A stretch of 64,000 nucleotides of DNA from a phage. A program made the position numbers and the translations under genes. How positions within the stretch are numbered: position 1 is the stretch's first letter; the number at the start of each line of letters is the position of its first letter. Below the pieces are notes generated by a model that was not told the origin of the DNA, ran no database searches, and was given only the letters and a program-made list of their open reading frames with translations. The stretch lies in sequence record PV946933.1; one strand, written 5' to 3'. Below are positions 1-64,000 of this stretch, piece after piece.

Positions 1-1
1 A

Positions 2-865
2 ATGACTGCTGAAGCCCGCCAGATTCATCCAGAAGGCGTGTTAATCGATGGCGAATTGGTATACCATGAGCAAGTTGAAAAGGAGCCAGAAGGCCTAGAT
101 TTTCTTTTTGACTCTCCTGAAAATAGTAAAGTTAAAGAGTTTGCCGAAGTAGCTGAATCTCGTACTGCTTCTAATGGAATCGCTAATAAATCTTTAAAGG
201 GAACTATTTCAGAAAAAGAAGCCAAATGTATGAAGTTTCAGGTCTGGGATTATGTCCCGTTGGTAGAAATATACGGTCTTCCGGCGTTTCGTTTAAAATA
301 TGATGTACGTTTTTCTAAACTAGAACAAATGACATCAGGATATGATAAAGTAATTTTAATTGAAAACCAAGTAGTAAATAACCTAGATGAAGCTAAGGTA
401 ATTTATAAAAAGTATATTGACCAAGGTCTTGAAGGTATTATTCTCAAAAATACCGATGGATTGTGGGAAAATGCTCGTTCAAAAAATCTCTATAAATTTA
501 AAGAAGTAATTGATGTTGATTTAAAAATTGTAGGAATTTATCCTCACCGTAAAGACCCTACTAAAGCGGGTGGATTTATTCTTGAATCAGAGTGTGGAAA
601 AATTAAAGTAAATGCAGGTTCAGGCTTAAAAGATAAAGCTGGCGTAAAATCACATGAACTTGACCGTACTCGCATTATGGAAAACCAAAATTATTATATT
701 GGAAAAATTCTAGAGTGCGAATGCAATGGTTGGTTAAAATCTGATGGCCGCACTGATTACGTTAAATTATTTCTTCCGATTGCGATTCGTTTACGTGAAG
801 ATAAAACTAAAGCTAATACATTTGAGGATGTATTTGGTGATTTTCATGAGGTAACTGGTTTATGA
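2..865 (+). CDS. 30: DNA ligase, C-terminal part (5' end outside window)
   Basis: ORF open at window start; recalled T4 ligase-like sequence; sits next to alt as in T4. Confidence 0.85.
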   Translation: MTAEARQIHPEGVLIDGELVYHEQVEKEPEGLDFLFDSPENSKVKEFAEVAESRTASNGIANKSLKGTISEKEAKCMKFQVWDYVPLVEIYGLPAFRLKYDVRFSKLEQMTSGYDKVILIENQVVNNLDEAKVIYKKYIDQGLEGIILKNTDGLWENARSKNLYKFKEVIDVDLKIVGIYPHRKDPTKAGGFILESECGKIKVNAGSGLKDKAGVKSHELDRTRIMENQNYYIGKILECECNGWLKSDGRTDYVKLFLPIAIRLREDKTKANTFEDVFGDFHEVTGL

Positions 866-1050
866 AAGCTTACTTAGAAACAATTGTCATTGCTCAAAAA
901 GAAGGTGGAGATGTTTCTACTTCGGTATCACAAGTCATTCTCGAATTTGTAGATGCATATGCTTATAATAAATTTACAGAAACATTTGATGCCTACGAAA
1001 AAGGTCCAAAGTTTGAAATATATCGTACTCTCTTACCACTAGATTATTAA
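862..1050 (+). CDS. hypothetical small protein (62 aa)
   Basis: ORF start overlaps ligase stop (ATGA junction); no recognisable motif. Confidence 0.4.
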   Translation: MKAYLETIVIAQKEGGDVSTSVSQVILEFVDAYAYNKFTETFDAYEKGPKFEIYRTLLPLDY

Positions 1051-1071
1051 AGGCCTTCGGGCCTTTAATTT
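1049..1071 (+). terminator. stem-loop aaaggcc-ttcg-ggccttt followed by aatttt
   Basis: 7-bp stem with UUCG-type loop seen directly. Confidence 0.5.
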
Positions 1072-1079
1072 TATAAATA
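1072..1079 (+). promoter_or_regulatory. T4 late promoter motif TATAAATA upstream of alt
   Basis: exact TATAAATA about 20 nt before the ATG at 1100/1103. Confidence 0.6.
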
Positions 1080-1102
1080 GAATAAACACTAGAGAGGATA
1101 TG

Positions 1103-3157
1103 ATGGAACTCATTACAGAATTATTTGACGAAGATACTACTCTTCCGATTACAAACTTAAATCCAAAGAAGAAAATACCACAAATTTTTTCAGTTCATGT
1201 TGATGATGCAATTGAACAACCAGGCTTTCGTTTATGTACCTATACATCTGGAGGTGATACTAATCGCGATTTAAAAATGGGCGATAAAATGATGCATATT
1301 GTTCCTTTTACATTAACTGCTAAAGGTTCAATTGCTAAATTAAAAGGTCTCGGTCCAAGTCCAATTAATTACATCAATTCAGTTTTTACTGTTGCAATGC
1401 AGACGATGCGTCAGTATAAAATTGATGCCTGCATGCTTCGTATTCTTAAGTCTAAAACTGCTGGTCAAGCTCGACAAATTCAAGTTATTGCTGATAGACT
1501 TATCCGTAGTCGTTCAGGTGGCAGATACGTCCTTCTTAAGGAACTCTGGGATTATGATAAAAAGTATGCATATATTCTTATACATCGCAAAAACGTATCA
1601 CTAGAAGACATTCCAGGAGTTCCGGAAATTAGTACCGAGCTCTTTACTAAAGTTGAATCGAAGGTCGGCGATGTTTATATCAATAAAGATACTGGGGTTC
1701 AAGTAACTAAAAATGAGGCAATTGCGGCATCTATTGCGCAAGAAAACGATAAACGTTCTGACCAAGCTGTAATTGTTAAAGTTAAAATTTCCCGTAGAGC
1801 AATTGCACAAAGTCAGTCATTGGAATCTTCTAGATTTGAAACACCAATGTTTCAAAAATTTGAGGCTTCAGCAGCAGAATTAAATAAACCTGCCGACGCG
1901 CCTTTAATTTCTGATGCGAACGAATTAACCGTTATTTCTACTTCAGGATTTGCATTAGAGAATGCTCTTAATAGTGTTACGGCTGGAATGGCATTCAGAG
2001 AAGCTTCTATAATTCCTGAAGATAAAGAATCTGATGTTAATGCAGAAATAAAAAATAAAGCTTTAGAAAGATTACGAAAAGAATCTATTACTTCAATAAA
2101 AACTTTAGAAACTATTGCTTCTATAGTCGATGATACTTTAGAAAAATATAAAAGTGCTTGGTTAGAAAGAAATATTAACAAGCATTCGCATTTAAATCAA
2201 GATGCTGCAAATGAGTTAGTGCAAAATTCTTGGAATGCAATAAAAACAAAGATTATTCGAAGAGAATTACGTGGATATGCTCTTACCGTTGGGTGGTCAT
2301 TGCATTCTATAGTCGAAAATAAAGATTCATCTAAATACACACCGGCTCAAAAACGCGGAATTCGTGAATATGTGGGTTCAGGATATGTAGACATGAATAA
2401 TGCTCTTTTGGGATTATATAATCCAGATGAGCGTACAAGTATTTTGACAGCACCCGAAATAGAACAAGCCATCGATAATTTAGATTCAGCCTTTAAAAAT
2501 GGCGATCGATTGCCAAAAGGTATTACTTTATATCGTTCACAGCGAATGTTACCTTCAATATATGAAGCATTGGTAAAAAATCGAGTTTTTTATTTTAGAA
2601 ATTTTGTATCAACATCGTTATATCCAAACATTTTTGGTACTTGGATGACTGATTCAGCTGTGGGTGTTTTACCAGATGAAAAACGTCTAAGCATTTCTAT
2701 CGATAAAAATGATGAAGGGCTTGTTAATTCTAGCGATAATTTAGTTGGAATTGGATGGGTTATTACTGGAGCTGATAAAGTCAATGTTGTTTTACCCGGT
2801 GGAAGTTTAGCGCCTTCAAATGAAATGGAAGTCATTTTGCCACGTGGATTAATGGTCAAAATTAATAAAATAACCGATGCATCTTACAATGATGGAACAG
2901 TTAAAACTAACAACAAGCTTATTCAAGCTGAAGTTATGACTACGGAAGAACTCACCGAATCGGTAATTTATGACGGTGACCGTCTAATGGAAACTGGTGA
3001 ATTGGTTGCAATGACAGATGATATTGAAATAGAAGACAGAGTTGACTTTGCATCATTTGTTTCATCAAATGTTAAACAGAAAGCAGAATCATCTCTCGGA
3101 ATTATTGCGTCTTGCATAGATATTACAAACATGCCTTACAAGTTCGTTCAAGGATAA
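1103..3157 (+). CDS. alt: Alt-like ADP-ribosyltransferase, copy 1 (685 aa ORF)
   Basis: N-terminus MELITELFDE; C-terminal R (LYRSQ), STS (FVSTSL) and ExE (EMEVILPRG) ART motifs; position between 30 and 54. Confidence 0.8.
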   Translation: MELITELFDEDTTLPITNLNPKKKIPQIFSVHVDDAIEQPGFRLCTYTSGGDTNRDLKMGDKMMHIVPFTLTAKGSIAKLKGLGPSPINYINSVFTVAMQTMRQYKIDACMLRILKSKTAGQARQIQVIADRLIRSRSGGRYVLLKELWDYDKKYAYILIHRKNVSLEDIPGVPEISTELFTKVESKVGDVYINKDTGVQVTKNEAIAASIAQENDKRSDQAVIVKVKISRRAIAQSQSLESSRFETPMFQKFEASAAELNKPADAPLISDANELTVISTSGFALENALNSVTAGMAFREASIIPEDKESDVNAEIKNKALERLRKESITSIKTLETIASIVDDTLEKYKSAWLERNINKHSHLNQDAANELVQNSWNAIKTKIIRRELRGYALTVGWSLHSIVENKDSSKYTPAQKRGIREYVGSGYVDMNNALLGLYNPDERTSILTAPEIEQAIDNLDSAFKNGDRLPKGITLYRSQRMLPSIYEALVKNRVFYFRNFVSTSLYPNIFGTWMTDSAVGVLPDEKRLSISIDKNDEGLVNSSDNLVGIGWVITGADKVNVVLPGGSLAPSNEMEVILPRGLMVKINKITDASYNDGTVKTNNKLIQAEVMTTEELTESVIYDGDRLMETGELVAMTDDIEIEDRVDFASFVSSNVKQKAESSLGIIASCIDITNMPYKFVQG

Positions 3158-3160
3158 ATC

Positions 3161-5218
3161 ATGGAACTTATTACAGAATTATTTGACGGCGCTTCGGCGC
3201 CGGTTGTTAACTTAAATCCTAAGCATAAAATACCTCAAATTTTTGCTATTCAAGCCGGTGAAGAAAGCGTGCTTCCTGGATTTAGATTTTGTACATACAC
3301 CTCTGGTGGTGATACAAATAAAAACGTTAAGCCAGGCGATAAAATGATGCATATCGTAATGATAGGTGTTAATGAGAAACTATCATTAGTTAAACTTAAA
3401 AACTTGGGTGGAAATCCAATTGGTGTCATTAATGCGGTTTTTGATACTGCTCTTCAGACAATGAAACAATACAAAATTGACGCATGCTTATTCCGCGTAC
3501 TAAAGAGTAAAACAAATGGTGCAGCTCGTCAAATGCAAGTTATTGCCGACCGTTTAGTACGTACTAAAGGAGCAGGTCGATATGTTCTTTTAAAGGAAAT
3601 CTGGGATTACGATAAAAAGTACGCATATATTATGGTTTACCGTAAAAATGCTAATTTAGAAGACATTCCAGGTGTACCTCCTATTTCAACTGAGTTATTC
3701 ACAAAAGTTGAATCAAAGGTTGGTGATGTTTATGTAGATGTTAAAACAGGTAATGCTGTTCCTAAAGCTGTTGCTGTTGCTGCTTCTATTGCTTTAGAAA
3801 ACGATAAGCGCACGGATCAAGCTGTTATTCAGAAAACTAAAATTAGTCGTCGGTTAGCAGCACAAGCTCAATATTCTACTGTCGATGCTTCACTTCAGGG
3901 TGATAGCTTCGCTGCTAAGAAATATCAAGAGTTTGAATCTAAAGTTCCGGTATATAAAGCAGAAGGACCAATGAACTCTGGCGTTATTCAGGTTGGTTCA
4001 AACTTCAGCAAAGGAGCTATCGGTGGTATGAGAAGTGCTTCCCGTTTTAAATCTAGTGATTATGAATTAGAAAGCTTCCGAAATCATATTGCATTGGCTC
4101 ATGCGCGTTTACGTGATCCATCTATCAAGTTACAGAGCGATATATCATATCAAGGTTCTCAAGAATATTTAAAGAATAAAGAATTTTTTGATTATAAAAC
4201 TGATAAAATTTTAAGTGATCTTGCTGACATTAATATTTCTAATAGCTTTGATGTTATTAAGAAAATTGTCAATGATTTAGTTAAAGGTTCTAAAGCCACA
4301 CCAGATGAAAAGGTAGCTATTGTTCAATTTGTCATGAATGGCATTTATAAATTGATTAATGAGTCTGCTTCTCAAGCGTATGAATATGCAAGTACTGAAG
4401 TAACCCCAAAAGGATTAACTCGGGCTGAGTCTGATGTAATTGAAGATTATTGTGCAGATTCATATGTTGAAATGAACTCGTTCCTTTTAGGTAAACCGGA
4501 TTCTACCCGTGAAGAATATATGGAACGAGCTATTAAACACATCGAGACAATGGATTCTGCCTTTGCCAAAGGATCAGTTCTTCCTCCAGGAACTACACTT
4601 TACCGTGGGCAAGAAGTTACCTTTAAAACTTTACGTCATAATATTGAAAATAAAATGTTCTACTTCAAGAACTTCGTATCCACATCGCTTAAACCAAATA
4701 TCTTCGGTGAGTATGGTAAAAACTATATGGCTCTAGATGATTCCAGTACAGTATTTTCTGGTGAAGGAGAAGGTTCAGTTGATGCTGAAGATTTAATGCA
4801 TATGGGTAGTCACTCTGCTTATGCGAATGAAGATGCTGAAACTAGCGTAGGTATGGTAATTAAAGGGGCTGAGCGAATTAAAGTTATCGTTCCAGGTCAT
4901 TTATCAGGATTTCCATCAGAAGCTGAAGTTATTTTACCACGTGGAATTTTGCTGAAGATTAATAAAGTGAGTACGTACATGATGAAAGAAACTGCTTATA
5001 ATAAGTATCTAATCGAAGGCACAATCGTTCCTCCTTCTGAACAATTAGAAGAATCGGTATATGATGGCGACCATCTAATGGAAACTGGTGAAGTTCGTCC
5101 AATGGCTGGATTTAATCAATTCCTTGTAGAAGAATCAAAAGAAGAGGAAAACGAAGTTTCTCAAATCTTGGCTTCTTTGGTTAACATCAACGGAATGTCT
5201 AAAAAGTTCAAGATGTAG
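3161..5218 (+). CDS. alt: Alt-like ADP-ribosyltransferase, copy 2 (685 aa)
   Basis: paralog of copy 1: conserved N-terminal ~230 aa, LYRGQ / FVSTSL / EAEVILPRG motifs; 3-nt intergenic gap. Confidence 0.8.
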   Translation: MELITELFDGASAPVVNLNPKHKIPQIFAIQAGEESVLPGFRFCTYTSGGDTNKNVKPGDKMMHIVMIGVNEKLSLVKLKNLGGNPIGVINAVFDTALQTMKQYKIDACLFRVLKSKTNGAARQMQVIADRLVRTKGAGRYVLLKEIWDYDKKYAYIMVYRKNANLEDIPGVPPISTELFTKVESKVGDVYVDVKTGNAVPKAVAVAASIALENDKRTDQAVIQKTKISRRLAAQAQYSTVDASLQGDSFAAKKYQEFESKVPVYKAEGPMNSGVIQVGSNFSKGAIGGMRSASRFKSSDYELESFRNHIALAHARLRDPSIKLQSDISYQGSQEYLKNKEFFDYKTDKILSDLADINISNSFDVIKKIVNDLVKGSKATPDEKVAIVQFVMNGIYKLINESASQAYEYASTEVTPKGLTRAESDVIEDYCADSYVEMNSFLLGKPDSTREEYMERAIKHIETMDSAFAKGSVLPPGTTLYRGQEVTFKTLRHNIENKMFYFKNFVSTSLKPNIFGEYGKNYMALDDSSTVFSGEGEGSVDAEDLMHMGSHSAYANEDAETSVGMVIKGAERIKVIVPGHLSGFPSEAEVILPRGILLKINKVSTYMMKETAYNKYLIEGTIVPPSEQLEESVYDGDHLMETGEVRPMAGFNQFLVEESKEEENEVSQILASLVNINGMSKKFKM

Positions 5219-5247
5219 TTTACAAGTCACTCGTGTTGTGTTATAAT
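5218..5247 (+). promoter_or_regulatory. early-promoter-like GTTTAC -35 and TATAAT -10
   Basis: GTTTAC at 5218-5223, TGT-TATAAT at 5239-5247, 18-bp spacer. Confidence 0.5.
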
Positions 5248-5278
5248 AATCTTACTGACATAACATGAGGAACACAAA

Positions 5279-5569
5279 ATGAAATCTTCTTTGCGCTTTT
5301 TAGGTCAAGAACTCGTAGTTGAAGGCGTTATTCCTGCTGATAACGCTTTTAATGAAGCGGTTTACGACGAATTTATCAAAATTTTTGGAACAGATAAAAA
5401 GTTCGGAATTTTTCCTTCTGAAAATTTTTCAAAGCCAGAGCAGACTGAAAGTATTTTCCAAGGTGTAGTAACAGGTAAATTTGAGTCAGAAGCTCCGGTA
5501 AAAATTGAAGTTTATATTGAAGACAGTTTAGTTGCTTCAGTTGCTGCTTTTATTTCATTCCGTAAATAA
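5279..5569 (+). CDS. hypothetical protein (96 aa)
   Basis: ORF with upstream AGGA RBS; no recognisable domain. Confidence 0.45.
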   Translation: MKSSLRFLGQELVVEGVIPADNAFNEAVYDEFIKIFGTDKKFGIFPSENFSKPEQTESIFQGVVTGKFESEAPVKIEVYIEDSLVASVAAFISFRK

Positions 5570-5573
5570 AAAT

Positions 5574-5595
5574 ATGGGGACCGAAAGGTCCCCAT
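5574..5595. terminator. hairpin atggggacc-gaaa-ggtccccat between convergent genes
   Basis: perfect 9-bp stem with GAAA loop seen directly. Confidence 0.6.
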
Positions 5596-5597
5596 TG

Positions 5598-6563
5598 TTA
5601 TATTGCTCCTAATATTTTACTTTGCGAGTTGACAATTCCTGTCATAGTATTAATGTTTGAAATGCTTCCTGCAGTTCCTCCTAATCTACTAAGTCGTGAA
5701 AGCGAATTAGATAGTCCAGTAACACCTCCACTATTTCCGAGAACGCTTTGAATGCCATTTATAGCAGCAGATTCAAGCCATTCAAGCGCAGCTTGTCTAT
5801 CAACTGCTCCAGCCTGCATGACTCTATACGCAAAAGTAACATCAAATGTAGTTATTTGATTATCTCCATCATATGATAACTCAGGAGCGCTCACTGACAC
5901 TGGAATGCATCCGGTGAACATCACAGCAGTATGAGGTAATCCATTACGAGCATGAAGATTAACCTGAATGTCTGCCTCGACATCTTGCGGTAAAGCACGC
6001 AATCCAGTTACTGGGTCTTGAACAGCGTTAACCCAGTCTTGCATCGCACGATAATTACATGCTTCTGAATCCATCCTAAATGAAATAACCAAAGGGTCTA
6101 ATTCTCTCCCAGTTATACGAATATTAGGAGAATTATAGTTCCAGTCAGTTTCATAGGATAATCTATTCTCTGGCATTTTTACGGAGTATATCATCAATCC
6201 AGATGAGTTATATGCCATGTTAAAGAAGTCAATTAAATATGTACCAACTGTAAATGAGCCTAATAAACTTTGAACTGTACGTTGACTCATGGCACCAATA
6301 AGATATTTACTAACTCCTGATTTTCTTATCAGTTTTTGTGTGCCAGCAGTAATTAGCGTGGTAATTCCCTGATTAATATCGCCTTGAGTTAATCCTAACC
6401 AATCTGAATTTAGGCCCAAGTTATTATAAGAAAAGTTGCTAATTGAACTTATCAACGAAGAGCTTTTAGTTGATGGAGTTGTCGCAAAAACGCAGCTAAA
6501 CATATTATTACGTTGGAAATCTGCGTTTATTGCTTGATTATTAAATTCCTCTAAAGAATACAT
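5598..6563 (-). CDS. 54: baseplate tail-tube initiator gp54
   Basis: length 321 aa and T4 gene order. Confidence 0.8.
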   Translation of the reverse strand: MYSLEEFNNQAINADFQRNNMFSCVFATTPSTKSSSLISSISNFSYNNLGLNSDWLGLTQGDINQGITTLITAGTQKLIRKSGVSKYLIGAMSQRTVQSLLGSFTVGTYLIDFFNMAYNSSGLMIYSVKMPENRLSYETDWNYNSPNIRITGRELDPLVISFRMDSEACNYRAMQDWVNAVQDPVTGLRALPQDVEADIQVNLHARNGLPHTAVMFTGCIPVSVSAPELSYDGDNQITTFDVTFAYRVMQAGAVDRQAALEWLESAAINGIQSVLGNSGGVTGLSNSLSRLSRLGGTAGSISNINTMTGIVNSQSKILGAI

Positions 6564-7657
6564 TAAAAAGTCCCCGCATATAAAGAAGCACGGTTTAACG
6601 TGATAATTTCTCTCATAGTAATCTCAAGAGTAAATGTACTAGGGAGGTTTGGAGCAATAGCTAATCCGTTAAAGTTACCATTAGGTGTTTTATCAAATCT
6701 GATACTCTGTATTTGGCATGGGCCAAATATTTCCGTTTTTCCATCAAACTTAGATGTTGCACCAAAGTTTTTCACCATCCAAATTGTCGGGTTTGAAACT
6801 ACTAGGACGTTAGTTAAACTCGATGTCATTTTCTCAAATAGTGTTTTATTTTTAGCTGCGTCTTCCGGAGATAAAGGTTCAATTAACGTAGAACGATACC
6901 AATCATCTAAATACCCCTTTATTTCAGCAGCATATTGAGATTTGCCCGTTTCACCATAAGAAAAATAGTTAAAATATTGATAGATATTAATAATAGCCAT
7001 TAAATCTTCTGTGGAACGTGGAGTCAAATCCCATGTAAACACTTTAGTTCTATTTTCAGCGCCGCCATACATACTTCTGGCTGTCGTATAAATCTGTTCG
7101 TTATTATCAGCCATTATACCTTGTGTTATACTTTCCAGTGCCCCAAATACTGCAGTTGAAGCAATATTACTTAGCACACCAGTAGCAGTACCTCCGCCTC
7201 TGCTGATAAGACTTTCTTGAACATCATTAAATCTATGTGATGATGTATCAACATCAGATTTAGATCTTGGTAAAAGAATATTTGCAACAGGGGCTTTACT
7301 TATTGTTCCTGAATTATTATCTGATATTAATCCATTTGACAGTTTTGATACTGTATTACTGATAGTGTTTCTGGCTGTACGTAAAATACTCGAAGATGAA
7401 GAAGAGTAGTTAGATCTCATCGATCTAAGACTTCCAGAATCCCTAGATGACATATTGTATGCAGTAAATAATAATCCATTCTTATATAGATCTGTTACCT
7501 GGAAGTCCCCTGTAGTGTCATTACCACTAGCACGCCCAGTTGGAAACTGGGCAGTGTATGTTTTAGTTCCTACTTCTGATTTAGTACTCTGTCCGGCTGA
7601 AATTTTCTCACCGGACTTTTTAATTAAATCAGCAGTTATTTCTTTAACAATTGCCAT
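6563..7657 (-). CDS. 48: baseplate tail-tube cap gp48
   Basis: length 364 aa and order. Confidence 0.8.
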   Translation of the reverse strand: MAIVKEITADLIKKSGEKISAGQSTKSEVGTKTYTAQFPTGRASGNDTTGDFQVTDLYKNGLLFTAYNMSSRDSGSLRSMRSNYSSSSSSILRTARNTISNTVSKLSNGLISDNNSGTISKAPVANILLPRSKSDVDTSSHRFNDVQESLISRGGGTATGVLSNIASTAVFGALESITQGIMADNNEQIYTTARSMYGGAENRTKVFTWDLTPRSTEDLMAIINIYQYFNYFSYGETGKSQYAAEIKGYLDDWYRSTLIEPLSPEDAAKNKTLFEKMTSSLTNVLVVSNPTIWMVKNFGATSKFDGKTEIFGPCQIQSIRFDKTPNGNFNGLAIAPNLPSTFTLEITMREIITLNRASLYAGTF

Positions 7658-7665
7658 ATTATTCC

Positions 7666-9438
7666 TTAATTAACTCCAGTCGCATCAAATACACCAGGAG
7701 CAGTCGTGCTCGTTACGGGTGTCATATTATGAACGACAGTATTTTTCTTAATAACATTATTAGTATTATTGATTGAAGGAGATGCTTGTTGAACAGGAGC
7801 TTGTTGTGCTTTGTTCTTTTCAATAACCTGGACTTGTTTTGCTTCTGGCGATTTAGCAGAAGTTTCAGGTTTGGCATTAGGCTGATTTTTCTTGAGCTCT
7901 TGATAAGTAGCATCAATTTTAGAAAATCTAGCAGCAAGCTCTTTTTTAACTGCCGGTGAATTATTTAAATCCGGATCATCCATCCGTTTTTTAAGGTCTT
8001 CATAGGCAGCTTCAACTGATTTAACTGTTGAGTCTTTACTCATATCAGCTGAATCGGCATATTGATCAAAACGATTCATAGCAGCACGAGCTTCATTAGC
8101 TTTCATTAAAGCAATTTTAGCTTCCTCCGGAGAAAGTTGCTTTAATTTTTCTTCTTCCTCTGCTCTCTCTTCATCAGTCGTTAGTGCTTCTTTATTATCA
8201 ACACCACGAATCCAGTTAGATGCACGAGTTTTCCAGTTCGCAATTTTGTCTAGTCCTTTTGCTATCGGACCAAGTTCTCCATTCATTCTTTTATATTGAT
8301 AGTTTGCAACTTTTTCTTGGTCTTCTTTGTTAAGAGAAGCATTTGTAGTATTTTGGAAATTTTCTAGTGCTCTTCCTTCTACTTCATCAGCGGTATCCTT
8401 CATGCCAGGAATGACTCGAAGAATTGCAGCAGATAATTTAGCCATACCTAATTGAATAAGCTCTCCTAAATTAAAAAGAACCTTTCCAAGCCCTTCTACA
8501 ATAGCTACAGTCAAACCACCCCAGTCTCCCGCTTCCCAGAATTTTTTAATTTCATCGATAGAACTAAAGATGCTTTGTAATAAAGGACCCCATGTTCCGG
8601 TTTCGCTAGAGAATTTAGTAAAGTCTGTACTGAACAAATCCCAAGCCTGTGAAAATTTATCTGACCAATATTTGAAATGAACCATCAACAGGTCTATTCC
8701 GACAACAACAGCCAATATCATTGCTGTCATTTTAGCAGCTTCGATAGCAGCACTGACGGTATACTTAAATAACATGCTTGATATTTTATCAGTAATTGAA
8801 ATAGATTTCTTAAATCCGAAATCAACAGTCTTTGTTAATTTATCTAAAGCTTGAGATAATTTTAAGTTAAATGCGTCTTTTTTCTGTTTTTCTTCTGGCG
8901 ATTCTTGTTTGGGCTCAACTGGCTGAGGGGTAGGGAAAAAATCAGCATCAGGATCATTATTAACTGCTTCAGGAGCCGGTAATAAAGGACCCACAGATTC
9001 AGCTGTATCATCCTCAACAACTTTAACAGGAATAGCGCTTTCAACTGTGGCTAAACTGGTTCCTGTTTGTTGAATTCCAGCTGTCTGAATTTTTTGCTCT
9101 AATAAACTCGTTAATTTATCTAATTTACTCCCGAGCGATTCACCGATTTCTTTATTAATATTGTTGCCAATTTCAACAGTTTCAGCAATTAACTCGGAAC
9201 CAGCAGTAGTATCACTCACTGCGTTTTCTACGTTGTCAATTGCTCCAATTATTTCATTCGATTTTTCTTCGACAGTTTGAGCAATTAGTTCAGAAGCAGC
9301 TTGAGCATCATCCAATTTCGTAGATATATCGTTAAGTCCAGATAAAGTATTAGAAGCGGATTTAGCCGCTTCCTGTGTTGGTTTATTATCTGAAATAACT
9401 TTTCTACGCATCGTTTGCATTTCTTGTGGCTTTTTCAT
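7666..9438 (-). CDS. 29: baseplate hub / tail length determinator gp29
   Basis: 590 aa as in T4; order. Confidence 0.8.
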   Translation of the reverse strand: MKKPQEMQTMRRKVISDNKPTQEAAKSASNTLSGLNDISTKLDDAQAASELIAQTVEEKSNEIIGAIDNVENAVSDTTAGSELIAETVEIGNNINKEIGESLGSKLDKLTSLLEQKIQTAGIQQTGTSLATVESAIPVKVVEDDTAESVGPLLPAPEAVNNDPDADFFPTPQPVEPKQESPEEKQKKDAFNLKLSQALDKLTKTVDFGFKKSISITDKISSMLFKYTVSAAIEAAKMTAMILAVVVGIDLLMVHFKYWSDKFSQAWDLFSTDFTKFSSETGTWGPLLQSIFSSIDEIKKFWEAGDWGGLTVAIVEGLGKVLFNLGELIQLGMAKLSAAILRVIPGMKDTADEVEGRALENFQNTTNASLNKEDQEKVANYQYKRMNGELGPIAKGLDKIANWKTRASNWIRGVDNKEALTTDEERAEEEEKLKQLSPEEAKIALMKANEARAAMNRFDQYADSADMSKDSTVKSVEAAYEDLKKRMDDPDLNNSPAVKKELAARFSKIDATYQELKKNQPNAKPETSAKSPEAKQVQVIEKNKAQQAPVQQASPSINNTNNVIKKNTVVHNMTPVTSTTAPGVFDATGVN

Positions 9439-9968
9439 TCAAATAATCCAATAATATTGCCAATTCCGGTTATTGGACCATTAGGGCCAGGAATTGCTAA
9501 AGTTGTAAAAATGTCATTTGCCCATTTTAAAACGAATGCTGGCATCTCAAGAAAATTAATTTCTTTAACTTCATCATTGACCTTAAGCAAGCATTTGGAT
9601 AACATATCGCTCACCGTTAAAAATTGTTCAAATTTTCCAGGAGGTCTAAAATAAAATGTATTTCCTTGGTATTGAAATTCCAATCTTTGGCATACATAAA
9701 CATCATTAATGTCATAAGTATAACCATCTATTTCTTTGCGAGATTTAATCTTTCCATTAAATTCCAATAAATGAATAGAAACGAAATCAACTTCTGCCGG
9801 TGATAAATTCGGACAAATAGAATCAATAAGAAGTTTTAAATTTTCATCAGGACCTTTAACATCTTTTAAAATGTTATAATGTTTAAGACCCATTTTAGGA
9901 ATAGAAACTTCTTTATTGCTTATTGGAAGAACTACTTTCTTCAGTGGTAGTATCAGATTTAAATTCAT
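9435..9968 (-). CDS. 28: baseplate hub distal subunit gp28
   Basis: 177 aa; order. Confidence 0.75.
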
Positions 9969-11088
9969 TTTTAACCTTAACTGGGTCTATTGTTTCCAGT
10001 TTCGTTGCATTAGTGAACATATATAGATGAGTTACTGAATTATTATTGGATAATTCGTGGATAACTTCATCAACGTAAAATTCTGTTTTAAATTGGTTTT
10101 TACTATCATTAAAAATAATTTTAACGCCAGGTGTCAAGTTAAAATTACCGACAGTAGAACATTTAGCATAGCCATCGTATTGCGCCATAGTTTGAAGACG
10201 AATAGCTTCTTCATATCCGTTCCTATAAGTCATTTCAGAATAAGCACCTGACCTTGACACTACAATAGAGTTTTCGCCCTTTCCTGTAGTAATCATTGGT
10301 ATTGAAGAATCTAAAAATGAATGCGCATAGATAGTAGCATTTTTCATTGGGTCACGTTTGTGAGGATTCGATTTAGTCAACCAAACGAAATCATATGCTA
10401 ATGGATATTTTAATTCTTGGATGAATTGACCTATTAAAGATGGCTCACCGACAATCATTGGATATGGTTCTTGATTTATCATCATATCATAGTCCATCAT
10501 GTTAACTCCCATGATGTCTTGCCACACAAATACAAATTTGTCGCTTCCTACAGCTAGACCAACTTCTCTTACATAGGACAAATAATTTTCAAATGTACTA
10601 GTCCATGGAATATCAGGAACATAAGCATTTATAGCATTTATTGCTGGAGTTAATAATGTGCGATCTTGATAAATGACGCCAAGCATTTCCTTTATAGATT
10701 CACCTGCATCAGAGAAAAACGGTCTGCCAAATTTAAGATTTTCTATAGAATGAATAGTTCCCAATTCAATAGCAATGATGTTATCACCCTTTGAATCTAC
10801 TGACACGGAAAAATGCTTACACCCATAAATTCGTGTTTTAACATTATTAATATCGTTTGCATTAGCTACAGAAATCTGAATTATTTCATTTCCATCCATT
10901 TTTGTATGGATATTTTTAGAATCATAAAACTGCAGCATTCCTTCATTTCGGCCATAAAGAGAATCCCGCATAGTTAATGTGGTAATAGTAGCAGCTAATT
11001 CAACAAATCTATTATTACTCCAAGCGTCGTAGCTATCAAATAATTTAACGCTGAGATTTGGATATCCTGGGCGTTGCAACATACTCAT
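9913..11088 (-). CDS. 27: baseplate hub subunit gp27
   Basis: 391 aa; order. Confidence 0.85.
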
Positions 11089-11837
11089 TATTGTTTATCC
11101 TTCTCAATCAGTTTTAATACGAATCCGCGCTCAGCAGGAATCATTTTCATTATTGAATTTAAGCTATAATTACTTTTTACGAGCGTGTGATTGATTTGAT
11201 AAAAAGTAAATATTTCATCTGGGTTAACTAATAGCTTAAATACATCTACTATATCAGTGTATTTTTTTACATACTTATTACAACACGACATATGCAATGT
11301 TAAATTAATAGGATTCATTGCATCGAGAATTTTTTCTAATGTTTCTATCTCGATTGCATCAACAAGTTCTATTTGACTTGATTCGCTAATTTCCTTCCAA
11401 TCATACCATGTTTCATCTACTTGAACAGAATGAATATTTTCAGTAATCATCTTTGCTTTATTTTCATAAAACTCAGAAGGAAACTTTAATTTAATTTTAA
11501 CATTAGCTACATCAAAAACAGGTTCCTTTAATTCTTTTTGATATATTTCAAATGGAACTGTCTTTTCTTTTTTACATTTTGGACATACAAATGTGACCGG
11601 TACTTTAGTTTTACCTATTGACCCTACAAATACCTGCAAAAATATAAATGGTTGCCAAGTCTTCGGATAGTCTCCAAAATAATCAGCAATTAAATCAGCA
11701 ATTATTTCTTTTTGTTCTTGTGGTGACCGATGTTCTATATCGTTTCGAACTAACAAAAAATCTCGATAATCTTCTACCGTAAATGGTTTAAAACGATGAA
11801 CACCATCTGGTAATTTACAACGAATAATGTTTGCCAT
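11088..11837 (-). CDS. 51: baseplate hub assembly catalyst gp51
   Basis: 249 aa; order. Confidence 0.8.
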
Positions 11838-11854
11838 AGATGCTCCTTTTATTC

Positions 11855-11866
11855 TATTTATAAATA
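11855..11866. promoter_or_regulatory. overlapping divergent late promoters (palindromic TATTTATAAATA)
   Basis: TATAAATA readable on both strands, about 20 nt from the gp51 and gp26 starts. Confidence 0.55.
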
Positions 11867-11887
11867 TGATAAATAAAGGAGCTAAAT

Positions 11888-12514
11888 ATGTATGAATACA
11901 AATTTGATGTGAGAGTTGGTTCTAAAATAATCAACTGTCGCGCATTTACTCTTAAAGAATATCTAGAACTTATTACTGCTAAAAAGAACGGTTCAGTAGA
12001 AGAGATCGTTAAAAAGCTAATCAAAGACTGTACAAATGCAAAAGATTTAAACCGCCAAGAATCAGAACTACTGCTGATTCATTTATGGGCGCATTCTCTT
12101 GGAGAAGTTAATCACGAAAACTCCTGGAAGTGCACCTGTGGAACTGAAATACCAACCCATATAAATCTATTACATACACAGATAGATGCACCAGAAGACC
12201 TCTGGTATACACTGGGTGACATTAAAATTAAGTTCCATTACCCTAAAATTTTTGATGATAAAAATATAGCCCACATGATAGTATCATGCATAGAAACGAT
12301 TCATGCTAACGGTGAAAGCATTCCAATTGAAGACTTGAATGAAAAAGAGTTGGAAGATTTATATTCTATCATCACAGAGTCAGATATTGTAGCTATAAAA
12401 GATATGCTTTTAAAGCCTACTGTGTATTTGGCTGTTCCAATTAAATGTCCAGAGTGTGGAAAATCTCACGCTCATGTAATAAGAGGACTCAAAGAATTCT
12501 TTGAGCTATTGTAA
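11888..12514 (+). CDS. 26: baseplate hub subunit gp26
   Basis: 208 aa; order. Confidence 0.8.
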
Positions 12515-12912
12515 TGGCAAATATTAATAAGCTTTATTCTGACATTGACCCAGAAATGAAAATGGATTGGGACAAAGACGTTTCCAGATCCCTTGGATTA
12601 AGGTCAATTAAAAATAGCCTTTTGGGAATTATTACAACCAGAAAAGGGTCGAGACCATTTGACCCGGAATTTGGATGTGATTTATCTGACCAGCTTTTTG
12701 AGAATATGACTCCTCTTACTGCTGATACTGTTGAGCGTAACATTGAAAGCGCAGTAAGAAACTACGAGCCACGTATTGATAAATTAGCAGTTAATGTAAT
12801 ACCAGTTTATGATGATTATACTCTGATAGTAGAAATACGCTTTTCGGTCATCGATAACCCTGATGATATTGAACAGATAAAACTACAACTGGCTTCCAGT
12901 AACAGAGTATAA
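12514..12912 (+). CDS. 25: baseplate wedge subunit gp25
   Basis: 132 aa; order. Confidence 0.85.
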   Translation: MANINKLYSDIDPEMKMDWDKDVSRSLGLRSIKNSLLGIITTRKGSRPFDPEFGCDLSDQLFENMTPLTADTVERNIESAVRNYEPRIDKLAVNVIPVYDDYTLIVEIRFSVIDNPDDIEQIKLQLASSNRV

Positions 12913-12938
12913 TGCTTCACGTATAAACATGGTATAAT
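12912..12938 (+). promoter_or_regulatory. MotA-dependent middle promoter (aaTGCTTcA box plus TATAAT) upstream of uvsY
   Basis: TGCTT at 12913-12917, TATAAT at 12933-12938, 13-bp spacing. Confidence 0.6.
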
Positions 12939-12978
12939 GAATCTAAGTCCATCCAATAACAATTGAATAGAGAACAAT

Positions 12979-13392
12979 ATGAAATTAGAAGATCTTCAAG
13001 AAGAATTGAAGAAAGATGTGTTTATAGATTCGACTAAATTACAGTATGAAGCAGCTAATAATGTGATGTTATATAGTAAATGGCTTAATAAGCATTCAAG
13101 TATTAAAAAGGAAATGCTTAGAATTGACGCACAGAAAAAAGTTGCTCTTAAAGCTAAATTAGACTACTACTCGGGACGAGGAGATGGTGATGAATTTAGT
13201 ATGGATCGTTATGAGAAATCAGAAATGAAGACAGTTCTATCAGCCGATAAGGATGTTTTAAAAGTTGATACTTCATTACAATATTGGGGAATTTTATTAG
13301 ATTTCTGTAGCGGAGCTCTTGATGCTATTAAATCACGCGGATTTGCTATTAAGCATATTCAAGACATGCGAGCATTTGAGGCTGGAAAATAA
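12979..13392 (+). CDS. uvsY: recombination mediator UvsY
   Basis: 137 aa as in T4; position. Confidence 0.85.
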   Translation: MKLEDLQEELKKDVFIDSTKLQYEAANNVMLYSKWLNKHSSIKKEMLRIDAQKKVALKAKLDYYSGRGDGDEFSMDRYEKSEMKTVLSADKDVLKVDTSLQYWGILLDFCSGALDAIKSRGFAIKHIQDMRAFEAGK

Positions 13393-13616
13393 TGAGATAT
13401 AGCATTGATGATGCTTTTAATTATGAAGAAGAATTTGAAACGGAAATTCAATTCTTAATGAAAAAGTATAATCTCAAGCGTCAGGATATTCGTATCCTGG
13501 CCGACCACCCATGCGGTGAAGATGTCCTTTATATTAAAGGAAAATTTGCCGGATATCTTGATGAATATTTTTATTCTAAAGATATGGGCATTGATATGCA
13601 TATGAGAGTTATATAA
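13392..13616 (+). CDS. hypothetical protein (uvsY.-1 position, 74 aa)
   Basis: ATGA coupling to uvsY stop. Confidence 0.55.
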   Translation: MRYSIDDAFNYEEEFETEIQFLMKKYNLKRQDIRILADHPCGEDVLYIKGKFAGYLDEYFYSKDMGIDMHMRVI

Positions 13617-13644
13617 ATAGATATATAATTTAGAGGAGACAATC

Positions 13645-13812
13645 ATGTCAGATAAGATTTGTGTTGTCTGTAAAACTCCAATCGATTCTGCATTGGTTGT
13701 TGAAACAGACAAAGGTCCTGTACATCCTGGGCCTTGTTATAATTACATTAAAGAACTACCAGTTTCAGAAAGTTCGGAAGAACAATTAAATGAAACACAA
13801 CTTTTGCTATAG
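13645..13812 (+). CDS. small Cys-containing protein (55 aa; CVVC...PGPC)
   Basis: GAGGAG RBS 8 nt upstream; below the 60-aa cutoff of the ORF track. Confidence 0.4.
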   Translation: MSDKICVVCKTPIDSALVVETDKGPVHPGPCYNYIKELPVSESSEEQLNETQLLL

Positions 13813-13868
13813 TGTGACCTTTAGTCTATAGTTTTGGCCCTTCCTTTTTGGTTGGGCCTTTTTTTAAT

Positions 13869-14099
13869 TTAAAAGCTTTCTTCTACTTCATCGTCTGAAT
13901 CTTCTAATTCAGCTCTTTTTCCTGCCAAAGCATCTCTGACTGAGATGTCATCAGTATCTTTTAATTCAGTTTCTTTGACTCTTTTCTTATAATAAGCTTC
14001 AAGTTCTTCTAAACCTTCTAATGTTTGGCATGATGCAATTTTACCCATAAATTCATCAATAGAAGCTTCATAAAGAAATTGTTTAAATTCTAGTAACAT
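13869..14099 (-). CDS. uvsW.1: UvsW.1 (76 aa from ATG at 14099)
   Basis: GGAGA RBS before MLLEFKQF; 76 aa equals T4 UvsW.1. Confidence 0.7.
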   Translation of the reverse strand: MLLEFKQFLYEASIDEFMGKIASCQTLEGLEELEAYYKKRVKETELKDTDDISVRDALAGKRAELEDSDDEVEESF

Positions 14100-14124
14100 C
14101 TTTTTCTCCAAAGGGCCGAAGCCC

Positions 14125-15636
14125 TTATAAATTAACTGTTTTCATTACGTAATTAAATTTTTCATCTGCATAGCGCTGAATACGATCAATGCCGTGTTTT
14201 AAAAGATAATTCAAATGAACATATTTCTTTTTCGTATTAGCAGATTTTGGCTTAACACCGCAATCATCTATGAGGTCCCAGACCGTTGCGATTGTTTTAG
14301 AACCATGCTTACGTAATACGCGACCTATTGTTTGCAATACAATAATTTTAGATTTAACACCGTGTGCTAAAACAACGTGATGCAGATTTTTAACTGAAAT
14401 ACCAGTAGAAAATACACCATAACTAGCTACTATAATTATTCCTTTACCGTTTTCAGCTAGGGTTTTCATTACGTTGCGTGTTTCGGTATCAACTTCCCCT
14501 GATACGTAATAAACTTTATCGTATTCATTTTTAATTAAATCGAAAATAGCTTTACCGTGCGATACGTGTTTAAACATGACAAAAGCGTTTTCATCTTTTT
14601 GCGCAAGTTTAATAGCTAATTTAGCGATCCATTTATTTCTTTTACTGAGCCCAGTAATAATTTTTATTTCTTCTTGGTAAGTTTTTCCCTTTAATTTAGT
14701 AGTGAACTCATCAGGATAACGAAGAAAAATACTATTAATTTTTAACTCAGTTACTTGTCCATCTTCCATTAATTTAGAAGTCGTTACTGGCTTAAATATT
14801 TCACCAAACATTCCAACATACTGCATGATATTAGCTTTGCCATCACGCAATGAACCTGATAGACCAAATTTGAACATGCAGTTATTTAAACCTGATATGA
14901 TAGATGAAATGCTTTTTCCTGTAGCAAGATGGCATTCATCATTCATCATCATTCCAAATTGTGAAAACCATTCTTTTGGTTGTTTTACTACAGTTTGCCA
15001 TGTACCAACAACGACTGGCGCATCATTTTTATATTTATCATCTTTTGATGCTCCACCACCGATTTTCTTTATCATTGCATGACTGAATAAACGATAATCA
15101 ACAAAGTCATCAGCCATCTGAGTTGTTAAAGCAGTTGTTGGAACAATGATAAGAATTTTACCTTCATAATTTTCCAAATAATATCGAGCAAGCAAAGCTT
15201 GAATTAAAGATTTACCTGCGGATGTTGGAAGATTAAGAATTCTACGACGATTAACTAATCCTTCGAACACTGCATCTTTTTGATACCAGTGCGGTTCAAT
15301 TCTTTTATTTCCTGAATAGATTTCTAATTTAGAAAGCCATTCATCAAAATCTTTTCTTGATAATTCTTCTTTTTCGTTAATCTGTGGGTCAATCCAAGCT
15401 TTATAGCCAAAGTTATCACAGAACTTTTTAATTTGCCCGACTAAGCCAAACGGAAGAAGGCGATTATAATCTAAAAGACGGATTCGTCCATCCCAGTGAC
15501 CATATTTGTATTTCGGATTAAACCGATACCCATCAGCTTCAAAGCTAAAGAAATCACGGAGTTCATGAAATGTACTTTCTTCACAATCAATTCTCACGTG
15601 ACTAAAATCATAAAAATGTACTTTAATGTCAGTCAT
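14125..15636 (-). CDS. uvsW: UvsW helicase (SF2 DNA/RNA helicase)
   Basis: 503 aa; helicase motifs (GKS Walker A, DECH). Confidence 0.85.
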   Translation of the reverse strand: MTDIKVHFYDFSHVRIDCEESTFHELRDFFSFEADGYRFNPKYKYGHWDGRIRLLDYNRLLPFGLVGQIKKFCDNFGYKAWIDPQINEKEELSRKDFDEWLSKLEIYSGNKRIEPHWYQKDAVFEGLVNRRRILNLPTSAGKSLIQALLARYYLENYEGKILIIVPTTALTTQMADDFVDYRLFSHAMIKKIGGGASKDDKYKNDAPVVVGTWQTVVKQPKEWFSQFGMMMNDECHLATGKSISSIISGLNNCMFKFGLSGSLRDGKANIMQYVGMFGEIFKPVTTSKLMEDGQVTELKINSIFLRYPDEFTTKLKGKTYQEEIKIITGLSKRNKWIAKLAIKLAQKDENAFVMFKHVSHGKAIFDLIKNEYDKVYYVSGEVDTETRNVMKTLAENGKGIIIVASYGVFSTGISVKNLHHVVLAHGVKSKIIVLQTIGRVLRKHGSKTIATVWDLIDDCGVKPKSANTKKKYVHLNYLLKHGIDRIQRYADEKFNYVMKTVNL

Positions 15637-15686
15637 GTCTAAATACCATGTAATAAATATATCTATATTTATACTGAGGAAATATT

Positions 15687-16367
15687 ATGATAGATAAAGA
15701 TTATATTGCAGAGCTGAAGGCTCTTGATGATAATAAAGAAGCTAAAGCTAAATTAGCTGAATATGCTGAACAGTTTGGTATAAAGGTCAAAAAGAATAAA
15801 TCTTTTGATAATATCGTTGTTGATATTGAAGAAGCCCTCCAGAAGCTCGCTAGTGAACCTATGCCAGAGACTGATGGGTTATCTATTAAAGACTTAATCA
15901 ATGCTGCTGATGCTGCAGAGGGATTAAAATATGACGATGAAGAAGTCAATCCAGAGGCAGCACTTCTGATTGATTCTCCGGTTAAATCTGATATTAAAAT
16001 TGAAGTAGTCGAAACGGATAAAATTCCTGAAAATACCGATGTTTTGATTGAAGATACTCCTTTTGTTGAAGAAAAATTCGAACAGGCTGTAGCTGAGATT
16101 ATTGAATCTGAAAAGCCGTCTGTATTTACTCTTCCGGAAAACTTTAGTCCGAATCTTCAGCTGATTGGAAAAAATCCAGGATTCTGCACTGTTCCTTGGT
16201 GGATTTACCAGTGGATTGCTGAAACTCCGGATTGGAAATCTCACCCAACTAGTTTTGAACACGCGTCGGCACATCAAACTTTATTTAGCTTAATTTACTA
16301 CATTAACCGCGACGGATCAGTTCTAATTCGTGAAACACGCAACTCTTCTTTCGTAACATTAAAATAA
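15687..16367 (+). CDS. acidic protein at the inh / hoc.1 position (226 aa)
   Basis: position between uvsW and hoc; identity as Inh not verifiable. Confidence 0.5.
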   Translation: MIDKDYIAELKALDDNKEAKAKLAEYAEQFGIKVKKNKSFDNIVVDIEEALQKLASEPMPETDGLSIKDLINAADAAEGLKYDDEEVNPEAALLIDSPVKSDIKIEVVETDKIPENTDVLIEDTPFVEEKFEQAVAEIIESEKPSVFTLPENFSPNLQLIGKNPGFCTVPWWIYQWIAETPDWKSHPTSFEHASAHQTLFSLIYYINRDGSVLIRETRNSSFVTLK

Positions 16368-16376
16368 GGATAACTT

Positions 16377-17228
16377 ATGGCTTTTACAGTTGATATAACT
16401 CCTAAAACACCTACTGGAGTTATAGATCAGACTCAGCAGTTTACTGCTACACCCAGTGGTGAAACTGGAGGTGGAACTATTACCTATGCTTGGACTGTAG
16501 ACGATGTTCCACAAGATGGGGCTGAAGCAACTTTTAGTTATGTACTAAAAGGACCTGCCGGTCAAAAGACTATTAAGGTGGTTGCAACAAATACAATTCC
16601 AGATACTGATGCTGAAACAGCAGAAGCTACTACAACTATCACAGTTCAAAATAAGACACAGACAACTACCTTGGCAGTAACTCCTGATAGTCTTGCTGCT
16701 GGAGTGATTGGAACTCCTGTTGAATTTACTGCTGCCTTAGCTTCTCAACCACCAGGCGCATCTGCTACGTATCAGTGGCATGTAGATGGTTCTCCTGTGA
16801 GCGAAGCAACTTCTGCTACATTCAATTACACTCCTTCCACAAGCGGAGTTAAAACAATTAAGTGTGTAGCTCAAGTAACTGCGGCAGATTATGATGCAAA
16901 GGAAGTTACTTCTAATGAAGTATCACTGACTGTGAATGATAAAGTTGCTCAAGAACCAGAAGGTGAATTACCTTATGTTCATCCTCTTCCACATCGTACT
17001 TCAGCTTACATCTGGTGCGGTTGGTGGGTTATGGATGAAATCCAAAAAATGACCGAAGAAGGTAAAGATTGGAAAACTGACGACCCAGATAGTAAGTACT
17101 ACTTGCATCGTTACACTCTTCAGAAGATGATGAAAGACTATCCAGAAGTTGATGTTCAAGAATCGCGTAATGGATACATCATTCATAAAACTGCTTTAGA
17201 AACTGGTATCATCTATACCTATCCATAA
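16377..17228 (+). CDS. hoc: Hoc outer capsid decoration protein, 2 Ig-like domains plus capsid-binding C-terminus (283 aa)
   Basis: two ~95-aa Ig-like repeats; position. Confidence 0.75.
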   Translation: MAFTVDITPKTPTGVIDQTQQFTATPSGETGGGTITYAWTVDDVPQDGAEATFSYVLKGPAGQKTIKVVATNTIPDTDAETAEATTTITVQNKTQTTTLAVTPDSLAAGVIGTPVEFTAALASQPPGASATYQWHVDGSPVSEATSATFNYTPSTSGVKTIKCVAQVTAADYDAKEVTSNEVSLTVNDKVAQEPEGELPYVHPLPHRTSAYIWCGWWVMDEIQKMTEEGKDWKTDDPDSKYYLHRYTLQKMMKDYPEVDVQESRNGYIIHKTALETGIIYTYP

Positions 17229-17232
17229 TCTT

Positions 17233-17259
17233 AGGGGCTTCGGCCCCTTTCTTCATTTT
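17233..17259 (+). terminator. aggggc-ttcg-gcccct hairpin plus T-rich tail
   Basis: seen directly after the hoc stop. Confidence 0.6.
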
Positions 17260-17316
17260 GAAAGCACACAAAACACAATCAGAAAATGATGTATATAATG
17301 GCACCAACTCGATAAC

Positions 17317-17532
17317 ATGAGATTGATTATGAGAACTGAGGTTGTGGTGTTTACTCTTCATGAGTCTGGAAAGTCATTCATTGAAATTGCTCGTGAATTG
17401 AACTTACAGGCGAAAGAAGTGGCTGTATTATGGGCTCGAGCTATGACTGCTAAAAATAAATTTGAGACTCGAGAAAAAGTTGTCTATAGAAAAAGACATA
17501 TTAATAAAAAGGTGAAAAATGGAACAGTATGA
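17317..17532 (+). CDS. hypothetical protein (71 aa)
   Basis: ORF between hoc and rnlB. Confidence 0.4.
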   Translation: MRLIMRTEVVVFTLHESGKSFIEIARELNLQAKEVAVLWARAMTAKNKFETREKVVYRKRHINKKVKNGTV

Positions 17533-17797
17533 TCTTTATGAAAATGAATCTTTTGCTAATCAATTACGCGAAAAAGCACTTAAAAGTAAACAGTTTAAAC
17601 TAGAGTGTTTTATTAAAGATTTTTCGGAACTTGCTAATAAATCAGCTGAGCAAGGTAAAACATATTTTAGTTATTATTGTACCGCTCGCGATAAATTGAT
17701 TACTGAAGAAATTGGTGATTGGCTGAGAAAAGAAGGATTTAGCTTTAAAGTCAATAGTGATCAGCGTGATGGTGATTGGTTAGAAATTACATTTTGA
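17519..17797 (+). CDS. hypothetical protein (92 aa)
   Basis: ORF coupled to upstream gene. Confidence 0.45.
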   Translation: MEQYDLYENESFANQLREKALKSKQFKLECFIKDFSELANKSAEQGKTYFSYYCTARDKLITEEIGDWLRKEGFSFKVNSDQRDGDWLEITF

Positions 17798-17806
17798 GGA
17801 TTAATT

Positions 17807-18811
17807 ATGTTTAAAAAGTATAGCAGTCTTGAAAATCATTACAATTCTAAATTCATTGAAAAACTTTACAGTTTAGGATTGACTGGCGGCGAATGGGTAG
17901 CTCGTGAAAAGATTCATGGCACAAATTTCTCACTGATTATTGAACGCGATAAAGCAACTTGTGCTAAACGTACTGGACCGATTCTTCCTGCTGAAGATTT
18001 CTTTGGGTATGAAATTATTCTAAAGAATTACGCTGATTCCATTAAAGCAGTACAAGATATTATGGAAACTTCGGCAGTTGTATCTTATCAAGTCTTCGGC
18101 GAATTCGCTGGACCTGGCATTCAGAAGAATGTTGATTATGGTGATAAAGATTTTTATGTATTTGACATTATTGTTACTACCGAAAGTGGTGATGTGACTT
18201 ATGTCGATGATTATATGATGGAATCATTCTGTAATACATTCAAATTTAAAATGGCTCCACTTTTAGGTCGCGGTAAATTTGAAGAGCTTATTAAATTGCC
18301 AAATGATTTAGATTCTGTCGTCCAAGATTATAATTTTACAGTAGACCATGCTGGATTAGTTGATGCAAATAAATGCGTTTGGAATGCCGAAGCAAAAGGC
18401 GAAGTATTTACCGCTGAAGGATATGTATTGAAACCTTGTTATCCTTCTTGGATGCCTAATGGCAATCGCGTAGCGATTAAATGCAAGAACTCTAAATTTA
18501 GTGAAAAGAAAAAGTCTGATAAGCCTATTAAAGCTAAAGTTGAACTGTCAGAAGCTGATAACAAATTGGTGGGAATTTTAGCTTGTTACGTTACACTGAA
18601 CCGAGTAAATAACGTTATTTCTAAAATTGGCGAAATTGGTCCGAAGGATTTTGGAAAGGTGATGGGACTAACTGTTCAAGATATTTTGGAAGAAACTTCT
18701 CGTGAAGGTATTACTCTAACTCAAGCGGATAATCCTTCTTTGATTAAAAAGGAATTAGTTAAAATGGTACAAGATGTACTTCGTCCAGCTTGGATTGAAT
18801 TGGTAAGTTAA
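17807..18811 (+). CDS. rnlB: RNA ligase 2 (Rnl2)
   Basis: 334 aa; N-terminus [21 protein letters not shown] and nucleotidyltransferase KIHGTN lysine motif. Confidence 0.9.
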
Positions 18812-18817
18812 ATAAAA

Positions 18818-18835
18818 AGGGACCTTTCGGTCCCT
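18818..18835. terminator. bidirectional hairpin agggacc-tttc-ggtccct
   Basis: flanked by T-runs on both strands, between convergent rnlB and gene 24. Confidence 0.6.
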
Positions 18836-18840
18836 TTGTT

Positions 18841-20124
18841 TTATTCATCAACGATAATTTTTGGTAGCTTAACACCTAATAAAACAGACAAATCTGAACG
18901 ACCCGCCATTTTATCCATGTCTCCACCATCAATTATTCTTGCTTCTTTTTCGTCTTTTGCTACAGTGTAAGGATTTGCAGATAAAGCATATCTAACCAAT
19001 AAACCGATAGATGGCTGCAAACTTTCTGGATCAACTACAACTTTAAATGCACCTACATGTTCAGGGTCATCTAAGTCAAGACCTTCTGTATACGGAGCAT
19101 AGAAAATTGATCCGACAATTTCTTTTTCGCCAATATTTTCTACCACGCCAACGATTACATAATCTAATGGGCTGTTAGTATCGCAATAAAGCGGTAAACC
19201 ATTAGCTAAGAACCCATAGGCATTTTGTGAAAGATATTTATCATCTTCTGGTTTATGTTTTAACCAACCTGATGCAGCAAGAATCGCAGCGGCACGAGCT
19301 GAAGCAACACAGAACGTTGCTGTATAAGTTGATTCTTTTTGGATATGCGAAACCATTTCACATACCATTCGGTATAATGAACGACCGGCTTCAGGTGCAG
19401 ATGCATAACTCAAATCAATGAATCCGGTATCAGTAATTCCTGTAACTTTATAGCGTTTTGACACTGTAATCAAAGACTGTAGAATATCTTTATTGATTTC
19501 ATCCGCCATTTCAGTTGCAAGCAAATCTTCCAAGAAATTAGGAGCATCGAATCCATTTGCTTCTAAATCTTGTGCTAATTCAACTGTAATGCCAGTTTTA
19601 AGTTTACGAGATTTAACTGCGGTTTGCCATTTATTAATCTGGAATCTAGCATCAGCAATTTCGCTATCAGAGCTTTCAAATTTGCTCGTTGACGCTGCGT
19701 CAGAAAATAGACGAACCTTTAAAAGAACAATTGCAATCTGAAGAGCTAGTTCTAAATCGCTTTCTTCAATGGTAGCAAAAGGTGTATCTTCTAATACTTT
19801 ATAAACGATATTATTATATTTGAATAAATCGCCTTTATTGAGAGTTAATTTAGACTCTTCTGTTAATTCTGTGATTTGTTCTCGGTCTACATACCCAGCT
19901 TCGCCAGCGTAAGTAGCACCAGTTTTAAATGTAAATTCATTATCTGGGTTAAGGTATTTGATACCATAAAAAGCAGCAACAGGTTGATTAGTTCTTTGCG
20001 TTGCTACAATGTCAGAATATATTAATTTAGTGGTAGCGCGAGTCAAAGCAACGAGATTTGGGCGACCGATTGAGTTGCTATTCGTTGTGGTTGATTCGCG
20101 CAGAAGTTCGTTGATTTTAGCCAT
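18841..20124 (-). CDS. 24: head vertex protein gp24
   Basis: 427 aa; position. Confidence 0.85.
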   Translation of the reverse strand: MAKINELLRESTTTNSNSIGRPNLVALTRATTKLIYSDIVATQRTNQPVAAFYGIKYLNPDNEFTFKTGATYAGEAGYVDREQITELTEESKLTLNKGDLFKYNNIVYKVLEDTPFATIEESDLELALQIAIVLLKVRLFSDAASTSKFESSDSEIADARFQINKWQTAVKSRKLKTGITVELAQDLEANGFDAPNFLEDLLATEMADEINKDILQSLITVSKRYKVTGITDTGFIDLSYASAPEAGRSLYRMVCEMVSHIQKESTYTATFCVASARAAAILAASGWLKHKPEDDKYLSQNAYGFLANGLPLYCDTNSPLDYVIVGVVENIGEKEIVGSIFYAPYTEGLDLDDPEHVGAFKVVVDPESLQPSIGLLVRYALSANPYTVAKDEKEARIIDGGDMDKMAGRSDLSVLLGVKLPKIIVDE

Positions 20125-20151
20125 TGTATTTTCCTTGTTGAAATATAATAC

Positions 20152-20159
20152 TATTTATA
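20152..20159 (-). promoter_or_regulatory. late promoter TATAAATA (minus strand) upstream of gene 24
   Basis: motif 28 nt before the ATG. Confidence 0.55.
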
Positions 20160-20223
20160 AAGTTATTTACAAGACCAAAGTAATATGATATTATATTCAT
20201 ATACAAATGGAGTGGTGTTTAAA

Positions 20224-20886
20224 ATGAAATATTTAATATATCAAATTACTAATATCATCAATGGAAAAATTTACATCGGAGCTCATGCTACTCTTGACGA
20301 AAACGATGGTTATATGGGTTCTGGCGTAAACATCAAAAAATCCATCAAAAAATATGGTATTCATAACTTTAAAAAAGAAATTCTTTATTCTTTCTCCTCA
20401 TCTGAGGAGATGTATAAAATGGAAGCTTTACTAGTCAATGAGGAATTCGTTATGAGAACTGATACTTATAATGCTGCTATTGGTGGTAGAGGAAATCCAG
20501 TTATAGTTCATTTGCAAGATCCTTCATATCGTAATATGTTATCAATGCGAACAAAAGAAGGAATGACTGCGGAAGCTAAACGAAAAATATCAAAGGCAAA
20601 AACAGGCGTTAAGCAATCTGATGAAACTATCGCGAAGCGAGTTAAAGGGCGCAATGAATATTATAAAACACATGTTCATCCACGAAAAAATAAACCTATA
20701 TCGATTTCACATCGTAAAGCTATTTCTGAAAAACTTAGCGGTATTAAAAAATTTATTCCAATATGTATAAAGGGTGTCAAATTTGATAATCCTGATTACG
20801 CAGCGGAGCATTTTAAAGTTAGTCCTAAAACTATTCGCAATTGGATAAATGCGGATGATATGCCTGATTGCTATCGTATAAAATAG
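20224..20886 (+). CDS. segD: GIY-YIG homing endonuclease (SegD-like)
   Basis: N-terminal KIYIGAH...YMGSG GIY-YIG module; sits between 23 and 24 as T4 segD; start codon uncertain (20185 or 20224). Confidence 0.7.
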   Translation: MKYLIYQITNIINGKIYIGAHATLDENDGYMGSGVNIKKSIKKYGIHNFKKEILYSFSSSEEMYKMEALLVNEEFVMRTDTYNAAIGGRGNPVIVHLQDPSYRNMLSMRTKEGMTAEAKRKISKAKTGVKQSDETIAKRVKGRNEYYKTHVHPRKNKPISISHRKAISEKLSGIKKFIPICIKGVKFDNPDYAAEHFKVSPKTIRNWINADDMPDCYRIK

Positions 20887-20890
20887 AAAA

Positions 20891-20910
20891 AGGGAACCCG
20901 AAGGTTCCCT
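20891..20910. terminator. hairpin agggaacc-cgaa-ggttccct
   Basis: follows the gene 23 stop on the minus strand with a T-run. Confidence 0.55.
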
Positions 20911-20935
20911 AAAATTGTGCTTCTATCGTTAGAGA

Positions 20936-22501
20936 TTAGATACCTTTAACATATACACGTCTAAAGTAAGCGTTTTTACCAAGGCTATTCAGAATAGAAG
21001 GCATACCGCTCTGGATGCGAGAAGCCGGAGCCTGAGCAGCGGATTCTGCAAATGGGTTGATACCGATACCGTAACGAGTTTTGAATCCCATTACTGGTTG
21101 GAAGTTCTTCGGATCGGAACCACGCAGCGGAGTCAGAGCTACATATGGAGCATAGTAAATACCAGCATCCATTTCGTTCGGACCTTTATAACCTACAGTG
21201 AAATAATCCTGTTTAGCATACTGGTCGATATATACACGGTATTTACCACCCAGAACGCCGGCAAATACTGACTTGGTAGTATCAGTGTTAAAGCCGGTAG
21301 CCAGACCCTGTGCAGCATAAGAAATGCCAGTATCAACTGAAGCCAGAACGTTAACTACGTTACGGGAAGCGATAATGAAGTTACCTTCACCACGACCGGT
21401 CTGACGAGCAATTTCAACTGCTTCTTTGTCAATCTGGAACAACAGAGCTTTAAAGGATTCACCCGCCCAGCGAGCACCACGAATATCAATTGGATCCTGG
21501 AAGTCAAATACACCAGCTTTAGAACCCGGAGTCAGGGTCATACCAGATTTACCAACCTGTGCGGAGTAGTTAATCCAATCAACAATTTCACGGTTGATTT
21601 CCAGCATGATTTCGGTAGCCAGAATACCAGACAGTTCAGCATCAGCATCCATACCGTGAACAGCGCGGAGGTCTTGTGCTAATTCGATAGAGTAAGCAGC
21701 TTTCAGCTGGCGAGATTTAGCTTCGATAACTTGCTTATCGATACGGAAGCCCATTTCATTCCATGGGTTATCGGTAGAACCGTTGAAACCTTCCTGGAGT
21801 TCAGCGATAGAAGTAGCCATACCTTCAGCGATTTCTACCAGTACACCAGCTTCCATTTGTTTCTTAATTTCAGCATCTAATTTAGCTGCGTCAGTTGCAC
21901 TAGTATCAATTTGCTTAGCTTCTGTAGCTTGCAGATACACAGTACCAGTGTCCTGGAAGAAGTGGGTGTAAATAGTTCCAACTTCAAGAGTATCACTTGC
22001 TTTCAAAGCAGCGAATTTCTTAGCAGCACCCTGACCAGAGAACATTGCATCTGGACCATACATTGGGTGGAATGCTTCTTTAGCACCGGCAGCGATTGGG
22101 TCTTTACCATATACTGCGCGCAGTGCGAATACCTGACCGGTCGGGCTGTTCATCGGCTGAACACCGCAAATATCGAAAGCAATCAGGTTAGGAATAGCAC
22201 GACGTACCATACCCATAACAGCTGGGCCAATCTGAGTTACTGCGCCAGAAGTCTGACCTGCAGCGATGTTAGTAGCGTTGTAACCGTGGTCACCACCGAT
22301 TTCAGCTTCTGTTAAGAAAGAACCGAACGCCTGAGCGATTTTTTCGTCTTTGTACTCTGGAGCTGTCTGGAAATCTTTTTCCTGGTTTTCAAAGATTTTA
22401 GCGATAATCGCTTGTTTGCTATTAGCAATTTCCGGTAAACCCTCACCTTCCAGTAATGGCTTCCATTTGTTCAAAAGTTCAGCTTTAGTTTTGATAGTCA
22501 T
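20936..22501 (-). CDS. 23: major capsid protein gp23
   Basis: 521 aa; N-terminal propeptide ending LTEAE/IGGDHGY. Confidence 0.95.
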   Translation of the reverse strand: MTIKTKAELLNKWKPLLEGEGLPEIANSKQAIIAKIFENQEKDFQTAPEYKDEKIAQAFGSFLTEAEIGGDHGYNATNIAAGQTSGAVTQIGPAVMGMVRRAIPNLIAFDICGVQPMNSPTGQVFALRAVYGKDPIAAGAKEAFHPMYGPDAMFSGQGAAKKFAALKASDTLEVGTIYTHFFQDTGTVYLQATEAKQIDTSATDAAKLDAEIKKQMEAGVLVEIAEGMATSIAELQEGFNGSTDNPWNEMGFRIDKQVIEAKSRQLKAAYSIELAQDLRAVHGMDADAELSGILATEIMLEINREIVDWINYSAQVGKSGMTLTPGSKAGVFDFQDPIDIRGARWAGESFKALLFQIDKEAVEIARQTGRGEGNFIIASRNVVNVLASVDTGISYAAQGLATGFNTDTTKSVFAGVLGGKYRVYIDQYAKQDYFTVGYKGPNEMDAGIYYAPYVALTPLRGSDPKNFQPVMGFKTRYGIGINPFAESAAQAPASRIQSGMPSILNSLGKNAYFRRVYVKGI

Positions 22502-22519
22502 TTGTGTTAACCTTTAAAA

Positions 22520-23329
22520 TTAGAAACGAGATGCGACTTTCGCATATACACTTACAATATCTTCTGCACCAGGTGCAGTTTTATCTTCTACAGCTTCAGT
22601 GACGAAATTCAGTCCGGCTGCTTCAGTATCAGGAGTATTTATACCCTCAGTAATAGTGCTTTCATCTTTATTAGACTTCTTCACCATTTCTACGATGGCA
22701 CTCAATTTATTTGAGAATTCATCTGAATAATCCATACCTTCGACCAGAGCAGAGACTTTTTCTTTTTGAGACTCAGTCAGATCTTTAGTACTTTCGCTCA
22801 ATGCCACTTCACGCTGCACATAATTGATATATGCGTCGCGCATATTGAGTTCTTCGAACAGACGAGCTGATTCTTCTTTATGTTCTTGCAGCTCTTCTTC
22901 CATTTCAGCCACAACATCAACTGATTCTTCTGGAACAACAACGTTGTGTTCAACAAAGAGCTCTTTTAATCCACCAAGCATGGATTCAAACAGTTCGGCT
23001 TTGATGCCTTTATCAACTGCTAATTTATTTTCAGCGAGCCATTCTTTCGCAAGATGGTCGATGAATTTAGAAGCTTGCTCAGCGATTTTCTTCTCAGCTT
23101 TTTCTTCGGCTTCTTCTTTATTTTTTTCTACTTCTTCTTCTGCTTTTTCAGCAATTTTAGCGATATGAGATTCAGCTAATTTAACGGCGTGCTGCTTGAC
23201 GGTAGCTTCGAATACAGTGCCGAAAGTTTCTTTTGCTTCCGGAGAAATATTAACTGATTCGAAAATACTATCAAGAGCAACGGAAGCATCAATTTTTTGC
23301 GCTTCAGCAATCAGTTGTTCTTTAAGCAT
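22520..23329 (-). CDS. 22: prohead core scaffold gp22
   Basis: 269 aa acidic coiled-coil; position. Confidence 0.85.
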   Translation of the reverse strand: MLKEQLIAEAQKIDASVALDSIFESVNISPEAKETFGTVFEATVKQHAVKLAESHIAKIAEKAEEEVEKNKEEAEEKAEKKIAEQASKFIDHLAKEWLAENKLAVDKGIKAELFESMLGGLKELFVEHNVVVPEESVDVVAEMEEELQEHKEESARLFEELNMRDAYINYVQREVALSESTKDLTESQKEKVSALVEGMDYSDEFSNKLSAIVEMVKKSNKDESTITEGINTPDTEAAGLNFVTEAVEDKTAPGAEDIVSVYAKVASRF

Positions 23330-23359
23330 TTTGTAGTCCTGTTGTTTAGATAATAATAT

Positions 23360-23998
23360 TTATAACGCTTTTTTCATGGCCTCTGCGAGAGCCATATAGG
23401 CGTCATCGGCACTTGTATCGGCTTCCGCCGTCTGTGATTCGGTAATTTCCTTAGGAGTTACCCATGCATCTGGAGCACTTGGACCCCATACTGCATCAAC
23501 ACCTACAGTTAATTTGAATCCTTCGTTTACGATACGATAACCTTTATTTGTGTCAGTCAATGAACCTAATCCACGAGAAGAAACTCCTGGAATCCATCCG
23601 GCACGAATATTAGCTGCTAATTTATCTCCAGGACCGTGGTCACCTTCAATAACACGAGCTCGTCCGTATACGTCATTTCCTTTCCACCACATATCTTCTA
23701 TAATGATAGCGGCTTGCATCGGGTCAACATTAGCGCGTGGAGGATGATTTAATTCTCCGAGAGCTTGTTTAGTTAAAACTTGCTCATTAATATAGTCTTT
23801 TACCGCTTTTTCTAATATGCGTTTTGGATAAAGACGTTTATTTCTATTGACGACTTCCGCTTGCATGAATATTCCTTCGATGTATAAACCCGGTTTTAAA
23901 CCTAAGTCTTTTCCATCGTGGGATTCAAGCATTGGCACACCATCAATAATTTCGCCAGGTTGACCCCAAGTTTCAATTAGTAATTGGGGTTCATTCAT
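23360..23998 (-). CDS. 21: prohead core protease gp21
   Basis: 212 aa; position. Confidence 0.85.
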   Translation of the reverse strand: MNEPQLLIETWGQPGEIIDGVPMLESHDGKDLGLKPGLYIEGIFMQAEVVNRNKRLYPKRILEKAVKDYINEQVLTKQALGELNHPPRANVDPMQAAIIIEDMWWKGNDVYGRARVIEGDHGPGDKLAANIRAGWIPGVSSRGLGSLTDTNKGYRIVNEGFKLTVGVDAVWGPSAPDAWVTPKEITESQTAEADTSADDAYMALAEAMKKAL

Positions 23999-24423
23999 TA
24001 GCTTAATCCTAATGCTTTACGGCGTTTAAGAGCTTTTTTACGCTTACGCTGAGCACGAGATTGACCTGCTGGATTGGCAATCTTCGTTTTGGTAGCTTTG
24101 CGAGCAATTTGTCTACGTTTTGCTTTAGACAGCCCAGTGGTTTGAAATGCATTACGTTCGCGTGTTTTGCGGTCTTTAGTACGTGTAATTTCACCACGAG
24201 CTGAAACATGCTTAACAATGAATTCATTTAACGGCATATTTTCATTAATAGAAGCTAATGCAACTGCTAAATCAGTTTCATCATCAAGCATATTCTCGAC
24301 AATTGTATTTATATCGTCTTTATTTAAAGCAGAAGACAATTCGTCAAAGCGACCCTGTGCTTCAGGAATAAGTGCTTCGACATTCTCGAGAACTAATTCA
24401 TGAGTTTCAGGGATCAGAAGCAT
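23998..24423 (-). CDS. 68: prohead core protein gp68
   Basis: 141 aa; position. Confidence 0.75.
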
Positions 24424-24667
24424 TATTCATCATCCTCGTCTTCGTCATCTTCGTCAGAGTCTTTGTCTTTTTTGTCGTCTTTATCATCACCATCTTCGTC
24501 TTCATCATCCTCGTCTTCAGGTTCTTCACCTTCGATTAAGAAATTACGAGCGATAGCGATTTTTTCTTCTTTAATTAAATCAATCGTTCTTGCAGCCATG
24601 GCTTCAGCAAATAATTTACGAGCGGCTACGAGGTCGTTTGATTTAATAGCTTCAATTAAACCTTCCA

Positions 24668-24668
<1 letters not shown>
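24423..24668 (-). CDS. 67: prohead core protein gp67 (acidic DE-rich C-terminus)
   Basis: 81 aa; position. Confidence 0.75.
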
Positions 24669-26293
<1,625 letters not shown>

Positions 26294-26325
26294 TTAAGCA
26301 GGATGGGGATTTCTCCCCATTCATT

Positions 26326-26817
26326 TTATTCCCAATAATCGAGAGCGAGAGTTACTTCAAAGGTTTGGATTTCATTGTTTGAATCCCAATCTAATTGAAG
26401 TTCACCCACGTTGGTAGGCCACAAGCCTTTAATTTCGACTTCTTTTGTTACAGTTTTAGCGTCACGAGCATATTGGCGAACAACAGCGCTCTTTTTATAC
26501 TCTGCTGGTTTTCCACCAGTAATTTCGTTCCCTTGCCCAGCAGCAATGCTTTGCCAGTCAACAAACTTCTGGCGAGCATCATGTGCCTCATCGTTCATTA
26601 CTGTAACAGTCCAGTCATCGAATGTACGATCGCCTGCTACGTTAATTTTACGGTTCATAAATCCGACTGGAATTTTTTCTACAATACCAGCTGGTAAAGC
26701 AGTGGCTTTACATTGAAACGTAAAATTTTGTCCAAGATAAGAAATTTCTACTTGGAATAAGTTAGGTCGAGCAAAATCACCAGATTCAAACGCTCGTGTT
26801 ACATCATCTACAAACAT
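26326..26817 (-). CDS. 19: tail tube protein gp19
   Basis: 163 aa; position. Confidence 0.9.
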   Translation of the reverse strand: MFVDDVTRAFESGDFARPNLFQVEISYLGQNFTFQCKATALPAGIVEKIPVGFMNRKINVAGDRTFDDWTVTVMNDEAHDARQKFVDWQSIAAGQGNEITGGKPAEYKKSAVVRQYARDAKTVTKEVEIKGLWPTNVGELQLDWDSNNEIQTFEVTLALDYWE

Positions 26818-26831
26818 ATTAGCCTCTGTAG

Positions 26832-26839
26832 TATTTATA
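26832..26839 (-). promoter_or_regulatory. late promoter TATAAATA upstream of gene 19
   Basis: motif 15 nt before the ATG; a second copy lies at 26891-26898. Confidence 0.55.
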
Positions 26840-26924
26840 TCCCTATGTTTAACCTAGGGCATATAGAATTAAAGAATTAAGGATATAGTGTATTTATATG
26901 GCCTGCCGAAACAGGCCTTTAGAA

Positions 26925-27482
26925 TCATTCTAGTAAATCCCAAAGATCTACGCTATTTCTTTTTGACTTTTCTCGGTTAGATTCCCAAGTGATTATTTCT
27001 AAATTTTTTACGCTTGCTATAATTTCCGGCGGAATTAAATTATCAAATCCATATTTGATAGATACTTTATGATCGAGTTGGTAAGCACCTTCTACACCGC
27101 ACACTCCTATTTTATCAGCATTCGGCCATTTTGACCAAATTTTTCTTATTTTAGCTGACTTAGTTATAGAATGAACTCTACTAGCATATAATGCAAACTC
27201 TTTTCTTTTACCAGTCCATCGAGGATGTTTATCGCCTCTTTGCCATGGTCTGCTTATTCCGGATTGAACTTCCGAATTTTTAATAGCAACTTGTTTAATG
27301 CTGCATTTTCTACACGCATGTGTGGGTGTTCTATTTAAAAGCTGAATGCTTCTACTAAATTTAATACCGCATAAATCACATTTAGCGTCAACTATTTTAT
27401 TACTATTCTTTGGCATTAATTCTATTGGAACAGATACTGTATCATGATATGATACTTCATATCCTAGAATTGCCGACCACAT
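26925..27482 (-). CDS. HNH homing endonuclease-like protein
   Basis: C-terminal YQLDHKVSIKYGFDN...NLEIITWESNREKSK HNH motif; N-terminal Cys pairs; the ORF-track start at 27569 is a TTG, so the ATG at 27482 is preferred. Confidence 0.65.
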   Translation of the reverse strand: MWSAILGYEVSYHDTVSVPIELMPKNSNKIVDAKCDLCGIKFSRSIQLLNRTPTHACRKCSIKQVAIKNSEVQSGISRPWQRGDKHPRWTGKRKEFALYASRVHSITKSAKIRKIWSKWPNADKIGVCGVEGAYQLDHKVSIKYGFDNLIPPEIIASVKNLEIITWESNREKSKRNSVDLWDLLE

Positions 27483-27547
27483 TTTTGAATGATTTCTTGG
27501 TTTTATTGTAACAAACTTAGAAATAATCACTTGTTTCCTCGAGAATA

Positions 27548-27561
27548 GGGGCCGAAGCCCC
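27548..27561 (-). terminator. hairpin ggggc-cgaa-gcccc after gene 18
   Basis: seen directly; lies between the gene 18 stop and the likely HNH start. Confidence 0.45.
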
Positions 27562-27569
27562 ACAATCAA

Positions 27570-29549
27570 TTAACCTGCAAGACCAGTTAACTCATCGAAA
27601 TCTGCACCAGTAGCAGTTGCGACGAAATTAAGTTGGATATAATTTATACTACGAGCCGGTTGGATGTAGAATGTTGCAACAAACTCATTTCTATCAATTA
27701 CTGACGGAGTGTTATTTGTTGTATCGCAAACTACACGATATTCATAAATTCCACCGAGAGCTTTAATTCCCTGTAAGTATTGGGCAGTTTCTGTGCGGAA
27801 TGATGAACGAGTAAACGCGTTGTTTAATTCGAACAAACGATATTTTGAACTACGTCCGATATTCGTTTTCAACATATTAAACAGACGACGAACGTTAATA
27901 CGATCAAATGGAGAAGGAACAGAAGTAGCTGTTTTATCACCATACAATACGTAACCATCACCACCTGTACCAGTTACTGGGTTGATAGCTTCTTGGTATA
28001 AACGGTCGCGCTGAGCTTGGCGAGTTTCAATAGCAAGTTTAATAACGTTAAGAATCTGACCACGATTATAACCAGCTGGAGACATCCAAGTCTGAGAAAC
28101 GTTATCAGTTCTTGCGCATAAACCGGCAATATCAGCTGCTAATGGAACCCAGCGATTGACATCATTATATTTGTCATATTGATATTTGTAGTTACCATCA
28201 ATTGCTGCGTAGGTTGAACTGATATTAAAGTTATTATCAGTGTATGAACCTGCTGCAGTTCTCCAATTGACTAAGTTATCAACAGCACGAGTTACAGGAA
28301 TTCCAACTACAGTTTCACGCGGTGGTGAGCACAATACTAAGCAATCTTGGCGAGCATCCCCAATTGAAACGACGTGTTTTTGGACAGTAGATGCTGTTTC
28401 TAAAGATTCACCGGCACAAGAACCCGCAATAAACAGCTGAACGTCAACGGATTCACGGTCAGCAAAGAAGTCCCAAGCTTCCATTAAATCTCCTGCTGTT
28501 ACTTCAGCATTTGATGATAATCCACCAGACAGAGTTAAAATTCCAGAGAAGCCTTCTGGCCAGTTTTGTGCAGTTGCAAAAATATATTCTGAACCACCTT
28601 TTGCGAAAAAGTCATCAATATAGATGTTACTATCGTAAATATCTTTTTCGCCACGCTTTGTTGAAAGAACGACGCTTTGAACAATAGCATCATTGCGACG
28701 AACTATAATAGCGTATTGCGAATCAGTTTGTGGTCCATATCCAAACACTGCTTTGGCAGTAGATGCGCGTGTTCCGCCACCTGGATAAATTGGGAGTAAT
28801 GCAGAAGCTCCTTTTGCGTAGTCAGCTTTAGATACGATTTCGATTTCGATTTTATCGCCCAACTCGCCTGGATAAAGAGCTACTACTCCTGGAATTCCAT
28901 ATTTTTCGAGATTTGTTTGAAATTCAACTGCTGTCATAGCAGCTTCAGCATTTTCAATCTCAGCTAATAAAATACCGGAATCAGTAATAATTTTTCCAAG
29001 AGTTATTACTGCAGCTAAACCAGAGGAAGACGAAGAAATTTCCGCGGTCCAGTTAGAACCTAATGCTGGATATTCACCGACTTCTTTCGCTTTAGCGATA
29101 ATTTTTGCGGTAGGAATATTAATTTTCTTAATTTTTCCATCAGCATCTACTTCGGTAATTTTACACTCTGTTTCAACATCTTCTGAAACATACTTAACCG
29201 TGATTTTATCTCCAACCGCGTAGTTACTACCTGGGGTAGAAATAGTGTATTCAATATTACCAGCAATCGGAGATGAGTTTTTAGCGGTATCTCTATCGAC
29301 AGCACGCACAACTCGCAAATCATTTCCGTATTGTAAGAAATTCATTGCAGACATAAAATAGTCAGCAGTTTCAGCTGTAGGTTGACCAAAAGTATTAACT
29401 AAATCTACTTCATTTGTAACCTGTTTAATTTGAAAAGCAGGACCCCACTGGAATTTACCGGCCAAAGCTGCTGTACCAGTAGAGTTATTAACCACGGTGC
29501 TTTGAACCGTAGTTTCTTTGAGCTCAATGCCCGGAGATAATAAAGTCAT
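27570..29549 (-). CDS. 18: tail sheath protein gp18
   Basis: 659 aa; position. Confidence 0.9.
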   Translation of the reverse strand: MTLLSPGIELKETTVQSTVVNNSTGTAALAGKFQWGPAFQIKQVTNEVDLVNTFGQPTAETADYFMSAMNFLQYGNDLRVVRAVDRDTAKNSSPIAGNIEYTISTPGSNYAVGDKITVKYVSEDVETECKITEVDADGKIKKINIPTAKIIAKAKEVGEYPALGSNWTAEISSSSSGLAAVITLGKIITDSGILLAEIENAEAAMTAVEFQTNLEKYGIPGVVALYPGELGDKIEIEIVSKADYAKGASALLPIYPGGGTRASTAKAVFGYGPQTDSQYAIIVRRNDAIVQSVVLSTKRGEKDIYDSNIYIDDFFAKGGSEYIFATAQNWPEGFSGILTLSGGLSSNAEVTAGDLMEAWDFFADRESVDVQLFIAGSCAGESLETASTVQKHVVSIGDARQDCLVLCSPPRETVVGIPVTRAVDNLVNWRTAAGSYTDNNFNISSTYAAIDGNYKYQYDKYNDVNRWVPLAADIAGLCARTDNVSQTWMSPAGYNRGQILNVIKLAIETRQAQRDRLYQEAINPVTGTGGDGYVLYGDKTATSVPSPFDRINVRRLFNMLKTNIGRSSKYRLFELNNAFTRSSFRTETAQYLQGIKALGGIYEYRVVCDTTNNTPSVIDRNEFVATFYIQPARSINYIQLNFVATATGADFDELTGLAG

Positions 29550-29577
29550 TTTTAATCCTCTTTAATATGCTTTAATA

Positions 29578-32718
<3,141 letters not shown>

Positions 32719-32759
32719 GATTTCTCCTAATCTGGGCTTTAATTAGTTTATAATATTTA

Positions 32760-34461
<1,702 letters not shown>

Positions 34462-34474
34462 TTAAAAATCCTTT

Positions 34475-34490
34475 GGGGCCTTGCGGCCCC
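34475..34490 (-). terminator. hairpin ggggcc-ttgc-ggcccc after wac
   Basis: perfect 6-bp GC stem directly after the wac stop. Confidence 0.5.
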
Positions 34491-34493
34491 ATG

Positions 34494-35951
34494 TTATGCT
34501 GGTGATAAAAAGGTAGAAAGTAGTACCCATTCGCCGTCTTTACGAACGTAAGCTTGGCCATCTTTTGGAGCTTCAGGGATATAACCTGCTTCCTGTAAAG
34601 TCTGAACATCCCCCTGTAATGAAGATACATTACTTTTAATACTACGCATTTCTTGATTAATAGAAGAAATGTTAGTTTCATTAGCTTTTATTGAATTAGT
34701 TAATCCGCGCTCTTCTACCGTTGAACCATTTGGATTTGTGCCGCTTACTAGTTTATTTAGTGCAACAACTTGGCCTTTAATTCCAGTAGTGTTATTACCA
34801 ATTTCAACTTGTAAGTTTTGAACATCATTGTTCAGTCTATTAACTGAAGTTTCAACAGTTGAAACCCTATTTAAAAGAGACCCAGGAGGAGAAGGCTGAC
34901 CTCCACTAGAATCAGTTCCAACGATTTGGTTTAGCCATGAAACGTTTGCTCGTAGTCCAGATGAAGTGTTTTCACCAACAATTCCATTTAAAAACTCAAT
35001 TGATGTGGTATTATCTTTAATTCTACCTTTAATACTAGAAGGAATATCATCTGAGCCAATTGACGTTTCAATGACAGTCAATCGTTGTTTAATACCTCCG
35101 CTTTTATTTAGTTCATCATTTAAAGCTGAAACTTCTCGTGTATTAGTGTTAACATCTGTGATTATTGAAGTATTTCCTGGATATCCAATAGAAGTTTTGA
35201 TAGATTTAATTTCGGAACTAAGATTAATCTGCGATTGATCTAAATTATGAACACGTGAATATATGCTTTCACTGAATGAAGATGGTCTTTGTCCAAGTTC
35301 TTGTCTAAGATTTCCGACTTCAATTGTCAGTGAACCTACATCAGATTCAATAAATTTTTCTTCCAAATCACTTAGACGTATTCCTTGGGAAGTTATAGCA
35401 TCTGTATTATTAATGATGCGGTGCTTCATACCCGTGCTGCTATTTCCTACAACAGGAAGACCATTAATGTCTTGCCCAGCATATTGTCCTAATTCTCTTT
35501 TAATCCATAACAAATCATTTCTAATCGTTCTATAAACTGAATTTGCTTGCGAATTAAATGGACCAATATCAGAAAGAATATTATCAACCGTAGTATTTGT
35601 GCCATTTAATATATCAGTGTGTTCATTCGTGAGTGTCTTTAAATTTGATATATCATTTTTATTAATGCTGATCTGTGATAGCGCTTCTATATCTCCTGAT
35701 ACATCTAAAATGCCTTGAATGGTTTTAATATCTTCCTGAGATGTTTCAATGGCAGTTTTAAGAATTCCTACATTTTCGTCGAGAACCTCGACATTTTTAA
35801 ACACGGAAACAGTTGGTCTATTCATTGACCCATCGTTTCCATACTTAGTACTAGCTCCTAATATTTCTTCACCATTTTTAATCCATGAAATACGTTCCTG
35901 ACCTTCGCCAGGAACGCTATCAACAAAAGGTAACTCTTTTAATTCAATCAT
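34494..35951 (-). CDS. wac: fibritin (whisker) with C-terminal foldon
   Basis: C-terminus [27 protein letters not shown]; 485 aa. Confidence 0.9.
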
Positions 35952-35960
35952 TTGTAATCC

Positions 35961-37511
35961 TTAGTAATGAACTTTAATAATATAGTTTAATGATATATTC
36001 CATGGTCTAGTTTCATAACCAATTAATCCTTCACGATTAAGTGTACCATGAGCATCTCTCGGTCCACCTAATTCAAATCCATCATTAGTGAAGTATGAAG
36101 CATTATCCCAGTCGGAATATTTTCTAGTTCCAAGATATCCTTGATAAACTGACGCGCCAAATGGGCCTTCACTTCTGTTATATTCACCCCAACCACCAGC
36201 ATGTTTATGGTATGACATTTGTTGTGCCTGAACACCACCAACATGCATTCCGTCACATCCTACACCAAGTCTATCCTTCCCATAGCCATCTTGTCCTCGT
36301 TGATTTAAAATATGACCGCCCGTGCCAGCTCCTCTGACGAAAAGACCTCGCATATCAGGAATGCCAGGGTTATTCCAATCACCACCAAATCTTGTTCCAA
36401 CTGTGTTTCTATAATCAGGATATTGATCTCCTGACACGGTTCCGCCGTGGCACATAATCCAACCCGGAGGTGCTGAATCACCCGCAAACATCATAATAGT
36501 TCCAACTGGAACTCTTTCGGACGCATATCTTTCAGTGGCAACAGGTTGATCGCCATTTTTCCACATACCGCCGCGTGACCAAATTCCGTTTGCTGTAAGA
36601 TGGTCTAAATTTAAAGAACCATTAATAGTTTGTCCACCACGAGTATTAATTACATCTGCGTTCCATGCTAATGCTCCAGAGCTATCACCCTCGGGGGCAA
36701 TACCGGCTTGCGTCGTTAATTTTACCACCCCACGCATAGAACCAGTAGCTCCTCGACCATTTAGTGTTTCACCTGTTACTGCAACATCTCCTAAATTACT
36801 GTTAATTTCCGATTGTGTTCCTAAACGTATAACACCCTTATATTCTTGTGTTGCAACAGAATTCATAAAGGTATACGGAGAAATTGCATATCCTTCGCGG
36901 AGAGTTCCTTGACGAGTTTGCGCAACAGTAGATAATTGAACTACACCTCTCACAGATTCTGATGCAGTATCTTCGGAAGGAGCTATTTGTGAAATTAATT
37001 TTATTGCAAGTTTTTGCGTTTTTAATGGAGTCATTGCCGTAGTATCATCAACTCCAGCTAAAGCTGCAGGTGTTGATGATATTTTAATAACCCCGTTTGA
37101 TGACTCAGACGAATATCTATTTTGGAACACATCGTCAGTATGGTATTTCAGTTTTTGCGGCGTTATTGATGAATTATTATCTGAGCCTTCTAATGTTTCT
37201 TCATTTGTTGAATAGCGCGTTAAACCATACTTAGTTTCAGTAGCATTTGGATACAATAATCTTGTTGCTAATGTAGCTGGTGTAACGATTTTAGAATTAT
37301 TAGTTCCATCTAAAACCTCTTGCTCTGACGCAATCATTGCTATTCCTTTAACTTCCATAGTTGCATCAGGAATACCATTTACGCCGATATTACTTATTTT
37401 TGATAATGCAGACTGCACTGTCGTGACAGTGTCAGGAAAATTCGATCCTACTGGATCGAATTTAACATATTTTGATTCATTTGATACGTGCTGATATGTA
37501 TTGTTACTCAT
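35961..37511 (-). CDS. 12: short tail fiber gp12
   Basis: 516 aa; position. Confidence 0.85.
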
Positions 37512-38167
37512 GCTATTCTCTCAAAATAATAAAATACCGTAGGTTGTGTGTGACTATCTAGCGTGACAGTTTGCGCACCTAATAATTGCCAAGTTCCGTA
37601 TCCAGGTTTAGAAGGAGAAATTATTTCTTGTTTGAAAGTAATTCCTTTATCAGAGTATTGTTCTAAGATATGTTCTTGGTTATCTAAATACTTAACTTGT
37701 ATTTTATTTCCTATGGTAGGATGGTCTTCAAATGAATCAATTGCAATAAATTTTGCAACCATTTCCTGCAGAGCTGTTCTAACGGCACTGGTAAATTCTA
37801 TTGAAGTCATTCCATTAGTAGCTTTAACAGGAATGCCAAACATGTTAACAATAACTGGGTCACCTGGTTTGGCTGAAGTATCATTGACAGTTCCTTCAAA
37901 TGACCAATAGTCTGTTTGCTGCACGCCAGTAGGAGATACGCCACTTATATTAACTAATACAGCTCCAACCTGTTGCTCTGCCATATTTCTAACATCATTA
38001 ATAGCAGATTCTACATTTGGGTCATAAAACCCTTTTGCTATTTGTGAAATTGTTACAGCACCTACTGGCTGATTATTCATAACCGAAATATCATTTTTCT
38101 TAGTTCTAAAACCAAGAAAATCTGCTAAGCGGGAAATAACTCCCGCTTTATTATTAAGTAAACTCAT
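37508..38167 (-). CDS. 11: baseplate wedge gp11
   Basis: 219 aa from MSLLNN; TAATG junction with gene 10. Confidence 0.8.
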
Positions 38168-39972
38168 TATGCAATCCTTATCCAACGGTATACAGTAATA
38201 GACGGTTGAATATTACTAATATTAGCAGGAGGAGTATGTGAAGAGTTTGTTGTTGCGTAGTCTTCACGATATTTTGTATATATAGGACCAGTTTCATCTG
38301 GGTCATATTGGCAACCTCCAATAATAACTGATCCGTTTTCGTCTTCAATTAAAACTCTTTCGTCGGTTTTAGTTGCAGGAAGATTTGCGTTTTCAAGTGT
38401 CACCGTTGTTGTTCCAACTGTTCCACCGGCAGTATGTGAAGGATTTCCGCTAGAATCTAAATCATTATTGTTTAAAGCAAAGTTTGGATCCGTAACATCA
38501 TCATTCCATCCTACTAAAACTTGTCCTTTACCAAATAATTTCCATGAACCAAATCCCATATAAGTCACCGGATTATTTGGATTTATAGCATTTTCATAAA
38601 TTGAACCAACAGGATAAATGCTATCGAAAATAGATGATATTGAATTATACGTTCTAGTATAAGAATCAACTTTTTCAACATTTGGCCAACCGATTTTATC
38701 AAAATCGGTTAAGGCTACATCACCAGTAACTTCGGTAGATGATCCTTTGCTAACATAACGGTCATCCGTTAATTCAATAATGTCATCTTTTTCTAAAAGA
38801 GTTCCTAAATCATTATTGAACCATGTTATAACGATAATGTCGCCGGATTCAAATTTTCTATCAAATAAAAGACTGATAGGTTTTCCGTCTTCATATTCTA
38901 TAGAATAATCCGTGTTTGATTCTTTCCATTCGCCACCAAGAGATATACATCCTTCTTGCGTATCTGAATTAGCGCCTTCACACAAAAACAGAGGATATCC
39001 AGCTGTTCCAGCCTGCTGCTGTAAAATTCCATTAAAACGAACCTCAAGAGAGTTAGGATTAATAGGTTCACCAGGAATTAATCCAAATGCAGAAAATGGA
39101 ATTGATTTCATCGCCGATAAATCAGTAACATAAATGCTTCCTTCTAAAGAAGTCTTTGATGTTAGTTTTGAATCTAGTACTTTTATTTGGCGTCTTGTAT
39201 ATGAACTTCTCCATTGTGATACACCATCCATAAATGTTTCAATTTGAACGGTGTCACCAATATTACATGGCTGTCTTAGCCTAATATTAAATCCATCAAG
39301 AGGAACTAATTCGCCTTCATTTTCGCCCGGAGAGCCAAAGTCACTGTTTTCGCTAAATACATCACCGTAATACAATTCGTTACCACGATGTTTTACTCTG
39401 ATGTTATTGACATTATAACTAGTTCCATTGAAAACATCTAAAAAGTCAGTTTGTCCTTGAACTTCAACTAAAAATTCTTTGCGAGCTACATTACTAATAT
39501 CTGAACTAACAATTTTGTCAATTTGTTTGTTTTTGACATATTCCCAACGTCCTGGAGCGCAATAAACGAGCTCTAAATCACTAAATTGAATATTAATTTC
39601 AACTGACGATGACGACCCTTTAATTGTATCTCCGGAAGCAGCTACTAAAGTAACTGGATTGATGTTCCATGTAGCGAATACGTCTCTAGCTCTAATTACC
39701 TTGTTGTAATCATTAACAGTTCCTTTAGGAAGTTGTAGAGTTACTCTTCCAGACGAAGTATTAATGGCATATGATTTTCCCCATTCTGCCGTTAGTGTTT
39801 GTCCAGATGAAGCATCATAAGTTTTCCAGGCACCGGCTGAATATGGAACATCTCCATCACCAAGTTCATAATAAAGTTCATCAAAGTTTTCATTTATTTT
39901 TATACCACCTTTACGCAGGTAGTCACCGGTACCATCATCAACAACATTACCGATATTAATATTTTGTTTCAT
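38167..39972 (-). CDS. 10: baseplate wedge gp10
   Basis: 601 aa; position. Confidence 0.85.
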
Positions 39973-40838
39973 TATTGAGCCACCCCGATTTTCTGCGTAG
40001 CGATAACTTTAACTGCTGCTCTCATACCGACAGTTGAAGAACTTATAGTCGCCGTTACATAATTTTCTTTAATACTAAATGCAATATTAGCGATTTCGTC
40101 TTCTTCGGTTTCATTCCCAACCCGCATGACAGCATATTCAGAAGAAATGACCGTTGAATTAACAGTATCTACAAGAATATTTATTTCTGCCGTTTTAATT
40201 TTTCTTCCATCTACCGATTGACAAGTAACTAGCAATTTAGCCATATTGTATTCAGTACGATGAAATAATGGAATGTCAACTGATCCAGATGTAGAAATAT
40301 TCCATGTACCTTCGGCAGGTGATTCCTTTTGGCCAAACATACTTTCAATAGAATAATTCCAAACTGACGTAGAATTATCAGATGAAATACAGCGCAAAGT
40401 TACTTTACTATATGGGCTAGTTACTACCAAATTACCCGAAACACCTTTAATTGAATCAATGGCTTGAATTGTTAAAGGATTAGTAACTGATATCGATCCA
40501 TTAGAATTAATGAATTCAACACAGTCGCCGAGTTCTCCTCTTTCAATGATAACTTTAACACCAACAGCAGAGGTATCAATATCATGTCTAGTGCCAACTT
40601 TTACTGGAGTTGCGTACTCTGTGATAGAATGCTTTTGATAATATCCAGTAGCATGGATAATTTGGCCGTCAGCACCAGTACCATTTGCTACTGCCATTTT
40701 ACGTTGATCGCCAAACGCGTTATAAATTGCATTAAAATCACTATTAATTTTATTACCACCGTCGAATAAGATATCACCAGTAGAAGCGTTACCAATTTCG
40801 CCGGTATCAATCAATTTCTTTGGTTCTTGAATGAACAT
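39972..40838 (-). CDS. 9: baseplate wedge / long tail fiber socket gp9
   Basis: 288 aa; position. Confidence 0.85.
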   Translation of the reverse strand: MFIQEPKKLIDTGEIGNASTGDILFDGGNKINSDFNAIYNAFGDQRKMAVANGTGADGQIIHATGYYQKHSITEYATPVKVGTRHDIDTSAVGVKVIIERGELGDCVEFINSNGSISVTNPLTIQAIDSIKGVSGNLVVTSPYSKVTLRCISSDNSTSVWNYSIESMFGQKESPAEGTWNISTSGSVDIPLFHRTEYNMAKLLVTCQSVDGRKIKTAEINILVDTVNSTVISSEYAVMRVGNETEEDEIANIAFSIKENYVTATISSSTVGMRAAVKVIATQKIGVAQ

Positions 40839-40863
40839 AGCGGTTTCCTTATGAGTTTATAGT

Positions 40864-40871
40864 ATTTATAA
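40864..40871 (-). promoter_or_regulatory. late promoter TATAAATA upstream of gene 9
   Basis: motif 26 nt before the ATG. Confidence 0.55.
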
Positions 40872-40876
40872 AGAAA

Positions 40877-40898
40877 AAGGGAGCCCATGGGCTCCCTT
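40877..40898 (-). terminator. palindromic hairpin gggagccca/tgggctccc after gene 8
   Basis: seen directly. Confidence 0.5.
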
Positions 40899-40901
40899 AA
40901 T

Positions 40902-41906
40902 TTAAAATGTAAACAGAATATTGATTTCTTCTGTTTGATCCATTGCCATAATAATAGGTGGCCTATTTTCCATATAAATCATTTCGCCCGAATGCCTCAT
41001 TAAATCTTCCGGATCATAGTAATCCTTTTCAGCTTTAACGTTTGGGTCATTTGGATGAACTTTAGCTTCAAGAGGATTCGTGATTATCGATATTTGTCTA
41101 AATCCTTTATTTCCTGGCAATGCAGCTTCAGGAAAATACACTGAATCTAAGTATGCTTTAAAACGAATAGTATTTGCCTTAACCCGGTAAATTAATCCAA
41201 AATCATCTTGCTGCCAGGTGAGGTTATCTTCATACCCCCATCTAGTTGGGTCTTCTTTTAATTCCTCAGGCCAAGGAACTACGATATATTCATTTGTGCA
41301 TCTGTTTATAGATACATCAGGCGGAATCTCAAAAAGATATTCCCATACATACCCGTCTCCAGGTTCGATTGTTCCTTCCGCGTCTCCTCGACCTTCAGGA
41401 GGAGTCATTGACCTAACAGAAGGAGTCCATTTTCCACCTAGCTTAAGGCATTCATCCTTATTAGTTAAAGACTCAATTGAGCACATTCCAGTATCAGGAA
41501 CATCTAAACAACGATATACTAACCAGCCTGCGCCTGATTCGGTAGCGTTGTAAGGAGCTGAGTTACACACTACAATATCGTTAATTCTAAATGTGTATGG
41601 ATCCGGATATCTAGTATCTCCCCAATCTCGACGAGGAATAACTGCATCAAGCATAGATGGAAGAACCTTCACGGTTCCCATCATATGAGTCCACATGTCA
41701 GTTACACCTAACACAGAATCGGTGGGATAAGGTGGGGCAAATCCCACCTCATTTTCGTTTGATGACCACGGTTCTGATCTTCCAAATGTAATAAAGATAG
41801 TGTTTTTATCCGGACCACTTCCAATTGAATTATAAAAATTCAACATTTTTTCTGTTCTAAATTTTGAAGTAACTATCGCACGATAGATAACACTTGAATC
41901 ATTCAT
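40902..41906 (-). CDS. 8: baseplate wedge gp8
   Basis: 334 aa; position. Confidence 0.85.
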   Translation of the reverse strand: MNDSSVIYRAIVTSKFRTEKMLNFYNSIGSGPDKNTIFITFGRSEPWSSNENEVGFAPPYPTDSVLGVTDMWTHMMGTVKVLPSMLDAVIPRRDWGDTRYPDPYTFRINDIVVCNSAPYNATESGAGWLVYRCLDVPDTGMCSIESLTNKDECLKLGGKWTPSVRSMTPPEGRGDAEGTIEPGDGYVWEYLFEIPPDVSINRCTNEYIVVPWPEELKEDPTRWGYEDNLTWQQDDFGLIYRVKANTIRFKAYLDSVYFPEAALPGNKGFRQISIITNPLEAKVHPNDPNVKAEKDYYDPEDLMRHSGEMIYMENRPPIIMAMDQTEEINILFTF

Positions 41907-44900
41907 CTATTTTAACCTGTGTTGGATTTTCAGGGTCTCTTGGATTTCCTATATTATCTTTTAGACGTTTATTAACTAAATCCCTAAATTGCGCAAATGT
42001 TGTTCCAGATGCATCAAATAGAGGACTCATTAACTTGCGTCGTTCAGAAGGCAATCGACCTTGAAATATTGAATTATTATTTTCAGCATTATAGTCATCA
42101 GGAAGAGGATATTCTACACCAGCCATTGGGCCAGGTTCATAAATTGCTTCGCCTGTTACTGAGTCATGCTCAATTTCGCCGGTTGGAGTTAATTTAGCTA
42201 CTCTATCAGCATATTCAGTAGGCAATCCAGAATCCCATTTATAGTTTTTGTATTTATTAATTATAGTCTCTGTATGTTTAAGAGTTAAACCGACATTAAT
42301 AAACATTGTTAAAAGAGTAATTGCTATAAATCCAAATCCTACTGGATGAACAAAACGAATAACGTCAGATTTCCAGCGGGAAGAAGGTAAATTGGATTTA
42401 ATTTTCATTACATAATATGATCTACTTCTATTAATATAGTCTATATTATTTTGAAGCAAATCCTTTCCTTTAACCCCGCGAATAATTTCGCCTTCGAAAC
42501 TAGGGAGTCTTTCTGCTTTAACTTCTTGACCGGCAATTAATCTTCCCAAAAGATTATGAATAGTTACGGTCCATTGCAATTTACCATTAGAATAGCTTCT
42601 TTCTATATAAGTAACATTACATCTTCCTGTAGCTGTATAAATCGTTTGTCCTACTAAATCTTCAGTCAAAGAATCAGATTGAACGATTATATCATATTCA
42701 GTACCAGCCCCAGACTCAATTTCAATTTCAACCTCTTCATTATAAAGAACTTTAAAAAGAAATTTGTATGATGCTTCAATTCCTTTAGTAGAATAAAAAT
42801 CATAGCTACGTGATTCGAAAAATCTTGCAACAGCATCGCGTTTGTCAGCATTTAAATAAATGTTTCTTTTATATATCTCTGACCACAAATATTCCCATGC
42901 ATGCTCTTCTCGTGGATATTTGTTACGAATTAAATTTCGTAAATTGTTATACTGAGTTCCATATCCATCAGAAAGATACTGAATATATGCTTCGCAAAAT
43001 GCCTCAAAATTCGAATCCTGTAGCAAATAAGAATCAGGCATCATTGTGCCAATCAATGGTCTTAAATCAGGGTCAGCTAATCCATGCTCTTCTTCAGGCG
43101 ACCAAGGAGTTTCATGCTCTTGGTTTTGTAAAAATGCTTTTAAAAATATTTCAGTTGGCTTCCAAATTATTTCAACCGTGTCTCTAACACGATAGTTAAA
43201 ATCATAGTAAGAAATTATTTCACCAGAAGACTTATAAAAAAGCATCCCAGATGCGTATTTTTTAAATCCCGTGAATTTAACATTTGGCATTACTATAGTA
43301 CAATCGCCATCATCCCAGTATTCATGAACTAATCTATCTGGTGATGTTTCAGGAATATTTTCTATAACTTTAGTGTATTTTAAATCAGCATAAACTACTA
43401 CAGCTCTGTCAGAGTTGTTTATCCAACAACGTGTGTTAGATTTTTTAGACCAGTTAAAGAATGGTTCTGCATAGTATTTCATCGGCTGAGGAGTAAAAGT
43501 TTCCCAATCAGACTTTTCATCTGCTATAAATGCCATCATATGATAATGCTTATCAGCTAACCATTCACGAGGAAATTCATATTTAACAGCACCGATTAAC
43601 TGATATTTTACTGCAGTTTCAGGGTCATTAACAACATTATCACTTAAAAATTTAAAATTGCTCGATGATAGAGAAACTAATTTACCATCAGTTGACATAT
43701 TCGCATACCCTGGTTGAATACGTCTTCTTTCTTCTTCAGTGTTGCCAAAAACTCTTTTCCATGTTTTCGTGGCATGATTTAAAACATATATTCCTTTATC
43801 GGCAGAATCAATTATTTTTGATGTTCTAGGATTAGCATTTAATGTTTCAACTTCTCCGATAATAAGAGCAAAAACTTTATCACCAATAGAATCCATTTTA
43901 TAACATACTGCTTTAGGATTTCCGGTTATAGTCATCGTATCAGGTTCAAATAGCCGTTCCGAATATGTTGGAGATAATGGGTCAGAATCTATAGGTGCAT
44001 TACTCGTTTTTATGTATCTAACTTTGTCTCTGGCGACAACGTAAATGTAATCATCAGTGCAAGTAATAGCTTCTGCAATGCGATATACATTAGCTGGCAA
44101 AGTCGCGTAAGTGGCAAAAATTTCTACATCAAATCCTAGATGTAATTGGTCGCCAAGTTTAGCAAATGTTATATCCTGCGAACTAAATCTGACATCATCA
44201 GCTGACCATCTAACATCAGTAGATTTGCGGCCATAGAAAATCTTGTCGTATCCTAGAACGTATGTTGTGTTTGCAGATTGGTAATATACAGTCTTAGATA
44301 AAGGATATCCTACACGGTCATTGAAGAGCTTTACAGCTTTCCAGGTTTGTCCTTTATCATTAGATACTTTAACTACAGGTTGATAACGCTCAAAAAGATA
44401 TAGAATCCCTTCTGATTCCATCAAATAAACTCGGTTAATATCCTTACATACTTGCTGAATAGAACCTTGTATTTCATGATACTCATTTTCACCAATAATA
44501 AAATTACTTATTGATGAAACATCAACATATGATGGGCTGAATTGAAACGATTCATTCATCAATGCAGCCATTATAGTGTCATTGTTAAAATTGACATAGT
44601 CAGAATTATTAAGAGTAAATTTTTCCTGAATGAATTTATTAGCTAATTGCATTTCAATCATGTTTTGAAATGTATAAGCGTTTGTAGCAAAAGTTTCAAA
44701 CTCTTCAGTATAAATCCAATCAGACTGCTCAAAATCCTGCGCAGCTGTAGCTACTCTAATAATGTACGATGTCAATGGATTAGCATTATCAAAAAAGAAG
44801 CTGTTATTTGCAGTATATCCTAAGTTAATCCATCTGTATTGATTACTCGGGAGATTTTCCCCCGAGTTTGTTTTTGTCTCAGCGATTTCTACAAAATAGT

Positions 44901-44997
44901 AGAAATTAGCACCAACGTCATCCCAGCGTACTTGCACCTGATTTGCGGATAACTTGGAAATTCTGAGACTAGTGACTGAAGGTGCTTTTACTGTCAT
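41899..44997 (-). CDS. 7: baseplate wedge gp7
   Basis: 1032 aa; position. Confidence 0.9.
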   Translation of the reverse strand: MTVKAPSVTSLRISKLSANQVQVRWDDVGANFYYFVEIAETKTNSGENLPSNQYRWINLGYTANNSFFFDNANPLTSYIIRVATAAQDFEQSDWIYTEEFETFATNAYTFQNMIEMQLANKFIQEKFTLNNSDYVNFNNDTIMAALMNESFQFSPSYVDVSSISNFIIGENEYHEIQGSIQQVCKDINRVYLMESEGILYLFERYQPVVKVSNDKGQTWKAVKLFNDRVGYPLSKTVYYQSANTTYVLGYDKIFYGRKSTDVRWSADDVRFSSQDITFAKLGDQLHLGFDVEIFATYATLPANVYRIAEAITCTDDYIYVVARDKVRYIKTSNAPIDSDPLSPTYSERLFEPDTMTITGNPKAVCYKMDSIGDKVFALIIGEVETLNANPRTSKIIDSADKGIYVLNHATKTWKRVFGNTEEERRRIQPGYANMSTDGKLVSLSSSNFKFLSDNVVNDPETAVKYQLIGAVKYEFPREWLADKHYHMMAFIADEKSDWETFTPQPMKYYAEPFFNWSKKSNTRCWINNSDRAVVVYADLKYTKVIENIPETSPDRLVHEYWDDGDCTIVMPNVKFTGFKKYASGMLFYKSSGEIISYYDFNYRVRDTVEIIWKPTEIFLKAFLQNQEHETPWSPEEEHGLADPDLRPLIGTMMPDSYLLQDSNFEAFCEAYIQYLSDGYGTQYNNLRNLIRNKYPREEHAWEYLWSEIYKRNIYLNADKRDAVARFFESRSYDFYSTKGIEASYKFLFKVLYNEEVEIEIESGAGTEYDIIVQSDSLTEDLVGQTIYTATGRCNVTYIERSYSNGKLQWTVTIHNLLGRLIAGQEVKAERLPSFEGEIIRGVKGKDLLQNNIDYINRSRSYYVMKIKSNLPSSRWKSDVIRFVHPVGFGFIAITLLTMFINVGLTLKHTETIINKYKNYKWDSGLPTEYADRVAKLTPTGEIEHDSVTGEAIYEPGPMAGVEYPLPDDYNAENNNSIFQGRLPSERRKLMSPLFDASGTTFAQFRDLVNKRLKDNIGNPRDPENPTQVKIDE

Positions 44998-46976
44998 TGT
45001 GATATAGGCTCCAAATCGATAGTTAAGTATTGTGGACGTAAATCATTTTCAAATACAATCAGTGAACCATCGCGTGTGAAAATAACATCGTCTATTGGAT
45101 CAGAATATAGCTCAATAGTCTGAACCTCAAATTTATCGGATGTTAAATTAATTTTAGCGATATTCCAATAAATCATGTCAGCTGGATAATTTATTTCACC
45201 GATAACGTAGTATTTGTCGCGTCCATCGGAACTTGCTAATTTATTAAAATCATTGCCTGTATATGGCTGAATGTTTTCATTTTCTGTAACATCACCCGAA
45301 GCAAATGGACCAATAATAACTTTACCAATTCCTTTAGAATCTCGGTCTGTTGATACTATACGAACGTCATATAATACATCTTCTTCTAAGCCAGTATCAG
45401 GATTTACAACCTTTCGTCCGGAATTAAATGAAAACGTATTAGATTCCATAGAACGATCTTTTATTTGATTATTGTATTTAATACCTGCTTCAGGCGTTTT
45501 ATAGAAGTTTTGTACTTCACGAACCATTTGAATTGTCGCGGATGAGCCAATGATAGAATGATCTGCATCATCTACGTATGTCAACATCTTAGATTTAGCA
45601 AAAGATGAGTTAAAAATTTCTACATCTTCGGTATAATAACGATCAATTTTATCAATTATTTGACCTTCTAGCCACTGTTCTGATTCTTGCAGCTTATTTA
45701 AAGCATATGTGACTTTTAAATTAGTCTTAACAAAAAGATAATTAGGAGAAATAATTGATGGTGTAATAGGAGCTAAATTATAATCTTTGAGATAATTTTT
45801 AATATCTTCACGTTGTACAGTAGTTAAATATAGTCCTGATTTAGGTTTAGCAGCAATAAATGCATAACCAGGTTTAGTAGAATCAGTGAAAGTCTGAACC
45901 GCTTGAATAATAGAACCGAATCTTTCTGAAACGAATGTATCATAGTCGGTTGCAGTTACGCAGCGTTGCTGGGTTTCGCGTTTAATAGTGCCCAATTCGC
46001 GAATACGCTCAATATCTTCTGGATCGCCGCCGCCATCTGCCCCAACAAAATCTGGGTCATCGTTTGGGTTTTCGTTAATATTGATGACAGTTATATTTGT
46101 TAATGTATCTGCGTATGAAAATCCGACTGCGCCATTCGCATCTGCACCGTTAGTACTGATGTACTCAATAACAATCGTAGAGTTCTGAGTAGGTTTAAGA
46201 CCTCCAATATAATTAGCGGTCAATGCTCCTTCTGCCGCGTTAACAGAAATCTCACCTTCACCAAAATAAAATTCAGTATTTCCATCAATAGTTTCACGCA
46301 TGTAGTAAATTGTTGATGTAGAACCAGCATGAACCATTGACTTTCTTGTCCAGTTAATCCATTCTGCTCCATCAACGTATAGTTTAACTTGGTTTCTATC
46401 TATATTTTTGTCATAAATGATAATAGGTGTTAATTTATCATAAATGATTTCAGTTCTTACTATACGCCCCTGGGCTAATTTTAAACGCGGAAAATATTGG
46501 TTATTTTTATCGCGAATAGCAATAACATCTTCGGTAGATACAAAGTTGTAAGGATTAACGGAAGTATCTTTTGCATATGCTAAAAAGCGAGTACCACGAG
46601 GAATAGTAATGTAATTTCTATTCAATGCGTCTGTGCAAGTTAGCATAATTTCAGTTTGAGCAGCTGATTTTGAAGTAGGTAAATATCCATTATCTTGTGC
46701 CGCTTGAACTACTGAACTACGTAAGTTAGCAGTACGCATAAAGCTTTCATATACGGCAGCATTACCAAACTGCTGAATGTATAATGTATTATAAGCTAAA
46801 AGGTCACACAGAACGTTTAATCTTGAGCCTTCAAAATCATAATCCAAAAATTCATTTTGACCATTAAGCCATTCAATGAGGTTTTGTTTTATTTCAGCAA
46901 ATGTACCCCCGACGAATATCTCGGGAATAGCATTTGCTGTTCTTGTTAATTGATAATTTACAGGGGTATTTGCCAT
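44994..46976 (-). CDS. 6: baseplate wedge gp6
   Basis: 660 aa; position. Confidence 0.9.
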   Translation of the reverse strand: MANTPVNYQLTRTANAIPEIFVGGTFAEIKQNLIEWLNGQNEFLDYDFEGSRLNVLCDLLAYNTLYIQQFGNAAVYESFMRTANLRSSVVQAAQDNGYLPTSKSAAQTEIMLTCTDALNRNYITIPRGTRFLAYAKDTSVNPYNFVSTEDVIAIRDKNNQYFPRLKLAQGRIVRTEIIYDKLTPIIIYDKNIDRNQVKLYVDGAEWINWTRKSMVHAGSTSTIYYMRETIDGNTEFYFGEGEISVNAAEGALTANYIGGLKPTQNSTIVIEYISTNGADANGAVGFSYADTLTNITVININENPNDDPDFVGADGGGDPEDIERIRELGTIKRETQQRCVTATDYDTFVSERFGSIIQAVQTFTDSTKPGYAFIAAKPKSGLYLTTVQREDIKNYLKDYNLAPITPSIISPNYLFVKTNLKVTYALNKLQESEQWLEGQIIDKIDRYYTEDVEIFNSSFAKSKMLTYVDDADHSIIGSSATIQMVREVQNFYKTPEAGIKYNNQIKDRSMESNTFSFNSGRKVVNPDTGLEEDVLYDVRIVSTDRDSKGIGKVIIGPFASGDVTENENIQPYTGNDFNKLASSDGRDKYYVIGEINYPADMIYWNIAKINLTSDKFEVQTIELYSDPIDDVIFTRDGSLIVFENDLRPQYLTIDLEPISQ

Positions 46977-46984
46977 TTTGAATC

Positions 46985-47278
46985 CTATTTAATGAATACT
47001 TTAGATGATGCCTGAGCCACAGTATCACCGCATGATATTGGATCAGCCATTTGAACAGCTTTCTTTCCAGTGACATATACTTTAGAAGTTCTAGGTTGTG
47101 TCACTCCGCCATGTGTTTCATATGGTTTTTTAATTTCTGTATGTTCTGTAATTGGATCACCTGCCACGAGAACAGCAATTCCTCCAGTGAATACTTTACT
47201 TTGTGTAGCATTCACAACTGTTGGAGGCCATGCTTCATGGCCAGCAGTAACACACTTATCATAACTTAATCCTGACAT
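46985..47278 (-). CDS. 5.4: PAAR-repeat spike tip protein gp5.4
   Basis: 97 aa; position between 5 and 6. Confidence 0.75.
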
Positions 47279-47836
47279 TTATTGCCTCTCATACACGTAG
47301 CTTCTTAATTTATTAGCCCAACGACTCCAATTTCCAACTATAGTTTTTGTATAATTTTTAACAAGGGTTTTTCTTATTGGAGCAGGAGGATCCGTTGGTT
47401 CAGTAGTATCAGAAGATGACCTAGAATTACTGCCAGAACCTCCAGATTCACTTTGTTCTTGATAGTCATATATTAATGTTACTTCATAAGTGAATGTCTT
47501 CTGGAGGTTTTGAGGAGCTTTCCATAGATATAACTGAGTATTAGAATCAGTTGGAAGGTCTTCCCATGAAGCAGCAGTTTTAAATTCATTATCTAAACGA
47601 TATTTCAATGCGTCATTTCCAAATCCAAATACAGATTCATACGTTCCATATAAACGATTTTCTTCTACTAAAACCCCAGGAGTTTCTTCGTAACTAGTTA
47701 TATTTATAGATACTAACGTTTCACCTGTTTCTAATTGAGCGGTAAAGGTGACGTCGATAGAAGAACCTTCCATGGATTCTCCTAAATCAGCGCTCATTGG
47801 AAGTATATTAGCCAATGTCAATCCTCGATCCATCAA
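47279..47836 (-). CDS. hypothetical protein between gene 5 and 5.4
   Basis: 185-aa ORF; start ambiguous (overlaps the gene 5 3' end). Confidence 0.5.
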
Positions 47837-49535
47837 TTGTGTATTGACCAGATGAAATAGAACTCATAGATGCCATTTTTTCTGTCCAATCACCACCAAC
47901 GTCCCAATCAACTGTCCCAGCAACTTTCCAAGAAAGATTTCCATTTACTGTATTAGTCTGATTTCCTTCAACTAAAGTGGTAGCATCCCCTTTAACTGTA
48001 ATGTCAGCATTACCTTCAACTACAATAGTAACATTGCCTTTAACTAGGATAGTTCCATTACCTTCAACTGTCTTAGTTTCATCGCCACGCACAAATATTG
48101 TGTTGCTTCCATCTATTTGGTGAAGACGATTATCCATGTTGTAATAAATTTCTGATCCACCGACGTTAGTCTTTTTATCGCCAGCTACCAAAAAATTACC
48201 GTCAGCATTTGTTATATCATACAAATTATCAACAGTTTTTCTCGTTCTTCTTCCTGATGGTGATACTTCCTCATACGTTCCAGTCGGATGAACTAATCTG
48301 TATCGTTCTTGCCCAGGGGTATCATCAAATTCCTGAATATGACCGCTTTCAGTTTCCATTGTGTGAACATACGGATATTCACCTTTATATGAAGAAACAG
48401 GTTCTTTGAATAAAATTCTCGAATCATTCGGAATAGGAGGGTCAGCCGGGTCAGAAGACTTTGCTACAGTAGCAGCCATTGCTGACAAAGACCTAGCTGG
48501 TGTTTTAACTTCAATACCGTATGATTCCAAATTACCTGTAAGAATAATCATGGTAACACGGGATGCACGGCCTTTTGTTTGTTGATACCATAATGAATCA
48601 CGACCGGCTTTGTATGCTTTTTCCCAATCTCCGGCTAACATAGCAGTTAACATTGTGTTAAATTTAGCTACACCGCCAACACCCATCTGAAATGCCATAT
48701 TTTCTAATGCCATTTGACGAGAACGATTAACTGCTTTCCAAACTGGGCCAACTTTAGAATGTGATTTAATGTCACGTTGCATATCAGCTAAATCACGTTC
48801 AAATAAAGTTACCGCTTCTTCCATTGTAATAGAACCTGGATTTCCGGTAATTTCACGACCAACTTGTTTTGATAAAACTTTATTAATTTGGGCCATATCA
48901 CGAACTGGTTGCTTCATGATAAGATGACCAATACCAATTGTCGGATATCCTTCTGTATCCCAATAAACTTTTAGTCTTAATCCTTCATCACGGCGAAGCA
49001 TTTCAGCCATTGACATATTTGGATTATCATCAGTTGGAATCTCTGATAGCGGTCTATCATCAGGATTTATCGCAGTGTCTAGATTGCTATCTTGGATAAT
49101 GTTAGAAGACGAATCATATCCTACTTCTCCGCCTTGGTTTAATACGTTAGTATCATTTCCTAGACGTCTAGGATACTGCCCAGTTGGGTCAGAAAATCCT
49201 TCAAGTCTATTAGGTTTTTCGCGAACTATCCCACCATACGTGCCAAGGACAATTCCGTTAGTTTTCCATTTGTCTAAAAAATGACCATAAACTCTAGTTC
49301 CTTCTACTGGTCCTGTAACAGAACCTCCAATTCCAGACATTGCTGCAGAAGTTATCGGTTGAATAACTGACATCCATGGCAATTTATCGGTTGGAATACC
49401 CATTACATCGCCTTGCGCTCTTTGGGGTGGATGCAGACCAACCACACGAACACGAACGCGACCTAATTTTAATGGGTCCATTCTATCTTCAACAACACCA
49501 ACAAACCAGTTGAGGTTATTACTTATCATTTCCAT
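47808..49535 (-). CDS. 5: baseplate hub / cell-puncturing protein gp5 with lysozyme domain and beta-helix
   Basis: 575 aa; internal EGLRLKVYWDTEGYPTIGIGH lysozyme motif; C-terminal VxGxxxxx repeats. Confidence 0.9.
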   Translation of the reverse strand: MEMISNNLNWFVGVVEDRMDPLKLGRVRVRVVGLHPPQRAQGDVMGIPTDKLPWMSVIQPITSAAMSGIGGSVTGPVEGTRVYGHFLDKWKTNGIVLGTYGGIVREKPNRLEGFSDPTGQYPRRLGNDTNVLNQGGEVGYDSSSNIIQDSNLDTAINPDDRPLSEIPTDDNPNMSMAEMLRRDEGLRLKVYWDTEGYPTIGIGHLIMKQPVRDMAQINKVLSKQVGREITGNPGSITMEEAVTLFERDLADMQRDIKSHSKVGPVWKAVNRSRQMALENMAFQMGVGGVAKFNTMLTAMLAGDWEKAYKAGRDSLWYQQTKGRASRVTMIILTGNLESYGIEVKTPARSLSAMAATVAKSSDPADPPIPNDSRILFKEPVSSYKGEYPYVHTMETESGHIQEFDDTPGQERYRLVHPTGTYEEVSPSGRRTRKTVDNLYDITNADGNFLVAGDKKTNVGGSEIYYNMDNRLHQIDGSNTIFVRGDETKTVEGNGTILVKGNVTIVVEGNADITVKGDATTLVEGNQTNTVNGNLSWKVAGTVDWDVGGDWTEKMASMSSISSGQYTIDGSRIDIG

Positions 49536-50109
49536 AAGATTTCTCCATTATACGTATAAGGTCGTTCATAAATGAATTGATGTCTGATTTTGCTATTATT
49601 TTTATTTGACGAAGTTTTTCATTTTCAAGAACAGCAGCTTCATACGTATCAACAGCAGCAAGTGCTCCTTCATATTGAGGATATTTTCTAGCTTTATCGC
49701 CTTTGTCATACCAAACATATGGATTATCATCGTATGATATTAAATTATAAAATTTTTCACCATTCTCATTCACATGATATACTATTTGGTCTCCACCTAC
49801 ATTTTTGTATTTTTGTATAGATGCTTGATAAGCAGCTTCTTGCGAAGTAATCCATCCATAATACGGATCATAATTATCATTACACATCAATAAAACCCAA
49901 TACAACTGCGGATTTCCATATATAGCATTTGCTAATTCTTCCGGGCGTGGTGAACCTTTAATATAATAAGTACGTAAGCGGTATCCCGCAAGAGCGCGTT
50001 TGAAATAGTCTTTATAGTTTCTAAAAATATCTGTCATAGGAATAGTCGGCGCGTTTTTATTCACCGTTTTGGCCGCATATTCAATCGGATCAAAAAATGT
50101 AAAGAGCAT
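49519..50109 (-). CDS. 53: baseplate wedge gp53
   Basis: 196 aa; position. Confidence 0.8.
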   Translation of the reverse strand: MLFTFFDPIEYAAKTVNKNAPTIPMTDIFRNYKDYFKRALAGYRLRTYYIKGSPRPEELANAIYGNPQLYWVLLMCNDNYDPYYGWITSQEAAYQASIQKYKNVGGDQIVYHVNENGEKFYNLISYDDNPYVWYDKGDKARKYPQYEGALAAVDTYEAAVLENEKLRQIKIIAKSDINSFMNDLIRIMEKSYGNDK

Positions 50110-50122
50110 GGGCCCTCCTGTT

Positions 50123-50145
50123 TATAAATATATTATCTATTTATA
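50123..50145. promoter_or_regulatory. divergent late promoters: TATAAATA on plus strand (gene 4) and on minus strand (gene 53)
   Basis: motifs at 50123-50130 (+) and 50138-50145 (-). Confidence 0.55.
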
Positions 50146-50156
50146 AGGAGAATCCA

Positions 50157-50609
50157 ATGGCATATTCTGGAAAATGGGTTCCTAAAAATATATCAAAATA
50201 TAGAGGTGACCCTAAAAAAATTACGTATAGATCAAATTGGGAAAAATTCTTTTTTGAATGGTTAGATAAAAATCCAGAAATTATTGCATGGGGTAGTGAA
50301 ACAGCAGTAATTCCTTATTTTTGTAATGCAGAAGGGAAAAAACGTAGATACTTCATGGATATTTGGATGAAAGATTCTTCTGGACAAGAATTTTTTATTG
50401 AAATAAAACCTAAAAAAGAAACACAACCGCCGGTTAAACCAGCACATCTAACAACCGCAGCGAAGAAAAGATTTATGAATGAAATTTATACATATTCTGT
50501 TAACACTGATAAATGGAAAGCAGCACAATCTTTAGCTGAAAAGCGTGGAATAAAATTTAGAATTCTAACAGAAGATGGATTACGAGCTCTTGGCTTTAAG
50601 GGGGCATAA
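50157..50609 (+). CDS. 4: head completion protein gp4
   Basis: 150 aa; position. Confidence 0.8.
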
Positions 50610-51433
50610 TGGCTATTTTTCAAATAATTAATGAAAGCACTCCCCAAGTTCCAAAGGTTAAGCAATCATTAAACGAAAAGAAATGGATTCAGATAGGTCT
50701 TGAATACAAAAAGGCCAAAGCAAAAGGAATGACAGGAAAGCAATTTGCTGAAGAAAGAGGAATCAAATACTCTACGTTTACTTCGGCAATGTCAAAATAT
50801 GCTTCAGGAATTAAAACAGCTGAAAAGATTCAAAAGCTTGAATCAAAACCAATGAATAAACTCAATAAGCAAGAAAGACAACTGCTTATGATAAATTCAT
50901 TCAGGCAAACATTGCGTGATAAAATTCGCAATGAAGGTGCAGCAATTAATAATAAAACCAGAAAGTGGTTTGCTGAAACTATTAAGCAGGTAAAAGGACA
51001 TAAAGTTGTTCGCCCGCAGCCGGGACGAATATATGCTTTTGCTTACGATGCTAAACACAAGGAAACTCTTCCTTATTGGGATAAATTTCCTTTGATAATT
51101 TACCTCGGTTTAGGTAAACACAATTTAATGTACGGATTGAACTTGCACTATATTCCACCTAAAGCTCGTCAGCAATTTCTAGAAGAGCTTTTAAAGCAAT
51201 ATTCAAATACACCTACTATTACTAATAAAACGAAATTAAAAATTGATTGGAGTCAAGTGAAAGGATTTAGAGGTGCAGACCAAATGATTAAGGCATATAT
51301 ACCTGGTAATATCATGGGTAGCCTTGTTGAAATCGCCCCGAAAGACTGGGCGAACGTTGTGTTAATGCCACTTCAGCAGTTCGTTTCAAAAGGAAAACGT
51401 TTCTCTGCAAACAAAGTCTGGTCAAATATCTAA
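50609..51433 (+). CDS. 2: DNA end protector gp2
   Basis: 274 aa; position. Confidence 0.8.
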
Positions 51434-51539
51434 TTCTATTATCTTCCATTCTTTTCTATTGTTTGTTCTAATTGGAATTGAATGGAAGGGACTTAGACCC
51501 ATTATACCACCAACATTTATAAAGCATTATGAGGAATAT

Positions 51540-52070
51540 ATGTCACAAGCTCTGCAACAAATTTTTAACCAAGCAAATACAACTAACTTTGTAGTATCAA
51601 TACCACATAGTAATACTACATCTGCTTTTACTTTAAATGCTCAGTCAGTTCCTATTCCGGGAATTAGGATACCTGTTACTGATACCGTGACTGGGCCGTT
51701 TGGACTAGGCCGAGCACAGCGTCCAGGAGTTACATTTGAGTACGACCCACTCATTGTGAGATTTATAGTTGATGAAGAGCTTAAGTCGTGGATAGGAATG
51801 TATGAATGGATGCTAGGAACTAGTAACTATCTTACAGGCGAAAATACTGCCCAAAAAACAGGTCCTGAATACATTACGCTTTACATTTTAGATAATAGTA
51901 AAACTGAAATCGTGATGTCAATAAATTTTTATAAGCCCTGGGTTTCTGACCTGTCTGAAGTAGAATTTAGCTACACAGAAGATTCAGACCCAGCCTTAGT
52001 ATGCACAGCAACGATTCCTTATACGTATTTTCAAGTAGAAAAAGATGGAAAAATTATAGCAGAAGTTTAA
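51540..52070 (+). CDS. 3: tail tube terminator gp3
   Basis: 176 aa from MSQALQQIF (ORF track extends upstream). Confidence 0.75.
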   Translation: MSQALQQIFNQANTTNFVVSIPHSNTTSAFTLNAQSVPIPGIRIPVTDTVTGPFGLGRAQRPGVTFEYDPLIVRFIVDEELKSWIGMYEWMLGTSNYLTGENTAQKTGPEYITLYILDNSKTEIVMSINFYKPWVSDLSEVEFSYTEDSDPALVCTATIPYTYFQVEKDGKIIAEV

Positions 52071-52119
52071 TGCTTCAGTTTCATGTGTTATAATCTTAAC
52101 TAAATTTGAGGAGAAACAT

Positions 52120-52832
52120 ATGAAACTAATCTTTTTAAGTGGTGTAAAGCGTAGTGGAAAAGATACTACTGCAGATTTTATTATGAATAATTATTCTGCA
52201 GTTAAATATCAACTTGCTGGTCCTATTAAGGATGCATTGGCTTATGCATGGGGTGTATTTGCAGCAAACACTGACTATCCTTGTTTAACTCGTAAAGAGT
52301 TTGAAGGAATTGACTATGATCGTGAAACTAATTTAAATCTGACTAAATTAGAAGTAATTACGATTATGGAACAAGCATTTTGCTATCTTAATAGTAAAAG
52401 CCCAATTAAAGGTGTGTTTGTTTTTGATGACGCAGTTAATTTCGTAGCATTTAACAAGATTGCTGACGTTATAAATAATATTGAAGATCAATGGTCAGTC
52501 CGTCGTCTGATGCAAGCCCTAGGTACGGATTTGATTGTTAATAACTTCGACCGCATGTATTGGGTAAAATTATTTGCTTTAGATTATCTTGATAAATTTA
52601 ACTCAGGTTATGATTATTATATCGTTCCTGATACTCGTCAAGATCATGAAATGGATGCGGCTAGGGCGATGGGTGCTACAGTAATTCATGTAGTTCGTCC
52701 TGGTCAAAAATCCAATGATACTCATATTACAGAAGCTGGATTGCCAATTCGTGATGGCGATTTAGTAATTACAAACGATGGTTCTCTTGAAGAACTTTTT
52801 TCTAAAATTAAAAATACACTAAAGGTACTATA

Positions 52833-52833
<1 letters not shown>
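52120..52833 (+). CDS. 1: dNMP kinase gp1
   Basis: P-loop GVKRSGKDT; 237 aa. Confidence 0.9.
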
Positions 52834-53530
<697 letters not shown>

Positions 53531-53542
53531 TTTCACAAAGTT

Positions 53543-53582
53543 GTTTACACGTTGATGAGGTAGTGATACTATTACCTCATCA
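53543..53582 (+). promoter_or_regulatory. early promoter with stem-loop (PeSL-like) copy 1
   Basis: GTTTAC, then tgatgaggta-GTGATACTAT-tacctcatca perfect inverted repeat. Confidence 0.6.
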
Positions 53583-53602
53583 AAATTAATTAGGAAAATA
53601 AA

Positions 53603-53875
53603 ATGAAAACTTTCAAAGAGTTTATCGTTGAATCTGCTCTTAATGAAGAAGTAAAAATTAGCAAATCTGTTAAGACTATGATTGATAATATAAATCATCT
53701 TTATAACATTGATTTGACGAATCATGTAACGTTAGGAAATAAACGAAACTTTTTTGTATTTGATATTTCAGAACTTGATCAGAATCAAATTAATAATATT
53801 GAACGCTTTGCTAATGAAAAAGGTCTGCGTCACGAGACGGCTGGTTATAAAAAATATGCAATTTATTTAAAATAA
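53603..53875 (+). CDS. internal-protein-like head protein with capsid-targeting leader (ipI position, 90 aa)
   Basis: N-terminus MKTFKEFIVE; position next to 57B. Confidence 0.6.
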   Translation: MKTFKEFIVESALNEEVKISKSVKTMIDNINHLYNIDLTNHVTLGNKRNFFVFDISELDQNQINNIERFANEKGLRHETAGYKKYAIYLK

Positions 53876-53878
53876 ATT

Positions 53879-53920
53879 GTTTACACGGTGGTTTAGTTGT
53901 GATACTATTACCCTATCAAA
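53879..53920 (+). promoter_or_regulatory. early promoter with stem-loop (PeSL-like) copy 2
   Basis: GTTTAC...GTGATACTATTACCCTATCAA. Confidence 0.55.
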
Positions 53921-53942
53921 ACAAAACTAAATGGAAATCAAA

Positions 53943-54251
53943 ATGAAAACATATCAAGAATTTATCAATGAAGCGGCTGCACCAAAGACATTCGTTATTA
54001 ATACTCAGGCGAGTCTTGATGATGAGTACGCGGAGGCAATTCTGAGGTCACTTGCTAAGAACGGCGTTGAAGTAATCGCCTCGGACTTTAAGAAAGGGGC
54101 TTCCGAGATGTTTATTTCTATAACTAAAGGATCTAAAGCTAAAATCAAATCATCATTCGGTGTTGCTCGTACCGATCAAATCGACAATCATGACTTTAAA
54201 CAAACTGGTGTTAAACGGCAGAACACAATTGCATCACGCGGAATAAAATAG
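53943..54251 (+). CDS. IPII-paralogous internal protein with capsid-targeting leader
   Basis: MKTYQEFINE leader; body aligns with the ipII product (PKTFVINTQASLDDEYAEAI vs PKVFQICSQGNLDKEYVDAI). Confidence 0.65.
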   Translation: MKTYQEFINEAAAPKTFVINTQASLDDEYAEAILRSLAKNGVEVIASDFKKGASEMFISITKGSKAKIKSSFGVARTDQIDNHDFKQTGVKRQNTIASRGIK

Positions 54252-54263
54252 TTTATAAAAACA

Positions 54264-54305
54264 GTTTACTTTTAGATGGGGTAGTGATACTATTACCCTA
54301 TCAAC
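54264..54305 (+). promoter_or_regulatory. early promoter with stem-loop (PeSL-like) copy 3
   Basis: GTTTAC...gatggggta-GTGATACTAT-taccctatc. Confidence 0.55.
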
Positions 54306-54321
54306 TACTGAGGAGAATAAA

Positions 54322-54507
54322 ATGAAACGTTGTGAATTAATTCGAAATGTTGCTATTGCAATTTCTGCTTCCGCTTTTAGTTTTTCAATGTTTGTTGGAT
54401 TTATATGCGGATTATTAACTACAGCAGAAAATGTTTTTTCACTTGTAGTAGCATTTTTAATTGGTTTAATCGCTATTGTTATGGATAAAATTTCTAAAGG
54501 TGAATAG
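54322..54507 (+). CDS. small hydrophobic (membrane) protein, 61 aa
   Basis: two predicted hydrophobic segments; GAGGAG RBS. Confidence 0.5.
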   Translation: MKRCELIRNVAIAISASAFSFSMFVGFICGLLTTAENVFSLVVAFLIGLIAIVMDKISKGE

Positions 54508-54508
54508 A

Positions 54509-54886
54509 ATGTATAAAGTGTACGCGGATTATCAGGCTAATCCATCTAAAAAGCCAAGCTGTCAAATAGGATGGGCTCATGATACTTTGCTTGAAGCAGT
54601 AGATGCTGCTCAAAAATTGGGATATAAATATGTAGAGATTGTTCAACTACCATCAGGAAAAGTTATTACTCTTGAAGAGTTCAATAATATTAAACCAAAC
54701 TTTTTACTTTTTGCAGGTGATAATTATTATCCTCGTGGTGGATATGATGATTTGATTGCGTATGCTGAAACAGAAGATGAATTACGCCAAATTATTGAAG
54801 ACAATAAATCAAAACGATTTGGCGATAGTTTTGACTGGTGGCAAATCGTAAATGCCCATACACATACTATTGTTGATAAAGGTTAA
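54509..54886 (+). CDS. hypothetical protein (125 aa)
   Basis: ATG at 54509 with AAAGGTGAA RBS. Confidence 0.5.
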   Translation: MYKVYADYQANPSKKPSCQIGWAHDTLLEAVDAAQKLGYKYVEIVQLPSGKVITLEEFNNIKPNFLLFAGDNYYPRGGYDDLIAYAETEDELRQIIEDNKSKRFGDSFDWWQIVNAHTHTIVDKG

Positions 54887-54888
54887 TA

Positions 54889-55176
54889 ATGATTCTTTAT
54901 GCGAAAGTATCATCCATTGAAAATGGATATAAATATGATCAAGAAGCAGCTAAAGCCTTGATTGATGATTATGGCATTTTAACATGTTTTGAAGTTGAAA
55001 AGGTTTACATTGACCGTTCATCTTCTCAAGTTAAATTAGTGAAGGAAGACCGTAAATTTAATACAGTAAATTTTGATTTCTTTATTGAAACAGAAAAAGG
55101 TCCTCTTGAATATGATATTTTCAAGAATCCTTTGGGTCTTGAATGCATCGTAAATATGTATTATCATAAATGGTAA
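54889..55176 (+). CDS. hypothetical protein (95 aa)
   Basis: coupled to the preceding ORF. Confidence 0.5.
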   Translation: MILYAKVSSIENGYKYDQEAAKALIDDYGILTCFEVEKVYIDRSSSQVKLVKEDRKFNTVNFDFFIETEKGPLEYDIFKNPLGLECIVNMYYHKW

Positions 55177-55273
55177 ATATGCTTTAAGAATTATTTGTTA
55201 TTATTAACTCATATCGCACTGATTAATACCCTCTATCATCAAGGGTTCTTGTTTGAGAGCCTTTGTTAATAAT

Positions 55274-55346
55274 TGGGAATTAGCCAAGTTGGTAAGGCAT
55301 AGCATTTTGACTGCTAGATGCAAAGGTTCGAGTCCTTTATTCCCAG
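55274..55346 (+). tRNA. tRNA-Gln (anticodon UUG)
   Basis: cloverleaf read by eye: acceptor tgggaat/attccca, anticodon loop ttTTGac. Confidence 0.85.
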
Positions 55347-55347
55347 C

Positions 55348-55434
55348 GCGAGAATGGTCAAATTGGTAAAGGCACAGCACTTAAAATGCTGCGGAATGAT
55401 TTCCTTGTGGGTTCGAGTCCCACTTCTCGCACCA
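55348..55434 (+). tRNA. tRNA-Leu (UAA), type II, CCA encoded
   Basis: acceptor gcgagaa/ttctcgc; loop cTTAAaa; long variable arm. Confidence 0.85.
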
Positions 55435-55439
55435 AATTT

Positions 55440-55513
<74 letters not shown>

Positions 55514-55523
55514 ATTTAATTTA

Positions 55524-55597
55524 CTCCGTGTAGCTCAGTTTGGTAGAGCGCCTGATTTGGGATCAGGAGGTCCAAGGTTCAAATCCTTGTATGGAGA
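55524..55597 (+). tRNA. tRNA-Pro (UGG)
   Basis: tagctcagtttggtagagc D-arm; loop tTTGGGa. Confidence 0.85.
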
Positions 55598-55599
55598 CT

Positions 55600-55689
55600 G
55601 GAGGCGTGGCAGAGTGGTTTAATGCACCGGTCTTGAAAACCGGCAGTCGCTCCGGCGACTCATAGGTTCAAATCCTATCGCCTCCGCCA
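55600..55689 (+). tRNA. tRNA-Ser (UGA), type II
   Basis: acceptor ggaggcg/cgcctcc; loop cTTGAaa; long variable arm. Confidence 0.85.
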
Positions 55690-55694
55690 GTTTT

Positions 55695-55770
55695 GCTGAT
55701 TTAGCTCAGTAGGTAGAGCAACTCACTTGTAATGAGAAGGTCGGCGGTTCGATTCCGTCAATCAGCACCA
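55695..55770 (+). tRNA. tRNA-Thr (UGU)
   Basis: acceptor gctgatt/aatcagc; loop cTTGTAa. Confidence 0.85.
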
Positions 55771-55771
55771 A

Positions 55772-55846
55772 GGCCCTGTAGCTGGAAGGTTCAAGCAAGC
55801 GACTCATAATCGCCAGATGGTGGTTCAATTCCACCCAGGGCCACCA
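55772..55846 (+). tRNA. tRNA-Ile (CAU, lysidine type) or Met
   Basis: acceptor ggccctg/cagggcc; loop cTCATAa. Confidence 0.75.
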
Positions 55847-55859
55847 AATTAAGAATTAA

Positions 55860-55946
55860 GGGGAGTTATCCCGTAGAGGTAGCGGTGTGGACTGTAAATC
55901 CATTGTCATTGCGACTCGGGTGGTTCGACTCCATCACTCCCCACCA
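55860..55946 (+). tRNA. tRNA-Tyr (GUA), type II
   Basis: acceptor ggggagt/actcccc; loop cTGTAaa; long variable arm. Confidence 0.8.
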
Positions 55947-55950
55947 ATTT

Positions 55951-56025
55951 GGATGTGTAGCTCAATGGCAGAGCGATCGCCTGTTAAGCGATTGGTTATA
56001 GGTTCGAATCCTATCACGTCCGCCA
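55951..56025 (+). tRNA. tRNA-Asn (GUU)
   Basis: acceptor ggatgtg/cacgtcc; loop cTGTTAa. Confidence 0.8.
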
Positions 56026-56029
56026 AATC

Positions 56030-56105
56030 CGAGGCATAGCTCAGAAGGAAGAGCAAGGACCTTCTAAGTCCTGGGTCGTAGGTTCGATCCCTACTGCCTC
56101 GACCA
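56030..56105 (+). tRNA. tRNA-Arg (UCU)
   Basis: acceptor cgaggca/tgcctcg; loop cTTCTAa. Confidence 0.85.
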
Positions 56106-56121
56106 ATTAAGTGAGGAAAAT

Positions 56122-56472
56122 ATGAAAGGTAATGTTTATTTAGTAGTTCATGATTTAACATTCTATTTTAATCACAATGACACTGTTATTTCTGAACGTG
56201 TAATTAATTTACTTTATCAGCATGCAGATTATGTTTATGTCGAAAACGAATACGGTCATTGGCAATTTCTCAAAAATCGTTCATTTGGTTTAGATGGTTA
56301 CGAATACTTTGAACGTAAAGACCTTTTAGATAAAATTCCATTATCTACACAATATCAAAATCACAAGTCTTTATATAAATGCCGTCCAATTCGAAATGCT
56401 GAATCTGCGTATGAAGTAATTGATTTATGGCGTAAACGTCGTGGACAGGTTGATGCTTTAAAAGAATACTAA
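56122..56472 (+). CDS. hypothetical protein (116 aa) immediately after the tRNA cluster
   Basis: GAGGAAAA RBS; no recognisable motif. Confidence 0.5.
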   Translation: MKGNVYLVVHDLTFYFNHNDTVISERVINLLYQHADYVYVENEYGHWQFLKNRSFGLDGYEYFERKDLLDKIPLSTQYQNHKSLYKCRPIRNAESAYEVIDLWRKRRGQVDALKEY

Positions 56473-56559
56473 GAAACCGGGTCGCTATCGGTAAGTCGTC
56501 GGACTGATGTTCCCTGGAGTATAGTTTCTCCCACAGTTTTACTGTGTTCTGATTCTTTA

Positions 56560-56730
56560 CTATCACAGCAGAAACGGCGCATCAAATTATCGATTCGAGG
56601 AAATATCTTTGCCGTAAGCCGAGTAGCGTTTTTGACGGAACGTTCGGATATGGTCGAGATATGGCCTTTTAAAAATATTAAGTAGCGTCAACTGCTTAAT
56701 AACCGGGTTCGAATCCCGGCGTTTCGTACA
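56560..56730 (+). ncRNA. candidate small stable RNA with tRNA-like 3' module
   Basis: T-arm ccggg-TTCGAAT-cccgg followed by a 7-nt strand (cgtttcg) complementary to cggaacg at 56636-56642; no ORF; boundaries approximate. Confidence 0.35.
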
Positions 56731-56779
56731 AACACTTGCCTTAGCAGGTGGAACCCCGACAAGGTTGCCGCAAGGCTTA

Positions 56780-56806
56780 GCCCCGACCGAAAGGTTGGGG
56801 CTTTTT
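56780..56806 (+). terminator. rho-independent terminator gccccgacc-gaaa-ggttggggc plus TTTTT
   Basis: 9-bp stem, GAAA loop, T5 tail. Confidence 0.7.
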
Positions 56807-56808
56807 AG

Positions 56809-56816
56809 TATAAATA
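56809..56816 (+). promoter_or_regulatory. late promoter TATAAATA upstream of a CTS-bearing gene
   Basis: motif 40 nt before the ATG at 56856. Confidence 0.5.
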
Positions 56817-56855
56817 TAGTAGTGTATTAAATCACGAATTAAAACAGGAAATAAG

Positions 56856-57329
56856 ATGAAATCATATGCTCAATTTTTAAATGAAGTGGTGTTAAATGAA
56901 GCATCCGCTTCAGATGTTCGCGCTGTAGCAACTGCTGCTATTAAAGCTGGTAAATATTCTTATAAAGATGCTTCTGACGAATCCCGGTACAAGTTCTACG
57001 ACGATATGAGAGCTGAAGGCTTTGTGGGTAACTATGTTACCACCGCCTGGAAAAGTCTGGTTGCTACTGGTGCGGCTTTCGAAAAACCTTCCGGTAAACC
57101 TGCTCCTAAAGCAGATCCTAAAGCTGCACAAGAAAAAAATATTGTTAAAGGAATTATCGCTAAATATGAAGCTATCCTTAAAGAGCTTTTAGTAATTAAA
57201 ACCGAAGGCCAAAAATTAGCCCGTGCCTATAGTTTCAAAGATAATCCACATGCTCATGACCTAGAGTATGTTGAAGATCTCCAAAAAATCATCAAAGACC
57301 GCATTTGGTCTGCTAAACAAATCAAATAA
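56856..57329 (+). CDS. internal-protein-like head protein with capsid-targeting leader (157 aa)
   Basis: N-terminus MKSYAQFLNEVVLNE. Confidence 0.6.
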   Translation: MKSYAQFLNEVVLNEASASDVRAVATAAIKAGKYSYKDASDESRYKFYDDMRAEGFVGNYVTTAWKSLVATGAAFEKPSGKPAPKADPKAAQEKNIVKGIIAKYEAILKELLVIKTEGQKLARAYSFKDNPHAHDLEYVEDLQKIIKDRIWSAKQIK

Positions 57330-57337
57330 CATTCTTA

Positions 57338-57365
57338 GCCTCGACCGAAAGGTTGGGGCTTTTTA
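57338..57365 (+). terminator. rho-independent terminator gcctcgacc-gaaa-ggttggggc plus TTTT (repeat of the one at 56780)
   Basis: stem-loop plus T-run; one mismatch relative to the upstream copy. Confidence 0.7.
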
Positions 57366-57454
57366 GTTTGAATCGCATAGAGAATGCTGTTACGGATAAT
57401 AACAAAGTAATAAATAATTAATAACTGACCGATAAATTATTTCAAGGATTTTAA

Positions 57455-58018
57455 ATGAAAACCTATGCCGAATTTTTAACCGAAGCAGCAAAATTACCAT
57501 CTGAAGCAGAACTTACTAAAGTATTCTTCCAATTGGACCCAAAAGACCGTGGCGATTTTCTTAAGTGGAAAGCTAAAGCTATTGAAATGTATAACATCGA
57601 TAATAGTTCTTTTACGATGAGTCAAGAAAATAAATTCAATAAAGCATTTTTCAAAATTTCTAAGAAATTAGCATCTGGCGCTCAGGTTCCTAAATCTGCA
57701 TTAGCTACTCCTGAACGTGCACCTGTTAAAATTTCTAAGAATATGTTCGACACTAAAAAATACGTTAATGCTTTGAATAAAGCTCTTGATGCATTGGATG
57801 ATGCAAAGAAGGCAGCCCGTGATCTTCAAGACGTGTACACCGATTTTGATCGTAAAACTAAAGGTTCTATTTCAAATAGCGAACGCAATAGTGTAAGTGT
57901 TTATTCTGATAGCCTTGATGTTCTTGGCGATGCGTATACTGAAATTAAAAATCGTATTAACACCGCATCTAAGCTAAAAGCTGCCGTAGAAGCTATAATA
58001 ACTAAACTAGGTAAATAA
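57455..58018 (+). CDS. internal-protein-like head protein with capsid-targeting leader (187 aa)
   Basis: N-terminus MKTYAEFLTE; Lys/Ala-rich body. Confidence 0.6.
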   Translation: MKTYAEFLTEAAKLPSEAELTKVFFQLDPKDRGDFLKWKAKAIEMYNIDNSSFTMSQENKFNKAFFKISKKLASGAQVPKSALATPERAPVKISKNMFDTKKYVNALNKALDALDDAKKAARDLQDVYTDFDRKTKGSISNSERNSVSVYSDSLDVLGDAYTEIKNRINTASKLKAAVEAIITKLGK

Positions 58019-58026
58019 TTTTAAAT

Positions 58027-58051
58027 CCCTATCTAAATGATAGGGCTTTTT
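58027..58051 (+). terminator. hairpin ccctatc-taaat-gataggg-c plus TTTTT
   Basis: seen directly. Confidence 0.65.
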
Positions 58052-58185
58052 GATATCTAGGCCTTTCTGGACCTCTCTAAGAATCATTTAGTTTCTACCC
58101 TTTATAATATATTATCCTATCCTTTAATTGCCCCTCCCTGTCCTAGAATTCCCTAAAACTTTTTAAAAAATTTTTTCACAAAACT

Positions 58186-58217
58186 GTTTACATCCCCGTT
58201 CTTCCATGGTACTATAC
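58186..58217 (+). promoter_or_regulatory. early-promoter-like GTTTAC ... TGGTACTAT
   Basis: -35 GTTTAC at 58186-58191; extended -10 at 58207-58217. Confidence 0.5.
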
Positions 58218-58259
58218 AACTATCAACTACTGATACAGAAAAACAACTTGGAGAATGAA

Positions 58260-58523
58260 ATGGATAATTACGGCGAACTGTTCAACTTCTTTATGAAATG
58301 CGTTTCAGAAGATTTCGGTCGTACAGTGAATGATATTAAAGTCATCGGTCCTGACCATCCGATGTTTGAAACTTACGCAGTAATGGGTAATGAAGACGGT
58401 CAGTGGTATACTGTAAAAGTTGTGATTAATATGTTCACTGCTGAAGGTTATGTTAAACTGTCTTCTAAAGTTTATCATGATAATGATGAAATCGCAGAAG
58501 AATATTTCAATAATATGAAATAA
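58260..58523 (+). CDS. hypothetical protein (87 aa from ATG at 58260)
   Basis: GGAGAA RBS; the ORF-track start at 58206 falls inside the promoter -10. Confidence 0.5.
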   Translation: MDNYGELFNFFMKCVSEDFGRTVNDIKVIGPDHPMFETYAVMGNEDGQWYTVKVVINMFTAEGYVKLSSKVYHDNDEIAEEYFNNMK

Positions 58524-58591
58524 TTGTGTACAAACACCAAGGACGGTGTTATTATAGACTTATCAAAACAAACACAGAAACGGAGAAATAA

Positions 58592-58768
58592 ATGACTACT
58601 TTAATTATTTGGTTCGACGAAAATGAAGAAACATACTGCGTGAACATTGATGAAAGTCCAATGCCTGACTTTGAATCTTCAGATAAGAAGTCGGTTATAT
58701 CTTGGGCTGAAGGTTATAAAGCAGCAAAAGGCGATGTTAAAATAGTTTATAAACTCTTTGAAATATAA
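58592..58768 (+). CDS. hypothetical small protein (58 aa)
   Basis: ACGGAGAAATAA RBS then ATG; below the ORF-track cutoff. Confidence 0.4.
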   Translation: MTTLIIWFDENEETYCVNIDESPMPDFESSDKKSVISWAEGYKAAKGDVKIVYKLFEI

Positions 58769-58811
58769 TATTCTCACGGATTTTAAATCTTAATCAACCT
58801 AAGGAAATACT

Positions 58812-59405
58812 ATGAACACACTGAAGAAAATTGTTGAGTTTATTCGCACTAAACTTGGTTCTGCTATGGCTAAGAATCTATCTGTTGAAGAACAGTATAC
58901 TGCTGCAGCAGCAAAACTGCTTGATAAAATTAAAGACCTAAAAACTGCTTCTGTTAAATCTATTAATGAAGAAAAACGTATTCGTGAACTTGTTATCGAA
59001 AAGAATCGACAAGCCGAATCAAAAGAGCGTGAAATTCGTAAACTTCTTTCCGAAGGTCAAGATGTAACATTGCACGCTAAACTCGGTTTACTATATCGTC
59101 GAACAGCTGAGCAGTTGACTACTAAAGCTGATGGTTATGCTGAAATGCGAATTGAAATCGCCAAGAAAGTAGTTGAGTTAGATGATGCTCGCCAAGAACT
59201 TGCAGTTAAATTGGAATATATTCGTGAAACTCGTGCGGCAAATGCCCTTGGAATTAGTACTGCCGATGATGTAGTTGAAATTGCAGCATTGACTAAGGTT
59301 GATATTGAAGATACCCTTGCTCGAGTTGAAACCTTTAACGGTAATATTTCTGGGGTTGAAACCACTTCTGCCGATGTTCAGGAATACATTAATTCTCTGA
59401 AATAA
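58812..59405 (+). CDS. hypothetical coiled-coil protein (197 aa)
   Basis: heptad-like Lys/Glu-rich sequence; AAGGAAA RBS. Confidence 0.5.
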
Positions 59406-59410
59406 TGATA

Positions 59411-59426
59411 AGGGGCTTCGGCCCCT
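59411..59426 (+). terminator. hairpin aggggc-ttcg-gcccct
   Basis: seen directly; weak T tail. Confidence 0.45.
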
Positions 59427-59445
59427 ATTACTGGAGTAAATAGGA

Positions 59446-60054
59446 ATGAGAATGCAAAATGATTTCAATTCAATGTTTGAAGAGTTCCAAAGACAGGTTG
59501 ATGTTCCAGACCAATTACTAAATGCTCTTAAACGTATGGCAGAAGGACGTAATTATTATTGGGGTTCTTCATATGAAACTGATGAAAGTCTTTCTGGAAG
59601 ATTTTCCAGAGGTAAAAAGTCTTTAATACGTCCTGGAATACTTATTAACAGTATTGAATCAATTCATTCATTGACGTGTGATTTTGATGTTGAATTTACT
59701 GATTTCATTTCTCCTGAATGGACAGTTTGTTATTTAAACGACGATTTTGATTATCTCGGTGTTTATAGTTTAAGTGACGCATGGTTTAAACGTAACTTAC
59801 AAAAGTCAAATTTATTCTATATTGATACTACAGTAAAATTTCAGGGAAAGAAATATTTCTTTACTCTTATAGTTGATTCTGAAACGAAGCATGAAAATAA
59901 ACGTATTCTTAGTAAAAGAAATATCTTGAATATTGTTGATGATCTTTTTGATAAATTAGTGGAAAATCCTAATTTTGAAAGTGATTTATTACTAGAAAAA
60001 TTTGTTAAGGAATGTAGAGAATATGTCAAAGCCATCACTATACCTTCCAAATAA
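59446..60054 (+). CDS. hypothetical protein (202 aa)
   Basis: ORF with AGGAA RBS. Confidence 0.5.
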   Translation: MRMQNDFNSMFEEFQRQVDVPDQLLNALKRMAEGRNYYWGSSYETDESLSGRFSRGKKSLIRPGILINSIESIHSLTCDFDVEFTDFISPEWTVCYLNDDFDYLGVYSLSDAWFKRNLQKSNLFYIDTTVKFQGKKYFFTLIVDSETKHENKRILSKRNILNIVDDLFDKLVENPNFESDLLLEKFVKECREYVKAITIPSK

Positions 60055-60415
60055 ACCTTTGAAGTATGAATTAAAGCGCCAGCTAATTCCTACTGATGTA
60101 TTAATAGGTCCTGTTATACTCATATCATTTGTAATTCTATTGATTATTGGAGGTGTTTTAGATGTTATGACTGATATTGATTCTGGCGAAATACTTGTGT
60201 TAATGCTAATTCTTCCATTAATAGTTCCACTTTTATTAGTACCTGTAAATTGGGTAGGATACTGGTATCAAGGAAGGCATTATCGTAAACGCGTACGCGA
60301 TTGGAAAGCACAGTGTAAAAAGATTAAAAAGGAACATCAGCTTAAACTTGCTGCGTATGAATTTAATGAAATTATGAAATTTGTTAAGGAATCACGATGC
60401 AAAAGCCAAAATTAA
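60002..60415 (+). CDS. small membrane protein (start uncertain, 60002 or 60023)
   Basis: two long hydrophobic segments. Confidence 0.45.
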   Translation: MLRNVENMSKPSLYLPNKPLKYELKRQLIPTDVLIGPVILISFVILLIIGGVLDVMTDIDSGEILVLMLILPLIVPLLLVPVNWVGYWYQGRHYRKRVRDWKAQCKKIKKEHQLKLAAYEFNEIMKFVKESRCKSQN

Positions 60416-60740
60416 ATAAAGTCAAATATTCGTTTTCTGAGTCATTTTTAATTTTTGCTGTGGCGTTGGCTGCAGCTCTTGCGGGTAGTCTTTTTGGATT
60501 GTTAATTGACTGTCTTATTTTAAACATCGACGGCACAGTAAATATAACAGAAGTTTGGAGTGAGCTTTGTTATACTAAAATTATTTCATTATTTTCATTC
60601 TTTGGTATCATTTTATATTTTCATTATGATAACTTTAAAATAAATTGGCAAAGAAAAAAGGATTACAAAATACAATTAAAAGAATATAATAGCTACATTT
60701 CTTATATTGAAAATGAAGCAATGAAAGAGTTTGTGAGTGA

Positions 60741-60759
<19 letters not shown>
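60397..60759 (+). CDS. small membrane protein (120 aa)
   Basis: hydrophobic segments; overlaps neighbours by a few codons. Confidence 0.45.
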
Positions 60760-61728
<969 letters not shown>

Positions 61729-61743
61729 AGTTGTTTACTTTCT

Positions 61744-61772
61744 CCTAGAACTGTGATAGTATATTCATAGTT
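61744..61772 (+). promoter_or_regulatory. early-promoter-like GTTTAC ... TGATAGTAT
   Basis: -35 at 61744-61749; -10 at 61764-61772. Confidence 0.5.
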
Positions 61773-61799
61773 ACTAATTAAAATATTTAAAGGAACCAT

Positions 61800-62117
61800 A
61801 TGAAAACGTTTAAAGAATTTATTGCAGAATCTGCCCAAGGACAACGTGTAGAAGGCGGTTATATCTGGATTGAACAAGTTGAGCCGCCAAGTCGCACTTC
61901 TACAGGTAAATGGAAAATCACTGTTGATGGTCCTGGTGGTAAACGTAGGACTCTTAAAGAAATTAACGGGTACTATGAAGAAGCTCTTTCTGACGCGGGT
62001 ACTTATATGATGCAAATCATGATTAAAAACCCAGAAAATCGTTTTGCGGCTAGAGTTTTCCGCCGTATTGGAAATAAGCTTTATGATGCATATTCTAAAA
62101 ACTTCCCTAAAGAATAA
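61800..62117 (+). CDS. internal-protein-like head protein with capsid-targeting leader (105 aa)
   Basis: N-terminus MKTFKEFIAE; basic body. Confidence 0.6.
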   Translation: MKTFKEFIAESAQGQRVEGGYIWIEQVEPPSRTSTGKWKITVDGPGGKRRTLKEINGYYEEALSDAGTYMMQIMIKNPENRFAARVFRRIGNKLYDAYSKNFPKE

Positions 62118-62132
62118 AAATAAAGGAAATAC

Positions 62133-62711
62133 ATGAAAACCTATAAAGAATTTATCGCTGAAGCTTCTGTAGTAAAGGCCAAAGGCATTAATAAAGATGA
62201 GTGGACTTATCGTGGCGGAAACGGCTTTGACCCTAAAACTGCTCCACTTGAACGATATCTAGCCACAAAAGCTTCTGATTTTAAAGCCTTCGCCTGGGAA
62301 GGACTTCGCTGGCGTAACGATCTAAATATTGAAGTTGACGGACTTAAATTTGCTCATATTGAAGATGTTGTTGCTAGTAACTTAGACGCAGCTTTTGTTA
62401 AAGCCGACAGTGATCTTCGTCGCTGGAATTTAAAACTGTTCTCTAAACAAAAAGGCCCGAAGTTTGTGCCTAAAGCCGGTAAATGGGTCATTGATAATAA
62501 ATTAGCTAAGGCTGTCAACTACGCTGGTCTTGAATTCGCCAAGCACAAATCATCATGGAAAGGTCTTGATGCAATGGCTTTCCGTAAAGAATTTGCCGAT
62601 GTTATGGCTAAAGGCGGCTTTAAGGCAGAAATAGATACCTCTAAAGGTACGTTTAAGGACGCTAATGTTCAGTACGCTTATGCCGTTGCTAATGCAGCCC
62701 GTGGTAATTAA
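62133..62711 (+). CDS. ipIII: internal protein III
   Basis: MKTYKEFIAE leader; 192 aa; position next to e; recalled similarity to T4 IPIII. Confidence 0.8.
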   Translation: MKTYKEFIAEASVVKAKGINKDEWTYRGGNGFDPKTAPLERYLATKASDFKAFAWEGLRWRNDLNIEVDGLKFAHIEDVVASNLDAAFVKADSDLRRWNLKLFSKQKGPKFVPKAGKWVIDNKLAKAVNYAGLEFAKHKSSWKGLDAMAFRKEFADVMAKGGFKAEIDTSKGTFKDANVQYAYAVANAARGN

Positions 62712-62752
62712 TAAGGCCTATACTTAGGCCTATTTACATTTAAAGGAAACAT

Positions 62753-63055
62753 ATGAAAACATTTAAAGAATTTATCACTGAAGCAAAAGCCCCGAAGGTT
62801 TTTCAAATTTGTTCACAAGGAAATTTAGACAAAGAATACGTTGACGCCATCGTAGCAAGCATTGTCAACCAAGGCGTGCAAGTAGATGCAGTTGAATTTA
62901 CCAAAGGCCCTACCTTTAATATCGTTGTATCTAAGGGTTCTTTGGCTAAAATTAAAAAGGCCTGGGGTGTTATGAGAGCTTACCAAGTAGATGATTCTGC
63001 TCCCGGGCCGAAAGTACGAATGAATACCCTTAAGGGAGGCCGTGAATACGTTTAG
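62753..63055 (+). CDS. ipII: internal protein II
   Basis: MKTFKEFITE leader; 100 aa; position. Confidence 0.75.
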   Translation: MKTFKEFITEAKAPKVFQICSQGNLDKEYVDAIVASIVNQGVQVDAVEFTKGPTFNIVVSKGSLAKIKKAWGVMRAYQVDDSAPGPKVRMNTLKGGREYV

Positions 63056-63133
63056 GCCTATTGTCTATACTTATTAGAATATTATACGGACTACCATGTG
63101 CCACGGAATGGCCCAACCTAAAAGAGAAACTAA

Positions 63134-63673
63134 ATGAGAACATTTTTAACTGGTCCTTATCTATCCCTGATGAATGCTTTTACACACCATTCTGATGCTA
63201 GAGTAGAAGAAATTTGTAAAAACGATTATATCCCACCATTTGAAGACTTACTCAAACAGTATTGCACACTTCGACTAGATGGTGGACGTCAATCCGGTAA
63301 ATCAACTGCAATAACTAATTTTGCCGCTAATTGGTTATATGATGGTGGAACAGTTATTGTTCTTTCTAATACTTCAGCTTACGCTAAAATTTCTGCGGGC
63401 CACATTAAAAAAGAGTTTTCTCGTTATTCTAGCGATGATATTCGATTCCGCTTATTTACCGATTCTGTCCGTAGTTTTATCGGTAATAAAGGAAGCAAGT
63501 TCAGAGGTTTATCGCTTTCGCGGATTTTGTATATAATCGATGAGCCTGTTAAATCTCCTGATATGGATAAAATTTACGATATTCATATTGAAACTGTGCA
63601 CCACTGTTGCAATAGTAAATGCTGCATTGGTGGTATTACTCGTCCACAGTTTTTCATAATCGGAATGCAATGA
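63134..63673 (+). CDS. small P-loop NTPase (179 aa)
   Basis: Walker A GGRQSGKST and Walker B ILYIIDEP; four Cys near the C-terminus. Confidence 0.55.
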   Translation: MRTFLTGPYLSLMNAFTHHSDARVEEICKNDYIPPFEDLLKQYCTLRLDGGRQSGKSTAITNFAANWLYDGGTVIVLSNTSAYAKISAGHIKKEFSRYSSDDIRFRLFTDSVRSFIGNKGSKFRGLSLSRILYIIDEPVKSPDMDKIYDIHIETVHHCCNSKCCIGGITRPQFFIIGMQ

Positions 63674-63999
63674 TGACAGACACGCAACTTTTCGAATATC
63701 TTTATTTTTCGCCAAAAACTATTAAAAATAAATTGGTGAATCATTTTGAAATTTTGGCAAATAACAACGTCTTGAGCGAATTTTATCCTAAGCAATACAA
63801 ATTACAAAAAGGCGTATTCAAAGGATGCAGAGTTTTGTGCACTGCTCCTAATGCAAGATTAATGAATAAAATTCCATATTTTACCATGGAATTTATTGAT
63901 GGACCTTTTAAAGGACTAATCACCCAAAGTTTAATGGCATATGATTCTGAGCCATTTTTAATTAAAGAGCAATCTTGGATAAATTTATTTTCTAATTGA
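63670..63999 (+). CDS. hypothetical protein (about 109 aa), translationally coupled to the P-loop gene
   Basis: ATGA start/stop overlap at 63670-63673. Confidence 0.45.
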   Translation: MMTDTQLFEYLYFSPKTIKNKLVNHFEILANNNVLSEFYPKQYKLQKGVFKGCRVLCTAPNARLMNKIPYFTMEFIDGPFKGLITQSLMAYDSEPFLIKEQSWINLFSN

Positions 64000-64000
64000 G

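Follow-up and report, generated by a model that had tools for sequence, protein, structure and literature searches.

The window analysed here, 64,000 nucleotides of phage DNA (record PV946933.1), derives from a Tequatrovirus, a T4-like phage, and contains an optional-gene slot that runs from the terminator of the tRNA–rnaD–rnaC unit to the early promoter of e.8. In this phage the slot holds two tandem cassettes, each of which appears to be self-contained, with a late-promoter-like octamer that may drive it, a Shine–Dalgarno site, an ORF and an intrinsic terminator. The explanation that best accounts for the locus as a whole, and that we regard as probable, is that terminators bound the slot, that the two cassettes are paralogous and encode proteins with a CTS targeting signal, that these products are packaged and injected, and that crossover takes place at the repeated terminators. 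All features given with coordinates lie on the + strand.

The left border of the slot is formed by homologues of rnaD (species-2 RNA; 56472–56581) and rnaC (species-1 RNA; 56590–56728). The former is 76.7 % identical to annotated T4 rnaD by blastn, with its central segment replaced, and the latter is 97.8 % identical to all 139 nt of annotated T4 rnaC. A search of Rfam at E≤1 over 55000–58400 returned tRNAs only; rnaC, rnaD and the hairpins matched no family. The rnaC trailer extends to a terminator that lies 50 nt past the mature rnaC 3′ end and is the first of two copies of a 34-nt sequence, CTTAGCCCCGACCGAAAGGTTGGGGCTTTTTAGT, at 56776–56809. The second copy (57334–57367) is identical at 33 of the 34 positions, the one mismatch being C to T. 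A first-pass annotation had reported two near-identical copies around a 157-aa ORF, as is found here, but had placed both (56777–56810 and 57335–57368) one base too far to the right. The repeat has exactly two matches in the 64-kb window at up to three mismatches (expected number, 0.00 from 100 shuffles).

Both copies score as intrinsic terminators, with a 10-bp stem, a GAAA loop and a T-run. The stem-loop of copy 1 occupies 56779–56802, followed by the T-run (RNAfold, −20.3 kcal/mol); that of copy 2, which is the terminator of the ORF1 cassette, occupies 57337–57360 (−17.3 kcal/mol), and the C to T change converts a G–C pair to G–U. Copy 1 aligns with the single T4 terminator 3′ of rnaC and with copy A of RB32, and is the resident terminator of the tRNA–rnaD–rnaC unit rather than belonging to an incoming element. 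The 34-nt sequence is repeated because the ORF1 cassette carries at its end a duplicate of this resident terminator. The ORF2 cassette has its own terminator at 58027–58051, as the earlier annotation had stated, comprising a 7-bp stem with a 5-nt loop (hairpin 58027–58045) and a T-run; the hairpin is weaker than those of both repeat copies (−11.3 kcal/mol), and the element is 73 % identical to the 34-nt repeat. The right anchor of the slot consists of an early-type promoter (58187–58215) and the e.8 homologue (58260–58523), a layout that is the same in T4, RB32 and G50.

The end of copy 1 overlaps TATAAATA, the T4 late-promoter consensus (56809–56816), which is situated 39 nt before the ORF1 ATG and may be active there, with the proviso that approximately eight such octamers per strand would be expected from composition alone by our own estimate. 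RB32, G50, LF82-35 and Klebsiella phage KP01 share the junction GGGGCTTTTTAGTATAAATA, which T4 lacks. ORF2 is preceded only by a variant octamer, AATAAATA (57409–57416, 38 nt before the ORF2 ATG), and not by the consensus; read from the sequence, this is a weak candidate for a variant late promoter. This variant recurs in EP01 and, in PhAPEC2, stands ahead of the ORF1 allele. A promoter scan revealed no sigma-70-type promoter between either repeat copy and its next ORF, and no MotA box of a middle promoter was seen by eye before ORF2.

Comparison with related phages reveals four states of the slot. Sizing of the slot in many genomes by BLAST span was confounded by e.7 variation, and junction-specific queries were used in its place. 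In T4 and PST the slot is empty, with a single repeat copy. RB32 (ORF133c) and phiD1 (g140) carry ORF1 only, between two copies. EP01 and at least six others carry ORF2 only, with the terminator joined directly to the ORF2 leader; this EP01-type junction gives a single-piece match in at least seven phages, and the EP01-type slot is that of the window shortened by exactly one repeat unit of 558 bp. Both genes are present in 128 records at a query coverage of at least 80 %. All of the junctions examined, in alignments of T4, RB32, EP01 and the window, lie inside the hairpin or T-run, and T4-like sequence resumes in every case within GGGCTTTTTG.TATCTA, here inside the T-run of the ORF2 terminator. 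The end states alone fit insertion or deletion for each event, and we are confident that cassettes have been gained and lost at the terminators.

The ORF2 cassette has also crossed between genera. Between the window and the Mosigvirus PhAPEC2, dS for ORF2 is 0.138, compared with 0.64 for e.8, 1.33 for ORF1 and 1.61 for ORF116, its neighbours. The block of high identity (57350–58050) reaches from copy 2 as far as the terminator of ORF2, with both edges at terminators, and a recent move of the cassette between the genera Tequatrovirus and Mosigvirus is evident. The four states, the position of the junctions in the hairpin or T-run and the low dS of ORF2 together therefore provide good support for the gain, loss and transfer of cassettes by recombination at terminators.

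The first-pass annotation had suggested that the gene between the copies was inserted or exchanged by recombination between repeats. The copies do mark a site of gain and loss in T4, PST, RB32, phiD1 and EP01, but one of them is the resident terminator. Nor are the repeats the edges of the window's own allele, since breakpoints in comparison with most relatives fall inside ORF1, in its N-terminal domain. The breakpoints of the allelic difference from G50 are likewise inside ORF1, so the repeats do not account for all exchange at this locus. Alleles of the ORF1 N-domain have diverged deeply and are shuffled among members of the family. The annotation had also proposed a catalogue of what lies between copies in related genomes; wherever two copies occur as a pair, the cargo between them is an ORF1 allele and nothing else.

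The 34-nt query matched 1127 places in 684 records; among the records listed, one has three places and the others one or two. The repeat is confined to the rnaC–e.8 locus, with at most two copies per Tequatrovirus genome sampled. The ORFs are variably present among relatives. The repeat is already annotated in the GenBank record of RB32 ('flanked by 34 bp imperfect direct repeat'). A scan of IMG/VR with the 20-nt hairpin core identified 34 loci, which are mostly look-alike hairpins of unrelated phages, with about 12 from T4-like phages. GC-rich hairpins with the same GAAA-loop core, such as AATTGCCCCGGCCGAAAGGTTGGGGCTTTTTCTT in 11 IMG/VR loci, occur in unrelated viral contigs, and phages that lack a cassette maintain copy 1 for its own role; both observations would fit an explanation in which the two copies are alike through terminator constraint or convergence and have no part in rearrangement, the changes in content being unrelated illegitimate events. 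However, the identity of the copies reaches past the stem to include 5′ CTTAG and 3′ AGT. Both copies read CCCCGACC (GA) in Tequatrovirus and CCCCTTCC (TT) in Mosigvirus, the latter at the cost of a weaker stem, and this co-variation by lineage suggests that the copies have been homogenised within each lineage. Together with the loss of exactly one repeat unit in EP01-type genomes and the confinement of the examined junctions to the hairpin or T-run, this makes likeness by constraint or convergence extremely unlikely.

ORF1 (56856–57329) encodes 157 aa and ORF2 (57455–58018) encodes 187 aa, at the coordinates given by the first-pass annotation, which had described both as CTS-bearing. This description stands: the N-termini, MKSYAQFLNE in ORF1 and MKTYAEFLTE in ORF2, conform to the CTS in sequence, and Y4, F7, L8 and E10 are present in both. 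Mutagenesis of the CTS has assigned residues 4 and 7 (Y/F and F, respectively, in IPIII) to targeting and residues 8 and 10 to processing, with L/I-x-E as the gp21 site (PMC9026906). The predicted gp21 sites are L8-N-E10 in ORF1, in which a second LNE motif at residues 13–15 provides a further predicted site, L13-N-E15, and L8-T-E10 in ORF2. The strict CTS pattern is found in seven of the 2467 ATG-initiated frames in the window, all on the + strand and in three internal-protein loci. Values of dN/dS of 0.11–0.22 demonstrate purifying selection on ORF1 and ORF2, and both are therefore real genes. The predicted mature forms have a pI of 9.2 (ORF1) and 9.5 (ORF2) and net charges of +5 and +9, respectively, with far more lysine than arginine, a composition that matches IPII and IPIII encoded in the window. 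Homology of either ORF to T4 IPIII was rejected, as BLASTP aligns only the 10–12 N-terminal residues.

The bodies of the two products had been described as novel. They belong instead to one existing family, phrog_2280, listed as 'unknown function' in PHROGs, with members in many deposited phages. ORF1 matches the profile with E 3.1e-54 (residues 1–157 against positions 1–172 of 178) and ORF2 with E 1.4e-52 (residues 1–180 against positions 1–177). ORF1 is present in 512 deposited phage genomes and ORF2 in 165. The two appear to be distant, anciently duplicated paralogues, for which the comparisons offer modest support. BLASTP of ORF1 against ORF2 aligns the first 10 residues, the CTS, only, and hhalign of a narrow, ORF1-only profile against ORF2 gave a probability of 27 %; the broad family profile gave 85.5 % (E 5.7e-6 over 81 C-terminal columns), and the relationship was accepted only once this broader profile had been built. 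At the DNA level, the two cassettes are approximately 76 % identical over their leaders and first codons, and approximately 75 % over their leaders and 3′ ends.

The two products share an architecture of CTS, small helical N-domain, Pro/Lys linker and C-terminal helical hairpin. In both, the linker is disordered, the N-domain variable and the C-terminal hairpin conserved. The AlphaFold architectures of ORF1 and ORF2 agree, although confidence in the ORF2 model is low (pLDDT 62.9). No Pfam family matched either ORF above threshold, and Foldseek against the PDB gave no match with E≤0.001, only generic helical-hairpin resemblances; a search of BFVD returned the family itself and a single protein of Serratia phage PS2. 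The GenBank hypothetical proteins RB32ORF133c and RB69ORF149c are direct homologues of ORF1 and ORF2, respectively, at the same position. The CTS, the paralogy and the cassette polymorphism are recognised in neither the RB32 nor the RB69 record, and a full-text literature search found no paper naming RB32ORF133c, RB69ORF149c or phrog_2280.

In phiD1, purified virions analysed by LC-MS/MS led to the designation of g140, the ORF1 homologue, as PPAP (Table S3, PMC8309999), in a proteome of low specificity in which 113–137 of the 277 gene products, DenV and lysozyme e among them, are called particle-associated. The fPS-65/fPS-90 paper is without a proteome. The similarity of the leaders and first codons, and intragenic breakpoints that fall directly after the CTS, could indicate that the N-terminus is no working targeting signal, and that the leader and first 30 nt act as a DNA homology patch for gene swaps or as a translation-initiation module, the products being cytoplasmic accessory proteins. 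No annotator has called these genes Ip, not even the RB32 team, who named Ip4, Ip5, Ip7 and Ip9. Distant members of the family, however, vary in nucleotides and in residues 2–3, 5–6 and 9, and yet keep precisely those positions that count in the mutagenesis, namely the aromatic residue 4, F7, L/I/V8 and E10; a CTS-like N-terminus is retained in all of them while the bodies diverge. The detection of g140 in virions, low in specificity as that proteome is, and the resemblance in composition to known Ips also speak against a mere homology patch, which we consider very unlikely. Packaging of the two products via the CTS is, judged from these features, probable.

A mechanism can be proposed on this basis. 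The ORF1 and ORF2 proteins would be made late in infection, drawn by the CTS into the prohead scaffolding core and trimmed by gp21 after Glu10. The basic, lysine-rich mature forms (16 and 20 kDa) would stay with the DNA and be ejected into the next host, where they may act like Ip1, Ip2 and Ip3, each of which inhibits a distinct GmrSD type IV restriction enzyme (PMC12373910), by blocking host defence nucleases. The crossover site would be the short homology of the terminators, down to the GGGGCTTTTT core, at which T4-type homologous recombination may delete, insert and transfer cassettes.

A specific anti-defence role for the two products is argued from analogy with the T4 proteins and is tentative, falling somewhat short of an even chance. 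Packaged proteins of this kind could instead be general DNA-associated internal proteins, concerned with charge neutralisation and DNA condensation or ejection, without a specific host target. In favour of this, the predicted mature forms are rich in lysine and basic, and a review describes contacts between internal-protein lysines and the phosphates of DNA (PMC3012670); the fold is a simple helical one with only generic helical-hairpin matches; and ORF2 is near-invariant (96–98 % identical across 165 records), unlike an arms-race gene. Against this, the genes are dispensable, as all four states occur in viable phages, the diverged and shuffled N-domain alleles of ORF1 are as expected of a specificity module, and all three of the characterised T4 Ips are specific inhibitors. 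A purely general DNA-associated function is thus considered unlikely.

The products resemble IPI, IPII and IPIII of T4 and Ip4–Ip13 of T-even phages in their 10-residue CTS with an aromatic residue 4, F7 and an L/I-x-E gp21 site. In common with T4-type Ips, they are predicted to mature to small, basic, lysine-rich proteins, they are non-essential and variably present, their bodies are unrelated to other Ips, and their genes adjoin the tRNA/e region. Unlike known Ips, they are encoded at a third locus, from the rnaC terminator to e.8, which is neither the ipI locus nor the e–ipIII–ipII locus. They also differ in the two-domain helical architecture with a Pro/Lys linker, in belonging to phrog_2280 and in being annotated as hypothetical; they are known here from sequence and the one low-specificity proteome match to ORF1.

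The arrangement of the locus recalls the promoter-early stem-loop (PeSL) cassettes, mobile regulatory elements of T4-type phages, in which repeated GGGG...CCCC-type terminator stem-loops flank accessory ORFs in variable regions, indel crossovers between close relatives lie inside the motif, and phage recombination uses short homology (Arbiol et al. 2010, PMC2839356; Comeau et al. 2014, PMC4122927). A typical PeSL joins a strong sigma-70-like early promoter to a stem-loop; the elements are scattered in many copies over hyperplastic regions and form excised mini-circles. Flanking motifs with crossovers inside them are also found here, at the T4, RB32, EP01 and window junctions and at the edges of the PhAPEC2 block. 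In contrast to PeSL, there is no sigma-70 early promoter at either copy, the hairpin abuts the late-promoter-like TATAAATA, and the repeat is not dispersed but occurs at one locus in at most two copies, one of which belongs to a stable-RNA operon as its resident terminator. Morons of lambdoid phages are autonomous promoter–gene–terminator units between conserved genes. Like these, each cassette is an apparent independent transcription unit between conserved neighbours, present in some close relatives and absent from others; unlike these, it is found in a lytic phage, with a putative phage late promoter instead of a host-type promoter active in lysogens, and with cargo predicted to be virion-targeted.

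It is conceivable that phrog_2280 is a distinct modular class of injected proteins at a previously unrecognised third Ip locus, although this reading, taken as a whole, is doubtful. Within it, the C-terminal hairpin would provide a shared scaffold, perhaps one that supports oligomerisation or association with DNA, and the swapped N-domain a specificity module against host defence other than the targets of Ip1–3. The GGGGCTTTTT–TATAAATA junction would be a 'late' counterpart of PeSL, which may also serve non-Ip cargo in other T4-like genera.

In the reading preferred here, the ORF1 and ORF2 products would be new members of the known class of injected internal proteins. The three internal proteins of T4 each disarm a different GmrSD-type enzyme (PMC12373910), and uncharacterised Ips of related phages are therefore ready anti-defence candidates. 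ORF1 and ORF2 are common, yet appear in annotation only as 'hypothetical' and lie outside both known Ip loci. The natural occurrence of all four gene combinations provides near-isogenic sets of phages for plating. The locus is also a clean and datable example of the gain, loss and exchange of single genes in T-even phages by means of terminator homology a few tens of bases in length.

Hundreds of Tequatrovirus genomes match the region at 93–97% identity, the top match being vB_EcoM_HZ_ZJUN4 (97.4%). On the + strand, two ORFs of the ipI locus with a capsid targeting sequence (CTS), at 53603 and 53943, are followed by homologues of trna.4, trna.3 and trna.2, ten tRNA genes (55274–56105), a 116-aa RB69ORF150c-like ORF (56122–56472) between tRNA-Arg and rnaD, and homologues of the T4 stable RNAs rnaD (56472–56581) and rnaC (56590–56728). 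Beyond ORF1 (56856–57329, 157 aa) and ORF2 (57455–58018, 187 aa) lie homologues of e.8 (58260–58523), e.6, e.5, nudE and lysozyme e, in that order, and then three further CTS-bearing ORFs, two of which encode IPIII and an IPII-like protein. The tRNA region (55274–56472) differs from that of T4, which has eight tRNA genes; Met, Tyr and Asn are present and Ile is absent, and the homing endonuclease segB of the T4 cluster is lacking, the window having instead the 116-aa ORF. Identity to T4 is 97.8% for the rnaC homologue but just 76.7% for the adjoining rnaD homologue, which has a central segment (~56510–56560) replaced relative to T4. Rfam has no model for rnaC or for rnaD.

The 34-nt repeat pair reported around ORF1 in the first-pass annotation is present, with its single mismatch, 1 base further left, at 56776–56809 (copy 1) and 57334–57367 (copy 2). 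There is no third copy in the 64-kb window at up to three mismatches, and none is expected by chance. Each copy is a typical intrinsic terminator, in which a 10-bp stem closed by a GAAA loop precedes a T-run (predicted −20.3 and −17.3 kcal/mol for copies 1 and 2). ORF2, as also proposed, ends at its own terminator, a different, weaker hairpin (58027–58045, −11.3 kcal/mol). Copy 1 aligns to a T4 terminator, single copy in that phage, 50 nt 3' of the mature rnaC end; it is the resident terminator closing the tRNA-rnaD-rnaC unit and no part of an inserted element. In the phage collection the repeat occurs in 684 records, at 1127 places. Both copies carry CCCCGACC in Tequatrovirus and CCCCTTCC in Mosigvirus, where TT leaves an internal stem mismatch; this lineage-wise co-variation indicates that the two copies are homogenised within a lineage.

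The slot between the rnaC terminator and e.8 exists in four states. T4 and Yersinia phage PST have no cassette (a cassette being one ORF with its own leader and terminator), and the rnaC terminator leads directly into the e.8 promoter region. RB32 and Yersinia phage phiD1 (fD1) carry ORF1 only; EP01, ECO07P1, T4_ev151, FL23, FL44, SP1 and ESh36 carry ORF2 only; and the window, G50, REP4 and many more carry both, a 1.9-kb query for the two-gene state being covered to 80% or more by 128 records. In RB32 one 474-nt gene, RB32ORF133c, an ORF1 homologue, lies between two repeat copies. The GenBank note on this gene reads 'flanked by 34 bp imperfect direct repeat', so a repeat-flanked gene is already on record; no mention of the repeat at RB32ORF133c was found in the searchable literature. 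The ORF2-only phages each match the junction from rnaC terminator to ORF2 leader in a single piece, and EP01 differs from the window by exactly one 558-bp repeat unit, which it lacks. In all states, T4-like sequence restarts within the T-run of the final terminator (GGGCTTTTTG.TATCTAgGCC). ORF1 was found in 512 records of the collection and ORF2 in 165, by rough estimate about two thirds and a quarter of relatives, respectively.

Some records depart from these states. In vB_Eco_F26 (763–2273 of the locus), ORF1 is annotated as a shortened 336-nt CDS, tblastn with full-length ORF1 gives two pieces, compatible with a frameshift, and ~350 extra bp with a 123-nt CDS lie between ORF2 and e.8. The ORF1 or ORF2 match is likewise split in two in OE5505, Pu-Krd-SF4, ECO07P3 and others; split matches of this kind reflect either a pseudogene or an error in sequencing. 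Three chimeric proteins, from metagenome and short-read assemblies, join a trna.3-like N-terminus to the final 31 residues of ORF1 (P0010), an N-domain of the type found in Klebsiella Jiaodavirus KP01 to e.8-like sequence (P0026), and an unrelated N-terminus to the ORF1 N-domain (P0027). They may be deletion joints across the slot region, or assembly artefacts.

The Mosigvirus PhAPEC2 has a two-gene layout identical to that of the window. Between the two, dS is 1.61 for the 116-aa ORF, 1.33 for ORF1 and 0.64 for e.8, and 0.138 for ORF2. The block of high identity (~57350–58050) runs from copy 2 to the ORF2 terminator, beyond which identity falls to 32%. This is the signature expected of a recent intergeneric transfer of the ORF2 cassette alone, with breakpoints at the terminators. 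The window ORF1 allele, with only 11 records at ≥95% identity, is rare. Relative to the common allele, as in G50, its differences are confined to codons 16–80, the N-domain (dS 1.14, as against 0.19 in codons 81–157, the C-terminal half), which places the exchange breakpoints inside ORF1, one directly behind the CTS and the other at the linker. The proposal that genes were exchanged by recombination between repeats is largely upheld, by the terminator junctions and the ORF2 transfer, but the ORF1 exchange between the window and G50 is intragenic. The repeat is widespread amongst relatives, and the cargo found between its copies consists of ORF1 alleles and nothing else.

The best explanation for cassette turnover is homologous recombination by the phage itself on 10–34 nt of terminator homology. 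Recombination on short homologies has been described for PeSL cassettes (PMC2839356, PMC4122927), and this logic is common to the slot cassettes. They differ from strict PeSLs, however, in that no sigma-70 early promoter lies beside the hairpins, the repeat is not dispersed and one copy is a resident operon terminator. Each cassette also matches the promoter-gene-terminator anatomy of a 'moron'. Elsewhere in the window, an early-promoter module (TTTACA, a 17-nt spacer with TG, TACTAT) lies upstream of both ipI-locus ORFs and e.8 (53544–53572, 53880–53908 and 58187–58215) and is reminiscent of the repeated regulatory cassettes of the PeSL type; at the equivalent place in RB32, around Ip7/Ip9, a '43 bp direct repeat' is on record.

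More distant T4-like phages carry other family members or other cargo in the slot. In Mosigvirus LF82-35 it is occupied by one 208-aa gene (MYTFNEFLAE...), and in KP01 by a 177-aa gene (MKFKEFLAE...) whose product has an ORF1-like N-domain (63.5% identical over ORF1 residues 13–75) and a C-terminal half that by eye resembles the LF82-35 protein, with the DTPDLY motif in common. In the 170-kb T4-like contig IMGVR_UViG_2706795408_000001 (L015; ~3553 downwards, − strand), a protein-coding gene is followed by only the 50-nt rnaC trailer and hairpin, then TATAAATA, a gene for a predicted membrane protein of 184 aa that lacks a CTS, and a second, different hairpin. This 611-bp unit is absent from the sister contigs L016 and L017, and both its junctions are GGGCTTTTTTATA.

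In most cassette-bearing genomes the hairpin T-run leads directly into TATAAATA, the T4 late-promoter consensus, an octamer that the T4 slot lacks. The variant AATAAATA lies 38 nt before the ORF2 ATG (39 nt for the ORF1 octamer) and also precedes the PhAPEC2 ORF1 allele. Both octamers are putative late promoters; such octamers number 10 and 13 on the two strands of the window, against ~8 per strand estimated from composition.

ORF1 and ORF2 are under purifying selection (dN/dS 0.11–0.22), and are therefore real genes. The first 10 residues of IPIII suffice for targeting, CTS residues 4 and 7 setting targeting and 8 and 10 processing, and the prohead protease gp21 cleaves after L/I-x-E (PMC9026906). 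Both ORFs have Y4, F7, L8 and E10, in agreement with the published sequence pattern. The strict motif occurs at seven of the 2467 ATGs of the window, every one at an internal protein (Ip) locus, and is kept in all distant family members found, although bodies fall to 28–46% identity. ORF1 has a second LNE at residues 13–15. Tequatrovirus ORF1 alleles have this doubled protease motif (FLNE-VVLNE), and those of Mosigvirus, five residues shorter, have one FLTE (window 56856–56900, L039 1885–1915). The doubling could mean a longer propeptide or two sites for redundant cleavage. The predicted mature proteins (ORF1, 16.3 kDa, pI 9.2, charge +5; ORF2, 19.7 kDa, pI 9.5, charge +9) are rich in lysine, as are the window's IPII and IPIII.

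The two bodies, initially called novel, belong instead to one paralogous family already catalogued as phrog_2280 ('unknown function'), which both match end to end. The broad family profile matches the ORF2 C-terminal domain (85.5% probability, E 5.7e-6; narrow profile 27%), and the AlphaFold models share one layout, in which a CTS helix leads into a small helical N-domain and a disordered Pro/Lys linker connects this to a long helical hairpin at the C-terminus (mean pLDDT 72.8 for ORF1, 62.9 for ORF2). The cassettes are ~75% identical in their leaders, first codons, and last codons with terminators; we read them as an old tandem duplication. Pfam and a Foldseek search of the PDB gave no match, a BFVD structure search returned the family itself and one Serratia phage PS2 protein, and exhaustive HMMER, run against 1.84 billion representatives, retrieved only 11 proteins. 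The window holds seven CTS-bearing ORFs at three loci, the others being at 53603–53875, 53943–54251, 61800–62117, 62133–62711 and 62753–63055. Those at 53943 and 62753 match phrog_2667 (internal head protein); the 105-aa ORF at 61800 (MKTFKEFIAE) matches phrog_3966 ('unknown function'), and is thus another unrecognised candidate Ip.

On sequence and T4 precedent, each gene would be transcribed late from the octamer adjoining its upstream terminator, ORF2 perhaps also by read-through of the weakened copy 2. The CTS would direct the product into the prohead core, gp21 would cut after Glu10, and the protein would stay with the DNA and be ejected into the next host. The ORF1 homologue of phiD1, g140, is listed as particle-associated by LC-MS/MS of purified virions (PMC8309999); the products of its neighbours, e.8 and g138, are absent from the list. 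This is supportive but weak, since that list takes 113–137 of 277 gene products, DenV and lysozyme e included. For ORF2, no virion hit was found. Ip1, Ip2 and Ip3 inhibit GmrSD type IV restriction enzymes, a different one for each Ip (PMC12373910). By analogy, a specific anti-defence role for the ORF1 and ORF2 products is plausible, if somewhat unlikely; a general DNA-associated role fits ORF2, which is near-invariant, at least as well.

The slot is a real and cleanly interpretable feature. T4's own Ips lie at two loci (PMC12373910), and by sequence ORF1 and ORF2 are candidate members of the class at a third. The novelty is modest, the repeat being already recorded in GenBank. In practical terms, ORF1 and ORF2 offer a widespread, naturally polymorphic and testable pair of candidate injected proteins.

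What the first reader, a model, noticed from the sequence alone, without database searches (positions are those of the whole stretch)
61744..62117. Additional internal-protein-like gene with its own early promoter between e and ipIII
A 105-aa ORF with the leader MKTFKEFIAE and a basic body (GKRRTLKEINGYYEE...RVFRRIGNKLY) is preceded by a GTTTAC...TGATAGTAT promoter. I do not recall a gene at this position in T4. A basic injected protein could be a nucleic-acid-binding or host-factor-targeting effector.
Basis: partly seen in the sequence, partly recalled or inferred. Interest (0 to 1): 0.55.

Follow-up and report, generated by a model that had tools for sequence, protein, structure and literature searches.

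The report
Ip10 internal head protein gene
The 105-codon gene between the lysozyme gene e and ipIII is a real but already catalogued "internal protein" (Ip10) of T4-like phages: it is probably packed into the phage head and injected with the DNA, most likely to disarm a host defence, but its target is still unknown.

Summary
ORF 61800-62117 (+) encodes a 105-aa basic protein (pI 9.5) with the leader MKTFKEFIAE. A GTTTAC-N-TGTGATAGTAT promoter lies at 61733-61762. T4 has no gene at this position.

The gene is not new. It belongs to the Ip10 family (phrog_3966). It is annotated ip10 / putative internal head protein in phages VR20 and JLBYU22, and named Ip10 for Shigella phage SP18. Relatives occur in 190 phage records from four Tevenvirinae genera, and some proteins are 100% identical to this one. 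It is under purifying selection (dN/dS 0.2-0.36) and gives a confident beta-beta-beta-alpha-beta-beta model with no known structural relative.

The promoter is not the gene's own. It is the conserved promoter 4 nt after the e stop codon, which drives ipIII in T4 and denV in JLBYU22. Homology to T4 runs through the promoter and Shine-Dalgarno site and ends inside the leader codons. This suggests ip cassettes are swapped by recombination in the leader-coding repeats.

By analogy with T4 Ip1, Ip2 and Ip3, each a specific inhibitor of a GmrSD type IV restriction enzyme, Ip10 is most likely a packaged, gp21-processed, injected anti-defence protein. Packaging and target are inferred, not shown. Interest is low to moderate.

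The parts
61234..61728 (+). Gene e (T4-type lysozyme), the upstream neighbour. Late promoters TATAAATA lie at 61200 and 61213.
   Evidence: Pfam Phage_lysozyme, E 1.4e-13. 503 near-identical phage records. TATAAATA positions.
61733..61762 (+). T4-early-type promoter: -35 GTTTAC at 61733-61738, extended -10 TG at 61754-61755, -10 TAGTAT at 61757-61762. It is the conserved post-e promoter, which is the ipIII promoter in T4.
   Evidence: Almost base-for-base identical to the T4 e-ipIII spacer. The same element sits 4 nt after the e stop in ADUt, JLBYU22 (before denV) and T4. Pattern count is 6 on the + strand, 0 on the - strand, 0.08 expected. Activity was not tested.
61789..61795 (+). Shine-Dalgarno region AAAGGAA, 4 nt upstream of the ATG
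   Evidence: Sequence. All three ip genes of the cluster share the same aaaggaaNNNat-ATG context.
61800..61829 (+). Codons 1-10, MKTFKEFIAE: predicted capsid targeting sequence ending in the prohead-protease site I-A-E
   Evidence: 8 of 10 residues identical to the T4 IPII/IPIII leader MKTYQEFIAE. M1 K2 T3 E6 F7 E10 are invariant in the family across four genera. [LI]-x-E at residues 8-10 is the only such site kept in all orthologues. The definition of the CTS and of the L/I-x-E site is from PMC9026906.
61830..62117 (+). Predicted mature Ip10 (95 aa, about 10.9 kDa, pI 9.6) plus stop codon. The domain is beta-beta-beta-alpha-beta-beta.
   Evidence: phrog_3966, E 2.4e-33. AlphaFold2 mean pLDDT 83.8, pTM 0.74. 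dN/dS 0.2-0.36. pI and mass.
62133..62711 (+). ipIII (192 aa, leader MKTYKEFIAE). It follows ip10 after a 15-nt spacer, and no GTTTAC-type promoter was found in front of it.
   Evidence: 94% identical to T4 IPIII. phrog_5341, E 1e-117. No GTTTAC-type promoter between 61763 and 63055.
62714..62731 (+). Hairpin AGGCCTATACTTAGGCCT between ipIII and the third ip gene
   Evidence: Terminator-like scan. Function not tested.
62753..63055 (+). Third leader-bearing gene (100 aa, MKTFKEFITE). It belongs to the Ip7 family and is not a homologue of T4 IPII.
   Evidence: phrog_2667, E 1e-37. T4 IPII gives no tblastn hit in the window. Relatives are annotated ip7 / internal head protein 7 in VR7, VR20 and T2.

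Best explanation
The ORF encodes Ip10, a member of the diverse set of internal proteins (Ips) of T4-like phages.

Proposed mechanism:
1. The gene is transcribed from the conserved early promoter just after e. Late in infection it is probably also transcribed by read-through from the late promoters of e. It would be co-transcribed with ipIII and possibly the Ip7-like gene.
2. The 10-residue N-terminal capsid targeting sequence directs the precursor into the scaffolding core of the prohead.
3. The prohead protease gp21 cuts after Glu10 (site I-A-E) and releases a 95-residue basic protein. This protein stays in the head with the DNA.
4. It is injected with the DNA at the next infection.
5. In the host cell it most likely binds and blocks one specific 'first-response' defence enzyme. 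The leading candidate is a subtype of the GmrSD type IV restriction family, which attacks the modified cytosine DNA of T-even phages. T4 Ip1, Ip2 and Ip3 each do this for a different subtype.

The gene behaves as a movable cassette. It is gained, lost and re-slotted by recombination within the near-identical leader-coding sequences and Shine-Dalgarno contexts shared by ip genes.

Shown here: the gene is real and conserved, the leader and cleavage motif are present, the promoter is shared, and the arrangement is cassette-like. Inferred: packaging, processing, injection and the anti-defence role.
For: Leader: 8 of 10 residues match the T4 IPII/IPIII leader. In T4 the first 10 residues of IPIII suffice for head targeting. 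Residues 4 and 7 matter for targeting and residues 8 and 10 for processing at L/I-x-E (PMC9026906). Here residue 4 is aromatic (F; Y in most orthologues), residue 7 is F, residue 8 is I, and residue 10 is E. E10 and F7 are invariant across four genera.

Position: the gene lies inside the e-vs.8 ip cluster, next to ipIII and an Ip7-like gene. Orthologues lie in the same interval in Tequatrovirus, Gaprivervirus, Karamvirus and Kanagawavirus.

Family: phrog_3966, E 2.4e-33. Named ip10 / putative internal head protein in VR20 and JLBYU22, and Ip10 for Shigella phage SP18.

Real protein: dN/dS 0.2-0.36; pLDDT 83.8; basic like IPII and IPIII.

Patchy distribution, typical of arms-race genes: 141 of about 503 records that carry a near-identical e gene hold ip10 DNA. 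The neighbours vary: ipIII in at least 22 records, ip4 in G50, ADUt and JLBYU22. In PG7 the gene overlaps the end of e.

Cassette logic: homology with T4 ends inside the leader codons. The 3' spacer of ip10 is the same whether ipIII or ip4 follows.

Functional analogy: T4 Ip1, Ip2 and Ip3 each inhibit one distinct GmrSD system with no cross-protection (PMC12373910). IPIII is needed to infect ECOR17 and works without its leader when expressed in the host (PMC9391042). A review describes T-even Ips as a diverse set of defence proteins that share only the CTS (PMC3012670).
Against: No direct evidence was found that Ip10 is in any virion, is cut by gp21, or is injected. No proteomics paper naming it turned up.

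Silas et al. tested 'ip4-10' against a panel of GmrSD variants and found no reproducible inhibition (PMC12373910 Supplementary Fig. 9). I could not verify from the held text that their ip10 is this family. If it is, the commonest enterobacterial GmrSD classes are not its target.

Ip10 shows no sequence or fold similarity to Ip1-3 beyond the leader, so the functional analogy rests on context only.

Residue 4 is Phe here instead of Tyr, and I did not find the effect of this change on targeting.

The -10 hexamer TAGTAT is imperfect, and promoter activity was not tested.
Confidence: 0.6

Rival explanations
1. Ip10 is packaged and injected but has no specific host target. It would act as a generic basic DNA-associated head protein that neutralises charge, helps DNA packing or ejection, or contributes to core assembly. 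This was long assumed for IPII and IPIII.
For: It is basic (pI 9.6, net +4.5), like the other Ips. Lysines of internal proteins contact DNA phosphates in the T4 head, and IPIII mutants show head assembly aberrations (PMC3012670; PMC9026906). No target was found for ip4-10 in the GmrSD panel.
Against: A generic role does not explain the patchy, cassette-like presence in only about a quarter of close relatives. It also does not explain a well-conserved compact fold with many invariant non-basic residues (G19 G20 Y21 W23 E25 D43 N77 P78 N80). All three T4 Ips once thought generic turned out to be specific inhibitors.
Confidence: 0.2
2. Ip10 is an injected anti-defence protein, but its target is not a GmrSD-type enzyme. 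It would block another early-acting system, for example another modification-dependent nuclease or a sensor of incoming DNA.
For: ip4-10 gave no reproducible effect on 15 GmrSD groups, 8 of them active. The fold has no relative among known inhibitors. Srikant et al. argue that injected proteins should act on first-response systems in general.
Against: Every T-even Ip with a known target so far hits a GmrSD enzyme. GmrSD diversity is far greater than the panel tested.
Confidence: 0.15
3. The protein is not packaged. The leader is an inherited remnant of cassette recombination, and the protein acts only as an early cytoplasmic product. Alternatively, the ORF is not a functional gene at all.
For: The only promoter seen directly upstream is of the early type. 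No TATAAATA late promoter lies between e and the ORF. Packaging is unproven.
Against: The leader, with E10 and F7, is strictly conserved in orthologues only 50% identical overall, which argues for selection on the leader itself. The late promoters of e lie about 600 nt upstream with no terminator-like site in between. dN/dS of 0.2-0.36 and a confident fold exclude a non-gene.
Confidence: 0.05

Closest known systems
Ip10 of T4-like phages (gene ip10 in vB_EcoM_VR20, whose note refers to VR7 Ip10; Ip10 of Shigella phage SP18; PHROG family phrog_3966)
   Same: Full-length homology: 70-71% identity to VR20 and SP18 Ip10, and E 2.4e-33 to phrog_3966. Length, leader and genomic interval (between e and vs.8) are the same. 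The protein is 100% identical in vB_EcoM_G50, KIT06, GEP001 and F13076.
   Different: Nothing essential. The immediate neighbours differ: denV upstream and other ip genes downstream in VR20, and ip4 downstream in G50. The leader here has F4 and K5 instead of Y4 and Q5.
[quoted passage not shown]
   Same: The 10-residue capsid targeting leader ending in L/I-x-E, small size, basic charge, the same gene cluster and the same promoter type. In the window Ip10 takes over the promoter that drives ipIII in T4.
   Different: No detectable sequence similarity beyond the leader. The predicted fold (beta-beta-beta-alpha-beta-beta) differs from the published description of IPI*, which has two beta sheets flanked by N- and C-terminal helices (PMC3012670). 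No target is known for Ip10.
T4 early promoters (GTTTAC -35 element with an extended TGn -10)
   Same: GTTTAC, spacing, and TGn followed by TAnnnT. The pattern is strand-specific and strongly enriched in the window. Similar elements precede two other leader-bearing genes at 53603 and 53943.
   Different: The -10 hexamer TAGTAT deviates from TATAAT at two positions. Activity and timing were not measured here. The consensus itself is from my memory of the T4 literature, not from a paper I could open.

Membership tests
T4-type internal proteins (CTS-bearing Ips) | N-terminal 10-residue capsid targeting sequence resembling MKTYQEFIAE, with residues 4 and 7 important for targeting | tested here: met
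   MKTFKEFIAE matches the T4 IPII/IPIII leader at 8 of 10 positions. F7 is invariant and residue 4 is Y or F in the family. The definition is from PMC9026906.
T4-type internal proteins (CTS-bearing Ips) | Prohead protease gp21 cleavage motif L/I-x-E at the end of the leader (residues 8-10) | tested here: met
   I8-A9-E10 is present. [LI]-x-E at residues 8-10 is conserved in all 8 orthologues examined, whereas internal [LI]-x-E sites are not conserved.
T4-type internal proteins (CTS-bearing Ips) | Small basic protein encoded in an ip gene cluster | tested here: met
   Mature form is 95 aa with pI 9.60. It lies between e and ipIII, followed by an Ip7-like gene.
T4-type internal proteins (CTS-bearing Ips) | Physically present in the mature head, N-terminally processed, and ejected into the host with the DNA | not testable with these tools
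   This needs virion proteomics or N-terminal sequencing. No paper in the held library reports it for Ip10.
Ip10 family (phrog_3966) | Full-length sequence homology to named Ip10 proteins | tested here: met
   phrog_3966 matches residues 1-105 with E 2.4e-33. SP18 Ip10 (P0002) is 70% identical over 100% of the query. VR20 ip10 is 70% identical.
GmrSD (type IV restriction) inhibitors Ip1/Ip2/Ip3 | Homology in sequence or fold to Ip1, Ip2 or Ip3 beyond the leader | tested here: not met
   Cross-hits between Ip families cover only residues 1-21. T4 IPII and IPIII do not hit the ORF. No PDB fold match was found, and nothing annotated as an internal protein appears in the listed matches.
GmrSD (type IV restriction) inhibitors Ip1/Ip2/Ip3 | Demonstrated inhibition of a GmrSD-family nuclease | not testable with these tools
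   Published test of 'ip4-10' against GmrSD variants found no reproducible interaction (PMC12373910, Supplementary Fig. 9). The sequence identity of their ip10 to this family could not be verified.
T4 early promoter | GTTTAC -35 element, about 17 nt spacing, and TGn-extended -10 upstream of an early-strand gene | tested here: met
   Located at 61733-61762. Pattern count is 6 on the + strand, 0 on the - strand, 0.08 expected. It is conserved at the same spot in T4, ADUt and JLBYU22.
T4 early promoter | Transcription initiation by unmodified or Alt-modified host RNA polymerase early in infection | not testable with these tools
   No transcript data for this phage. The T4 omics paper I opened does not mention ipIII.

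The most novel reading that the evidence does not exclude
Ip10 is an injected inhibitor with a previously unseen fold. Its target would be a host defence not yet linked to T-even phages, either an untested GmrSD subtype or a different first-response system. The ip10 / ipIII / ip4 / ip7 cassette combinations at the e-vs.8 locus would then work as a readable 'barcode' of which defences a given T-even phage can overcome.
Probability: 0.35. Interest if true: 0.5.

Novelty: already known. Interest (0 to 1): 0.25.

Why it matters
For this window, the result is mainly a correct annotation. This phage carries at least six leader-bearing predicted internal proteins within the 64 kb, twice T4's three, and Ip10 is one of them. 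More broadly, Ip10 is an orphan member of a class whose three characterised members are all highly specific inhibitors of type IV restriction enzymes. It is widespread (190 phage records, four genera), well folded and under selection, yet has no known target. That makes it a sensible candidate for host-range and anti-defence screens, and relevant to choosing therapeutic T-even phages. The junction analysis also shows concretely how ip genes are exchanged: the promoter and Shine-Dalgarno site stay fixed, while gene bodies are swapped between leader-coding repeats.

Tried and rejected
1. Distant homology. An exhaustive HMMER profile search of 1.84 billion representatives found, beyond the phage family, only three giant repetitive proteins: two trypanosomatid FAZ1-type coiled-coil proteins and one TIG-repeat protein. 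Their scores come from 9-24 summed weak repeat matches. I rejected them as repeat artefacts.

4. Pfam, NCBIfam and a PDB sequence search found nothing.

5. Literature searches for 'Ip10' mostly returned unrelated uses of the term, and no paper on the phage protein was found. The key older papers (Miller 2003, Repoila 1994, Rifat 2008) are not held.

6. I could not verify that the 'ip10' tested by Silas et al. is this family, because no sequence is in the held supplements.

7. The generic sigma-70 scan missed the promoter, so I replaced it with a T4-specific pattern test.

8. The 120-aa ORF on the minus strand at 61653-62015 is a mechanical ORF with no support and was disregarded.

Full report
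**Observation**

The window is a T-even-type (Tequatrovirus) phage genome segment. Lysozyme gene e lies at 61234-61728 (+). Three consecutive + strand ORFs follow, and each begins with a near-identical leader:
- 61800-62117: 105 aa, MKTFKEFIAE
- 62133-62711: 192 aa, MKTYKEFIAE
- 62753-63055: 100 aa, MKTFKEFITE

. The first of these is the finding. The protein is basic: pI 9.52, or pI 9.60 and net charge about +4.5 after removal of the first ten residues. Its two neighbours are very similar in this respect. The promoter string is GTTTAC (61733-61738), then 15 nt, then TG (61754-61755), one base, and TAGTAT (61757-61762). The stated start coordinate (61744) therefore falls inside the promoter rather than before it.

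**Is it a real gene?**

Yes.
- tblastn finds full-length relatives in 190 phage records. Of these, 132 are at least 95% identical, 17 are 60-80% identical and 41 are below 60%.
- Orthologues from Tequatrovirus, Gaprivervirus (VR20), Karamvirus (CC31, PG7) and Kanagawavirus (Kosakonia phage 305, IME523) align end to end with about 40 invariant positions.
- Pairwise dN/dS between diverged orthologues is 0.2-0.36.
- AlphaFold2 on an 11-sequence alignment gives mean pLDDT 83.8 and pTM 0.74. The model has a low-confidence N-terminal helix (the leader) followed by a compact beta-beta-beta-alpha-beta-beta domain.

**What is it called?**

The protein matches PHROG family phrog_3966 over its whole length (E 2.4e-33; the family is labelled 'unknown function'). 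It matches no Pfam or NCBIfam family. Most GenBank records call it 'hypothetical protein'. However:
- VR20 annotates it as gene ip10, 'putative internal head protein, similar to bacteriophage VR7 Ip10'.
- JLBYU22 notes 'internal head protein Ip10'.
- The database cluster for Shigella phage SP18 is named Ip10.
- A few records call it 'internal head protein' or, inconsistently, IpII.

Proteins 100% identical to the window's are found in vB_EcoM_G50, KIT06, GEP001 and Salmonella phage F13076. The family is therefore already catalogued, although I found no experimental work on it.

**Comparison with T4**

T4 has e followed directly by ipIII, ipII, denV and vs.8, with no ip10.

Aligning the window's e-to-ip10 spacer with T4's e-to-ipIII spacer shows near-identity through four stretches: the last codons of e, the GTTTAC...TGTGATAGTAT promoter, the AAAGGAA Shine-Dalgarno region, and the first leader codons. 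T4 has 16 extra bases in the spacer. Similarity ends only inside the leader-coding sequence.

The same promoter sits 4 nt after the e stop codon in ADUt, where ip10 follows, and in JLBYU22, where denV follows and ip10 comes next. So the promoter is a fixed feature of the locus, and in T4 it is the ipIII promoter. It is not a promoter that came with ip10.

In the window no further GTTTAC-type promoter precedes ipIII or the third ip gene. T4, by contrast, has such elements before ipII and denV. The 15-nt spacer after ip10 is nearly the same whether ipIII (window) or ip4 (JLBYU22, ADUt) follows.

Together these junctions indicate that gene bodies are exchanged between the roughly 30-nt leader-coding repeats and their shared Shine-Dalgarno context. 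I recall this idea from Repoila et al. 1994 but could not open that paper.

**Is the promoter more than chance?**

A generic sigma-70 scan did not call it, because it matches 8 of 12 hexamer positions. A T4-specific pattern (GTTTAC, 12-15 nt, TGnTAnnnT) occurs six times on the + strand of the 64-kb window and never on the - strand. First-order Markov simulations expect 0.08 per strand. Two of the other five sites lie about 60 nt upstream of two other leader-bearing genes, at 53603 and 53943. The element is therefore very likely a real early-type promoter, though its activity was not tested.

Late promoters (TATAAATA) occur only upstream of e, at 61200 and 61213. No terminator-like site lies between e and the end of ipIII. 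Late read-through into ip10 is therefore plausible, but it is an inference.

**Distribution and arrangement**

- About 503 records carry a near-identical e gene, and 141 of them carry ip10 DNA.
- ip10 is followed directly by ipIII, as in the window, in at least 22 records.
- In G50, ADUt and JLBYU22 it is followed by a 157-aa protein noted as Ip4.
- In VR20 it sits after denV and before two other ip genes.
- In CC31 and the Kanagawaviruses it sits between denV and vs.8.
- In PG7 it overlaps the end of e, in the slot that holds ip5 in VR20.

This is the behaviour of a mobile, dispensable cassette.

**Leader and processing logic**

According to the Black tribute review (PMC9026906):
- the first ten residues of T4 IPIII are sufficient for incorporation into the head;
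- residues 4 and 7 matter most for targeting;
- residues 8 and 10 matter for processing;
- the prohead protease gp21 cuts after Glu in the short motif L/I-x-E.

The T4 IPII and IPIII leaders are MKTYQEFIAE. The window's Ip10 has MKTFKEFIAE, with an aromatic residue at position 4, F at 7, I at 8 and E at 10. Across the family M1, K2, T3, E6, F7 and E10 are invariant. [LI]-x-E at residues 8-10 is the only such site conserved in all orthologues. This conservation, in proteins that are otherwise only about 50% identical, argues that the leader itself is under selection.

**Function**

Sequence and fold comparisons give no handle.
- An exhaustive profile search of 1.84 billion representatives found only the phage family, including a 149-aa variant in phage EcS1 with an insertion of about 50 residues, plus three repeat-protein artefacts.

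The functional inference therefore rests on context.
- Silas et al. 2025 (PMC12373910) showed that T4 Ip1, Ip2 and Ip3 each inhibit one distinct GmrSD type IV restriction system, with no cross-protection. They state that many more Ips are recognisable by their signal sequence.
- Srikant et al. 2022 (PMC9391042) showed that IPIII is required to infect ECOR17, and that it works without its leader when supplied in the host.
- The T4 head review describes T-even Ips as a diverse set of anti-restriction proteins sharing only the CTS (PMC3012670).

By analogy Ip10 is most likely another packaged, injected, target-specific anti-defence protein. One result counts against a simple extension of this. 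Silas et al. tested 'ip4-10' against their GmrSD panel and found no reproducible interaction. I could not confirm that their ip10 is this family.

My confidence that this is a CTS-bearing internal protein of the Ip10 family is about 0.9. My confidence that it is an anti-defence effector is about 0.5-0.6. My confidence that the target is a GmrSD-type enzyme is about 0.3-0.4.

**Verdict**

It is not a new kind of element. Its remaining interest is as an orphan injected protein with an unknown target and an unrecognised fold.

Noticed in passing
window 53603-53875, 53943-54251, 57455-58018, 61800-62117, 62133-62711, 62753-63055 (all + strand): Six ORFs in the window begin with the T4-type leader MKT[YF]xEF[IL]xE, so this phage encodes at least six predicted internal proteins, twice T4's three. 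The 187-aa one at 57455-58018 falls in phrog_2280, which is labelled 'unknown function' and so is not recognised as an internal protein family. The 102-aa one at 53943 is a paralogue (same phrog_2667) of the one at 62753.
   Followed up: partly
window 62753-63055: The gene in the 'ipII slot' is not a homologue of T4 IPII (no tblastn hit). It is an Ip7-family protein. Apart from phage LYE-01 (100%), its closest relatives are in Klebsiella phages (91% and about 75%), which suggests cross-genus cassette exchange.
   Followed up: partly
whole window; T4 slot between ipII and vs.8 (window about 63056-63133): T4 DenV (endonuclease V) has no tblastn hit anywhere in the 64-kb window. The gene is missing from its T4 position, and G50 shows the same absence at this locus. 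I did not check whether denV lies elsewhere in the genome.
   Followed up: partly
window 63134-63673: The vs.8 homologue (92% identical to T4 Vs.8) is 179 aa, against 219 aa in T4, and lacks the T4 N-terminal region of about 40 residues. It gives weak hits to P-loop and terminase-N profiles.
   Followed up: no
window 62714-62731: A perfect 7-bp hairpin, AGGCCTATACTTAGGCCT, lies in the 41-nt spacer between ipIII and the Ip7-like gene. It is not followed by a clear T-run, so it could be an RNA stability or processing element rather than a terminator.
   Followed up: no
window 53543, 53879, 54264, 58186, 5218 (+ strand): Five further GTTTAC-N-TGnTAnnnT early-type promoters lie on the + strand. 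Several share a longer conserved core (GTGATACTATTACC...TATCAA). Two sit directly upstream of leader-bearing ip genes.
   Followed up: no
L006 (Enterobacter phage PG7) 2501-2797; L005 (VR20) 1695-1976: In PG7 the ip10 homologue overlaps the 3' end of e by 14 nt. This is the slot that holds ip5 in VR20 and an unnamed 96-aa ORF in CC31. The same ip gene can therefore occupy different slots of the locus.
   Followed up: no
P0011 (Escherichia phage EcS1, 149 aa): This is a distant Ip10-family member (32% identity) with the same leader. It carries an insertion of about 50 residues between the leader and the conserved core, so it is a two-module variant of the family.
   Followed up: no
window 61900-62400 compared with Escherichia phage LYE-01: The e-to-ip10 region is 100% identical to LYE-01, but the stretch spanning the ip10-ipIII junction is only 96% identical. 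The window is therefore mosaic relative to its closest database relative, even within about 1 kb.
   Followed up: no

Follow-up and report, generated by a model that had tools for sequence, protein, structure and literature searches.

Two small genes with overlapping ends lie on the plus strand near the end of the window, by which we mean the whole 64-kb stretch of phage DNA that was analyzed. They are preceded by an internal-protein-like gene, a spacer, and a hairpin, and the true large terminase is encoded elsewhere in the window. The features on which our analysis draws are as follows.

29581-31413, minus strand: gp17, the true large terminase, a 610-aa ORF.
62753-63055, plus strand: a 100-aa internal-protein-like gene, earlier called ipII, which is not an ortholog of T4 ipII.
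63056-63095, plus strand: a spacer that separates the internal-protein gene from the hairpin, of the type seen in Klebsiella phage KPV15 and part of a 366-nt KPV15-like stretch.
63096-63114, plus strand: the surviving 3' hairpin (ATGTGCCACGGAATGGCCC) of a conserved element, a single exact match in the window where 0 are expected by chance.
63134-63673, plus strand: vs.8, a 179-aa ORF for a stand-alone RecA-like (ASCE) P-loop domain, a predicted ATPase most probably related to the terminase ATPase.
63281-63307, plus strand: the Walker A motif (P-loop) GGRQSGKST, Vs.8 residues 50-58, with the Arg-Gln typical of terminases.
63500-63547, plus strand: the FRG motif (R124-G125) and then the Walker B motif ILYIIDEP (D136-E137) of Vs.8.
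63599-63625, plus strand: the Cys cluster HHCCNSKCC, Vs.8 residues 156-164, a lineage-specific loop.
63670-63673, plus strand: the ATGA stop/start overlap, a junction of the translational-coupling type.
63670-63999, plus strand: vs.7, a 109-aa ORF that begins MMTDTQ, a small partner gene and ortholog of T4 NP_049731.

The sequence-only reading had described a 179-aa ORF with a Walker A motif, a Walker B motif, and a C-terminal Cys cluster, followed by an ORF of ~109 aa whose start overlaps the stop of the first as ATGA. Both ORFs were confirmed at these coordinates. The ATG of the second (63670-63672) overlaps the TGA of the first (63671-63673), and we accept the description of the second as a small partner whose start is coupled. 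At 93% identity, the 179-aa protein aligns to residues 41-219 of T4 Vs.8 (NP_049732, UniProt P13318), and the 109-aa protein is 98% identical to T4 Vs.7 (NP_049731, P13317). Judging from this identity, the two ORFs are the orthologs of the T4 early genes vs.8 and vs.7, which are both listed in T4 omics tables in the class "early-RNA_early-Protein" (PMC9697503). In tblastn searches, matches were found in 1010 phage records for the first protein and in 930 for the second; furthermore, Vs.8 matches PHROG 1488 (E 7.5e-79, residues 3-179) and Vs.7 matches PHROG 2049 over its full length (E 1.1e-53). Because each occurs in about a thousand phage records, matches a PHROG, and is listed among the T4 early proteins, both are real and widespread genes, not chance ORFs. 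In some GenBank records, the two genes appear as "endoribonuclease RegB domain-containing protein" or "large terminase subunit." Pfam detected no RegB domain in either protein, and we suspect that the RegB label stems from the old UniProt name "...protein in regB-denV intergenic region."

Gene order places the pair where it belongs. In T4, the series is nudE, e, ipIII, ipII, denV, vs.8, vs.7, vs.6, vs.5, vs.4, vs.3, regB, with vs.8 and vs.7 overlapping by 4 nt; in the window it runs nudE-e-ip-ipIII-ip-vs.8-vs.7. A Vs.8 homolog is found at the same place in RB69, KpV477 (Jiaodavirus), STML-198 (Gelderlandvirus), X20 (Winklervirus), and fHe-Yen9-01 (Tegunavirus), and in all five it is followed by a small ORF with an overlapping start. 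The overlap CAATGATGA is retained in T4, RB69, KpV477, and X20, and an equivalent TAATG overlap (CAATAATG) is retained in STML-198 and fHe-Yen9-01. In T4 and the five other genera checked, the vs.8-vs.7 pair lies directly downstream of the e/internal-protein/denV cluster. The synteny check that had been proposed downstream of ipII therefore finds the same pair and the same junction in T4-like genomes, and vs.8 and vs.7 of the window occupy their usual position as the first genes of the early block vs.8-vs.7-vs.6-...-regB.

These observations bear directly on the proposal that the two-gene module is an insertion or replacement that sets this phage apart from T4, with denV perhaps lying just beyond the window. 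Its premises hold insofar as it describes a hyperplastic region and, for T4, a denV gene that comes next after ipII. Moreover, denV is absent between the internal-protein gene and vs.8, as the proposal would have it. Yet T4 itself carries vs.8 and vs.7 at this place, directly after denV, and the pair is not inserted because T4 and its relatives carry it at the same position. Furthermore, tblastn with T4 DenV gave no match anywhere in the window, nor in 13 kb of LYE-01; at 98.3% identity to the window, this phage is the only record spanning the junction among the 30 best matches listed. LYE-01 has the same junction and continues beyond it with a series of genes that matches the T4 vs.6-to-tk block in number, order, and size, so that a denV just past the window is not supported. 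Finally, the missing segment is accounted for by a cassette of the KPV15 type. We give the proposal virtually no chance of being correct. Clear T4 orthologs of known function at the same position had been named as the finding that would overturn it; the orthology and the position are as described, and a known function is not among the findings.

The unusual feature of this locus is the missing UV-repair gene denV, not the gene pair. The ipIII, e, and nudE genes of the window are 94-97% identical to those of T4. The 100-aa ORF, which had been taken for ipII, has no BLASTP match to T4 IPII at E<=1e-3 and is a different protein with the same N-terminal motif, MKTFKEFITEA, that is common to the T4 internal proteins. 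This N-terminal motif is the capsid-targeting sequence. Outside LYE-01, the DNA of the gene is best matched by genes annotated "internal head protein" in Klebsiella phages of the genus Jiaodavirus. Together with the 40-nt spacer and the 19-nt hairpin, the ORF forms a 366-nt stretch with 87% identity to Klebsiella phage KPV15, in which the cassette is flanked by two copies of the hairpin sequence (..GCCAAGGAATGGCCCC). Because ipII and denV are absent while the cassette is 87% identical to KPV15, we read this part of the window as a mosaic in which a KPV15-type internal-protein cassette replaces T4 ipII, denV, and most of the vs.8 leader. The spacer may carry a promoter; no promoter upstream of vs.8 passed a consensus scan, and inspection by eye gave only weak candidates. 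Phage T2, too, is without denV at this place, which fits its classical sensitivity to UV. The source phage and LYE-01 are natural variants without denV and most of the vs.8 leader, and could potentially be used as ready-made deletion controls.

About 150 nt of noncoding DNA upstream of the true vs.8 start is conserved at the nucleotide level across genera in which Vs.8 is only 36-45% identical; in T4, this DNA separates denV from the vs.8 ATG, at about 64,790-64,940 of NC_000866. In the window, the 3' hairpin is all that remains of this element, the rest being absent. Of the six other genera that were aligned, five have the hairpin sequence upstream of vs.8, the X20 version being diverged and longer. 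The core of the element, ~45 nt, comprises a variable flanking helix, ACCUGUAA(U/A/C)AAGGU, CGAGCC(C/A)AAG(N)GCGG, UAA, and the closing helix strand. With blastn, the core was found in 1019 phage records, where it is mostly unannotated. It is essentially absent from bacterial genomes. Among unrelated phages, it also occurs in Vequintavirus APECc02, in Ivi (a 45-kb phage), and in five IMG/VR contigs of 46-70 kb. When Rfam 15 was searched with the element from six related loci, nothing matched, and the matches for the window were no better than chance.

Several observations speak for a structure in this element. Its flanking helix differs by lineage while staying complementary (CCCU/GGGG, CUGG/CCAG, CGCG/CGCG, ACUCA/UGAGU), and the inner hairpin has GCCU/AGGC instead of ACCU/AGGU on two occasions, namely, in the STML-198 group and in the second copy in L021. 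The covariation score over 22 sequences was 0.272, compared to 0.097 +/- 0.020 for shuffled alignments (0 of 500 reach it) and at most 0.067 for slid controls. Folded as single sequences, the motif was not unusually stable (z from -1.2 to +0.65), which speaks against a strong fold. A home-made P1 permutation test was set aside as too permissive. The motif leads, in the majority of T4-like lineages, into a TTTACA box that resembles the early -35 of PeSL cassettes, and T4's own lineage has TAAATACA in place of that box. The element may be either a protein-binding RNA or a terminator-promoter cassette of an elaborate kind.

The leader also bears on where Vs.8 begins. The T4 RefSeq model of vs.8 is 219 aa long, and its extra 40 N-terminal residues, which read through the conserved noncoding element, show no conservation in any of the relatives. 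The vs.8 ATG of the window is preceded by in-frame stops at distances of 3 and 15 nt, and distant homologs all start at the equivalent Met, MK(Y)LT..YL. We take the functional protein to be ~179 aa long because the extension is unconserved, the stops lie directly upstream, and the distant homologs share the Met.

Within these 179 residues, the core motifs of a P-loop NTPase are well preserved. In an alignment of 30 family members, G51, R52, Q53, G55, K56, R113, R124, and G125 are at least 90% conserved, and an Asp-Glu pair after a hydrophobic strand is kept except in the most distant members; among close and medium relatives, R124, G125, and E137 do not vary at all, and D136 is conserved at 90% or more. 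The AF2 model (pLDDT 80.8, pTM 0.82) consists of one five-stranded alpha/beta domain with two N-terminal helices. It ends at the strand of residues 172-176, which is the fifth, with no domain after the RecA-like core. Walker A and Walker B (residues 131-138, nt 63524-63547) are intact within this single RecA-like domain, in keeping with the original description of a minimal P-loop NTPase. Vs.8 is thus a 179-aa stand-alone RecA-like (ASCE) P-loop domain, and from its motifs we predict, with moderate confidence, that it binds and probably hydrolyzes ATP. In the distant homologs P0065, P0067, and P0069, GH[ST] replaces GK[ST] and the Asp-Glu is also lost; these look like a catalytically dead sub-branch, in which case catalysis would not be universal in the family.

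Profile and structure searches, which had been recommended for both proteins, put Vs.8 in PHROG 1488 with a helicase/terminase-like fold and Vs.7 in PHROG 2049. Pfam, NCBIfam, and PADLOC contained no family above threshold for either protein, and profile sequence searches of the PDB with Vs.8 and Vs.7 returned matches at E 0.07 or worse only. The structural matches of the Vs.8 model are SF2 helicase domains and the ATPase domain of T4 gp17; with Foldseek against the PDB, there were weak matches to helicases, RecD, and the packaging ATPases of P74-26 and phi29. In BFVD, its closest relatives are small uncharacterized proteins of T4-like and jumbo phages.

The family is small and variably preserved. 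An exhaustive profile search with Vs.8, which covered 1.84 billion representative proteins, returned 51 proteins of 57-259 aa, most of them ~130-185 aa. Full-length Vs.8 with invariant catalytic residues occurs in ~1000 genomes of at least seven genera, down to 36% identity, and truncated copies (P0013, P0017, P0019, P0023, P0024) are also present in the databases. In T2, vs.8 is broken by two 2-nt deletions into three frames, and vs.7 is intact. Because T2 vs.8 is frameshifted, the gene appears to be dispensable there, that is, accessory and nonessential.

The Cys cluster is a more local feature. The cysteines of HHCCNSKCC are absent from relatives of less than ~60% identity, and residues 160-168 are the only segment of the Vs.8 model with pLDDT <50. 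A zinc or other metal site was rejected on these grounds, the cysteines being unconserved in the family and the loop being of low confidence. A Pfam conotoxin match on the cluster (19.6 bits, compared to a cutoff of 23.2) was dismissed as a composition artifact.

Several lines of evidence connect Vs.8 to the terminase ATPase. The protein bears the marks of that family, namely, a Walker A motif of the form RQxGK[ST], an RG ~10 residues before Walker B, and the Walker B Asp-Glu. When aligned to the gp17 of the window with hhalign (E 0.0027, with a probability of only 11%), the GGRQSGKST region falls opposite LSRQLGKTT of gp17, YIIDEP opposite IYIDEC, and RG opposite VRG. Across the family, 17 of 30 members match the terminase PHROG 2 at E<=1e-3, and half (15 of 30) match Pfam Terminase_6N at E<=0.1, none reaching the gathering score and the best being at E 1.4e-4. 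Other results are less specific. Vs.8 itself scores 15.2 bits against Terminase_6N (PF03237), below the gathering cutoff of 22; no terminase was returned at E<=1e-3 by the exhaustive profile search; and in both fold searches with Vs.8, helicase domains reach scores as good as those of terminases. Most probably, Vs.8 is an ancient side branch of the terminase ATPase. It is not itself a terminase: a TerL protein has ~400-700 aa and an RNase H-like nuclease, whereas Vs.8 ends at residue 179. Both vs.8 and vs.7 are already in the catalog of T4 genes, and a paper of August 2026 reported the likeness of Vs.8 to terminase, describing vs.8 as an uncharacterized, ATPase-like protein with Walker A and B motifs and as a sequence and structural homolog of the T4 terminase ATPase (PMC13601566).

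A relationship of this kind could also arise if the pair were the decaying, functionless remnant of a duplicated terminase, with vs.8 as the ATPase part and vs.7 as the part that follows. The terminase-like motifs, the T2 pseudogene, and the truncated database copies would all be expected from such decay. However, intact Vs.8 keeps its invariant catalytic residues across ~1000 genomes and at least seven genera, and both proteins belong to the early-protein class in T4. Vs.7 is without similarity to gp17 (hhalign probability 0.7%), for which reason we rejected it as the next piece of a split terminase. A remnant is extremely improbable on this evidence.

Less can be said of Vs.7. It has no family, PDB, or defense-library match in Pfam, NCBIfam, PADLOC, or the PDB profile search, and our literature search found no paper on it. 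The AF2 model, made from a four-sequence alignment, has a pLDDT of only 52.9 and is unusable; usable relatives are few in the protein database, one reason being that Vs.7 and Vs.8 are filed there in one 90% cluster. The conserved core spans roughly residues 40-95 and contains two GxFKG-like motifs. A KOW-like reading of this repeat was dropped, as Pfam gave no support at E<=1. The partners in X20 and fHe-Yen9-01 retain only the core of Vs.7, and the downstream partner in STML-198 looks unrelated to it. Because the vs.7 start overlaps the vs.8 stop, the two proteins are probably made together.

Two small genes with overlapping stop and start in a hyperplastic accessory region might be thought to form a toxin-antitoxin-like or exclusion module, as the sequence-only reading had suggested. 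Two findings weigh against this in particular. Vs.3 to Vs.8 were each cloned singly in Escherichia coli under the vs.8 promoter, while a neighboring fragment, Part II, could not be cloned (PMC13243611; Nat Commun, April 2026). In addition, T2 has lost vs.8 and kept vs.7, and therefore the genes are not mutually dependent. PADLOC likewise gave nothing above noise for Vs.8 or Vs.7. We regard a module of this type as very improbable.

A role in counterdefense is a different matter. Because it adjoins two proven anti-defense sponges, the pair is a reasonable candidate for a counterdefense screen. The neighboring vs.3 encodes the anti-Thoeris sponge TadIV-1, and the neighboring vs.4 is the anti-CBASS sponge Acb2. 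In work on type IV Thoeris, the system was blocked only by Vs.3 (TadIV-1), not by Vs.8 or Vs.7 (PMC13243611). A screen with AlphaFold 3, in which proteins of T4 and PhiC120 were paired with EcAvs2, an immune sensor, picked up vs.8 (PMC13601566; Nat Commun, 3 August 2026). The PhiC120 Vs.8 is 88% identical to that of the window. Coexpression of vs.8 with EcAvs2 was toxic, the AF3 ipTM was 0.84, and the authors speculated that vs.8 may be an anti-defense protein that the sensor has learned to detect (PMC13601566).

These findings could be accommodated if Vs.8 were a nonessential, accessory look-alike of the terminase ATPase domain that engages host proteins recognizing the terminase-ATPase fold, of which EcAvs2 is the published example. 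Vs.8 would then be a counterdefense factor, or else a factor sensed by defense systems, and Vs.7 would be its binding partner or modulator. We put forward this function for Vs.8, as a mimic with Vs.7 as its putative partner, as a tentative possibility. An anti-defense role for the pair is conjecture, and a role as a decoy is conjectural because the triggering of EcAvs2 harms the phage. The retention of vs.7 in T2, where vs.8 is broken, and the apparently unrelated partner in STML-198 both argue against the partner role of Vs.7.

A two-part version of terminase mimicry can be imagined, in which Vs.8, made minutes before the real terminase, would show a terminase-ATPase surface to Avs1-3 or Upx, while Vs.7 would bind Vs.8 or the sensor, such that the sensor is occupied without oligomerizing. 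If this were true, then the published toxicity of Vs.8 alone with EcAvs2 would reflect the absence of Vs.7. Such a joint counterdefense by Vs.8 and Vs.7 is conjectural, and we think it quite improbable. Alternatively, Vs.8 could be an accessory ATPase of the housekeeping type that acts on phage nucleic acid, whether by loading in the manner of a helicase or by assisting recombination, packaging, or RNA metabolism. In that case, Vs.8 would have no role in host defense, and the EcAvs2 response would be an incidental cross-reaction with a terminase-like fold. Against this stand the single RecA domain of 179 aa, with neither a second domain nor recognizable nucleic-acid-binding motifs, the tiny family of 51 representatives among 1.84 billion proteins, and the dispensability of vs.8 in T2. 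We consider this alternative unlikely. Taking the locus as a whole, we find it probable that the genes are vs.8 and vs.7, that Vs.8 is terminase-like with Vs.7 as its putative partner, and that the DNA upstream is a mosaic of the KPV15 type.

The closest known counterpart of the pair is in T4, where Vs.8 and Vs.7 share with the window their order, the ATGA overlap, and the location upstream of vs.6...regB. The window differs from T4 in having neither denV nor a T4-type ipII upstream and in its in-frame stops, which make the 40-aa N-terminal extension impossible. The element upstream of vs.8 resembles the PeSL promoter-terminator cassettes (PMC2839356, PMC4122927) in combining stem-loops with a TTTACA box and in flanking a shuffled gene cassette as a direct repeat, as seen in KPV15. 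At ~150 nt, however, it is much longer than a PeSL, and its 45-nt core is near-invariant across genera and is also present in unrelated phages, a pattern that does not agree with published descriptions of PeSLs. With type II toxin-antitoxin pairs, vs.8 and vs.7 share small size and coupled translation, but each was cloned alone without reported difficulty, neither matches a toxin or antitoxin family, and T2 keeps one partner. The N-terminal domain of T4 gp17 (PDB 2o0h) is RecA-like and ASCE like Vs.8, with SRQLGKT corresponding to GRQSGKS and with the RG and catalytic Glu in common. Unlike the large terminase subunit, Vs.8 has only 179 aa, lacks the nuclease and any second domain, and is the product of an early gene, whereas terminase is late. 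Finally, Vs.8 can be compared with Ksap1 and Ksap2, the non-terminase activators of Avs2. These are separately named and belong to other phage groups (Dhillonvirus, Stephanstirmvirinae), and what is reported for vs.8 is toxicity upon coexpression and an AF3 model, not activation during infection. Nevertheless, like vs.8, they are small, lineage restricted, and terminase-ATPase-like in fold, and they trigger an Avs2 sensor (PMC13601566). Judged from its model, Vs.8 appears to have the structural similarity to the terminase ATPase core by which non-terminase activators of Avs2 are recognized.

In about 1019 phage records, vs.8 is preceded by a non-coding element roughly 150 nt long. It was located in T4 and in related loci (L-numbered), including phages outside the T4-like group, as follows.

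Occurrences of the vs.8-upstream element and the T4 gene-model extension that bears on it
T4 (L002), about 6796-6945, minus strand: element
RB69 (L003), 3830-4000: element
KpV477 (L004), 2330-2494: element
STML-198 (L005), X20 (L006), fHe-Yen9-01 (L007) and further loci L008-L039: element
Outside the T4-likes, L040 1493-1544, L041 1490-1541 and L044-L048: element
T4 (L002), 6794-6913, corresponding to about 64793-64912 of NC_000866: 40-codon extension of the vs.8 model

The unrelated phages that carry the same element are the Vequintavirus APECc02, the 45-kb phage Ivi, and IMG/VR contigs of 46-70 kb. A 45-nt core is nearly invariant and reads, in order, helix, ACCUGUAAUAAGGU, CGAGCCCAAGUGCGG, UAA, and helix. 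The flanking helix covaries by lineage, with a covariation score of 0.272 vs 0.097 when shuffled (0/500), and the element has ordinary stability when single sequences are folded. No entry for it was found in Rfam 15. In the window, the 3' hairpin at 63096-63114 is all that remains of the element, the rest having been lost.

The start of the T4 RefSeq model of vs.8 (219 aa) is probably misplaced by 40 codons in the upstream direction, since the added codons run through the conserved non-coding element. Many other vs.8 gene calls are longer by about 10 to 16 residues, and some of them begin at an ATG inside the hairpin (MCHGMAQ...). In the window, a 13-codon ORF occupies 63096-63137 (ATG TGC CAC GGA ATG GCC CAA CCT AAA AGA GAA ACT AAA TGA); its initial 19 nt are the conserved hairpin, and it terminates in an ATGA that overlaps the vs.8 start. 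This ORF may be a leader peptide or may have arisen by chance.

The gene itself is broken in phage T2 (L049, PV648363), where two separate 2-nt deletions within 1501-2036 split vs.8 into three reading frames. The adjacent vs.7 is intact, and the inner hairpin of the upstream motif has a G-to-U change. T2 is a viable phage with a natural vs.8 knock-out. T2 also has no denV at this position, as is the case for KpV477 and STML-198. Furthermore, denV, which encodes the UV-repair endonuclease V, was found neither in the 64-kb window nor in the 13 kb of LYE-01 (L001), a stretch that runs beyond the window end.

Among distant Vs.8 homologs in the protein collection, three (P0065, P0067, and P0069) carry GH[ST] where the Walker A motif has GK[ST], and their Walker B Asp-Glu is gone as well; they look like a branch within the family that is catalytically inactive. 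Both Vs.8 and Vs.7 fall in one 90%-identity cluster (that of P0001, with 1051 members), which probably explains why a word-indexed search returned few Vs.7 relatives. Several GenBank records among the tblastn matches (H2, H9, H15, H21, H22, H37, H82, and H88) label vs.8 or vs.7 as "endoribonuclease RegB domain-containing protein," "endoribonuclease," or "large terminase subunit," and no RegB domain was detectable in either protein. We suspect that the RegB label goes back to the wording "...in regB-denV intergenic region" of a former UniProt name.

Upstream of the hairpin, the ORF that the sequence-only reading had named ipII is not an ortholog of T4 ipII, as BLASTP returned no match. Instead, window positions 62753-63114, comprising this ORF, its spacer, and the hairpin, match an internal-protein cassette of the Klebsiella Jiaodavirus KPV15 (L022) with 87% identity across 366 nt. 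Two copies of the hairpin sequence flank the KPV15 cassette, which suggests that the cassette was swapped by recombination at this repeat. Separately, e and ipIII are separated by an additional ORF of 105 aa (61800-62117) that carries MKTFKEFIAE, the N-terminal motif of the internal proteins. T4 has no gene at this place, and BLASTP matched the ORF to neither IPII nor IPIII of T4. As for the element ahead of vs.8, it may be a protein-binding RNA or a terminator-promoter cassette resembling the PeSLs, the promoter-terminator stem-loop cassettes of T4-type phages.
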